Below are positions 1 to 64,000 of a stretch of 64,000 nucleotides of DNA, in pieces. The notes beneath the pieces were generated by a model. The model ran no database searches. It was not told where the DNA came from and was given only the letters and a program-made list of their open reading frames with translations. The stretch lies in assembly GCA_965649765.1 (NCBI GenBank), contig OZ287760.1, positions 17,546,001 to 17,610,000 on the forward strand. Reading direction: 5' to 3'. This stretch comes from Bispira polyomma (Eukaryota). Within the stretch, counting starts at the first letter, position 1. Each line of letters starts with the position of its first letter. The translations under genes and the position numbers were made by a program.

Positions 1-3000
1 GTTCCCTAAATATCTAAAGATAGGTTGGCACATAGGAGATAAACTATGTTTTAACAATAAAACAATTAATAAAAGTGCATCTTAAATATATTCTTTTCCA
101 ATAATTATTCAATAAATAATTAATACGCTACCCTAAGATGGGCAGTCATTTAAGCTGGGCCGTGTTAATCATAGTAAAATTGAGCTAATCGGCGGCCCCG
201 CCGTTTTAAATGGCAGGTAACTTATTCACCTGAACAAAATACATCATGTTTTTTCTATTTCATATTTGTAACTTGCAACTTTTAATTCTATATGATTAAT
301 TGAAATTTCCAAGTAAACAGAATACTATAGCCCCTACACATATATGTGGTGATGGGCTATTTATCTTGTGTACCTTGCAAACTAATGTCAAGTCACCTCC
401 TCTAACTTACAACTCTCTGATACACAAGGGGTAATGAAGCTTACACTGGGAACACAAATCTGTCCTAATCAATTATACTATTACACCATTTACAAAGGTA
501 TTCATCTTTGTTCACTTCACACCTTGACTGCACTATTATTAGTAAAAATGGCACAGGCAGACTTTGAGGGGAAAAATAGTTTGTTTTAGTTATGTCTTTA
601 TAATACTGAAAATTGCCACAACTTGAAAACAGCCAATATATATGCCTTTGTAAAGCCACAGCAACTGTGTTGCTTATAAACTGTGTTTTATTTCATACAT
701 TAGATGTGTAACAATATCAATAAATTTTATTATTTAACTTCATTTAAAAGTATTTATTTAAAAAAACTTATTTTATGGTTTCACTTATGGAAAGTCATGA
801 ATTCAAAATGGGTTTTTAAATATAAATCAACATTTTAAATAACAGCAAAGTACTAATAATATCAAAGTACAGCTGTAATACTTACATGGGGAAATAGAGC
901 TGCATGGATATCATGTGTTATTCTTAGAAAGCCAGCACTATAAGCAAGACTCTTCTGTCAACACTTGTGGCCAGTTATTAATGAGATTAACACAAGATAG
1001 TCAACACACCCATAAACCGGGCATATTTAATCCAACACCCACTTTTAAACCCCAATGTCCCACATTTCAGTTTATGCTTAATCACCAGTGGTACAAATGC
1101 TTTTGTCGACAGCAATAAAAACCAAAAAGAAAACACCCAGCCCATGTATTATGGATGAGTGTGTAAGCTAATCTTCTCAACAAAGAGAGCTTTCCAATTA
1201 ATTGGCTGAGACTGATCAAAGTGTTCCAATTCCTAAGAGGTCACAGGGTCTCACAAGCAATGCAGGCCAGATAAGTGCATGAAAAATCTGGATCTGATTT
1301 CCAAAGTGAAGGAAGCAAATACGTTGCTTTAAAATAGTTCCATTTCCTTTTTTTCTTGGAGGGTTGAGGTCTTATTTGAAGTTTGTATTATCCATGTATT
1401 ATCTATAGTGTGCCAAGAGATTTGTAACCTACTATTTATAACCTAAGAAATAATTTGAAGCTAGTTTCAATATTGGTGATTTTTTTTTTAATATCGTTCA
1501 TACACTTAAAGGGGTTTTAAAGTGATACAGCTGTTTGGAACAATAATTAGAGTTTTGCATTTCAAGCTTTTAAACCTAAATTTTTTGACCTATGGAATAA
1601 TTTCAAGGGAGTTTAAATATCAGTGATATTATTTTAATATCTTTCAGCTTTGAGTTTCCAGCTTTGAGATTTTGTTTCCCAGAATTCATGGCATTTCTCA
1701 TGCTTTATCAGTTTAGAAATGTTTTTGAGTTTCCAGCTTTAACATTCATAGTGTTCTACCAACTCCACCCATTACCAGAGCAGTAAATGGCACCTTGAGC
1801 CACAATATTGCATGAAAAAAGATGAGTTTTGTGTATTGACCAGAATACGAACTCTTCATTTGTCTAATCTTTCCACAAGGTTGCACCTTGCCGTCAGTCA
1901 AGCGTTGGCTGGGGGGTTATTGGAGCCATTGACTAATTAAAGAAACCTGGAATATGAATAAGCGACCCTGACCTTTATTTCCCTGAGCACACCAGCTGTT
2001 GGTTAAGGTGGGGGTCGTCCCAAAAGCTCACTCTATACATTAATAATCAAGATGAAATTAGAGAATAAATGCTTTTGCTTTTACAGATGATTTGTACACA
2101 TGCAATATAATTGTAAAATTGATGTCAGTTTGCTATCCCACAATATTAAATATTATAATGCTAGCTGTATCAACCAAAGGTGATATGAAGTGAAATATGT
2201 CATCCTATATTTAAATGGAAACCAAACTGCACACCTATGCTGGACAATTAGCATGACCTTTGTTTACCTACCACATAAGTCATGTGACAGAAAAAAAATT
2301 CATTTGTTTTGTTGAAAAGGTCTATACAGTAAACCCTTAATTGTTTTGCCCATGGATGTATTTCTTGACTTGATTGTATTGGTTTACTAGATATCCTGTA
2401 TAGCCTGTGGACAGTTTGCTGTGATATTAACCAGTCCACATATGTACAGCAATCACAGACACAGAATGAATCTTGTCTAAGATCTTGTGTACACACATCT
2501 GTGGCTGCTGCTGGTGTACTGTTGTAATCTTAAGCTCAGTTTTCCATATTCTAACTGTGTCCTTATTGCATTTCACTGGAATATTGTGGTGCAGTGTAGG
2601 CTTTTGGGGGTCTTTGAATAGTGCTGAATGTTGGAGTTTGCAATGTCTTCCACTTCAAGTACACCAGACATGCTTTGTATATCCTGTATTCTTAAACCTT
2701 TTACATGTGTGGGACCTGCTGTTAAGAACCTGTATACCCCAGGCTTATGCTGTCTATACAGTTGTGGCAAGGTCACCCACTCCATGTGTATTTATCTAAC
2801 CTTGTTTGAGGCTTATACATTTGTTATGCGTTTGTTTTACATTTTATACCATTGAATATAGTGAGTTTTCTTACCTTTTGAGACAGTACACACAGACGTC
2901 GACAAGACATAACTTTAATTGACAAATAGGTTGTGTGCAAATATTTCCAGCAATATTTAGTGAAGACTCTGTGAACTCTAGAAACTGGGCGAGCCTCGTG

Positions 3001-3305
3001 AAAGGCTAATATCAATCATTTCAAACATAAAACCCTAATCTATACAGCTCTCTGTCCCAGTGAGACAGTCCCCACACAGCCCCACTCAAAAACACTGTTG
3101 AAACAGATAATTGGCAAATTGCATGAGGGGAATCTTGTTTTTGAGGAAATACACAACGCCAAATGCTGTGCCCAATGTATTGATCAAATCTACTCCCTCC
3201 TCTTCTTCTACTACCCGATCGACACACTGGTGGTTGTAATCTGTACAAATAATTGCAAACTTTTGGAACACAGACGAATTATGTCTCAGTTAAAGGAGAA
3301 CAATT

Positions 3306-3307
<2 letters not shown>

Positions 3308-3362
<55 letters not shown>
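3308..3362. repeat. (TA)n microsatellite
   Basis: Direct reading. Confidence 0.95.
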
Positions 3363-3365
<3 letters not shown>

Positions 3366-4657
3366 TAAAGAGGGAGCTCTTCTTTTACCTCAATACATTG
3401 TAAGACATGTGTACACAGGTATATGTGGGACTCTCAACTGATGCTGAAGATGAGGAGGCTAAGAAGATATATAGAATTCAGAGACATAGATAGGAGTCCA
3501 ATAACTGAAACAATACCAAAAGTGTCAAAAGAAATCCCCCTTTTATCTTTATAAAGTTTTCTGTGCCTCCTTCTCCCCTCTAGAAAAAATTAGATCCGTT
3601 AGTTTCTGTGACATCAGGTTTGGTCTACTGTACTTTAGGAAGACTATTCATCTTACTTTTCTCGGTCTTGAGGACTCAATCAAGGGAAGAAGACTCCCCA
3701 GCAAATGGAAGCAGCTTGAATTTTGGACGTGATCGTGTTAAGAAGCTGAAGTGTGCTGAAGTATTTTGGAAGGGGGGTTTTCTTTAACATTGGCAGCAGA
3801 GATTTCTGGGGGTGTGCTAAACAAATGGTCATTTAGAGAACTATAAGAGACAGTGGCTTACCTTGGCTTGTCTCCCTTCATTACACTGCATTAAGTGTCC
3901 CAGTTGCAGAGGTGACCAGGAGCAGTAGAAGAGTGTGTGTCCCTTTAACTGGTCAGCCAGTAGTAGCATTGGTTAGACTCCTGCAATATGGTAAAGTCAC
4001 TGTCACATATTTGCATTTCTGGAAAGCAAGTAGAGTAGAGGATTCATAGTTTTACTAGCATGCATTCCCTGACTTTAACATAAATCTTGCTGTGTTGAGA
4101 TCCATTTCACTTTGTCTTAATATCTGACTTTGATTCATATAAGAAATACAACTGCATATAAATTAAACCTGTGTATATCTAAAATGGTTTTAAAGAGGAC
4201 TATGTCAAGATAACCTCAGCTTGATTTTGTGACTTCAGTTTACAAAAATTATTTTTGGTAGTGTAAGTAAAAATCAGTATTTAAGGTGTTTTATTAAAAT
4301 CAAGTACACTTTCAGCTCATGCATAAATAGCAAATTGGTGTCAGAGCTAAAAACAAACCCGCAGTGCACTCATTTGAGTCATAGCTCAGAGATTGTAATA
4401 GTAGCAGTTCAGTTACTGTACTGTCATTCAGGGCATGCTTTGCCAGTGTCATGGTGAAACCAGTGGAATCTGCTCTCAGTTAAACCTAAAAGCTTGCAAA
4501 AAAAAACTATACAAATTAGTGTTAACCTAGTTGATGATAACAAATCTATATCAGGCAAAAATAAGATTATTTATAATAATGTCATTGTGAAGCTGGGGAT
4601 TATTTTTCCTTGAAGACCGTTACCGATGCTGTATTGGGGAAGACTCCGAAGAGAATA

Positions 4658-4742
4658 TGTGTGTCTGTTTGTACCCTGTAGATCCGAATTTGTGGTTGTG
4701 GGCAACAAATTCGCGTCTTTTAGGGTTTCGAAAGGACATACC
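4658..4742 (+). ncRNA. mir-10: microRNA miR-10 precursor hairpin (mature 5p 4672-4694 UACCCUGUAGAUCCGAAUUUGUG; 3p arm ~4706-4729)
   Basis: Sequence matches the conserved bilaterian miR-10-5p as I recall it. The complementary 3p arm is CAAATTCGCGTCTTTTAGGGTTTC. Processing motifs are present: basal UG at 4658-4659 (-14), apical UGUG at 4691-4694, and CNNC (CGTC) at 4746, 17 nt after the predicted 3p end. It lies upstream of Hox4 on the same strand, the canonical miR-10 position. Confidence 0.97.
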
Positions 4743-7700
4743 TGTCGTCTGTATAATGGGTTTTGTGAGAGGATATAGCAGAGAATAGACAGTAAAATAA
4801 AATAGCAGTTTCCAGTGATTTATGCTTTCATTGCAGAGTTTTGCAACATAGAGATAATCATTATTGCATTGTCATTCATCTTTTGCAAAATATTTAATAC
4901 AAAATAGAAAACCTGAAAAAATCAAATTAAACTAAAGCATTATAAAATTACTCTATTCATGTGAGCCACCTGGTGAGAGGATGTGGCGTTATGGATGTCT
5001 TATAAGTGCTGTTTTTGTGTATGTGGAGATATATGTACATCAGAGATTAACTTGAAAGGAGGCTCCTGAAAAGTAGAAAGAAAGAAAAATTGGCCCAAGG
5101 TTGCACACAATTGCTAACGGCAAAGAGTGTAAAAAGGGTAGTTTCCCCAAGTAGTAAAATGGTGTGTGCTGGAAACAAAGGTAGTTTTTGTTCACTCCGT
5201 TTTAGAAGCTATTTATCACCATGAGGGAAGATATATGTGGAAAAAGCACATGATTAATGTCGGGGAAGAGTTAGTTGCAGTCAACAGAAGATTGCAGTAC
5301 CAATGTAAAATATGCCATGATGTATAGCTTTGGAACATGTGAGATATAGAGGAAGAATTGCATCTTTTATTTGGGCAGTAACTGCCAGTCACTCCTGTAG
5401 TTTGTATTTAGTGTAACTGTATCTATATATGATGTATCTTAGAAAATAGAGATGCACAAAATTAAAAAAATGAAACCCCCTCCCCAACTGTAATACACTA
5501 TTAACTATCTCCAGATTACAAATTAATCATCTAAATTCTGTCTTCTTATATCTCCACTTCTAATCCACTGTTTTAGACTGTATGGTGATACTCAAAATGT
5601 TTGAAAAAATGGGTACACATGGTATTGTTACAAAATTTAATAAAAAAAAAAAGCAAATATAAAACTGTAAGTCAGTGTTTACAGTGACTAAAAAAAGCAT
5701 TTCAAAGACGGGATGGGGGATGGTGCCCTTGTCACTCGAATAAAATATATATCTTTCTAAAACAAAATGTACTCTTTACCTTTCCAAGTAACATGGCTTT
5801 TAGGTTAAAAAATAGCCCCCCTCCCCCTTCCCCAAACAACTTGCCAAAGACAATTAGGGGATCATTGTGTATGCATGTCTTTTCCCTGGTCCCCTCTATT
5901 AAGCAGTGATTATTTGATTAGACCATCCTTATACCCACATGTCCTACCACAAAATGACTTTGAAGCCTCGTCTGTCAAAGTTATGCATGGATTTGTTGCT
6001 GGCTAGTAAATCAAGATAGATAGAGGGTGATTGAGCCAGCGTATTGAACTTGTACACAGAGAATGTGAGGACATATCCAGACAGAAATCTGAACATCATC
6101 ACAGGACAGACAGTAATGACACAGACCTAGAACTGTTTTTTCCATGTAGGACTAACTAAAAATAGATTTTAACCCTTCGTTCTGGTTTTGTATATCATAT
6201 TATTAATGCATTTTTTTTTCTATACATTTTTGGACTTTTTAATTTTTTTGTATAGATGTATGTGCATTAAGGCTTAACAAAAAAATACATATAAAACTTG
6301 TTTAATTAGAGGAATACCCCTATCTCAAACAGTTAACAGTATTTTTGTTTTAACATTGTAGACAATTCATTCATTTATTATTGATCTTCGTTAACTTATG
6401 CAATGCATGTTTCTTTTGTGTGTGTATAGGTAAAACTTAGAGTCTATATAGATATATATCTATATTATTTGCTGCAATTTTTGACATAACCTTAGATATA
6501 ATAAAAGACACCCATAAATAAATAATAACCTTTGCTAAACTCTACAAAACAAATAGAACAGTAAAATAATAAGAAATTTGTGATGTAGCACAATATACAA
6601 AAGCACGCCGCAATACCTGCAATCTTTCTTAAATTGCAATCTTTTCTTAAACTGTACATCTTCCCGTTGGTTGAAAGTTAAATAATTTGCTTTTAGATGT
6701 GCTAGTATTTTTTATATCTTTCTTAATCATATCAAATGGGACAATATACTGGAACATCAACCACATGATTGTGAAATTTAATTTGAATTGGGATATTTAA
6801 CGTCCACTCTAGTACCTGTTTAGGTTATCACATGATTGTGAAAATGAAGATAAATAATACTTTAGAGGGAAAAAACATCTGTCATTTATTGGGATCCATG
6901 TTTTTGTTTCTGCTCAATAAATAAAGATACAAAGAACAACACAAGTGAATCTCCTGGAACCAACTTAGAGCCAGTAGCTCATTTGGTTCTTAATAGCTAT
7001 TTAGCATACACAATTATCACACAAGGTACATTGGCCTTGTGACCAATTCATTTGACTTTTATTGTCTTCTTCACCTTTCTCCACTTTTTCTAAACTCTTG
7101 CTTTTGTTAATTAGGAAAGAATCTCCTTGCAAAGTGACCATGGCAGCCTCTTAATGAGTGGCCTAACACGGGGCTCTGTCATTGGGTTAATTTGATTGCT
7201 TCACCAGTCACCTATTCCACTTGGTGTCATGTTTTTTTATGTATTTATTTTATAAATAGACATTTACTAGTGGAGTGGAAATCACCCTTCAAAAAACGTC
7301 ATCTTAGACTTAAGCTCAATTCTGAAGTACACACATTTCAGGCTTTTGTTAAGTTGAATAAACGCCACCAGCATATTTGAATTCAGTGCAGACAGGTCAA
7401 ATAAAATGAATCGTCACAAGAATATGTCGTTTCCATATATAAGTACTTCTTCCTTATATAGCCATTACTTTGAGTCGAGTTTGAGCTTCAGGTATATTAG
7501 GATAATATGGGCCCTCATGGCCAGGATCCCATCTACTCGGCATGAAGTCTTTCCCACCACCATACCCCCACCCCCTCGGGCTGCTGTGCCCTGGTCTTTT
7601 TTTAGATTGTTTTGTTTTCCTGATAAATCACATGTGGCTGGCTGCTTAAAGTTAATTATTCAAACACAGTCAAAACAAGTGAAATGGATTAGTGGGCGTG

Positions 7701-9328
7701 ATAGTCATGTATCATTGGTTTGTTGTGTGTGTGGGTGGGTGGGGATGGTTGGTGGTGGTGGTTGGGCTAGACCCACCCCCTGGGGGGAGAGGAGTGGCCC
7801 ACTTGTCTGATACTTCCAGCTCATCGCCTGGCCCATCTGGGACTTGCATAGCTCAACCCAGCTCTACCCTGTCTGGGATGCAAGAGACAACAGCCTTTAT
7901 TAGGCATGTGTCTTTTGTGAATACAGAAGCTACAAATGAGTTTTGATTTAAACTTTGCCTTTAGCTATGTGCAAAGGCTTTCTGTCATCCAATAGGCATG
8001 TGTCTAATTTAGACCAACTTAAGCAATAAAATTAATGCTTTCCAAAATAATGCTTTCCAAAATAATGCTTTAAAACTGACCTTTCAGTTCAAAGGATTTT
8101 CTAAAGATATGAAATGTAAAGTTCTAGCTAGTTATAAAAACCTATTAGAAATTTCCCTGCCAAGTGCAATCAGGTCCTTTGTAATAACAACTCCTTTGCA
8201 ATATTTTCACAAAGCAGAAATGTGTTTTTTCGTAAATATAATGGCTTCCATCAATATATATTGATCAGGTATTTCATTGTTAGATTAGCTTTTTTTATCG
8301 TTCAATTTGATTTCAGTGTCTGCAAAATATTTAACCAAATCCTAAGAATGCAATAGCTTGTGAACTAAAAATTTCACATGGGTTTCTTTTCCCTGCTTTC
8401 CTTTGATTTTTGTTGTAATTCTTTTGTCTAACTTCTGTGTTCTAATGCTCTTTACCATAGTGAAAAAAAATCTTCTGTATTCGTCCAATACAGGTAACAT
8501 GTCAACAATACATTTAATTCCAAAGGCCACAACACAGTCTGTTCATCCCTTTGTGAGTTTATAAAAGACTTGAATACCACCTTTGTTGTTCCATTTGACT
8601 GTTCCATCATTGTTCAGTTCTTTCTGAACTACAGACAATGTATTCTGTACCAAATGCTGGGGTAATCAAAGGGTCTCACTTTTTTATATATTCTGCGAAA
8701 TTCAGTTTTACAATTATTTTTGGTAAGAATATTGATGGATTACAAGAGTTTGGGCAACATTTTTTATCAGTTTTCGTGGCACATCTGTTTTTTAGTTGGA
8801 CACTAAATTAAACAGCTGTAGTTTAGTTGAATATATGATAATACTACAGATAGTGAAAATATTTTGCTCAAATGCTTGGGAATCAAATTTTCTGGCTCCT
8901 TGTATTCTTCAAGAATCAAAGTCAGAATATGTATACCAATGGTGATATATAAGTATTGTTATATCAGTTTATATCACATGTGGTCTCTAAACTATTTACA
9001 GTAGGTACAATAATTAAATTGAAGAGCTGTAGGGCAGCTGAAAACTTTGTATTTTTTTGGTTATGCTCCTAAATTATGTACTTTGAGCTAAATAAATAAA
9101 GTAGGGAGTATAAAAAGGTAAAATCTAAATAGAATTAAAATAAGACAGAATATTACTGGTTTTATTATATAGTGTTTTCTTAGTACAGAAAACAATAACT
9201 AATTTTGAGAACCTAAAAGCTTAAAATCTGGAGGTAATATTAGTACCAGCTGCTTCAGATCTTGATTGGTCTTCACTGCACAGATGATCAATCATCCTGT
9301 TCAACTGAAGGCCATTCTTGTGTATCAA

Positions 9329-9364
<36 letters not shown>

Positions 9365-12300
9365 TCTTCTTCCCTCTCCTCCTCCCCACTTCAGCACCAG
9401 TAAACAGCTGGTTTACAATATACACAAGCTAAAACCAAAGTACTGGCACTCTGCTATGATCATCCATGGATCCACACACCAATACCACCAGGTCTAAGGT
9501 CATCCACTGCATTCCAGATGGCTTCATGTCCAGAGAAGATGCTCACTCTCATTGGTCTTTTGCCCCCTGCAGGATCTATTTTTATCCCTCCACCACAAGG
9601 GGCCTTATTTGTTTATTTTACTGGTGTAAACATTCTTGGCCCATTGAGCCAGAAGGGATATAGTGTAAGCTAGTAACAGCAGACCACACCTAGAGCATGT
9701 GGGAAAAAAACAGAAATGGATGGTCTGGATGATAAAAATATACTGATACACTGGTCCCCCCTGCAGTCTTATAACAAAGGTCATGGACAAGATTAGACCT
9801 AATGGTGATGTATCAAAAATGTCTGGTCAAACTTGCATTTAGAAACAAAAATATGTTGATTTTCTTCTTTATTTGTGGTGGCTGTTTTAACAAAAAAAAA
9901 AAATAATACTGATTCCCTGCCCACATTAACTGGGTTTTTTTCTACATTAATCTTATACATAAACAAATATACTGAATATGTATAAAATAAACACTAAAGA
10001 ATTCTTCGAATAACAATTTTTTCTTGTTGATTTTTTTTTGTATTTAAAGTATTTGTAAGTATTTATTTATCTTATCTAAAAGTGTGTGATTACTGTTTCC
10101 AAAACATTGGGTGAAACTTTTAAAGAAAATCAGGTAGACTTCTGACATTTATTTATTTATTTATTTATGCACACTACCAGTAGAAGGTATATGCTTGTGA
10201 GATATTTCATGTTTACATATGTGAAGATAAATTGCTGCCTAGTTGACCCAGTTAGCACGACAGCTCCCATTAATCTATAATGTACAGCTATGTGTAAGAC
10301 CTATACACTAGCTAATGTTCCCCCCACCAATTTCAATCAGGTCTTTTGCAATAAAACTCCTTTACAATATTGGCTTTTTAGCACCCAGTCCATAGCTTAG
10401 CAATAACATTGTTTTAATAGGCTATTGAGTGGCGGGAATATGGGCATGTAAAGGCTCATAAATAGCCACAACTTGCTCGTATATACGACCATTATAGTAC
10501 TAGAATGGCCCCCCCTTTATGTCCTCGCCTCTTGAAGAGAGAGAGAAAAAAAATAAAGGCAATTGATCAGCTGATTTTTGTTGATAAACATTGGATTTCT
10601 GTATGCTAAGAAAGAAAAAAAAAACAAGGATTCTGTCTGATAATATAGTTTTTTAAGTCTACTTTGAGGCATATAACAAATGGTTTGAAGGGAATATGAT
10701 ATAGTGAAATGTTTGCTATAGTTAGAGATCAAATAATTTCAATGTAAATAAATTGCTGACGTATCTACCATGTGTATTGGACATAATTTTCAATATTTTT
10801 ACAGTCATTAAAGTAAAATGTGTATTCCTCTTTTTTTCTCACAAATTCATTCCATAATGTATAGTATTAACCCTGTTTAGAATATGTTTCAATGTAACAC
10901 AATTAACAGTTGTACTAAAACTAAAAAATCTGAGAAATATACATTTAATTAATAGAAATATATTCCAGATATTGGTATTTAAAAATACAGAAGATAAGTA
11001 ACTAAAAAACTATTTTTAATTACCTTAAATATCTAGTTTTACCAAACAAATGATGTTTTAAATTTGGTGCACAAACCAACACACTCAGAAGACATGATTA
11101 TCTATATAAATAAATCTCAAGCATTTACAGACACATAAGAAACAAAATAAACCATTATATCATGCCTCTGACAAAATAAAATCTTTCAATGTTTGCATTC
11201 TAAAAATTAAAACTTTATAGAACAAATAATGGATGAACTTTATGTTTGCCATGCACATTTTTATAAATATATATACATAGAACTGAAATGTATTTAAATA
11301 TGGTCCACCATAGACTTTTACCACCCAAATTAAAAAAAATTAGGTTCAACAGTGATTACTTTCCAAAAATTTATTGTGGAAAAAAATGACAATCTAGTTT
11401 ATATTTTGTATTTCTGTTTTAGATAATAAAACAGTACACAATCTTTTAGATATATTTTGGGAATTTTATTTAAAACATTAAAAATTGAGCAATTAATTTA
11501 TTAACATTTTGGCCAAACCCAATTTTCTAAATGGCTTCAATAAAGATTAAACAATTAATTGCCAAGTCCAAAAAAATGCTCAAGTTGTTTATTTAACAAG
11601 CATATGGTATTTATTTGGTAAATAGATACCTCTAAAATAATTTCTTAAACTTAATATATAAAAACCTATTTTAAGTTCTTGCTACTGAAAAAAATTTCTT
11701 TAAACTATCCATATAAAAAAAAAACGCTATTTTATTTTGAAGCAACATTGCCTGCGTCCTTTTGCACAAGACCTCATTAAATGTCTATAATAAATTGATC
11801 CACTTTAATGAACACAAACTTTCTGACTGCCGGTTGTTTATAAATCAATATGACCAGGTTCAATTCCACATTGACAGGAAGATGTATGGGCGAGGAGATA
11901 ACACTTTCAATGTTCACAAGTGCTGGGATAAATCTTTTCTTCTTCTTTTCACTAATTGATTTTCCTTATAAATTACAAATAGCCTTAACCTTCTGAGGCC
12001 ACTGGTTTTGTCTGAAATAGACTAATAACTCTTTTCAGAGGTTTGTCCTCCTGGTGTGTATAATTCATTACTTGTTTGGGATTCTCTTTTTGAAAACCAA
12101 AATATGTAAACACAACTAAGGCATGATGTTAATCTGCCCTTTCTGTATAAATGTGTGTACTTACTAGTTAAAGTTTAAAAAAATATTTTCAGGTTTTACT
12201 ACATATATATGAATATATATTTCACATGTGTTTGTGTTTGATATAGTTTTTTGTTTGTTTGGTTATTTTTTTTAAGAAGAAAATAATTCATGTTTTAGTC

Positions 12301-15300
12301 ATCTTTAACACGTTATATTGTTTTTTTCCCACACTTTACAATTTGTTAAAACAAATTTTCAAAAAAAGGGATACATAGACCTTTAATCATAAGAGATGTT
12401 GCTTTTTTCCATGGTGTGTATATATAAATACAGATATTTCGTTTGAAACTATTTAGTAAAAAATAGAGAGAAAAGAAATGTTGACACTTCATTTTTCAAA
12501 AAAATATAGAGTTCAGAGGTACACAGTGTGTGTGTAAATGAAAACGTTGGAGGCACTAGGTTTTTTAAGACACAAATTCCTTTAATTGGACACACAGAGA
12601 ATGAAGCCATAAATCAACGTACAGAGACCCAGCAATTTAACTTTTAAATTGTGATTCAAAACCTTAATGATACCCCCGAAAGCCATTAGTAGACGTCAGA
12701 AAATTCATTTATTTTCGTAGCCAGCCATTATTGCATTGCATTACAGACCCATCCTTAAATATAGAACAGAATCCTTTGAAGCCAGCGGAAAATGGAATAG
12801 ATTAGCGATAGTTTTCAGAGAGAGAGAGAGAAAAAAAAATTTTCGTTGCCGCCCATTCATCATTTCCCGACAGTTCATTTATTACATTATATCTTTGTTT
12901 CAATAATGAATCATCGACTTTATGACAGCTTCATCCAAATGGGTTTCGACTTTTTGAAATACCAAACGATTTTGAACACAAAAGTTTTGCTAGCACAATA
13001 TGGGGAGGTTTTTGGCCTTCCTCCATTTCTTTCTCTCTCTCTCTCTCTCTCTCTTGCACAAAGATCAATGCATTTGAAGTGACTATCATAACATACATTC
13101 AAGATCTTGTTTCTGATGATCACAGGCATTTTAAAGCATTATTAAATTACTCTCATAAATATACTATAAACACTCATATATATTTATATATATATCTATA
13201 TCTGATTCTCTGTAAAACTGATTTGTAAAACCAGCAGGGGAAAAAAGCAAGTTGGTAATCAGGTTTGACATGCTCAAACTCTTTTCAAACACTTTTCTTT
13301 TTATAACAAAAAAGAAAGGCTAGCTTTATAAAGGGAAGTCTTGTAGTATAAAATTTCACACTTTAAGGTGTGAACTACTTGCATATTCTAGCTATTAGAA
13401 AAGGTTATTAGTGCCAATAGGAACAAAAATGCCATTGATACAACAACACAGGCTTTGACTACAAAACGTCTATTTGCCTGCAGTTTATTCCACACCTACC
13501 CCCAAAGCTTTATTGCTCCCCATTGGTGTTTTATTGTCCCATTTATCGCCCACTAGTTGTTGGACTGCCCCAGTTTGTCTCTCTGACTCTCACTCAGTCC
13601 GTTTTAAAAAGGACAAGTCGTTAGAAAGCTCAAGGGTTCTGAAAGTCATGGGATTTTTTTGTTTTGAAGATGACCATGCCAGTACATTTGCCTCCACTCA
13701 GGTGGAAAACACAAATTTCTTAAGATTAAGTCCAATCAATAGATGATGCTAGTAGGAATAGAAAAAAAAGGGGAGGAGAAATGAAGAGGGGAGTCTTTGA
13801 CCTTGCATGTGATCCAGGCTTTAGAAACCAGAGATATCTGATTCCCCTATATTCTCCAGAGAAATTCTAGCTCAATCTTAATTCAATGTGTGGAAATCAT
13901 CTCTTTTACATGTTTATGAGAACATAACCTTATGAACATTCATTTTAATAGAGCTTTCAGTCCTGAATTCAAATATGCTCCCACATTCTATCTTTCTTCA
14001 TCCTAGGAGCCATAGATAAGGAGATTTCACATTTTAGCTTGTGTCGGACTTGGGCTTTAGCAGACGGCCACTGGAGTTCTGTAAGGAAGGAAAAATTCCT
14101 ATCTGTGCCTATTTTAGGGTGATCTTTACTGTCCACAATTTATTCAATATATATTTATAATTTGACAGTTAATTTTCCATAATTTGTTTTTATTTTTAAC
14201 AAGGTGATACTTTTTATCAATAAATATCTATTAATTTATATTGTGTATATCTCTAGTCATCTAGTTTTCTATGCATGTTGTTAAACTGTATATATGCTAC
14301 TTTTTTACCTCAATTTGATGATGTGGTAAATGGTTCCTCACAACACAAAATACTTATTTATGAAGAATTGACCAGGCGGCTCTCCCACCACACATGACTC
14401 ACAAAAACCAATAGCTTGATTGAGCTATCGAGGCTGACTGCCTTCAGAGGGAGGGCGACTGGGTGCTTTTGAATTCCACTTGATTACAGGAATTAGTTCC
14501 TATTGATTGAAGTGAATTCTGAGACCTAATACTCCTGTGAGTAGGTAGGGGGCTTCTCATACTTTACAATGTGCTGAAACTTTGAATCATTTTTTATCAT
14601 TGTAGAGAAACATCATCTGGTCAAATAGACACAACACCACACACTTCTTAGTATGTGTACATATATATATACACCAAAGACCAGAATATTTTTTATTTTT
14701 TCAATATTATATTTAAATTTTTGACACAAAGTCCTTACATGAGTCATGATTAAAGCACAAGCTTTTAAGATTAGGGCTAGCATTTGCAACGTTTTTAAGA
14801 ACTTGTTTCTTATTCTTCAAAGAAACTCAAACTTAGATTCAACTCTGTAGTGAAGGCCATGTGTAACTCGTACAAATCAAACTAACCTGTACCTGTGACC
14901 TATTTAAACTTAATAGAGCTTTCAATGCTGAATTTAAATATGCAGTTAGATTTTGTATTGATCTACATCCCAGTCAAAATGTACATATATGTAAAGTTCA
15001 GATTTATGCTTGCTTCTTAGGTGAGCTTGAGATTTTTGGAGAACAAAATCACATAACAAGAGAGCCTTGATCCAGCAGGGTCTCAACCCTCCAGATGACT
15101 CTATACGGATCTTCTTTCACCCTCTAGTTTTTGTAGCGGGGGGGGGGGAGACTTTTTTGTCCAGTGAGATTACTTTCTTTTCTCGTGGCATTGAAAGGGC
15201 TTGGCTGCCAATTCATTGCATGAAATTGGTCTCCATTTTTTATGCTGTAAGAATTTTCCTTTCAATAATTTTTTTGCCTCCACTCCTTTAATCTCCAAGA

Positions 15301-18300
15301 GTGTGTCCCTTAATTAACACGTTTTAGCAGTTATTTCTATTTTTGCTAATTAAATTTGAGTAAAAAAAATGATTGCAACTAATTTATCATGTCTTAGGTG
15401 TGAATAAAACAAGATGAGATGAGGATCAGCTCTGCCAAATGTAAATATTGGCTTATAAAAGCACACCAGCACCATGATAGATGTGAGTGTACCCAATGTA
15501 CAGTATGAGATATAATAGTGGAAAAGTGGGTCAGCTTTGATTTTTTTTGTGAGACAAATGTCCGTATAACTCATCGACTTGTCGCTTTGTAACTCAATGA
15601 TAATTTATTAAGTATTTTTTTATACCTCAGAAATTGAATGAAAGTTGTTCATCTGAATGAAGGAGTCATCATACATTATATGTACCATTCTCTTTAACTA
15701 TGAAACACACATTGACTTTTAATATAATAAAACGGTCAAAAGATAATGGAACTATAGAGTTTAGGTAGATATTAATGATGACCTTAAAAGAAACATTTTA
15801 AGATATTTTAGCTGAGAATATTTGAAGCATTAACATTTTATGGCTACCATTAGCATTTACTAATGCGAATTTTAATTAAAAAGGTAACTTCATGCAGCAG
15901 ATTTTAGATTTACTAAGATCCTTTTGATTCAATAAGATATTTTTAACCAATAGTCTTCGACCCCTGCAGGGTTATCTTTTCAGATACGAATTCAATTATA
16001 GCCCCACGCATAAAGGAGCTACCACTATAATACTACCAAGGGGTGGGTGATGTAGGTAACTGAGACTCTCTCTCTCTGGTCTGTAGTGTTTAACTCACCC
16101 CCCCCCCCCCCCTCTGATGGGGTCACAAGGGCAGGCTTCTCACACTTTGTACTATGCAAGTAAGAAATTCTCACTAGGATTAAATTGTAGCTATTTTACC
16201 TACTGGGATAATGAGTTCACAGTAAAAAATGTAAATTTGTATTAGTTTATAGTAAGTACAAAATAGTCCATGAGTGACAATTTATTCCTGCAAATTACTA
16301 AAGAATGTCAAATTAGTGCAAATTTCTTTAAGCTAAATTTTCCCACATATACCGTATGTCTTTTCATCACCCTTTTTCTCAAATGTTTAATAAAGTGCTT
16401 TGTTCCATTGTGTATATAATACAATGAAGCTAGCCAAATGTTTGAAATATTTATCACTCTGGGGTGAGGCATTTAGATACAAAAGAAAGGCTTTAATTTC
16501 TCACTGGTTGTTGATAAAAACGTAGAGCCCATATGCATCTGCATGAAACAGGTTAACCATGAAAATTATTCAGCCACATTGGCTCACATAGTATTCTATT
16601 TAAAGAAATAAGGCAAATATGCTCAATACTAAAAACCGTTTTGATAACGTGATAGCATTGCATAGGATGATTTTAATTTCCATGCAGAATGTTTCAATGA
16701 TAATTCTAGGTAATATTTTAACCACATAATGGAATTAATTCAAATATGGTTCACCATGTAACCAGGACAACAAGTTTACTGGCACAAAATATGTAAATGA
16801 GATGCAAATGAATCTGGTAAAAGTATTAGTAATTATTCTGAATATAAGACTGCATTTAAAATACCATTATCTGGTTTATTTTCGTAACAAATAAAAAAAA
16901 GGAAAAATCATAATTGCATTTTTTTATGTATCCAACCAATTTTCTTATCATGTGGTATGTGCAAAAATGACACATTATTAAAGGCGGTATATGCCATGGT
17001 AATGAACTTTGCATTCAAAATATTACCACATGATATACCTATACCTTTCTGATGGACTGATGCAACTATTAATTTATTTAAATCTGACTTTTTGAAAGAC
17101 CTGTGAACTTCATACTTCCACTTTTAAGGATGTACAAGTATTTAAAGATCAAATCCAGCTGTTATTTGGTACAAAATTACTCTAAGCAAGTATCATACTT
17201 TTTTAAACAAAAAATATTCTTCCAATTTAAACAGTATTTCAAACAACTACTGTAACATGGGAGGGGACAAAGCAAATCAATTTATTATGGATCCATGCAG
17301 TGTTTTTATTTGGTAATAACTGTACATACTGCAAACGATTGCAGGTCTAGCTAACTAGATTGCACTCACTGAGACATTCGTGGTGTTCACTTCTAAAAGC
17401 ATCATATGTTTACATAGTTTGTGTTACAAATGTTTTGTCGTTGTAAATCACTGGAAACTTGTGTTTTTATGCAACATAATCACTTGTACATGCATTTTGC
17501 CTGAGCTCTCTTAAGTGCTACTGATAATATATTACTGTTTATATCTGTCAGTTATTAAAAAACGGTTAAAGGAAAAAAATACTCAAGTGACATAACATTT
17601 CACAGTAGCGTTGTTTGGTTTGGGAAAATGAGGATTAAAAAATATTGAAAGAATTTGAAAATACAGTATCCTTTGTCTATGTGACAAAAGGTTACTCAAG
17701 CAGTACTCACTCCAACCATACACACACATCCACTATGTCTTATTATACTACCAATAGTTTAGGTCTCTGTGTAGTGTTTACCAGAGCATATCTCCCCCCC
17801 CCCCCTACCAGTGACCCCAACCCAGAGCAGGCCTGGTCCGCCTACCCACCCTCATCTGTCTTATGCTGTCAAAGACCCCCCCTACCCCCTCCCCTCTCTC
17901 TCTACACACACCCAGGCCTGATACTCGCCTCCCACCCCACCCCAACATCAAATATGCATGAGTAGGCAGGGCAGGGGGAAATTCAACCCTCAATGCACAA
18001 TGCTCATTATATTTAGACAAGGGAGCCAGGAATATCTTTTTTAAGAAACACTTAATAGGTAAAGCTTTTTTTGGTTCATTTGCTAATGCATAGCTACTGT
18101 AAAACATGTTATAGGTTCCAACACAAACAAGAAATAGCTGGTCATATCTCGTCTTAAGTGATTTAATATATAGAAACAGTTACAGGATATAACTAGTTAT
18201 AAATAGTTTTGTGTAGTTTTAAATCTTTTTTATTTTGTACAAATATTGCTGTTGTTTGGTTGTTATAAATTTTGGTACAAACTTGCAATATACATTTCTT

Positions 18301-18603
18301 TTTGATTCGGTGGAAATATATATTTATTTATCTATTTATTTATACATCGATTTATTCTAGAATTTAACTATAAAAACAATCCTTGTCCAAAGTGCAATTT
18401 TGACAGATGACAATGTCATCATCATGCCAATATTTATATTTATACTCTTCCTTAGATTTACTTTTCTGATAAAGTATTGAATGTATCCATATCTTAAGAT
18501 TAGAACAAAAACTTAAATCGATAATCTCTTATTTTTAGCTGAATTTTACGTCTCTGATGTTGCATATATTTTCATTTTATATTTTTATTTTCCCCTACAA
18601 AAT

Positions 18604-18640
<37 letters not shown>

Positions 18641-20690
18641 ACATAATTCGCGACTCAAATTATTTATTTATACATACAATAACTGGAATTAGACTAAAAA
18701 ACGGAGCGTTTCTGTCATATCCAAATTGGATTTATAACAGATGAGTCATCTTAATACCAACATTTATATTTATACTTTTGTATTTGGTACTTTCCTATTT
18801 ATCAGAAGCAGTGGATTGATCCTAAAACTCATTGGGAATCCCTTTTTTGACCAGAATTGTTTTTAGCCTCTCTTTTTTCCATATTTTCTCCATATAATGA
18901 GTAATTCATTTCACCTTCTCCCACTCTCCCTCTCACACTTTCAAATGCATCTCATTCCACTTAATCACTAAAGTTTGTTATTTTTTTCAATGGGTTTAAA
19001 ATTTCCAGTCTGTTTGTTAATGGAGATATTTCGTGACAAGACCTACTCTGATCTGTCTGATAGGAAATTCACACACCATGGTTTGTGAGGGGGGGAGACC
19101 AGTTATAGATAGGTACAGTTATTGATGTCAGTATTAAGCCGTGTTATTATTTTTACTTGGGCTAATGCAGCTTTTAATCAGTTGGTCTTACAAATAAAAA
19201 TTAACTTCATCAGTTAACAGCTGTGTTTTTTTCACTTGGAAGTCATAAGTTATCACAAAACCATAGAATCATATCAGCCATGTTTGAGTACATGCACTTC
19301 AGAGCTTTTGATACTTGTTATATACCATTGTAATATCATTATCTCTGTGCCAACTAAGAGTTAAAACTGAAGGCCAGTTGGATTTGTCTAAATATTATAT
19401 TTAGTAAATACTCTAACTTTTAAAAAATACACAGGACAATTATTCTTACTGTTGCCAAAAATAATATGCAACACTGGACAAACAGGACAAATTAAAGGCC
19501 TCATATCAACAACATATGAATCCAACATTGAATTAAGACACAGATAAAATCACAACAATTCCAATGATGGTGAAGCAGAGATATTGGCAATTTTAGAATG
19601 TGTAGGTAAAACAATTATCAAACAAAACCATTGTTCATATAAAAAGTATAAATTATATATACATATTGTAATAGTAGTGTATTTCTGACACCAAGTCTTC
19701 AGTACAAACCATCACTGTGTGATACAAACACTCACCATACATGTGAACTTGTGTACCACCAAACAAAACACTTTGTGCAATTGTTTTTTTAAAAGACACT
19801 GCTGTTTAAACTACTAATGCTATATTGGTCACAAAGACAGACACAACAGCTAAAAATACAAATCTGTAATATAGAAGTAAAACTAGATAATAAGTTATAA
19901 GTATATATTTTTTTTATGCATCTTAACTAAATTATTGCAATTTATGGAACCTTTTTGCCAAAACAAAACAACAAAATCTACTTCAGTAATCAGAGTACAT
20001 TGAGTAAAATGCTTGATAAAAACTTTAAATGCTAAAATACTTGGACCAGAGCTATAAGGAAATGTGAATGATGCATACAAATTCTATACCATAAGTCATA
20101 TATCTATATGTAAAACATCAATTGACTTGAGTAGCAGATGAATTATGGTATATGGCTTAGGCCTCGCAGTCAAAACATACTTTATGACAACACACAGTGA
20201 AAGATTTGTGTATGACACAAGCTTCGGGGGCAAAAAGGAACCCATCTAATAGAGGTCACGTGTAGAAACCATCAAACAGCCATAATAGATACATAAATAC
20301 ATCATAACTTGGGTTTTTTACACCATGTAATGGATGCCAATATGTATATACACATGTACCGGTATGGTACTTGTACGAAAAAAGAGAAAGCTTGTCACTT
20401 GTTTTTGCCTCAATGGTAAACTGAACTCAAAGGATATATTGCTCAGCCTTAAAAAGTGTTATGATGCATTTGTTGTGTTACAATTCTCTTTGGGCTGACA
20501 AGAAAGATATGGTGAGGTTTTGTTATTGTATAGATCTATTCTATTATCAACACAAATTGAGAGAATGTCTCGAGGAAGTTTATGTACAATTGAGGATGTC
20601 AGTGTTGCCTTTCATTGGAAATTGCAAAGAAATCTACAGTAGTTTTTGCTATATATATATATATATTGTGGACTCTTTTTCAATACGAAA

Positions 20691-20694
<4 letters not shown>

Positions 20695-20766
<72 letters not shown>
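20695..20766. repeat. compound (CT)n(AT)n microsatellite
   Basis: Direct reading. Confidence 0.95.
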
Positions 20767-20769
<3 letters not shown>

Positions 20770-21450
20770 CTAATCATACTCCCATCATCACTCTCGTTTA
20801 CAATGATTTATTACTATAGGTATTCTAAACAATATATAAAAAGAACTAAAATATTTCTTCTGATTTTTGAATTAATAAATTTGTCAATGTAGTATTTATT
20901 GCAAACAAACAGAAAGTAATATCCACTATATATTGTCTGATTATAGTTCAATCATCACTGTTGGTAACTATTTATGACAAAATATCTATGCGTTGAATTC
21001 TGGTAGCTGATTTATTATTTTCTATTCCAAACTAGAGATATTTCTTCTGTTTTTAAATTTATAAATCTGTCAATGTAGTCCTTTTTGCCAAATAGACAAC
21101 AAATAAGTGAACAAGTATCTTCTATATATTGTCTCATCATAGTGGTTCCATCTTGGTTACTCTGTTTGAAAAAAGACTTTGAGAAAGTATTCAATATTCT
21201 TAGCGGATTTATTATTAGCTATCCTAACCAATATAACCAACCATAAATGAAATAATTCTTCTTTTTTTCTCAATTCGGTTAGCTGATTTATTGTTGGTTG
21301 GTTGGTTGGTTATTGTAACCAATATAACCAACCATACATCAAATATTTCTATCTTTTTTTTTCTCTCTAAATTCTGTTATTTACTGTTTTTATTCTAATA
21401 AATATAACCAATCATGAATAAAATGTGTCTTTCATTTCTAAATTATGTTT
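20760..21450. repeat. degenerate tandem repeat (~190-bp and shorter units)
   Basis: Recurrent ATATTTCTTCTG...ATAAAT.TGTCAATGTAGT, TATATATTGTCT.AT.ATA, GCTGATTTATT and AACCAATATA motifs. Confidence 0.6.
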
Positions 21451-24400
21451 GCTTCGAAACTCGAGTTGTACTTCTTTAATCCCCCAGAAAATCAGTCAGA
21501 AATTTTCCACAACGTCCACATACAGAAACACAAATTTTGGTAGTTAACTTCTCATTCACTAGATGTCGCATCTGAGCTGTGGGTTATAGGTACCTCAAGT
21601 CTAAACTGTTTTAGCAGTCACCTGCATTCATATTTGTATTTTTATTTTGTCCTTCTTAAACCTAAATTTCGTTTATTCTAAAGTTTCTTGTTTACTTTTT
21701 ACGTAATTTTTTTGGGGGGGGGTCAGATTAATTGTGGGTAAAAAAAATGGTGTGTCCTTGACACAATGGTTTTTTATTTCTCTCTCATGTTGTCCCCTTT
21801 ATCGCTCTCCCACTGACAGTGACAAATCCCTCACTCTATGCTAACTAACTTTAGTCCAGAACTACCTTTGAGCCTTCTCTATTAACCCACATAGCTTTAG
21901 TAGCCCAGGCCCCCTTCTCCTTGTGTGCCTTCAAGAAAAAAATTCGTTTCTGCGTAAAGTTTATGGATTTGCACCAATCTCACCACTGCTTTCCCCTCCC
22001 TAAAGTTGGTTATAAGTTGATTGAGCAAACCTCCAGTGTTACTAACTCGGCCTTGAGGAAAAATAACTGTACTAGCCTTTCACAAGTTGTATGTTTATAT
22101 AAATATATATTTTAACTCACAAAACCTAAAGTGACAATGTCTTGTCCAGACAGTACAGACCTATGTGACCTTATTTGGGTATTTGCAATTGCATGCTTAC
22201 TACACATACATATATCTACAACTACAATTACTAGTTACAATGTCATCAAAGCAAAAGAAGTACTTGTCTTGGGCTTGTCCTCCATCTTTACCCTGGTATA
22301 AATTTATATTGTGAAGGGGAAATATTCACAAACAATCTTGGAATACAATTCTTGGACATTTTCTTTGCCAATTAGATTTGTTTTGAACACTAATTTATTG
22401 GGAGTTTTTTTGCAAGTACAATGAGTAAACACAAGGCTCCTGGTCACACACATCCGCCCTGGATAAGGCTATTGGGGCATACACAAAATCTCATTGATAT
22501 CGCTATATCTCTCTCTATATGTGTGGCCTTCAAACATAGTTAATCAATAGGTTAAAAAAAACCTCCTCAGATCTAACAGCTTCTGCCATTTATCTCACCA
22601 GTTAGGTGTGACTCGGTGTAACATTTAGTTTTTTTCTCAGTTAATAATGATTCATACCAAGGTCACACTATACCTCCCCCCCCCTGCCTCCCCACTCCCT
22701 TCTTTTTGTCTATATATAACGAACTCTTGTCATTTTCTCCAAATTAACCAGAAATATTTGTGTGGCCCCAACAGCTTTTGTTTGAGACAGAATGAGTTCC
22801 TTTCCCCAGGCAGAAAAAAGGGCCACTCACACAAATGCTTATTCAACACAATTTACCTCAAGGTTGGTCCATTTGGCCACATCATAAAACCCCATTATAT
22901 AAGACAGAGGTCAGGTTCCCCCTATCTCTCCCTATAACATCCAATTGCACTACAATCCCCCCCCCCCCTTGATCAAGACAGCCCCAACTGTTTTTTTGTA
23001 AATATGATTGATGCTTGCTACATAACTGGATGTAGGTAAAAATAATAACTGTTACGAGTGGTATAGTAGTGTTGTTTAGTTTCTCTTTGAATTTTCTTGT
23101 CCCACAATCATTGTCCTGATGGGACAGTGGGTTTAATAGTTGTAACATTTTCTACATCTCGTCTGACTATTCAAATGTTTGAAAATTTATGTATGCAAAT
23201 AATATGCAAATATATATAGAGAGAGAGCAACAACTACTGATGATGCATTTTGTGTTAAATGATATTTGTAAACAGCAAAAAGCCCCCCCAAAATAGGAAA
23301 AAGATAAGATTAGTTCTATACCAATTAAAAAATGATGATTTCTGCAATTAGCATTGAAGTAAAGATTTTTCTAATTGTCAATTTTTTCTCCAAATGGTGT
23401 GAAGTACAATATTAATGAGGCAATAATTTTTGGGTCGCCTATTTCATCAGAACAAAGTGTACTGTATAACTGGGTTATTGTAAAGTTGTGCTTGCTGAAA
23501 TGTTTTATTAACTAATGTTCTTAAACTAAATCAATTATTTTCTCAATTACATTGTTAAATAAGCACTGGTAGTACAATACCTGATGAAGCATTATTGGTG
23601 AAAAATTTTATCAACTTATAATATTCAAGTGAAACTATCTTCCAGTTCATGAAACTTCAAACATCAGAATATAATTTTAGTTAAAATATTTCTTTGACAA
23701 ACACCAGTTAGTAAATAGCAAGCTGATATTTCTTGTTTATCTTGAGTTTGTGCTCAGTGAAAAGAGGAATGTGTAGCAGTCAATGGACAATTCTGATGAA
23801 AACCAATGGCTTAAAAAAAGTCATAACGCCTTCCTTTCAGTTTAACTCTGAACGAATACATAATGATGTTACCACAACGTTCGCCACAGGTCGTGATGCC
23901 CTGTAGTGGGACGTTATGGTAGCCTTTATCAACTAAGACTAATGTACTCCAGTATGTTGTCTAAATGAATACAGATTGGGGAGGAAATTATAAATATTGG
24001 ATGTTTTTGATAGTAAATATTGTACAATGACATTGAAACAAGAATACAAGAACTTATTCAAGAGCCAATATTCTTTTGTTCAATTTCAATAAATACATCT
24101 ACTAACTGTGTTCTATGCTGGTCTTTTGGTTTATTGATTTTGTATAGTATAAGAGACATGACAAGACATACACTTATCTAAACTAGTGTAAATTTCTTTG
24201 GATTATGCCATGAGCTTTAGCCCTTTATCCACAAATGAAGGACAAATTAGAAGATTGATAAAGGAAACCATTTTTACACCAGTTTAATAGTAATTTAGAA
24301 AGTGGTAAACATTTGTTTTGTGGTGGGCAAGGATATAGCATAGATGTATGTATTTGGTAAATTATAAGATATAAGTAAGATATGCTAGGTGTCCTAGATC

Positions 24401-27400
24401 ATAAGATGCCTCTTGGTTAATGTTTAATTTTAAATGTTAAATGTATTTAAGATTTCCCACAAACGTTGGACCTTACAGAGATCTGGCTGTGACTAATGTT
24501 TATCTTAGTTGGAAGGTATATAAAAATATATTATTATGTAAATTAACCTTCCTCTTGCTACTGCAGTAGAGCCTACTATATTACCTAAACATGTTCAGAC
24601 AGCAAGATTGTGTTTAGATAATAGCAGGCATTTCAGAGGCATTTCAGTACAAGTCAATAGCAAAACAATAAGTCCGGGGAGAGTGAAAATGAGGTAATAC
24701 AATTGAATATAGATGTCCTGTTGTGTATCATACGTTTCTGAGTATACCATCAGATGGAGTCTTTCCCTTTTACAAACCATATGCACTGTACTCCTAGGCT
24801 GCTTAAACTGATACTCAACTCAAATCTCGATTCTTTAATAATAACTATGGATACATTAAACAAATCGTAAACCACAATTCATATTTTAATTCTCTATTGA
24901 AACGAATGGTCACAAGTATAAGTTATATTTTCATGTAAAATGATTTCCACATATAGACTATATTTGAGTTTAAAGAAGAAGCATGAATTGAATTCCAGTC
25001 CTGATCCTGATATACCAGTAGCACTGGCATGGTGGTGTTGGTATTGGTGGTAGGGGAGTATAAGTCCATCCATCAGCCTGAGGCTATGATCCAGGGCCAA
25101 CTCTCACATATGGAGGAGTGTGATGGATCACTGTCCTACACTACTACACAGCTAGAGAGTTTGTTTGTAAATTACAGTGACTGGAAACCATTAAAACCCT
25201 TAAAAAATGCCCTTCACGAGAAGGATGAAGCACAGAGCTAAATGCTATGTATAATGTCTATATAATCATCATCTATAGCGTCACTTATGGCACAGAATAT
25301 CTTATGGTAAAGATTATGTTTGATGAATCTTGTGAAGCTGTTGAATGTCCAAATGTTATAAGCTTGGTTTTACCAAAACCTTTTTGCACTGACAAATATG
25401 ACGCATACTTGTCACTTAAAATTTGATATATACACTAAACTTGCCAGGCATGTTTAGCACATATTTTGCTTACTACATATTTGCCACTTTTCATATTATC
25501 ATATCTACATATTTACTATCATAAGTGGATATGTTTTTGTCTTATTTGAGCTCACAAAAGTGTATTACCATGAGTTAACTTGCACTGGTATGTGAATACC
25601 GACTGCCCTTGTACATGTAAGATAGCATGGTTATGTGTTTATGTACAGACAGAACTGTGTAAAACATGCATATGGGTATAACAAAAGACAACTGGTCAAA
25701 CTCTTGAGACAACAGGTTCAAATCAAATTGTATGTCTTATTATTACACAGGACAACGTTTTTGGAGTTCCTATAATATTAACTAATGTATGTGGTGTATG
25801 CTGGAGTAACTATTTATGTGAATATTATATTTAGACCAAGAGAAAGTCTCGCTGTATGCAGATGACACTACATCTTTGCAACTCAACCGCAGTTGCTTCA
25901 GTTTCAATAATGTACTCATGTATGTCCATTCTAGCCAGCTAATGTATATTGCAGAACGTTTTGTCCTGCAGCAGTATTCTGGATCTGCTTTCGTCTTACT
26001 GTCACATTTCAATTTTTGGCTTAGCAGATTTTACTAAGTTATATTGATGGACCTTCAAAATTAAGGCTAAGTTTATATTAATTTGTAATCCCCGTATCTT
26101 ATCATGAATAAGGAACTGGTGTATAACAGATTACATGGACTGTTTCCGCAGACATGTACACACAAATGCTAGTTCCTGCATAGAGTCAAACCTGTATTTC
26201 AGGATAATGTCACTGTTTCAGCCAGAAAAATGGTAGCAAATATATTGTACCATATATGCTAACATAATATGTGACCATGAATAGAAAAGTTTGCATTATA
26301 TTTCCTTTGTAAAGAAGGACAACTCAATTTAGTAAACTATAAAAGAAGCATTACAACATTATGTATATATGCAAAAGCCTCCTTCATTACGTCATGTCTT
26401 TCAGAATAATAAAAAAATGGACAATGTACTTTGGTACTGTCTATGCCGTTTTTATATTTGTTTTATTCATATATCTGAATATACAATTACAAAAGTGTGG
26501 GCAATAGAAACTGAATTTTACAATGAATAAAATTACAGTTAAAAAATAAAAACGCACAAACCTGAAAAAAACAACTTCAATCTGTACACTCAGAATTATT
26601 AATCAGTGTAATCTCGTCTCTATTGAAAATTACATAATTATTTTGTTATTTTAGAGTTAACATATCTCGTATTATTTCGAGAGCAGCTGGTATTCTAATA
26701 TTAACATAACATTTCCCCTTATTTTTTTGGTTAAATTAAACATTTTTTTTTTTGTTTGATTTTTTTAACACAGCATTTATGACATGTAATTTAGTGACAG
26801 ACTACCACTGCTAATTATAAGCAATGTTTATTAAATATATTATTAGAACCCACTTATGATGCAATATATTTAAATACACTTTGATGCATCGAAAGGAGTG
26901 AGCATCCTGTGTCCTTTATATTTATATTAACTTTCATAGATATTTCCCTAAAAGTTAGACTTCATGAACTCTTCGTAAGGTGGGATTGCAAAGCAACAAA
27001 AAATACTTGCCAGGGGGTGTTGTATTTGCAAACATTCTTACAAGAATAAAAGTCCAAGAATTTTCTTAAGCTCAGCCAGTGGAATACTTTGAATAAATTT
27101 ACATTATTATTTCAAGCCAATCAAATTGGTTGAGACAATAATTAATTATGAAATGGAATCTTTGTGAGTACTACCAGCTCAGTTTTATGTATATACTAGC
27201 TTGCATGGACTGGGTGACATATTTTGGACATAAACAAATCCATTTTCCTTTAATATTGAGGTTAAATGAACCTATATGTTCAGGTCGCAACAACATATGG
27301 TATAAAAACACTTTGGTGTAATATTAGATTTCATCCTAAAAGTAGAAATAATCTGCCCTTTTTCCTGTGAGAGGATGGTTTTAATACTTTATACATCTAG

Positions 27401-27499
27401 TCTGTCATCTTGGTGACATTATATTTGAGGATTTTCAATATCATGAGCTTGCCAATTTTTACCAATTAGACACCAACAGTTAAAAAAAACAAAATATAA

Positions 27500-28620
27500 A
27501 ACAGATGTGAAATATTATTTAGTTTCAAATACTGATATGTCTTTTGATGGCAATAATATTTTTCTTGGCATATGGTTTAAATTTGTTCCTTAAAATGTGC
27601 AAAATCTATGCAACAAATTACAAAAATAATGCGATAACAAGCGTGTGCTGAATATGCTTTCAACAATTTCTGTATTTGTATTGCAAGAAATAAACATTAT
27701 AAATAGACACTTCCTTGGATTGTTTAAATATTTATTGAATATGTTAGATAACAAGTTGTGTTTATGTATTTCATATGTACTTTTATTTCTAACCAATCAA
27801 GTTTGTCCAAATATGATTACATCATTATCTTTTTATAAGATGTCATATAATTGGTCAGTATGAAGTTCCTTAGGCTTAAGATTATATATTATTGTAAAAT
27901 AGGCTTCTTGGTCTGATGAAGATAATATTCTTCAATTTGTAAAGTTGGTGATATTTAATGTTCTTTCAACTTATACAGATGTAAATATGTAATGTTCTTT
28001 TCAACTTGTAAAACTGTAAAATATTTGATGCAGTAAGTTCTTTTTTGACTTTCCATTTGCTAGAAAAGTTATTATGTTTGTTTCAGTGATTTGAAAATGT
28101 GCAAATTTGTGTTTTTTTGTTATTGATTGCAAATTCTTAGCACGAATACTCTTTACATAGTCCCTGATGCCTCCTCTTTGTACCTTTATAAATGATCCAT
28201 ATTTTTATTCTGTAGCCATATCAACCTCTTCAAATCTCTGTCTCCAGCTTATATAAATGCCATGGTAGAAAGTCCAATTTGGTAGAATTTCAAATTATGT
28301 TTATTCTAGGAATATAAAAATCAAATTGTATTTTATATTACTGACTCAATACTCTTTTTATCAAAAATAAGATCACTTTGTCAAAGTATCTTATATTTTA
28401 CTGACGAAGAAATTATTGATATTGTAAAAATACTGGAAATCATGTTGTTTTCCACAGTTTAAATATGATAAGATAGTTGATGCAATTGTTGCCAATATAT
28501 ACTCTGTAAAAGTTTGTTATACCCCATAACATCTTGAAACAACATTAATTACTCAAAGTATCTTTTAGTATATGGCAATGTACTGCATTTTGTAAAACAA
28601 TAAAACATGAATCACAAGTT
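27500..28620 (-). mobile_element. possible highly decayed LINE (L2/CR1-group) reverse-transcriptase remnant
   Basis: Minus-strand frame fragments (DKLDWLEIKV; HKHNLLSNIFNKYLNNPRKCL) loosely resemble C-terminal L2/Crack ORF2 motifs. There are many stops and frameshifts. Confidence 0.25.
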
Positions 28621-29080
28621 GGGTTTTCTGTTTATTTCTTAAAATTTTCTAATTGGACTTTCTACCGGTAGAATTGAAAATCTATTCTGCCAGATTAGGC
28701 TTTTTACCATAACATCGAACCCACCCAATTCCACACCCTTGTTTTAAAAACTGTTACACTTTTAAATACTTATTTTAATGTTATAACTGTAATTGGGGTT
28801 ATTGTCCCTTTATTCTCCCATAGTAAAATTTAGTTCTTGTTTTGACAATACTAATTGTATTAATACTATACCAAACTTAATACTATGTTTTCATTGTGTA
28901 TATATCATTATTTATCTTTCACTGCCCTACATCACAAAGTAGGGGCGACTGATATAGAAATATATAGAAACCACCCTTGTTCCTTTTACCATTTCTATAC
29001 TATACTCTTGTGAACTATGCACCCAACAAACTGCTTGTGTTTGTGTACACACAGATCCAAGAACAAGGGCTTGTTGTAAT

Positions 29081-29180
29081 TTTCGTGGTGATAAACCTTG
29101 TGAAAAAGGATTTGTCTTTGGCACTGAAATAAAGGTGGGAAACAGACAAACCCGGATCCACAGGGTTTTACACCGCGAAT
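29081..29180 (-). ncRNA. second miR-10-family precursor hairpin, antisense to Hox4 (predicted mature 29167-29146 AACCCUGUGGAUCCGGGUUUGU)
   Basis: The reverse complement of 29146-29167 has the miR-10 seed ACCCUGU and 18/22 identity to the miR-10 at 4672. Arm 29093-29117 pairs with 29144-29168 around a ~26 nt loop. A lower stem pairs 29082-29090 with 29171-29179. CNNC (CAAC) lies 16 nt after the predicted 3p end on the minus strand. Confidence 0.8.
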
Positions 29181-29212
29181 AGTCCTTGCTTTACTGTATA
29201 AATCACGTCACT

Positions 29213-29231
29213 CCTGCACAGGGGGCGCCAC
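29213..29231 (+). promoter_or_regulatory. CTCF-like motif
   Basis: CCTGCACAGGGGGCGCCAC resembles the CTCF core CCASYAGRKGGCRS. Confidence 0.5.
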
Positions 29232-29489
29232 AGTCTTTCCCGGTTTTCCTCCATTTTTAGTGTTCAATGGTCTGTCATAAGATTGGTGGATTTACTCCAA
29301 TGTTTTCTTCTGAACTATTTAATGGTTTTTGTTTTCCCACTTATGCTAACCTGTCATGTTTATTCTAATCCATTGTGTCAACTCTCTTAAGGCGATTCCA
29401 ATGGGTTGATTTCGATAGCTTTCTAGTGCAGTTTCACTGATACAAATATCAAAACGCATCTTGGTAATTAAATAAAAAAATATATATAT

Positions 29490-30005
29490 GCCATTCATTT
29501 CATTTCAGATATATTAACTATTTACATGTACTACGAATCTCATGTTTTTATTACTGTTTAAATAAGTGTTATTTCGCCATTATAATCAATCAGTTAAATG
29601 CATCATCAGTATTCTTCAATATTTCATTTCAGATATTAACATATTTGTATGACTCTAGGTCTATATATTTACCACAAATTTTAGTGTTTTAATATTACTG
29701 TTCAAATATGTGTACCCATGCTCATATAATCAATCAGTTAAATGCATCCATCATCAATATGTACAATTTACTTCATTTTAGATATTGGCTATTTATTTAA
29801 CTTTCTATAGTATGAATTTCATGTTTTAATATTTACTCGTCAATTATGTAGCATGCCCTTTAAAAATAATCAGTTAAATGCATGATGATCATCAATATGT
29901 ACAATTCATTTGATATATTTGAGATATTCTTGATTATGCCTTCTTTTTCAACTACACATATACTATGGATTTCATTTTTCCATCTTCTACTACTGTTCAA
30001 TATAT
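29490..30005. repeat. degenerate tandem repeat, ~145-bp period
   Basis: AATCAGTTAAATGCAT recurs at ~29588, ~29732 and ~29868 with shared flanks. Confidence 0.7.
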
Positions 30006-30984
30006 TTCATATGAAGATGCAATTAGAAAACGCCTCTACAATTAATTGACTTTTATACCCTGTGTATAATACTACTCTATCTATCTACCTGTGTGCACAC
30101 ACAGTGAAGCATCAATATCCTTCTGTACACAGTTTGATTATTACCTGTGTGTAGTAAATACTACCTGCTATTTTTGGTTTGTCTTATACTACTGTTGAAT
30201 TAATTCTCTCACTCTCTCTGTCTGACCACCAATCTTTAATCAGAGCCTCATCAACTATAACTCGCACACACACATACACACCCATAAGACTGACCTACTT
30301 ATTAATCAATACCCACCACCATCCAAACGCCTCCTCTTCACACTCACATACCACTACTCACGAGAAGGGGTAGGTAGGTGGGTGGGCTGATGATTGTCTT
30401 TTCAGTAATAGTAGTAGTAGTATGTGTGCCATACAACACTGCTAATTACAGGCATCATGCACCACCTTGACGACTGTGGGTAGTAATTAACAGTGGTGTA
30501 GTTTATGATGTGTGAACACACTCTCTCTCTATGTACACACACAAATGTGTGTGCCCTAAAGGTGACATTGTAGCATTCCAAACCAACAGCTATTATACAC
30601 ATACATCTATATCTATACCACAAACTATACAGACTTTGCAGGCTCTTTTTTCTTGTTTCAGCAACATATTTTTGTCTGTGATAGTGTGTTTTTTTAGTAT
30701 CATGTGTAGATTTCATTCAAAACCATGTAGTCACAGACCTACATTTCTTTTCAGAACAATCTCTATACCTGTGTGTATATATTAGCAATATATTAATTCC
30801 CATATGTATAATTTATAATGGAAAAAAATATTACTTTAGATGAATTCATTTTTTGTCGCCATATTATAATAAACTCTAATGAGTTTAGGATAATGCATAT
30901 TTCATTGCACAAGTGTCCAAGAAAGTTTCATAAATTGTGTATTTGCTATTTTCAACTGACCAAGAAAAGTAACAAATAAACTAT

Positions 30985-31440
30985 ATGAAACAATTCATTC
31001 CAGTAAAATTTGTCACTACTAAAATTGTACAGTAATAAGTAATACGATTCTTGTGTCTATAAAACAATTCCTTTTATTATTGCTAAAAAAATACCTTAGT
31101 GTAACCTTTATTAGGATAACTCGATACACTTTATATTATCTAAACTTTTTCTTTTTTTCTTGACAAGTTTTTTACCAAGGTTTCAACAATCAAATAGTGA
31201 AACAATTCCTTCCAGTGAAACTTGTCCCCACTAAAATTTTGAAAATAATAGTGACATTTTTATGGCAGCTAGCATTTCCAATTGTAAGTACAGTAAAAAA
31301 GTTCTTGGGTATATAGAACAATTCTTACTATTATTGCCAAAAATACCCTGGTTGTAGTTTTTAGGATATAATACTCGATATACTTTATTGTATCTATAAA
31401 CTTTTTCTTTCTTGACAATTTCTTTACCAAGGTTTTTATT
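30985..31440. repeat. tandem duplication (~215-240 bp x2)
   Basis: AAACAATTC.TTCCAGT.AAA.TTGTC..., ACTCGATA.ACTTTAT and TTCTTGACAA.TT.TTTACCAAGGTTT each occur twice in order. Confidence 0.75.
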
Positions 31441-32590
31441 TTACCACCAAAACCACTGGTTCCCTATCATTAAGTTCTTTCTCAAGACTTGTCCCATTAT
31501 TTCAGTACTTTGTCACACATTTTGGTACATCTCTTTTTCTCACTGTCTTTAAGAAGCAATTCGTCTCTCTTTACAAAGCAACTCAATTAATTCAGCATCA
31601 AAGAACACTTGTGTGCTAGTATAGGGCTTTTTCTATGGCTATTTATTTAGCATGCAGACTCTTTTTCTTGAGTTAATTTTTCTGCATGAAATAAAAACTT
31701 TTTCTTCATGTTGAAATAGCCATTATTGATAGCACACCAAAACAAAAATTTTAACACAAGGATTTCTTTGTGATTTATACATAAATCACTATTCTTTCCC
31801 TCATTTTAGTATATATACTATTACATATTGAAACAGAACAGCTTAGATATGTTTATTATTATTTGACTCAATATTTACATAATTTTATTCTCTTTACATA
31901 GTAAACTCAAAAACAAGACGAAAAAAATGGAAAAAATCATCATCTAATGTAAAATTTACCTGTTAAATTACACCTCATGTAATTTGAGAAGAAAACTTTC
32001 CCTTTTATCTCCACCCCCACATACCAAGGTGAAATTGTTCTATAAGGTTTTTCTATCAAGGCCCACCTCTCACCCCTGTTATTAACTAATGTATATAAAT
32101 ACTACCCAAATCATTTGAGGTATTTTTCGATTATATCTAACAGGATATGTTGCAGACAGTCATTGGTTTGCATGTATACAAATACAAAGGGTGCATTTTG
32201 TGCACTATTTTTATAAGTAAGTCGTATAAATCTTTGTGTTTTACAACTACTATGGCATGCATAAAAGTGGTGGTTTTGGCAGGTTTATTATTCTATCAAA
32301 GTCTTATTGATAAGAAAACCCATTGAACTAAACTAAAATAATCCATTGACTGAGTTTTTTTGCTTTTATCCACCAATAGCTTTTGCAATAAATGCTGCAA
32401 TTATTATATCAAATGGCAGTTCGTCAATATCTTTTGCCTGTTTTTGCAATGCTTGTGGATCTAAATTAATTGCATTTTAATAGTCAACAGCATCAACAAG
32501 AATTGCTGTATTTGATTTTAACTAAAACCATTCTAGTTTTGTTTTGGCAAAGTGAGATTTCGATGGCTGTAACATTACCTCATCTCAACA

Positions 32591-32633
32591 GTGGCTCCCT
32601 ATAGTGGTTCTACCATTCGCTAGGTGGCGATAG
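32591..32633. promoter_or_regulatory. divergent pair of CTCF-like motifs
   Basis: Minus-strand GAACCACTATAGGGAGCCAC (32591-32610) and plus-strand CATTCGCTAGGTGGCGATAG (32614-32633) both resemble the CCACYAGRKGGCRC core. Matched by eye only. Confidence 0.45.
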
Positions 32634-34180
32634 TTGTCAGACTAAACCACAAACGTTTAGAATGATGATACTGACCTGACTATACACACACGCGCGTTTC
32701 TTCTCTCTGGTTGTGTGTATAATTAGGTAGGGGGTCAATGCCATGAGTATAGAGAGTGGATGGCTAGATGGCAGACTGAGTGAGAGGCTGTGTGTGTGTG
32801 CCTTGCAGTCATCCATCATGCCCACTAGAGGTTATGAACTCGGGCTTGTCAGAGTCATTGCTGACTACAACTTTATTGCATTACTACACGACACCCCATG
32901 TCTGTTTGTCAAGGGAAAGAAACTCTATCCATATAGCAGAACAGCTCCAGCAGCCAATGTGTTTTGTGGTGGTTATTTTTTGGTAGCAGCAAAGTGATAC
33001 CTTCAATCCCTAATCAAGTATGAGTCACTTTAAAGTACTTTTTACCGTTGAGTTGAATATAGCCATAAAAAGTCATGCTTCAATCTATCAAAAAGGGCAC
33101 TGGATATTTGTAATTCTGAACTAATGAATAGAATACCCAGATATTTGTATACAATAAAAGAAAATAAATTGTTCTATGAACTATCTCCAACTACAAATAT
33201 ATAAGAATCCCCCGAAATGATCCTAGGGGTGCTGTTTATGTAGGGAAGGGTGTTTATAGAAAAGGGTTAAAAGAAAGCAGATATGGTTTTCAAAGGTGGA
33301 CATTGCAGGCACTGGTGGTCTTTGCAGAGGTGGCCTCCCTAACACAGTGTTGGCTATTGTAATCAGTGTACATAGGTTAATGTAAACATTTAAGAAGTAA
33401 TAGGCTCTCTCTATATATGACAAGGGACACTTAATGATTACAATTACAATGTGTATAATAATAGTCCTATTAATTTTACGCATATGCTGTTTATTACTGC
33501 CACACAGAGGTTGACATAGACAACACATATGCATAGAATATCTTGCATTACCTGCAAGATCATTGCAAATCTTGCTGCACCAGTGAAAGCTTTAGTGGGG
33601 ACATGGAGACTCCCTGTATTGTCTTTTATAGCTAAGTTGACCTGTCTCTTGCCACAACATCAGCAGTAGTATGTGTACAAAGTGGCACATTTCCATATAG
33701 ATGAAGAATTCCTGGATCCAATAAACTACTCTCCAATGGATACTCTGCTCATACTTATACTCAACCCTCAATATCTGGATTCTCTATCAACATATATCTG
33801 AAATCTGACTTTGTATTTGAATTCACTGTTGAAAGGTCTATTGAAATGAATGGTGATGAGAATAGGTTATAATTTCCATGTATACATGTATTTAACACAT
33901 GATTTGAGTCGATTTGAGTATGAGTTTTGCAGCATAAGTATATTTAGAGAATACCAGCCCTGGCCTAACTCACACTGTAATGAAGTCACTCCATCATATG
34001 GTCCCTGTGAGAGGGAGTGGTCATCTATCAAGTGGCCACTGGTCCTTGTGTGTGTAGTGACACACAGACAAACAGCCATACAGAGACACACATAATCACA
34101 CTACAGCCTGTGTAGCCACATGGACACTGAGGTATAATTATACACTATAACACTATAACGCTCAGCCACACATTCCTGAT

Positions 34181-34224
<44 letters not shown>

Positions 34225-35393
34225 CTGGGTCATCTAACATACACTTAGTGACACAAATAAGACATAAACATCAACTTACTTTCACTAAGGGGACAGCATG
34301 GTGCAAGTATACAATAAGTGTGTTGTGTGTTGATGTCTGGCTTTTGTTATGCTTGGCCTCATTTTGAGTTGCCACAGTACATTAGAATGTTACAAGAGAG
34401 ACATGGATGCAAGACATAATTTCCCAAAGGAAATGACAACATATTGGACGTTGGCCATTCTAGTTATAGAAAGGAACAGTCATTGCAATTTTAAATATGA
34501 CAATAGTATTAATGAATAAACAGTTACAGAACAGAGTTAGATGTGTCACAGCAAGGAAAAATGACTATTTAAATATCAATTTTGGCATAGAGAATGATAA
34601 AAGTTTGTTCCATACTTGTCATTCCTGTGCAGTTAGCCACACTTTTCTACTTAAATTGACAATGACAGAAAACAAACCCCCTTGCAGTTTTAGTTTAGGG
34701 TTTTTTTTTTCACTTTTATTTTTTTCTCAGGAAAGATATAAATGGTTTAAAAATTAGGGGGTTCCATGTAGGCAAGTCTCGAGAACCAAATCAGTGTCAA
34801 TGGGTAGATTATGGATCTAGACAGAGCACTAACTCCCTCAACAGTTCCCCAGTTACTGCTGAGGGAGGGAAGACATCCAGTATGGAGAGAGGGGGGTTAA
34901 ACCTCCCCCAAACACAGCCACCAATTGCAGCCTGATAGCCCCAAATTCCCTTATAGGGGGTGGGGTTAATCTTGGACGCAATTGAAAAGCCAGGGTCACT
35001 GTGAATTCTCATTTATCTCCAGAATTCCTTTCCAGTTTCTTCTTTTTTTTTTTTTGTCAATAAGTTACCTTGGATATTTTGTTTTGGCTTGATTTTTATA
35101 TAACGTATACATACTTTTTAATCGTCTATGAACGTAAAAGGGGACTTGTTTTTTTTCTATATATATAATTATATACACTGATAAGTATTTATATCTGTTA
35201 TGCCTGGTTAGTGAATGATACCTGTGTGATGCATTTAAGTCAGACTGCTTTTTTTTCTTTAAAAACCCAAGACTAATGGGGAAATTTTAAATATCTTTTT
35301 TTCATTGATTTTAGGTATCTTTTGCCCATACCTTTGTGTCATTCTGTTTGAATGAATTGAAAACACTTCAAAATAAGCATTGTTTAAAATCCA

Positions 35394-35454
<61 letters not shown>
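35394..35454. repeat. (TA)n microsatellite
   Basis: Direct reading. Confidence 0.95.
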
Positions 35455-35455
<1 letters not shown>

Positions 35456-36684
35456 TAAAACTTTACAAAAGCTGTGGGAAACAAAATTTATCTAGATTTC
35501 TCTCTTTTTGCATTTATTTAAGGACGTTTTCTGACCAGCCTCTTACAATACCATAAATCACTTAATGTTGTTTGTCCACAAACCTCCCCCCCCCCTTTCT
35601 AAGTCTCCAGGATAGCTCCCTCCCATCCAAGCAATTTTTCATTATTAATATTATCAATTTGGAGTCCCACAACCCCATCACTTTTCTCCATCTAAAATAT
35701 ATAGGCACCCAGCACTATAATAGATCATTAGTTTTAGTTCTGTCAGAAATGAAGGGCAGGCCAATTCTAGCAGTTTTTGCTGGTGAAGGTCAGATATTGG
35801 TGTGTTGGGAAGACAGAAAAATCCTCTTGGACAGTTTATTGTCACATAACAGTAGGATTTCCTCTCTCCCTCTGACAAAGTCATTTCTGCCAGCACTCCA
35901 TTCTCTGGTGTTATCATTGTTTATGGGCAGGCAACTCGGCGTTGAAAATCCCATTAATAACAACCCCACCTCCATCCCTTTCTTTTAAAAACAAAAAAAA
36001 AACTAAATGAAAAAAATCCATATTTTATTAAGCTAAAAGCTCCCACTGTCAAATGGGGTATGGTGTGGGTGGTATTGTTTTATTGTGTTGTCCATCCACA
36101 TGGTGTGTGTGTGTGTGTATGTGTGAGTAGTGGGGTCATTTTTCATCCACTTTGGGGCACACAGTCCATTTATTTTATACACTATACTAGCTTTCTCTAT
36201 TTAGCCAGATTAGAAGGGGGGGGGGGGGGGGGGGTGTATTCACATTTTTGCTTTTTACTTTGAGAAATTGGTTTTCTCCCCCCTATTCCAACCCCAACTT
36301 TTAATCCACTCACAGACATACACACACATTGGGTGGAATTTATCATCATAATAAACCAAGTGAGTGCATCTATCTATAGGAGAACTCGTGGAGTGGCATA
36401 ATATGAACCCGCATCCACAAGACTTGCAGAAGAGGATCCTTCATAATACATAACCAATCTGTATTAAATATCTTCTATGTATATATACTTTTTTTGTTTC
36501 TCTTGCCTATAATAAATAATAATAAGTTGGCTTCACAGAAGAAGACAGCATCCCGAGTCTCAGCCTGTGTGTTTGTGTGTGTACAGTGTATATATTGAAG
36601 GAAAATAGAATATTGAGTGAGTGAGAGAGAGAGAAGCAGCCCGTGAGTGTGTGTGTGTGTGTTGGTGTTAAAAACAGCCTCCCC

Positions 36685-36900
36685 CAGTTTATAATAGGCA
36701 GCTGTCACTCCATGATTCATGTGCGCAGGTCAACGAGAACCATAAACATTGGCTCATTAAGATCACGTGATATGCAAATCTCGCCACTTGGGGAGGTCCC
36801 TCGCCAGGCAGGAGTTATAGCCTGCACTCGAGACGTGAGAAATGTTACTTTGGCTCGTGCTATAGCGCGGGTGTCAGCGTAAAAATTAATGGCCATGAGT
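36685..36900 (+). promoter_or_regulatory. Hox4 proximal promoter/5' leader motif cluster
   Basis: CTGTCA (Meis) 36702, TGATTCAT (Pbx-Hox-like) 36713, CCATAAA 36740, reverse CCAAT (ATTGG) 36748, TCATTAA 36754, E-box TCACGTGA 36763 and octamer ATGCAAAT 36772. AAATTAATGGCC spans the ATG. Confidence 0.7.
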
Positions 36901-37462
36901 AGTTTTATGATGAGCACCACTAACGGCCATTACCTGGAGCCCAAGTTCCCTCCCGTCGAGGAATACAGCCACGGTAATTACATCAACGGCGGCAATAATA
37001 GTCACCAGCATGATGACGGGGATTTCTACACGAGACACTCTGCCGCCGTTGCCACTGGTGGTGCCGTCCCGGTCGTGCCCGTGGTCGGGCCAGGCGGCGG
37101 CGGTGGCTATGGATACGTCGGGCAAGTGGATCACCACCTTAGTAGCCAGCATAGTGCTCATCGGAGGTTTGGACCGGAGTTTGGAATCGGTGGGGGCGGT
37201 GGCGCAGGGCAACATCAGCAGCAACAGTACGGCACATGTGCCGGTACGACACCGCCAACTGCTTCCTCTATCATGACGCGGGCCCAGGAGGCCCCCAGTC
37301 CCCCGACAGCCCACGGCTTTCCCCCGACCACCCAGGGCTCGCCCAATATGCCCTCACCGACCCAGCAGAACCGAGAGAACAGTGCCCCGAACACCCAAGG
37401 CGGAAACAACAATGCGGCGCCCATGATTTACCCCTGGATGAAGAAGAATCACATCAATGCAG
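36889..37462 (+). CDS. Hox4: Hox4/Deformed exon 1 (N-terminal MAMSSF...YLEPKFPPVEEY motif and hexapeptide IYPWMKK)
   Basis: The ORF begins MAMSSFMMSTTNGHYLEPKFPPVEEYS, the PG4 N-terminal signature, and contains MIYPWMKK. The donor GCAG|GTATGT is at 37462/37463 (phase 1). The rest of the ORF-track translation is intron read-through. Confidence 0.97.
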
Positions 37463-40400
37463 GTATGTGTTGTGTGTCAAGAAAAACTTTGACAAAAATT
37501 TGTTGTTTGTTGAAAAAAAAAAAAGGATGAGAGAAAAGCGTGTGTTTCAATTTTTTAATTAGGGGCGAAAATACACTCTAGCTTTTTATGTAAATTGCAA
37601 AGATTTAGAGAATATTTTTTAGCAGTTCGACTGATAATTACTAGTGTAAAAAATTTAGTGCAATCTTTTGTTAACTACTTAGTATTGATGTAAATCCAGA
37701 TTTAGATCAATTAGAGCAGGTTGGCTGTCAAATACATTGAAATAGTATAAAAAATATATAAGTTTTTTGTGTTCATACGAATACATCAAAGTTTACCTTC
37801 CAGTTCCATTGTTTATAAAGTATCCATGGTCTAAACAGTTATTATCATTGCAAAATAATATATGATGAAAATACTGCACCTAGGTGTTTTTTAGTTATAT
37901 TACCATTCCAAACGAAGAACAAATTTTATCAGTACACACTCGTATACTTTTTATCTTTGGGGGGAGAAACAAGTTTCCTAGGAAAAACAAAAAAAACTTT
38001 CGCAGAAAACGTTGAACCCTCGACATTTTGCTTTTAGAGCTCATAAAATTCTCACACCTGCACCGATTTATGTGGACAGCAATTACAATTTAATGGGCCA
38101 CTTTATTGCAGTTTATGAGTACAAACCATCGATTTGTTTATTGGATTATTGAGAACTTGTTGTTGTATATTTCAACTAATAAATAACCACTTGATACCCC
38201 TCTTTAATGGGTGTTATTTATGCTATACCCGATATACAACCCACTGCAATAATGGGTTTTCTGTCATTATTACTTTACTTGCCCACCCATATTGACCTAT
38301 TCTTCTGTTTCATGTCTGCATTCTGGGTCATACATTAATTAAGACGTTATATATGAACACTTTCCATTTGAAGGGTGGGGAGGGGATGTAATAATCTTTC
38401 TAATAAAACCTTCTTCACAACATTCACACTAATTAAGTTAAGTTTCATCCACCATCATTTACTTTATAATATTCTCCTCTCACAGCTATTATTTTGGATA
38501 CACAAACCTTGTGTGTGTCTTGGTTGATGAAGTGCTTTTCTCGAGTCAGAGTCTCTATTGAGTCAGTGGTAATGGCCATTTGCTTGGGTGTATACTAGGC
38601 AAATAGGCAATAACATTTAACCTTTTGGTTTCCTTGCCCATTTATTATCAGTCTAGCCGAGAAGGGGGGCCAGACCCCCATATTAATTTATGACCACCCA
38701 TACAACACCATTTACTGCTATAAGCACACACACCACTCGACACTTCTCTTGCCCTAGATCGACACTTTAGGGCTATTTAGTAACAATTGTTACAGATATA
38801 GTCCATAAATATATTGTTCTCTTCTTCCTATCTTTTTTTTTATTTAGGCCAAATGTTTTTCCCAAAAGTGTTTTGTGCCTCTTTTTTTTTTCCTTTCCTT
38901 CTTTTGTTTCTTTATCTTGCCTTTTCTACAATGTGTAAAATATCTCACTGACAAGGTAAAATAGGTGATGGGTGTTCTCTAAGAGGCTGCACAGTCTGCA
39001 CACAACTCTCAAAAAGTACAGCAGTAGAATTCTGAATGAAGCAATAACAATAAATCTTACTCAGTACAAATGACCTAATAAAAACCCCTCTGTCAAGAGT
39101 CTTAGGCTATACTGGTATTTCCCCACATTATTTGCCTCCTTTTCCAGGACATTTCCTGGACTAGTTTGTCATTCATAGAGCATATAGGGAGTTCTACTTG
39201 GGGCAAATGGAAATCATATCCAGCATTTTTGGGGGAGGAAAGTGTCATTTTTGACATAGTTAGTTATCATCATAAGTATTTAGTTTTAAGACCAAAAATA
39301 ATTGTTACCTTTTTTGGGTGTTCTCTCTTCTTTGGCATAAGGTTAAGGTTTGCCCCTATATTTAAAAAGCTGTGTGGTGCTGTCTGGAGGGTGTTGTTTA
39401 TCAACTCTGTAAACAACAAGGCAGCACTTGGTTTTTCGATCATGGACCGTCTTACATGTAGGTATTCTGTGCTTATACAGTGGGTTGGGGGATGGTGGTG
39501 CATCTCTTGACCTTTCAATGCACAGACCAGATCTGGCTGGTAGTAGTAATAATAATAATAATGGTTGGGTGTGTGGGGTTATTGGTGGTAGTAATGTACA
39601 CTTATATTGTGATGAATGAGTGTAGAAGACTTAAAAAAAATATGCAAGCTGGTTCATTCTGTCTGCCCCAGGGCCAGTGAGTTGGCCAACATGTGAACAA
39701 TGTACCTCCTATGATGTACTCCACAAAGAAACTTTAGCTTAAACTCAAATAAAGGAAGGCTCTTTGGACGTTCTTGCGGTATAAACATGGAATACACTAA
39801 TATATTATTGTGTAACCACTCTTTTTTGATCGAGATTTCAGGGATGGAACTTAAATATGCACTCATATTTTACAACTTTCTACAACTAGCCAGAGTGATA
39901 TGGTGGGAGCTTTAAATTGTAAGTTTAGTCAGAGTTATAAGCTTGAGATCTTTCTGAAGGAATATAAGGCTCCCCCCCCCCACAAACAAAAGTCTCTAAT
40001 ATGTGTTTGAGACACTTTTATGACCTATCTATCTCAGGTAGGGGGTCAGGTGGGGGTTGAAGTTTTTTTTGGTTAATGTTAGAAGAGAGGGGGGCATCTT
40101 CTCTCTTAACTTTCTTTATAATAGATGCACCCATCCCTCCCCCCCTCCCCCCCATCACACATTCCCATTTCCACTCAAAAATACACACACAGAGAGCTTG
40201 CTCTGTCTATATGGGGTACAGAGAGAGGGAACTACAACTGTGTGTCAAATGCAGTCATAAATCACAGATTTCTATCACTTTGTTCATGGGGCTCACTTCA
40301 CAGATAGTTGACTTTGGATGAGTTTCTTCACCCCTCTCTCTGTTAACTACTATTTTAGTGAAGGGGATGGGGGGGTTTGTTTTGATCACATGATTTAGGC

Positions 40401-40967
40401 TAAATGACTTTACATCTGTTCTGCCCTCCTTCGTAAAAGACCCCATGTTGGGTGTTTTTTGTTGTTCTATTTACTAACACATTGGGTAAAAAATGTCTCC
40501 TGAAAAAAATTCTAAACGGAACCCACATTGAATTTAATCTCAGTTACTATAAACCCAGACACACAAAATTCATTTTGCCCTTGTCTATAATCTTTCAATT
40601 TAACAGATACCTTCTTGCAAAAACCATGTCTGATAACAAATCCAAGTTTACACATGTCAAACATGTGTGCTTATTAAAATCATTGAGTATAAATCTGATT
40701 AACACAATATTTATTTTTGCCTGTCCTAGAAATTTTTAAAAGAGGAAATCCATTGCCACTTTAAAAACTCCAACTCTGTGCACAAATCCAAGTTATATAA
40801 ATAATTTTTTTTTCAAATTTCTACAATTTTTACACTGCCATTTGCAATATACTGGATAACACCCCCCCCCCCCCCCACCACCCCCCCCCCACCCCCATAT
40901 TTTTTAATACAATTTTTTCTTGATAATAAATTTTATTTCTCTTCCTTTCTGATTCTTTCCTTTACAG
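37463..40967 (+). other. Hox4: Hox4 intron (3505 bp, GT-AG, phase 1)
   Basis: The GTATGT donor and TTTACAG acceptor restore the frame between the hexapeptide and the homeodomain, the usual Hox intron position. Confidence 0.95.
38038..38150. promoter_or_regulatory. intronic homeodomain-site cluster (HB1-like candidate enhancer)
   Basis: TCATAAA, CGATTTATG, CAATTAC, TTTAATGG, TTTATTG, TTTATGA and TTTATTGG lie within ~110 bp of the Hox4 intron. Confidence 0.5.
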
Positions 40968-41320
40968 CCAGCAACGGGTCATTTAACGGCGACAACAAGC
41001 GCACGCGTACGGCCTACACCCGACACCAGATCCTGGAGCTGGAGAAGGAGTTCCACTTTAATCGGTACCTGACGCGCCGGCGGCGGATCGAGATCGCCCA
41101 CACGCTCTGCCTGAGCGAGAGACAAATCAAAATCTGGTTTCAGAACCGGCGGATGAAGTGGAAGAAGGAGCACAAGCTGCCCAACACCAAAACGAGACTC
41201 ACCGACGTCAACATCACGTCCCACATGCAAGATGTCACAGACTTGTCGACCGCGTGCTCTCAGGGTTTACTGCCACACACAACGGACACGAACGGCCTAG
41301 TGGATGATATGCCCTTATGA
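40968..41320 (+). CDS. Hox4: Hox4/Deformed exon 2 with homeodomain (40994-41173)
   Basis: A polypyrimidine tract and TTTACAG acceptor end at 40967. The phase-1 join gives ...[82 protein letters not shown]...[14 protein letters not shown] and KLPNTK are PG4-diagnostic. The stop TGA is at 41318-41320, giving a 927-nt CDS (308 aa). Confidence 0.98.
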
Positions 41321-42340
41321 AACGGACGGAGGAGGGAGGAGTCTGTATATTTATGATCTATTAGTGTAAATTTGATAATGTTTTAATTTCTGTTTTTGTG
41401 TGTGTCCTGTCTATATGATGTTGATGTACAGTGTTGTTCTTCAGAGGGAGAGGAGGATAATACAAAAACTGAGTCCATATAGTTCTTTATTGTTTTGTGT
41501 AAATAACTGTCTATAATGATATTATACATCTGTAGAGAAAGAGATATGCCTAGAGTTTCTAATTCCAGTGTTTTCGAAAAAATATGTCTTCATAATGCAA
41601 TAGTGAATCTCATCCTCATCATTAATATTATGCCTCACAATATATATATATATATATATATGTACATTGTTTATAGTAATAGATGTATTATCATCTTGAT
41701 ATTATTTATCACAGAAATGTGTGGGGGGTGGGGGGTGTCTTTGCTTATCTCTGTACAATAACACAACATCTGTGTTACAAATGTTAAATCATTCTGTTTA
41801 AATATAAACCTTGTAGTTTTTTTGTCTCCACTGGGCTGGTATTCTCAAAACAAACTCCTGGTAAAGCCGATTACTCAACTGCAATTTAGGCACCACGTAG
41901 AATTCCTTGTCAACATGTGACTATTTATTTTAATCTAATTTCATCACTGAATTCAAGTATGAGGCTAGATTGTAGATATATTTAATATAGATATCCTGAG
42001 TGTCTAGAGGAAATGCAGATTTGAGTTAAGTATGGCTTTGAGAATACAGGCACTGGAGTGTTTGCGTTTTTGTCTGAGTGATCAGTCTCACAATTTTTCA
42101 ACTAAAGTTTCTGAACTAGCAGGCATCTTCATTTCTTGGCTGTGGTATTACCTATCTGAATCCAGGATTATTATACCATTATTTATATGTAGAAAAAAGT
42201 ATACCTATAGTCCCTGAAACTACAAAATGAACTGACTTAATAAATTCTCAGTATTATTATTGTTATTAGTTTTACACAACAAAAAGTCAGAGAAAGAAAT
42301 AAAAAAAAAAACCTAATAAAAACCCACATGTAAAACGTAT
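41321..42340 (+). other. Hox4: probable Hox4 3' UTR ending near clustered AATAAA signals (42239, ~42298, ~42316)
   Basis: AU-rich sequence follows the stop. The first AATAAA hexamers I found after the stop cluster at 42239-42321. The end coordinate is an estimate. Confidence 0.5.
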
Positions 42341-43256
42341 TCATGTATTTATTATAATTCACTGAAACCATGACCTGTGTTGTGAGACGAGAACGCTTCA
42401 AAAATATCCACAGTTATTTGACAAAATGCTAATAGTTTTTAAAAGCAAATAGGACATAGATCTTGGTGGGGTTGTTTTCATCTGTCAGGCTTGGACGCTT
42501 GTGGATAGAATGCACAATGCCAGACTTGAAAAGGCCCGCGCCTAGCTGGCGGCTTCTTTGAAGTCTTGTTAAATGAAGGGATCGCGTGAAGGAGAGAGAG
42601 AGAGAGAGAGAGGGAGGGGTGCAGTCCATTTAGTCTGGTCCCCTGTACAAGCTGCACAGCTGTGACTGTGAGGCGGAGAAAAGTCTCCTAAGGCTCCAGA
42701 ACTGGTTCCCAATAAAAGTAGAAGCATGCTCACTTTGGCAAACCAAAAATGACAAAAAATAACCACAACAGCACATGGGGGTCTGTATATTTTACCTAAA
42801 GGGGTTTTTAAACTTAAACTCCTGTTTAAACTTAAAAATATCTCCTATATATTTCCATATTGGTAGTAAGAATAATCTAGACATGTCGTCATTTATTTTA
42901 ATAGAGCCTTCAAGGAGGAACTCTAATATGCGGTCAGATTTGGAGATATGTCTAATATAAGAGACATGTACATACAAGTAAGGCAGGTATTTTGAGATTA
43001 TTGAGAGTTGAAGGTTGGATACACCTTTGATAAATTAAAAGGGGTACTATGTACAAATATCTTTAAAGTCTTAAGAGATTCTGTTGTTGCGCTTCAGAAG
43101 ATGCCTAGCATCCAAAAAAGATGCATTGAAAATGCATAATGATAACTAAAGTATACCAAGAGTATTATTGTTCTTCATCAGAATTCATATGTTTCTTGTA
43201 GTTGATGTTTTTTGGATTTCATAGATGAACAGGTTCTTGCCACATATATTTGTGTC

Positions 43257-43402
43257 NNNNNNNNNNNNNNNNNNNNNNNNNNNNNNNNNNNNNNNNNNNN
43301 NNNNNNNNNNNNNNNNNNNNNNNNNNNNNNNNNNNNNNNNNNNNNNNNNNNNNNNNNNNNNNNNNNNNNNNNNNNNNNNNNNNNNNNNNNNNNNNNNNNN
43401 NN
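43257..43402. other. assembly gap (N run)
   Basis: 146 N bases. Confidence 1.
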
Positions 43403-43526
43403 ACATAGATGATTAGGTGTAATTGTAATTGGAGAGACGTGTGGCATTAATTATTACCACCTATACTAACACTGTAGTCACTTCTACCAACTAAACACCT
43501 CTCTACATGAACATATATATATATAT

Positions 43527-43563
<37 letters not shown>

Positions 43564-45859
43564 TGTGTGCACTAAAAGCTGTGTTTACACATTGTGACAT
43601 ATGGGGGTGGTGTCATCAGTTTCTCTCTTAGAAAGGCCTAGGTGACTCAATTGACCAAGTGTAGTTATCCTTAAACTGATTTACATTTAAAAGTTATTGT
43701 CTAGAGAAACATTTTTTTTCGACAGCTTTTTGGTTTTTGTGGCTTCGGGCATAAAACAGACAGAAATATATAGCTATTGTATGGTTTCTGACGTCAAGTT
43801 AACATCTTCTTTTGGGTGGGGGAGTGATAAAACATTAACATTTGTCATAAAGGGAAAACTAAAAAAAACTTGAGCTGGACTTTAGGGGGTGTGTGTGAGG
43901 GGGGGGGGGGGTATTAGTTGGAGGAACATACTAAGTGTAGCAGCATTCTCTGTTTACTGAATGTGTGCAATGAACACAACATGTGTACTTGTAGCAGCAG
44001 CTTCTTGTGTATGCCTCTTTTTCTAGATTTGTTGTATTAATCTACAGGGCATTAAATCATCAGCTTCTCATATAGGTATATAGATGTGTACAGACATGCA
44101 CAAACATGTATTTGTCTCCTTCCTATGAATCTCACTTAGACATGTGTTTTTACAGCCGTATAACGTCAGACTATGTATGACGTATGCGGATGTTATAGTT
44201 TGGGTTTGTCTTTGGTTTGTTTGTTTTTTTTTTGTTGTTTTTTTGGGGGGGTGGGGGGGGGGGGGGGTTGTTTTGTTTTTAAATGTATTTCATTGAAGTA
44301 AAAGTTCATGTCTTTATGATTTATGTTATAAAGTGTCTCTTTGTACGTTTTATCAGATCAGTAGTTCCCCATGATGTGATCATTTGCATGGCATATAATA
44401 TTTCAAGTTTTTTTTAATTTAAATCTTTTTATTTCTTAAGTATTGTTTATGACTGTTGGAACTGTATATTATGACCTTTTTAAAAACAATACAAATGCTG
44501 AAATCTTGTATAAATTTAAAGTCCTATAAATTCTTAAATACTTTCGACACTTAAACAGATGAACTGTTAGATTAGAAGTTTTTTTTTCAATATAAGCTTA
44601 ATTCCACTACAAACGTCTGTCAGATGCATGTTGTATTGATTAGTTCTGATCATTAGAAAGAGCCATCTGTGGTTGTAGGAAGCTCTTCGCCACATAGTCA
44701 AAGAGTTATTTGATGTATAGTTTTAAGTAGAGAAATATATAATGTTAATATCGAAATTTGTCTGTAAAAAATAGTATTCCCACTATCAATGTTTCAACAA
44801 AAAGCATCAACATTTTGCCAACAGGCAGACTATTGAAATGTTGTGGAAACAATACACAAACTTGTGTTCTATCTGGTTCTACAGGATACCAATCTTTGGC
44901 ATAAATAACTGTGACCTAGCTAAATTTTTTTCAATCTGTCTCAGACATTCTCAATATGACCTATACCCTATCTGTTAATTTCTTCAATAATTGATAAAAA
45001 AAAAACTAAGTTAATCAGAGTGGACCACCACCGCCACCACATGGTCAAGCAGAGTGATGGATTGAGTTCAATTACATTTTCAATAAGTTTAAGGGTACTC
45101 ACTCTCTTCCACGTGCAAAAAACAAAGTGAGTGTATGTATACTAACCACATGCAACCGAATGACATCGGCATTGTCCTCAGATAAATATATATATATATA
45201 TCTCAACATTGGCAACTCTTGGCTCTCGTGATGCTGTATTTTTTTGTTATCATCACTAATATATTGTCGTTAAGAATTTGCCAAATTGCAAGAAGTCATA
45301 TTGTCATCAATGATGGTAAAACCAAATATGCACACACATGGATATATTCTGTATATATAAGACACAGAATGCTCTTTTTATGAACTGATTGCATGTTTAA
45401 CCAGAGACAATGAGTGGCACTAGAATGTGGGCTGGAATTGTGTGGGAGGTTTTAACAGTTTTGAGGTAAGAGTTTGTTTGAGGAGTGTATATTATTATTA
45501 TACAGCCTGATTTGTTTGTGATTGTGGTGTTTAGTGAGTATATAATAGGCTGCAGTACATTGTGACATCTGTGTCCTCCTATGGTGTGTACAGTAAAAAT
45601 ACAATCTCCATCCAGAGATACTGTTTCTATATGTACTCTTTGGTTTGGGCTTGTGTGTGTGTGTATAGCTGGCAGGTAATTGCCTGATCACATGAATGTT
45701 GATACATTGTCACACACTCACATACACAGAGGTAACGGAGACTTTTAGGTCTGTATTCTCCAAACAAAAAAACAAAACAACTCGAGCTCAACTCAAACAC
45801 TCAAACTCATATTTATGTGGAAGTCCTTGTATGTCGAAATTGTAACCCTACATTTGGTG

Positions 45860-46104
45860 GGGGCCGTGGTGGCCTAGTGGTTAGCAAGCATTGCACTTCA
45901 CAATCACTGGTCTCTCACCTCTGGGCTGAGTTCGAATCCCGTCGATGCCTATGTGAGAAAGGTGGTAGTTCCTTACTGTGAGCCGCTGCTTTCTCTGCAG
46001 AACCTTGACCGACTGTATGCGGTGTTTCCTCCAGCGTTTCCAACTACCCGTCCCAATATAACCTACTAAAAGGTACAAGAGTGGACGTTAAATATTCAAA
46101 TTCA
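45860..46104 (+). mobile_element. young tRNA-derived SINE, copy 1, with 16-bp TSD
   Basis: A box TGGCCTAGTGG, B box GAGTTCGAATCCC and a TTCAAA-repeat tail. It is flanked by AACCCTACATTTGGTG at 45844-45859 and 46105-46120 and is highly similar to the copy at 53218. Confidence 0.93.
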
Positions 46105-47056
46105 AACCCTACATTTGGTGTCACCCCATCCATTTTAATAAAAAGAACCTTCAGTGCTGAGTTGAAATATATGTGCAGTCGGAAATTTTAATTAACTTCA
46201 TTCTATAGCCAGAGCTATATATAGATGGATTAAAATTGTTTATAGCTTGACACTGAGTTTAAATTTGTTTGAGCTGTTTGGAGAATTACTGCCACTTATC
46301 TTGCCTTTCTATGTGCTGTAATGTTTCTGCAGTACATCATTTTCAGTTGAATATATATTAACCATACATATTTTCTTTTTTTTTGCTTTTCTCTTCACAC
46401 AACAAATTCAGGGATTGTGTTTTTAGTCACTTGTAAACCGTGTGTGTGTGTCTGTTGTAGTGCTTTTACATAATATATATATATATATAAATATATCTTC
46501 TATGTGTAATTCATATATTTATTGACATGAACAATGTATCCTATATAAGCAGAGATGACTCATTCATGGTGTGTCATTCGTCAGGTTTTACATATGAAAA
46601 CTCCAGTTTCTGTGTATAAACAACAAGATCCATATACTATCCTGATAATAGTCATGACCTGATTCATCATGTCAAACTTTAGTTATAATCACCAGCTTCA
46701 ACATGCTTTTTTGCAGCTTTTTTGTTGTCGGGGGTGTTGTTAGTTTTATTTTTTTTTTTGTTTTCTTACAAGTTAAAACATCAGCTATAGCTCTTTGTGG
46801 GGGATCTTATTTACTGCCAAAACTTCTTTAAAATATTCATCATTTTACACATCAATTTGTTGTTTTTGTCCCAGAAAAAAAAACCAATGTGTGGCATTGT
46901 ACACAACAATACTTTTGTTTGTGGCTTCTATATACTACTTCACTTCTGAACTGGTGGTTGACAGTGGGCATATTGTCCTCATGGAGATCCTGTGCAAGAG
47001 AGATATAGTATAATGGGAAACTGACATCCAGAAGTTTTCTTGTGTTGTCCCAGCTG

Positions 47057-47059
<3 letters not shown>

Positions 47060-47131
<72 letters not shown>
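47060..47131. repeat. (AT)n(GT)n microsatellite
   Basis: Direct reading. Confidence 0.95.
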
Positions 47132-47398
47132 CTTGAACTGTATCATAGGTGTATGTTGCCAGTTGTTATGGTCAATTCTTCAATGAACATTTCTGTGTAC
47201 TGTTTAATGGTTAAACATGAAATCCATTTGTAACTGTGTATCCAGTTCCTGTTCTATACATACTTGTGTGTACACCTACAAACTTATGTGTCCATATATA
47301 TATATATATATATATCTATATATAAATTATCAAAAAAATAAATTAAATTGTTGTTATTGTCGTGTATTTCTTTACCAAGTCTCAATATATATATATTT

Positions 47399-47734
47399 AA
47401 TAATAATAATTATTATTCATTTGATATAGCGCATTTTGAGCATCACTGTTATTAATGCGCTTTGACATTATTAACCCAGCCTGGGTTCTTTTACTTGTCA
47501 ACCAATTGTTCTGTCTCAGCTCCCTCAGGAAGCATACTAGCTGTGCTGCCACATACAGCGCACAAAGACTAACGCCTATTAGTAACTAGGTACCCATTTG
47601 TACACCTGGGTAGGGAGGGACAACTTTGTGTAAAGTACCTTGTCCAAGGGTACAATCTCCAGGCCAGCAGCGAGGATCGACCCAGGTCACTCAGATCCAA
47701 AGTCCAACACTCTCACCGGTACGCCACAGAGACC
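47399..47734 (-). mobile_element. tRNA-derived SINE with CORE/Nin(Deu)-like domain
   Basis: The minus strand reads a tRNA-like head (GTGGCGTACCGG...GGGTCGATCC), then CCTTGGACAAGGTACTT...CCCAGGTGTACAAATGGGTACC, then GCTTCCTGAGGGAGCTGAGA. It ends GCGCTATATCAAATG plus a (TAT/AAT)n tail. Domain assignment is from recall of conserved SINE cores. Confidence 0.75.
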
Positions 47735-48874
47735 ATATACATATATATATATATGCTTATGATTCACACATCACACAATTCGTCTCTTGTTTCCCTCATC
47801 AGTGTATTTGCACATTATATTGATCTTGTTTTTCCTCTTCACACAAGCACCATTTAAATTGTTGATAAAAATTAATTATCAAAAATCAATGGCATCTCAT
47901 GCGGCATTTTTTTTTTCTCACAGATGCAGTAGTATATTATATCACACCACATTTGTCCATATAAAGACTACAGGAAATATAAATACAAAACAAACTCAAG
48001 TCACGACAACCCAAAGTTCATTATCACCCAACATAAGACATACAATTTGTACTAATAATCTAATCTAATGACTCCCTCTGGCCTTGCATTAAACGTCTAG
48101 TATATTTAATTCTTGCACAGAAACCGTATGTTGGCAAACTCCCAATTTGGTTTTGACTTAGAGCATATCTTAATGAAACAACACCACAATGTTTCTTTAA
48201 AAAAAAAAAAAAATTATACATATGTATATATACAAAAGTTAGTGACAAATAGTGTATTAAGAAATAGCCAACAAAAACTTGAAAGGATTTGAGAGTCTTG
48301 TGTATGAACTGTAGATTTCAGAGGAACAGAGAACATAGACTACAGAGCCATCCCTGCATCTGTCCTTAACAGGTTTATTGAACAGACTTTGAAATAATGA
48401 AGATGTATCAGCATGTTATGGCTCTTTTGAAACCCATATGTATCTCCCCCCCCCCCACTTGTATCAATGTTTTAACCTGCATTCAATCTAATGAAATTGA
48501 ATACATGTATAATAACAGTGAGAACAGAGCTCTAATTGAAAGGGGGAATTAAGAAGCAATACTGGTAATTTTGATGAAGCACTAGTTTTTAGGGTTATTT
48601 TTTTGTTGCTGCAATATGTCAATTCCACTCAGTTCCCATGTAATGGATGAGCCCTGTCTTGTATATCATATGTGCCCCAGTTTGTTCTTTGAAAGTGGCA
48701 ATGGGAAATACAACAGTAGATGTGTATGTGTGTGTGTGTGTGTGGAGAATAAACTTTATTTACTCACCTATAACTTCAGAACCCAGTTTTGTAGTAACAA
48801 TTCCAAGACGACCCTGGGGTGATGCATTGTCTAATATAGTTTGATTAATCACCCAGAAATACAGTATGTGGTTC

Positions 48875-48877
<3 letters not shown>

Positions 48878-48952
<75 letters not shown>
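48878..48952. repeat. (TA)n microsatellite
   Basis: Direct reading. Confidence 0.95.
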
Positions 48953-48956
<4 letters not shown>

Positions 48957-51483
48957 GTGGAAATGATATTTGAAGAAGTATAGTCTTTCTTCTCTCTAGC
49001 TACATATATGTGTGATTTAAGTTCTGTGGCTCACTCACATAAGAGGATTCCTTGCTTGTGTTACAAAATATGTGGGGGTTTTGCCAGTTTGTATTCAAAT
49101 GTATCAGAGAAGAAGGACAAAACAAACGGGCATATCTTATTGTAGGGATCTCTTAACTACATAAATAGGCAGACCATGAGACTATATAGTGTCATCAAAT
49201 AAAACCCTCCATCAATTAAAAAAGAGGGTGCCTTAATCGTTCACCTGTTATATCAACTGAATCACTGAAACTTGCTTTGAAGTTTTTTTATACATATCTG
49301 TAGGACACATTGACAGAAAAAAAATGAGTGTTCTTATTAATGTTGAGAAATTATAGGAATAAAACATCTTTAGTAGTCTAAACAAGCATATTTAAGGTTT
49401 GACTTGTTTTTTTTTTTAAATGATATCATTCAGCAACCAGTTTAAGTCAACCATAACAAAAAATTTTCCTTTACCAAAGAAGGAAATCCATTGTCTATAA
49501 AAGTAATTAAGAAGGAACACATCAACAAAAAGGACAGAGCTATCCAATTTAAACTTTGATGATCAATAGTAGATCTGCTGAATAAAAATGGAGAACTGGC
49601 GATGATCAATAGATAAAGCGCTGTCATCCTATACAGTCGAACAATCGATTCAGCGCCTGCACACCTCACGCAAATACTTGGTGTTGTTTTTTTTCACACA
49701 CCCTTCCTATCTCCACTACTTGTAAAAAAAGTGGTACTGGCTCCTCTTTCTCATCCTTAGATAATAACATTAATAAAAACAACAATAGTACTAATCATTA
49801 GTGTGTCTTTCACATCTAGTATAGATCCTGCATACAACAACAAAAAATACCTTATTTAGCCAACACAAAAGCAATAAGGTGGAATTCTATGCCCACATAG
49901 CTTATATCAATGGCACACCAGTTTTTAACCCTCACTCACTTCCCTGTAATTATGTCATAAATCATCTAAAGACACACAACAACAAAAAAACCCTACCTGT
50001 CCCTGGCATTATTTATTATTAACATGGCTGCTACTAGTGTACAGTGGCGACCCACACCATTACTGCAAATGTAACCATGTCAATTGTCTATGAAATATGC
50101 ATGGACACAGATCACACTTGATCTGGTCGATGGCTAAAGGTTAAAACCCCCTGTTTTTGTCTACATATTTCTATTTCAAAAGAAGCAAGAGAAAAAGAGA
50201 GCGAGAGAAACAATATACTCAAAGAGAAGTGGTAATATACAAGAGACTTTCAAAACCTTAGACGTGTCTTTGTTGAGATGGCCATAGTGTCCAGGTTATT
50301 TTGCATGGCACATGGAAAAACAAATGGCTATTTTAAATTATAGGTTTAACCATATACCTTGGGGTGGAGTTGGGGGTGGTGGGGATACTATCACCTGTGC
50401 CCAAAGCACTCATGACAAACTTGCAGCAGCTTTGAAAATGCACCAGGACCAATTATTGTGTGTGTTGCTACTGTTTCATAAGGCAACTACAGCCCTATTG
50501 TTAGTTAATCAGCGGTACTCAAAAAACCAGTTAGCTACCTGATTGACCCAGTTAGGGACTATAACAGACTTTTTGTGTGCAGGATAAAAGCTGTGTAATT
50601 TTGGCTCATTAGTCTAGGTAGACTTGTCCCTGGTACAAGTGGGTGTAAAAACACAGGAGAGAGGTTTTTTTCTTCTGGTTTATGTTTGGGTGTGTCCCCT
50701 ATTTTCAAATAAAAGTCCCCCCCACCCCCCCTCTCAATACCACCCCACCCACCCTCCTCCCCAGACTCCTACATGGCTGGCTAGGTTTTGTGATTTGTGT
50801 TTTGTTTTGCTATCCTGGGCTGTAATCTGTCCCCATGCTTTGTGGGTATGTAATTAGTTGATTGTATGCCAAACTCTGGCTCAGCTGCAAAGCCACTTGA
50901 CACAGCATTTTTTTTTTTTTTTTTTGCGTTTGTCCTTTATTCACACATCAAAGACAGGGATAACTAAAGCAGTAGTTGTCCCCTGAATGCCTCTCTGTGC
51001 TAGTGTTGTGTCTCTAACCTTCACTGGCAAAAGTGACACACCTGGGGTCTATTTATTCGTGGGCCACTTAGTACAGCTGGGGGGAAAACTGGAGCTGGTG
51101 AGATGTCATTAATGAATCCAGAAGAGATAAGCCCACTTTTGAAAGGTCTAACTGGGATCTTAGGACCATATCATCATTCACTGGTCAATAGAAAACCAGA
51201 ATGAATCTTTAAAGTATCCACACTTTGGTGGCATATAATGAATCTACCACACACACTTTACAACCTGTACAAAACCCAAGTTTAGAGCACACCATGGTAT
51301 CAATCAATCTTATAGCCAGAATGAATTTCTTCCCCTTCAAATCCAAAAGATGAACTTCCATGTGTCTCTCCTGTGTTACCCTTTTAAAAGTTAAAACCAT
51401 GACTTTGAAGGTTTGAATGAAGTTAACCGATGATTTCCAAACTGAAAGCATGTGGTACATGTTATTAATGCCATTGCGTCTTA

Positions 51484-51897
51484 GTGTGCGTTTCCATGCA
51501 GGCAACTTTCTGAGGCGATCGGGCGACGGCCGACGGCGATTCTATCAGTTTCATTGATTTATAACAGTGTTTCCATGTGAGCAACGCCGATAGGCGACAG
51601 GTAATGCCAGGCGATTTTTTCGGTAGTAGGAGCCTTGTAAACATTGCCGTTTTTTTTAAATAACTCAAAAATTACTAAAGGTATAAATTTAATAAAAAAA
51701 TATGGTGAGAAAGCTTACTTTATCGGGTATATTGTGCTTTTTGTTGCATCAAAATCGGTTGAGAAATGGCTAAGATATTTAGGTTTAAATACAGGTATCG
51801 ATTTTTCTCAAATATTGTACAGAAACATAAAAATTGAAAATTGCCTGTTATACGTCGGCTGGTCGCCTCAGAAAGTTGCTTTCATGGAAACGTTCAC
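51484..51897. mobile_element. non-autonomous DNA transposon (PIF/Harbinger-like MITE), intact copy
   Basis: Imperfect TIRs of about 40 bp (GTGTGCGTTTCCATGCAGGCAACTTTCTGAGGCGA / TCGCCTCAGAAAGTTGCTTTCATGGAAACGTTCAC), flanked by TTA at 51481-51483 and 51898-51900. Confidence 0.85.
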
Positions 51898-51984
51898 TTA
51901 ATCTGCTACTGCATCAACATTTGCAACATTGTATGAACATTAAATTTGTGTCATCAAACTTTCTATTGGGGCCCTATTCTATTA

Positions 51985-52172
51985 TAAGCATCTGCTTTAA
52001 ATCACTGGCCTTTTACCTCTGGCGATCGAATCGGACAGATTCCTTCTGCACATGGGAAAGATTATCAGATACTTTGCAGTAGGTCAGTGACTTCTAGTGC
52101 TTCCACACTGGTTTCCTGCATCACTAAAACCTGGCTGTCGCAATATGACCAAAGTTTTTGAACGTGACGCCA
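51985..52172 (+). mobile_element. older SINE (Meta-SINE-like) degenerate copy
   Basis: TGGGAAAGATTATCAGATACTTTGC...ACTGGTTTCC...CTGGCTGTCGCAATATGACC...TTGAACGTGACG aligns by eye with the other copies. Confidence 0.65.
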
Positions 52173-53164
52173 TTGCAATCTTTGAAGAGTTTGATGATGA
52201 TATTTAAAGCAAATTAATACCTTTAATGTTTCCTCGATGGGAAACAAGTAAAGCAATTTCGCAATATTTTTTTGCAACTGTTACAACATTTACAGATAAT
52301 TGTCAAATCCACTAAAATAACGAATTATTTCACTCTTAATGATTCTCCATTAATATATAAAAAGTTATAGTTACGTCACGCTCAAGACCTAGGAAATGCT
52401 TACTATTGTTGAACACTGCTATTGCTTTGAAATGAAGCCAATATATGCTGGATATCCCTCATAAATGACAACTGCTACAGTAAATGATTTCTATAAAGTA
52501 TAATAATTACTGCAAGGATAAAAAAAGTTTATCTTCGTCGACAAATCTCCATTCAGTTTGCTTAATACACATTACCCCTACAATATAAATAGTATGTAGT
52601 TCTTGTCATCATCAATTAGCTATACTGTATGATAGTAAATTCATTGGACAACTTTCTATAGTCAATTTTCTTTAAATCTATTTTAGTGCTTTGTAAGCTT
52701 CCATCTAAATCTGTATTGTGGCATGCCATTACTTATTTATCATACCCAGTGATGTCACTTGTGGTTCAACCTTTTTTTTTTTTAGAATTTTAGAATGAAG
52801 TTTCTACTGATTCGACCCTGCAGCCTTTTCAGTTGAAGTCCCATGTCAATTATTCAGGAGAAAGCTCAAAACGTCTCAGTACACCATGCACCTTATATTC
52901 TTCTTCCTGTTTTATTTTTTTTAATATTGTTTTCTAATGGTGTTCTGATATTAGCTGCATTGCCTACAACAAATGCATACAATAAATGTCAAAATTATTA
53001 TGTCATTGGCAGCAATTTCATGTCTGCAATGTGGAACGTCATATGATTGTTCTTATTTATTGGCCAGGTTAACTTCACTCAACCCTGTGGCACATTGAAT
53101 GAGACTGATTTTTTTCAGTAAATCAAGAGTAACTGGTTATTACTTCTCTTGCAACTATTGTGTA

Positions 53165-53630
53165 TTGGTTATATCTGCTTCATGATCACTTTACCAATGT
53201 AGGTTCCAATCCCTGTTGGGGCCGCGGTGGCCCAGTGGTTAGCAAGCATTGCGCTTCACAATCACTGGTCTCTCACCTCTGGGCGGCGTGAGTTCGAATC
53301 CCGTCGATGCCTATGTGGGAAAGATGGTAGTTCCTTACTGTGGGTCGCTGGTTTCAGTGCAGAACCTTGACCGACTGTATGCAGTGTTTCCTCTAGCATT
53401 TCCAACTACCTGTCCCAATATAACCTACTAAAAGGTACTAGAGTGGACGTTAAATATCCAAATTCAAATTCAAAATCCAATCCCTGTTCCTTCCTTCATA
53501 TGGGAAAGTTTGTCGGAATACTTGCTATAGGTTGTTGGCTTACAGTACCTCAGCACTGGTTTCATCCACCTTTTAAATCTGGCCGTCGTCATATGAACCA
53601 GGCTGTGAGAAGCGATGCAAAGCCCATCTC
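53165..53630 (+). mobile_element. older SINE (Meta-SINE-like core) interrupted by the young SINE
   Basis: Removing the insert restores GGTTCCAATCCCTGTTCC...TGGGAAAGTTTGTC...CTTGC...GCACTGGTTTCATCCACC...ATATGA...GCTGTGAGAAGCGATG, shared with four other copies in the window. The family name is from recall. Confidence 0.75.
53218..53475 (+). mobile_element. young tRNA-derived SINE, copy 2, with 13-bp TSD, nested in an older SINE
   Basis: Same family as 45860-46104. The TSD TCCAATCCCTGTT is at 53205-53217 and 53476-53488. Confidence 0.93.
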
Positions 53631-53896
53631 AATTAAAATACACAATACCACAGTGACCATGATCAAGTAATCGCTTCTGGATATTCTAAGTAATCTAATG
53701 CATTGGTGCTGGTTCTGCTCTGCAAAGTATTACTGAAATACCCTTGTTTGTGTACAATTTGATAAGCTGGATTGTTGCAGTGTGATAATCAATTAGTGTC
53801 CACAAATGGGTTTGATGCTTGCCTAATTATAAACCATTTTACTTCATTAAAGTAAATGCTATAAACATGTAACTAAAGCTTCAAGATTTACGAGAA

Positions 53897-54064
53897 AAAA
53901 AGTACAGATACTTAGTTCACACATAGACCCATAAAATGATGACATTTAATTATATCACAACTGTAATTGTTTGATAAATTATTAATGATGACATATAACT
54001 ATTCCTCAACTGTAATTGTTCAATTGGACGACTGTTAATTAATAAGTACTTAATTAAGACCATT
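53897..54064 (+). repeat. dispersed repeat with internal ~45-bp tandem units; inverted partner at 58484-58637
   Basis: AAAAGTACAGATACTTAGTTCACA...ATGATGACATTTAATTAT...CAACTGTAATTGTT (x2)...AAGTACTTAA...AGACCATT matches the reverse complement of 58484-58637. Confidence 0.8.
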
Positions 54065-55350
54065 ATTTTGTAAGACCAGATATTCCGCTCTTCATATTCA
54101 AGTCTTATATCACTACTGATATTTGTGCCAGGCTATTGCTGACAAACATTAAAGTTGGCCTCAGGATTTCATTGTTACACAAGTTAGATGTCGCCTTGCT
54201 TACATTTCCTTGAGACTGTCTCAGAAATAGATTTCTCTCCATAGAGAATAGAAAATACCTGCACGGGAATTATATTTTCTTTGGTCTCAAACTAAGATAA
54301 AATACTTGCACACAGTTACAATACAGACCTTTGATCTCTGTATGGCAGTACAGTAGCTGTTTGTGTAGCTTTACTCAGATATATGTGGTAAATCAAGTGT
54401 ATATTCACCTGTCGTAACTAAATCATCATATATTGATTTGTTGCCCCAGAGGATAAAACACCCATTGATACCAACAACATCTGGTCGTTTTGTTTACTGT
54501 CTTAAATTGTCCTTCTTAAGCTACAAATCTATAATGTCTCAATACTTCTAGAGGGATGCTGTGAGATGTGAGACACTTTTGAAGATTATTTTGTTTCATT
54601 TAATTCAATAATCTCAATACAGGGCCTTGCATCTATATGCATGGGGCGGTGTGGCCTAACATTTCACCATCTTGTATAATGATCTATCATTTTCACATAA
54701 AAACAGTGAGATCATGAGCGGTATGGCTATTTTTATTTAGAAAATTTTCTGATTTTACAAACTGTCCTGTGGGAATCTATACTTCTATGTTTAACTTTTT
54801 CACAGGATTTTGCCATCACCTGTGTCCATATTCTTGTATAAAAAATCATATGATAGTGTGAAAGGTGTAGTAGTAAAAAATGCTAATGCCACACAGATCT
54901 AAATGCATGCCATGATGCACCACATTCATAATTTCTATTGTAAAGCCCGTTAGAGTTTGTCATTTGCTTAACTTTTTAAGATCCAAACACACAAGCCGAA
55001 TCCTTATCATTTGTTCATTGAAACAAATAAAACAATGCAAGCAATTACACAGAAGACGTATTCGGATCCGCCAAACCGGCCCAGATAAAATGTAAATGGA
55101 TTTGACAGAACGGTATCTGGATCTCTACCAAGGACTTGCAAAGTAGCTTACCATTTCCAATATTTAAACACATAAACACTCATTCTGTGCCCATGATTCG
55201 ATTGGATTTGTGCGAATTGTAGAAAACAAAGTCAGTTTTCGGATGATTATACGGATCCCGATCCAATAAGATTCTGTGTGTCTGGACCTTTACACTTCAC
55301 AATTAAAGCCTTGTGGGATTTTTGGTATAAATTTTCACTTTATCTCTAGT

Positions 55351-55545
55351 GAGCCTGGCGGCCAAGTGGTTAGAAGCGCATGCTTTTCTATCAACGGCCT
55401 CTCACCAAACCATTGCATTGAAGACCATTGTATGACAGACCATGGCAGACCATTGCATTAAAGACCATTGCCATTGCATTAAAGACCATTGTATTACAGA
55501 CCATGGCAGACCATTGCATTAAAGACCATTGCCATTGCAGTAAAG
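55351..55545 (+). repeat. truncated SINE head followed by a CCATTG-based minisatellite (61-bp higher-order unit x2)
   Basis: The head TGGCGGCCAAGTGGTTAG...CTCTCACC at 55351-55408 is followed by near-identical units 55410-55470 and 55471-55531. Confidence 0.8.
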
Positions 55546-55704
55546 CTTTACACAATTCTACTATTGTAAACACATTCGGTTTTCAGCTTTGTGCTTATGT
55601 ATACAAACAATCGGTATATTTGTCCTCATTGCAATAATTGAAAGTATATGACCAATGGGAGGCATCCAATCCTAATAGAGTCAACACCATCACTGACCAT
55701 CTAA

Positions 55705-56062
55705 CGTTTCCATGCAGGCAATTTTCTGAGGCCATAAGCCGAGGGCTGACATCAATTCTTTTCAGTTTCATTGATTTAAAACCGATAGGTGGTCAATGCA
55801 AGGCATCACGCATGTCGCCATGTAAACATTTTCGATTCTTTATTAATAAGTCAGAAATTACTGAAGGTAAAAATTTTGTGAAAATATGGTGAGAAAGCTT
55901 ATTTTACTGGGCTTGTTCTTTTCGTTTCATCAAAATCGGTTGAGAAATATTTAGGTTAAATACGGGTATTCATGTCTCTTAAATAATTCTATAGAAACAA
56001 AAATTGCTGATTGCTCATCGGCTGATTGCCGTAGGCAATTACTGACATTGCAACATTCACTA
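55705..56062. mobile_element. degenerate copy of the 51484 MITE family
   Basis: Shares CGTTTCCATGCAGGCAATTTTCTGAGG, CAGTTTCATTGATTTA, ATATGGTGAGAAAGCTTA and CATCAAAATCGGTTGAGAAAT. Confidence 0.8.
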
Positions 56063-57947
56063 ACTGACGTTTTATACTCCCAAACACTAAATACTTGAAC
56101 AAACTAGTGACTACTTGAAAAGTGATCATATTAACTACTAGGTCACCTTAATTGTTGCTAACTCTGGCTTGATGAAAAGATAAGAAGCTCTGTACATAAT
56201 ACCAAACAATGCAACATGCACAAACTATCATCATTGCTTTAAAACATGTAGTATCTCTTTTTTTGCCATTGATTTTCACCTCCCCCAGAAAAATTTAATG
56301 CCACTTTTACAGATAATTATCTGTCATCAAGATGTGAAAAAAAATCCATAAGATCTATTTTGGGGCACAATTCTGTGAAAACTGAGCCATAAATTTGGGG
56401 GAAGTCCATATCCTGCTCCGACGGCCGGCTGCTATTATTGTGTAACAATAACTCAGCATTCCCTGTACAGTGGCAGCTAGTTTTATTGGTTGACAGGAGA
56501 AGTAGTGGTGGTGGGCAAATAGAGGGGGCTTTGGAGCCAGGCTAATGGGGTCTTAATTTGAATGAACTTTTTCCTGCCTCTTAATGCAAAGCCTCTTTGG
56601 GTTAATAAACTCAACATAACTCATGGGGGGAGGAGGGGGACACAGACACACACAGTACACACAGTACAGTGGGTGTGGTGTGGGACACCAGTGACACTTT
56701 CTTATATATATAGTATATTTGTGGAGGAGGGGGGTTGGGGGTAGTAATAATGTCACAGTAGTTTAACAAAAATCTGATAAATAAAAAGGGAGGCTCGAAA
56801 TAACAGATCATCAGTTGGCCTCCATCCACAATGGCCAATAAACCAACTGGTAGGATATTGCAGGATATTTATTTCCTTTAATTTTTTTTTGTTGATGGGT
56901 CTGTTAGGGGGGTTATCACATACCCTTTATTAATTTCTATCCAAGATTCTCAACACCTGAAAGTGGCTACATGTGATATATGTTGAAGTTATGGTAATCC
57001 CATATTGAAAAAAAAAATAACTTTTTGGTATATATGACTGTTTTCCTTAAATGATTTAACACCTGCATTATCTGTGTGTCTGACAAATACCTGGGATTAC
57101 AAAGAATAGCAAAATTACACACAACTTGTCGATCTTGTTATTGCTATAATTGTAGTAGTATAGTATTTTACTTAGCTATAATATTTTCCTCAATTTAGGG
57201 GTAACCTCAACAAAAGGTCAGAGAAAAGTAGCAAAAACATAATGCTCTAGTCTCACAGTGAAGTGTGGGCTGGCGACTAACCTGAAATCTCTACAGGCGG
57301 GAATTGAAAAATTGTCGTCTGCCTGTCCAGGTAGCAGCTGATCACCAGCCCTCTCATCTCTCTCTCCCCCCTGTGGCAATGACAAAAAAAAACAGTTCAA
57401 TTCAATTTATCTTTGTAATGGTTAATATGAAGCCAACATATTTATCTTCATTGTAGAGATACAACTGACATGCTTTCTATAGACCACCCGCACAGTACAC
57501 AATTTTTACCTTGTACAGAACAATTAGCAGTATAATTTAAAGTACCGTAAGTTCATTAGAAGTTTGACGTAATTGCATTAGTAACTCGTTCATCATAATC
57601 CAGGACTTAAAAAAATACAAAATTCTCTCTTGTTTGCAAAGACAAGTCTTTCAGCTGAGCTAATTGCTGCATGGAATAGTGTGTTATTTTTTCTGGCTCT
57701 GTGTGTAATGATAATAAAAACAAAAGACTTTTTGTTGTAAAACAAATATTTGGTACACATCTATGTGTGGCATACTTAAGACCAGATATACGTATATCTC
57801 ATGCTGCATGAAAAAAACGGTATACCCTTTAATCATTTTAGTCAGTGAAATCAGTGTAATCCCTGGAGCAATTTCTGCAGCACATAATCCATATGTGTTA
57901 CAAAGGTTTCAGTACTTTGACTATTACTTTATGTTTTAACTCTCTTG

Positions 57948-58108
57948 AATGTGGGTTCAAATCCTGTTTGTTCTTTCGTATGGAAAAGTTTGTCAGGTAC
58001 TTGCCGTAACATGTTTACAGAGTGGCTTCAGCACTGCTTTCTTCCACCATTGAAGCTGACCATTGCGATATGTGACCTGAGTTTTTGAAAGGGGACGTAC
58101 ACCCTGAC
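57948..58108 (+). mobile_element. older SINE (Meta-SINE-like) degenerate copy
   Basis: B box GGGTTCAAATCC followed by GGAAAAGTTTGTCAGGTACTTGCC...GCACTGCTTTCTTCCACC...GATATGTGACC...TTGAAAGGGGACGT. Confidence 0.7.
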
Positions 58109-58333
58109 TAAATTGACATAGAACTTAATTGTGTGACATCTTCAGTTGTCCCTGAAGCAGCTCCATCTTACAAAAATTACAGACTTGTATATGAAAAGTT
58201 TATATATGACACACCTGATTCGTTTTCTATCCCATTGGATATTGGAGCTTTTTGAGAAAATCATTACATATACCCCCACCTCTTGTGCAAAATAAGAAAT
58301 AACCGTTTATTTTTAGCACTAAACTGTTTAGCA

Positions 58334-58365
<32 letters not shown>

Positions 58366-58464
58366 AAAATCAATCACCAAGTTTTGCTTGAAATGTGTAA
58401 CTTCCATGCAAAAACTACTATACCATTACCATGATATTATTAAATAAGACCAAGTGACATTTCA

Positions 58465-58637
58465 AGAGGTGGGCCCTTCCTCAATGGTCTTAAGTACTTG
58501 TGTAATTACCACTTGAACAATTGCAGTTGAGGAATCATTAAATGTCACCATTAATAATTTATTGAACACTTACAGTTGTGAAATAATTAAATGTCATCAT
58601 TTATACTTTATTTGTGAACTAAGTACCTGTACTTTTA
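58465..58637 (-). repeat. inverted copy of the 53897 repeat with adjacent GC hairpin
   Basis: The reverse complement aligns to 53897-54064. A short stem-loop, GAGGTGGGCCCTTCCTC, lies at its end. Confidence 0.75.
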
Positions 58638-58679
58638 TGTAAGTTTTTGTTATGTGTCTACATAACATTTACTTCAACT

Positions 58680-59100
58680 ACCTTTCCTTGCAGGCAATTT
58701 TCTCAGGTGATAAGCAATTCTATCAGTTTTATTGATTTAAAACCAAGTGTTTCCATGTGAGCAATGCCGACAGGTGGCGTGCAATGCAAGGCAATTTTTT
58801 CGCTCCTGGTACAAAATCACCTAACATCGCATGTCGCTGTGTAAACATTGCAAATTCTTTATTAATAACTCCGAAATTACTAAAAATAAAAATATGCTGA
58901 AGATATTTTAAGAAAGCTTATTTTACTGGGTTTATTGTGCTTTTTGTTGCATCAAAATCAGTTGAGAAATAGCTAAAAAAAATTAGTTTAAATACGGATA
59001 TCTTTTTTCTTCTTAAATAATTCTATAGATTAAAATTATACTGATTGCCTGTCGGATGTTCACCGTTGCCAATTTGCTGACACATAAAAACGTTCACTGA
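58680..59100. mobile_element. degenerate copy of the 51484 MITE family
   Basis: Shares TGCAGGCAATTTTCT, GTGTTTCCATGTGAGCAA, ATTGTGCTTTTTGTTGCATCAAAATCAGTTGAGAAAT and the terminal AAACGTTCACT. Confidence 0.8.
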
Positions 59101-60679
59101 TGGTCTCCTCTAAAACATAACTTATCTGTGGTCATACCTGCGTCTATAAAGACTGTCAATTGTAGTATAGTGTTTATATTGATGTGCACTTTGATTGGGA
59201 GAAATATATCAAATAAATAACTGATAGTGGGTTCACCATGTGTATACATGTGCATCACTATTTAAATGTGTTCCTAAGGTTTGCTTTTATAATATAATAA
59301 AGAGTAGAAATATAGTAGTACATACTATAGTGTCCACCACAAATAGCCACTCAAATCACATAGAACAAGGTCTATCACTGTAAAGTTGTGTGGAAGTTGG
59401 GTGGTGTTATTGGCAGACATTATTAAAAAGTCAAAGGACTAATTTAATCAACCCCCCCCCTCCCCCCCCCCCTCAACAACATTAATTAATTAAAGCATGG
59501 TCACAATATCTAGACCTTGAATATTATATACAAATATTATTGAAAATTGTCTGTGGATAGTTTGATTAGGTATATATTTTATCTTTCCTCTGCAAGGCAC
59601 AAAGAGGGTATAATGGCAAAGGAAGAAACTTAATTCTTAAATTTATAGTGCATATGTTTAAATTTGTCACAGGAAACAACTATAAATTTAACTTATTTTA
59701 ATAGAATTTCTTGTTTTTTTTTTTCCTTTGGTAACTTGCACACATATGATGAAATCAGTGTAAGTTACAATTAATTTGTAGAATATACCTGAATTTTTTG
59801 GGGGCGGTGTGTTGTTTTTGCACAATTTTAGAAATAACTAAAGCTATTTTTTTAAGTTTTTTTTTCCCCTAAAATTGTTAAAATATATAACTAAATGAGG
59901 GATAACGGCAGGTGATATATATGAAAACAACAACCAAAAAAAAAAAAAAAAAAAAATATTTTGACAAGTATAGGTTCTTTTTTGAAAAGGAAAGTCAAAA
60001 TATAATGTCTTTAATACAGCCACAAAATATTCAAATAGGCCACTCCTTGTTCCAGCCAGTGATATTGAAGATGTAAAAAAAACAACACTATTCTGGAGAT
60101 TTTTAATGAGAAGCGACATAAAAAGCCATACATTTGCTGCAGACCCATATAAAGCCAATGGAATATTAGCTAAGAAGACCTTTTTGTAACTATATGATAC
60201 TCTAGCATTTTCTTGGTTATCCGTGTGTTATTGCAAAACATAAAGGAACCTTGAGACAATTGAATCATGCAGCTGTATAACAGAGAAAGAAAGAGATGTA
60301 CTTTTTTTGTGTTTTGTTTCCCTTTTTTCTAATTTTTATCTGATGTATTTTCTTTTCATTGACTACTCATGTTTAATTCCAGCATTTCCTGTCTCCGTGT
60401 GTTTACGGCCTACTTCATGCAAACTACTGCTTTTTCATATGTGGCTGTCAGGGATAAAATCCTGTCCATTAATCAAGCAGCCAGCTAGCCTTTGGCAAGC
60501 GTTATGTAATGTAATTAACAAGAATCATTTCTTCACCGCCCCATGCATTGGTGTCCATGTATCCTTTGTATATGGTGCATTATTTCCATGATATCCCTTT
60601 GGAATAAATATTACAGGTGTACATAATGGGAGAATAATGTGCAGTTTGTGCTCTTATCAAAAACCCTAACGTAGGATCA

Positions 60680-60845
60680 GCCTGCCTGAAATCACTTGCA
60701 ATGGGCGATTTAAACCGCGTCCATTCCTTCATTGCGGAAAGTTTGCCAGGTACTTGCCATAGGTCAGTGTGGCTTTAGCACTGGTTTTTCCTCCAGTGAA
60801 TCTGGCTGTCTTGATATGACCCAAGCTGTTGAAAGCGATGAAAAA
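60680..60845 (+). mobile_element. older SINE (Meta-SINE-like) degenerate copy
   Basis: GGAAAGTTTGCCAGGTACTTGCC...GCACTGGTTTTTCCTCC...GATATGACCCAAGCTGTTGAAAGCGATG. Confidence 0.7.
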
Positions 60846-61111
60846 AATCTAAATGTAGTAGGAAGAAAATTGTTCACTTCACTTGGAGCTGCAACTGAAC
60901 TGAAACAATGACTACCTCACCTTCTTATCGGGACATTACTTAAAGACTGACAGTGAAACAACAAAATGTAGGAGATATCATCGGAGGATAGATTTATAAA
61001 TCTGCTCAAGCAAGTTGAATTTTTTTACAACAAGGTTAGCATTCTGAGATGCACAAATTTGTATTTTAAAGCCTATCTTGAACTTGGTTTCTGGAGTTAA
61101 ATGTTTCAAAA

Positions 61112-61290
61112 TCAGCATTAGATTCCTAATCACCTGGCATCTCAAATCTGTGGGTTTGAATCCTGTTAGTTCCTCATGTTTGTGGAAAAGTTACTTGTCA
61201 GGTACTTATACATAGTGCTTGTGCATTGGTTTCATCCACCCTTTTAATCTGATATGACCTAAGCTGTCGAAAGTGACGTTACAAAACCCC
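61112..61290 (+). mobile_element. older SINE (Meta-SINE-like) degenerate copy
   Basis: B box GGGTTTGAATCC, then GGAAAAGTT...GTCAGGTACTT...TGGTTTCATCCACC...GATATGACCTAAGCTGTCGAAAGTGACGTT. Confidence 0.7.
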
Positions 61291-62392
61291 AAAACTTCAA
61301 GGTTCAAATTGATGTTGCACAATCAGAATATAGGTAAATATAAATATATAGCATCAGCATGGGACTTTTGGAAAGGCTATGTGGTGATCTTTGGGGGGGT
61401 AGATGGAGATGAAAAAAGGGCCTAGCATTTGGAGACAGGGATAGATGGTTCCTTGTCACAAAGTGCTGCTCTGATGGTGGGGGAGTTTAGCCCCCCACCC
61501 CTCCCTTTCCACAAAAAACACCCTTACCACCATTACACAATTGCCCAACTATATTGGAGAGAAAAATAGAGAGAATTTTCTTCTCATTTTCTCCAATAAA
61601 GCATGCTAGACCAAACAGTAAGTCAGTTGGGTGATTTATGGAATTCTGCAAAATGAGATCACTTTTATTGGTGGGAAGCCGTCGCACCTAAAAAGCCATT
61701 TCTCTTTTTTAACCCAAACAGAAACCAATCTTTTATAAAGCTGTGACAGTCCCCTTCTTTTGGGGCTTTTGCATTGTGCCCCCCCCCCCCCCTCCACCCT
61801 CTTTCAAGGTATTGATTACCCAAACTTGCATTGTGCACTGTTAAGAGGGTGACCACCTCAGCCATAAATCACTGTACTAAACACCTGAGTCTCTTCTAAC
61901 AATTATCTCAGGATTTTGGAAAGGTATTCTAAAGTGTTTGGGGAAAATAAACCCACTTAATATATATTTTTTTTTTTTTTTTTTTTTGGTGGGAAAGAAA
62001 GCTGACTTTAGATTGTTTCTTCTTTTCATACATATGAATAAGATGACTTAAAAAGTGTATACTATAATCATGCCATCAAAGATCCCTGTGTAGGTTTTTG
62101 TGCCTGCCATATCAGGTGTCAAATCAAAATACACACAAGCCCACAATTGGAAGCTGGAATAACATTTGCACATAACATGTGGAATTAACCCTGTCCTGTA
62201 TTAATGACATTTGTTGGGCACCCAAAAAAAAACTTATCTATACATATGCAATGCCAGTTGTTTTTTTTTGCTAATATCATTGATGGGAGTTTTTTCACTA
62301 AAAAGGAAATGTTTAAAAAGAAAATTAGTTTAACAAAAAACAGTGTTCAGTCTGTTTTCGTTTTTGTCAAATTAGTTTGATGTTTTTTAAAG

Positions 62393-62480
62393 ATATATAC
62401 TCAACCAAAAAAGAAACGCAAGTTTTTTGGTAATTTTATTTTTTAATAAACTTGCGTTTCTTTTTTGGTTAAGTATATAT
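62393..62480. mobile_element. minimal Tc1/mariner-like palindromic element (33-bp inverted arms, 22-bp spacer)
   Basis: ATATATACTCAACCAAAAAAGAAACGCAAGTTT (62393-62425) versus the reverse complement of 62448-62480 has 1 mismatch. It is embedded in TA context. Confidence 0.7.
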
Positions 62481-64000
62481 ATATTTTTTTTAGTCTTTTC
62501 TTTTCAAGTTATAATGTAGTAGTATTTAAGATGTATATTTTGATACTACTAATATAATTCCATAGGCTTTTAACTTCTAGGACTTAATACATTTAATCTT
62601 TTATTGGTCAACTCTCAGGTTGTCAACATCTTTGATTAAACTTTTTTTTGCAAACCAAAAATACAGAGTCTTTTTTCATTTTATACAAAAGATATATTGG
62701 TACTGGGCTAAATAAATAATACTAATGTCTTCTTCAGTTCCACATATCCAAAATATATTTATACGTTAAAACATTTCTACAATAATATCAAAAAATTAGA
62801 TAATATTAAGACATCGACAAGGTAAAATATATGAAAAAAATCTTGATTAATTCAAGTGATAAAACCTCATTAGGCAGTTTCGTTTGAAATGTATTCAAAA
62901 TAGTAGTTTATCACAATCAGAAAGGTTGGGAAAATTGCATTCTTGTGACCAAAGCATCTAGTTGTTTCTTTCTTGTTAGAATCTTATTAATAAAGCTATC
63001 AGCTTTATCTTTTAAATATACCAACTAATTTCTTTAATAAGATTGGCCTTCACCTGGTTCTACTCTAATTTATTATGTCAGGTATTTGTGTAAATATTAT
63101 CATTTTATCCAGAATAGTTTTGTCACATAGTGAAAAGATTTCTGTGGAATTCACTGTGCTTAGCAGTGGACTGCAATGTATATTGTCAAATATTGGCAAT
63201 TGTGTAGTTAAAAGAATATACAAGTTTTCCCATTTTGTTTGACTGAAAATTAATCAGAAGCTCATAAAGTAAAGTAAGTATAAATTTGATTCAATTTTGC
63301 TTACTGCCAGAAGCTAGGGAAAGCAACTAAAGTAAATTCCTATTAAAATATTAGTCCTTGTTATATATTTACGGGCTTTACCTAGTTTTGGTCATTCTGA
63401 CCATTTAAGGCAGACCTTGCTCTAAGATCATACTCGCCTTTCTATATTTTCTGTGGGGCAGTGAAGAATTTACAGGTATTCCTTTTTACCAATTTAAATG
63501 ATTACTTGTTATTTTATTGGGGGGTTACTCACAGGATAATTTATTTAATAGCTATGTGCTTTTTGTATAGTCATTCTTATATACTGACGACCTTGACCTA
63601 ATTGCTAACAATTTTGGAGCAGGGCTTGCTCTGATACTATAACACCAAGTCGAACCTCTATTATCAGAACATGTAGGGTATTATTTTGGATAATAAAAAG
63701 GTTTTTTATCAAATAGAACAGGCATATTTCTGTTATCAAAGATACGGAAAATATAATTTTTGGGGAGAGTAGAACTTTGTTCATAAAATTGAATATTCAG
63801 ATTTAAAGGAAATTCTCTACTGTATCTATATATTTTTTTTTGTCGGGGCAGGGGGGGGGCAGTGTGTATACAATTGATACACATTCATCAGGCACAACAG
63901 AATATAACAAGTACAGTTTTTGTTTCTCCCCCCCCCCCCTCCCCTCTGGCCCATTTATGAAGACATAAAAGTTGGCCATGGATGGACATAAATCAGAGTT

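What the first reader, a model, noticed from the sequence alone, without database searches (positions are those of the whole stretch)
29081..29180. Antisense miR-10 paralogue hidden between miR-10 and Hox4
Seen in sequence: a ~100-nt hairpin on the minus strand whose 5p arm, AACCCUGUGGAUCCGGGUUUGU, shares the miR-10 seed (ACCCUGU) and 18/22 positions with the canonical miR-10 at 4672. It has a lower stem of about 11-13 nt below the predicted cut, an apical UGU and a CNNC (CAAC) 16 nt downstream of the 3p end. Established: these are Microprocessor determinants, and miR-10 normally sits sense to and upstream of Hox4. Inference: an inverted duplicate of miR-10 with its own antisense transcription unit inside the Hox cluster, supplying the miR-10 seed in a different expression domain. 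Extra miR-10 paralogues are described in some lophotrochozoans and in amphioxus, so this may be a known paralogue. I cannot check that here.
Basis: partly seen in the sequence, partly recalled or inferred. Interest (0 to 1): 0.85.

Follow-up and report, generated by a model that had tools for sequence, protein, structure and literature searches.

The report
Known annelid antisense miR-10 paralogue
A marine worm's Hox cluster carries a real extra copy of the microRNA miR-10, read backwards just upstream of Hox4; it is the counterpart of a copy already catalogued, with sequenced small RNAs, in the ragworm Platynereis, so it is a correct call but an ordinary one.

Summary
A 76-nt pre-miRNA lies on the minus strand at 29092-29167 (z -6.2), 7.7 kb upstream of Hox4. 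Its 5p arm carries the miR-10 seed and matches miR-10 at 18/22 positions (0.001 expected per window by chance). A second species (L047/L052) has it at the same place and strand: arms 43/44 identical, loop 50% diverged, CNNC kept at +16. All four stem substitutions keep pairing on the minus strand and break it on the plus strand.

It is not new. Platynereis dumerilii has Pdu-Mir-10-P4-2 on the minus strand between Mir-10-P1 and Mir-10-P4 (miR-993), with 10,728 mature and 396 star reads. Its mature is 20/22 identical to this arm and its ends fall in the same register. It is probably MirGeneDB's Mir-10-P8 (inferred by elimination). Gene order and strands (P5+, P7+, P1+, this one -, P4-) match in both genomes. 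It is more likely a same-orientation duplicate of the already antisense miR-993 that went back to its 5p arm than an inversion of miR-10 (weak evidence). No RNA runs exist for this species. The scan had noted the same stretch (as a target site) and the P7 paralogue before.

The parts
29092..29167 (-). predicted pre-miRNA (76 nt), MIR-10 family, orthologue of Pdu-Mir-10-P4-2 (probable Mir-10-P8)
   Evidence: fold z -4.1 alone, 2-nt 3' overhang at these ends; ends in register with the sequenced Platynereis precursor
29146..29167 (-). predicted mature 5p arm with miR-10 seed (positions 2-8)
   Evidence: 20/22 to Pdu-Mir-10-P4-2_5p (compared by eye); 21/22 to second species; 19/22 to own miR-993 5p arm, 18/22 to own miR-10
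29114..29145 (-). apical loop, 32 nt, with UGU at its 5' junction
   Evidence: 16/32 identical and 3 nt shorter in second species
29092..29113 (-). predicted star 3p arm
   Evidence: 22/22 to second species; 15/22 ungapped to Platynereis star, sharing the C5-A16 mismatch and one compensatory pair (by eye)
29168..29179 (-). 5' side of lower (basal) stem
   Evidence: substitutions in second species become G-U pairs on this strand
29082..29091 (-). 3' side of lower (basal) stem
29073..29076 (-). CNNC motif at +16 from the 3p end
   Evidence: kept at +16 in L047/L052 while the flank is 9/32 identical
29189..29211 (-). conserved non-coding block 22-44 nt 5' of the hairpin with a CRE/ATF-like core; possible promoter-proximal or processing element
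   Evidence: 19/23 identical in second species; function not tested
4672..4729 (+). canonical miR-10 (Mir-10-P1) precursor, sense to Hox
   Evidence: mature identical to Platynereis and Eisenia P1
36889..37462 (+). Hox4/Dfd exon 1 (N-terminal EPKFPP motif, YPWM hexapeptide, GT donor)
40991..41320 (+). Hox4/Dfd exon 2 reading frame: homeodomain followed by LPNTK, to stop

Best explanation
A functional, conserved microRNA gene of the MIR-10 family, orthologous to Platynereis Mir-10-P4-2 (probably Mir-10-P8 in MirGeneDB 3.0). A Pol II transcript running antisense to the Hox genes crosses 29167-29092 (inferred). Drosha/Pasha cuts about 11-13 bp above the stem base, helped by apical UGU and the +16 CNNC (inferred from motifs and from the orthologue's sequenced ends). 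Dicer removes the long loop. The 5p arm is loaded into Argonaute (shown for the orthologue: 27-fold more 5p than 3p reads) and represses mRNAs with miR-10-seed sites, overlapping the targets of miR-10-P1 and P7, with altered 3' supplementary pairing. It adds a smaller, separately transcribed dose of miR-10 seed (orthologue about 4% of P1 reads). It most likely arose by same-orientation duplication of the antisense miR-993/P4 locus followed by return to the 5p arm (about 60%), otherwise by inversion of P1.
For: Fold and chance statistics. Single copy in the genome and present unchanged in three DNA runs. Second species: same position 9.6-9.9 kb upstream of Hox4, same strand, arms 43/44, loop 16/32, flank 9/32, CNNC kept; 4 of 4 stem changes keep pairs on minus and break them on plus. 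Platynereis supplement: P4-2 on the minus strand between P1 (+) and P4-1 (-), 10,728 mature and 396 star reads, mature 20/22, A1 and G9 found in no other annelid paralogue listed. Same order and strands of P5, P7, P1, this locus and P4 in this genome and Platynereis. P4 is antisense to P1 in Capitella, Lingula, Drosophila and Tribolium.
Against: No small-RNA data for this species. The position of Hox4 relative to the Platynereis locus could not be read from held text. Loop twice as long as in Platynereis (32 vs 15 nt). No basal UG or mGHG. First base is G in the second species, unusual for a mature 5' end, so the cut could be shifted by one base in this clade. No seed site found downstream of the Hox4 or Hox5 stop in the DNA checked. 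Star-arm alignments among own paralogues do not separate a P1 from a P4 origin.
Confidence: 0.88

Rival explanations
1. An independent, lineage-specific duplicate that converged on the Platynereis P4-2 sequence and interval (genomic parallelism), so a new paralogue.
For: Loop length and sequence differ from Platynereis; only three taxa compared; amphioxus independently evolved a paralogue with the same A1/G9 start.
Against: Same interval, same strand, 20/22 mature, 15/22 star in register with a shared mismatch and a compensatory pair; the published text treats five extra paralogues as primitive for pleistoannelids.
Confidence: 0.06
2. The conserved element works on the plus strand: as a near-perfect miR-10 target site in a sense transcript, or as a sense-strand hairpin (iab-4/iab-8-like two-way locus).
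For: Plus strand folds at -41.6 here; in Platynereis the neighbouring P4-1 locus yields 251,577 reads from its opposite strand; an earlier scan note read it as a target site.
Against: A target site would not keep the 3p arm 22/22 or the lower stem; in the second species the plus-strand fold falls to -27.9 (z -1.45) with four broken stem pairs while the minus strand keeps them; the orthologue's reads are on the minus strand.
Confidence: 0.04
3. A decaying pseudo-hairpin or a chance match without function.
For: Rfam score only 15.4 bits; 3x3 internal loop in the duplex; no reads here.
Against: Chance expectation 0.0013 per window; arms conserved against a diverged loop and flank; orthologue expressed.
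Confidence: 0.02

Closest known systems
Pdu-Mir-10-P4-2 of Platynereis dumerilii (bioRxiv 10.1101/2024.06.21.600153, supplementary files; probably Mir-10-P8 of PMC12257675 and MirGeneDB 3.0)
   Same: Minus strand, between Mir-10-P1 and Mir-10-P4 in the Hox cluster; 5p mature with miR-10 seed, A1 and G9; 20/22 mature, 15/22 star; same precursor ends.
   Different: Positions 13 and 18 of the mature; loop 32 nt instead of 15; no reads available here; the name P8 is my inference by elimination.
Mir-10-P4 (miR-993), protostome-wide
   Same: Antisense to Hox genes; 5p arm 19/22 identical to the candidate's, sharing G16-G17; own copy at G000:C13:17,686,821-897 between Hox4 and Hox3.
   Different: miR-993 uses its 3p arm and a different seed and lies downstream of Hox4; the candidate's 3p arm has lost the miR-993 seed.
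Mir-10-P1 (canonical miR-10)
   Same: Seed; interval between Hox5 and Hox4; 18/22.
   Different: Sense orientation; U1, A9, A16, A17; short loop.
Mir-10-P5, P6 (miR-1991), P7 of lophotrochozoans and annelids; amphioxus miR-10b/c
   Same: Extra Hox-embedded miR-10 copies; this genome has P5- and P7-like loci.
   Different: Sense orientation and more posterior positions; P5 and P6 are seed-shifted; the amphioxus copies are independent duplications.

Membership tests
Bona fide canonical miRNA (MirGeneDB criteria) | Hairpin with two 20-26-nt arms and at least 16 paired positions | tested here: met
   16 pairs in the 22/22 duplex (positions 1-4, 6-11, 15-20)
Bona fide canonical miRNA (MirGeneDB criteria) | Loop at least 8 nt and in the range known for the clade | tested here: met
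   32 nt; annelid precursors up to 137 nt are on record (PMC11701709)
Bona fide canonical miRNA (MirGeneDB criteria) | Reads from both arms with 2-nt offsets and a homogeneous 5' end | not testable with these tools
   No RNA run holds this locus; met by the Platynereis orthologue (10,728 and 396 reads)
Bona fide canonical miRNA (MirGeneDB criteria) | Arms conserved more than loop and flanks; structure-keeping changes | tested here: met
   43/44 arms, 16/32 loop, 9/32 flank; 4 of 4 stem changes keep pairs
Bona fide canonical miRNA (MirGeneDB criteria) | Processing motifs (optional): basal UG, mGHG/CmR, apical UGU(G), CNNC | tested here: inconclusive
   UGU and CNNC (+16, conserved) present; basal UG and CmR absent
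MIR-10 family | Mature-arm homology to miR-10 with seed | tested here: met
   18/22 to P1, 19/22 to P4 5p, 17/22 to P7
MIR-10 family | Rfam RF00104 gathering score | tested here: inconclusive
   15.4 of 47.5 bits, but the canonical miR-10 of this genome also fails (36.1 bits), so the model is insensitive here
Orthologue of Pdu-Mir-10-P4-2 / Mir-10-P8 | Same interval and strand among Hox-embedded miRNAs | tested here: met
   P5+, P7+, P1+, locus -, P4- in both genomes
Orthologue of Pdu-Mir-10-P4-2 / Mir-10-P8 | Closest match is P4-2 among annelid paralogues, in both arms | tested here: met
   20/22 mature and 15/22 ungapped star, above all own paralogues
Orthologue of Pdu-Mir-10-P4-2 / Mir-10-P8 | Lies upstream of Hox4 in Platynereis; MirGeneDB entry named P8 | not testable with these tools
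   Figure 5C and MirGeneDB are not held; supplements give no Hox coordinates
Mir-10-P4 (miR-993) proper | 3p mature with the miR-993 seed, between Hox4 and Hox3 | tested here: not met
   3p arm lacks that seed; the true P4 is a separate locus

The most novel reading that the evidence does not exclude
The locus works in both directions in this lineage, like iab-4/iab-8 or the Platynereis P4-1 locus: a sense transcript running towards Hox4 crosses it and is either cropped into a second small RNA or cut by the perfectly complementary antisense mature, giving direct cis control of a long Hox4 or pri-miR-10 transcript.
Probability: 0.06. Interest if true: 0.6.

Novelty: new member of a known kind. 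Interest (0 to 1): 0.2.

Why it matters
It adds two species to a paralogue so far documented, in text I could read, only from Platynereis, where the preprint table lists it as species-specific. That supports an older annelid origin and gives a phylogenetic marker. It is also a tidy case of a probable miR-993 duplicate returning to its 5p arm and regaining the miR-10 seed on an antisense transcript. It does not change what is known about Hox-embedded microRNAs.

Tried and rejected
Rfam at gathering level found nothing in the window; too insensitive for these hairpins. Full-text searches for the arm sequence found no main-text hit; the match was in supplementary tables. The only metagenome pattern hit (L048) has no hairpin and is a chance match. 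Hox4 loci of more distant animals (L049-L051 short; L053 with 10 kb upstream) show no miR-10-like arm; uninformative beyond 10 kb. A miR-1991/P6 pattern had no exact hit in the genome; not proof of loss. The sigma-70 scan does not apply to an animal. One search used a structure string that I mis-registered; it is disregarded and was redone. One search was a frame slip, a term slip. Hox4 was searched exon by exon; the joined model was left out.

Full report
Observation. The stretch 29081-29180 folds into one long hairpin at -37.7 kcal/mol, z -6.21, with none of 200 shuffles as stable. The 5p arm keeps seed positions 2-8 and differs from the canonical miR-10 at 4672 (+) at positions 1, 9, 16 and 17. 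A first-order Markov model of the window expects 0.0013 such matches per 64 kb. With ends at 29167 and 29092 the duplex has a 2-nt 3' overhang and 16 pairs, a 32-nt loop, UGU at positions 20 and 24, and CNNC at +16. Basal UG and the CmR/mGHG motif are absent. The locus is single-copy and is present unchanged in contigs of three DNA runs, all from one study. The plus strand folds slightly better in this genome (-41.6), so the strand needed an outside test.

Setting. The window lies in an intact Hox cluster with all homeoboxes on the plus strand. Parapeptides identify Lox2, Lox4, Lox5, Hox5, Hox3 and Hox1; two further homeoboxes fit Post2 and Hox2 by position only. The gene in the window is Hox4/Dfd (EPKFPP start motif, YPWM, homeodomain plus LPNTK). 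The Rfam mir-10 model finds four other MIR-10 hairpins in the cluster: P5-like (+, upstream of Lox4), P7-like (+, upstream of Lox5), P1 (+) and miR-993/P4 (-, between Hox4 and Hox3). The P7-like mature is identical to that of Platynereis, and P7 is annelid-specific, so the animal is very probably an annelid.

Second species. A search with Hox4 exon 1 gave a relative at 52% identity on two contigs of one ENA sample (L047, L052). Outside a few conserved blocks its intergenic DNA does not align, yet the hairpin is there, on the minus strand, 9.6-9.9 kb upstream of Hox4. Identity by part is 21/22 (5p), 22/22 (3p), 16/32 (loop) and 9/32 (downstream flank), with CNNC still at +16. Four substitutions fall in paired stem positions. 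All four become G-U pairs on the minus strand and mismatches on the plus strand; the fold is -36.5 on minus and -27.9 on plus. This is the pattern of a selected miRNA on the minus strand. It argues against a plus-strand target site, which would not conserve the other arm. The two contigs come from one sample and count as one comparison.

Known counterpart. The supplementary tables of the Platynereis genome preprint (10.1101/2024.06.21.600153) list Pdu-Mir-10-P4-2_5p at scaffold_27:3503211-3503270 on the minus strand, between Mir-10-P1 (+, 3,434,438) and Mir-10-P4-1 (-, 3,633,349), with 10,728 mature and 396 star reads. Compared by eye, its mature differs from this arm only at positions 13 and 18. 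A1 and G9 occur together in none of the other Platynereis or Eisenia paralogues listed. The star matches at 15/22 without gaps and in the same register, including a shared C-A mismatch at mature position 5 and a compensatory U-A to C-G change at position 18. The order and strands P5+, P7+, P1+, locus-, P4- are the same in both genomes. [quoted passage not shown] P4-2 is the only remaining Platynereis locus with that seed, so it is very probably P8. I could not see the figure or the database entry, and the held text does not give the position of Hox4 on that scaffold.

Origin. The arm is 19/22 to this genome's miR-993 5p arm and 18/22 to miR-10. It shares G16-G17 and the antisense orientation with miR-993, which is antisense to miR-10 in Capitella, Lingula, Drosophila and Tribolium as well. 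The Platynereis annotators favoured a P4 copy with an arm shift from 3p to 5p. Star arms in this genome do not separate the options. I put a P4 origin at about 60%.

Mechanism. Shown: structure, conservation pattern, strand, and expression and arm choice of the orthologue. From established knowledge of the canonical pathway: Drosha cropping, Dicer cleavage, Argonaute loading, seed-based repression. Inferred: a separate antisense transcription unit (it cannot come from the sense pri-miR-10), starting either near the conserved CRE-like block at 29189-29211 (19/23 in the second species) or as divergent transcription from the Hox4 promoter 7.5 kb away; targets shared with miR-10. In Platynereis it gives about 4% of the reads of P1, so it is a minor or spatially restricted source of the seed. 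No seed site was found after the Hox4 stop or in the 20 kb fetched downstream of Hox5. A distinct expression domain is untested.

Differences worth noting. The loop is about twice that of Platynereis (32 and 29 nt against 15), which is within the annelid range (PMC11701709). The first base is G in the second species, which leaves open a one-base shift of the cut.

Verdict. Real, well supported and already described in another annelid. New member of a known kind; interest 0.2. Hox4 was searched exon by exon and the joined model was left out.

Noticed in passing
window 29189-29211 (-): Conserved block with a CRE/ATF-like core just 5' of the hairpin, 19/23 identical in the second species; possible promoter element of the antisense unit.
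   Followed up: partly
window 32776-32905, 33686-33723, 33977-34045, 34751-35023, 35911-36041, 36692-36805: Conserved non-coding blocks upstream of Hox4 shared with L047 (73-97% identity; the 36692-36805 promoter block 93%).
   Followed up: no
window about 28260-28670: High-copy dispersed repeat (contig depth 100-200 times background in DNA runs) about 400 nt downstream of the hairpin on the minus strand.
   Followed up: no
G000:C13:17,311,000-17,419,000: No Antp/Hox7 homeobox hit between Lox4 and Lox5 in two genome searches; could be a loss or an intron-split homeobox. No Post1 was recognised next to Post2 either.
   Followed up: no
L045 (G000:C13:17,294,810) and L046 (G000:C13:17,386,858): Mir-10-P5-like and Mir-10-P7-like hairpins on the plus strand; the P7 mature is identical to that of Platynereis.
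   Followed up: yes
L043 (G000:C13:17,686,821-17,686,897, -): miR-993/Mir-10-P4 hairpin antisense to the cluster; its Platynereis counterpart gives far more reads from the opposite strand than from the conserved one.
   Followed up: partly
L041 (G000:C5:2,028,114-2,028,196): miR-100 (Mir-10-P2) hairpin; scores over the Rfam cut-off on both strands.
   Followed up: no
whole genome: No exact hit for a miR-1991/Mir-10-P6 pattern; the Platynereis paper reports P6 as lost there, though its preprint table lists a P6 with no star reads.
   Followed up: partly
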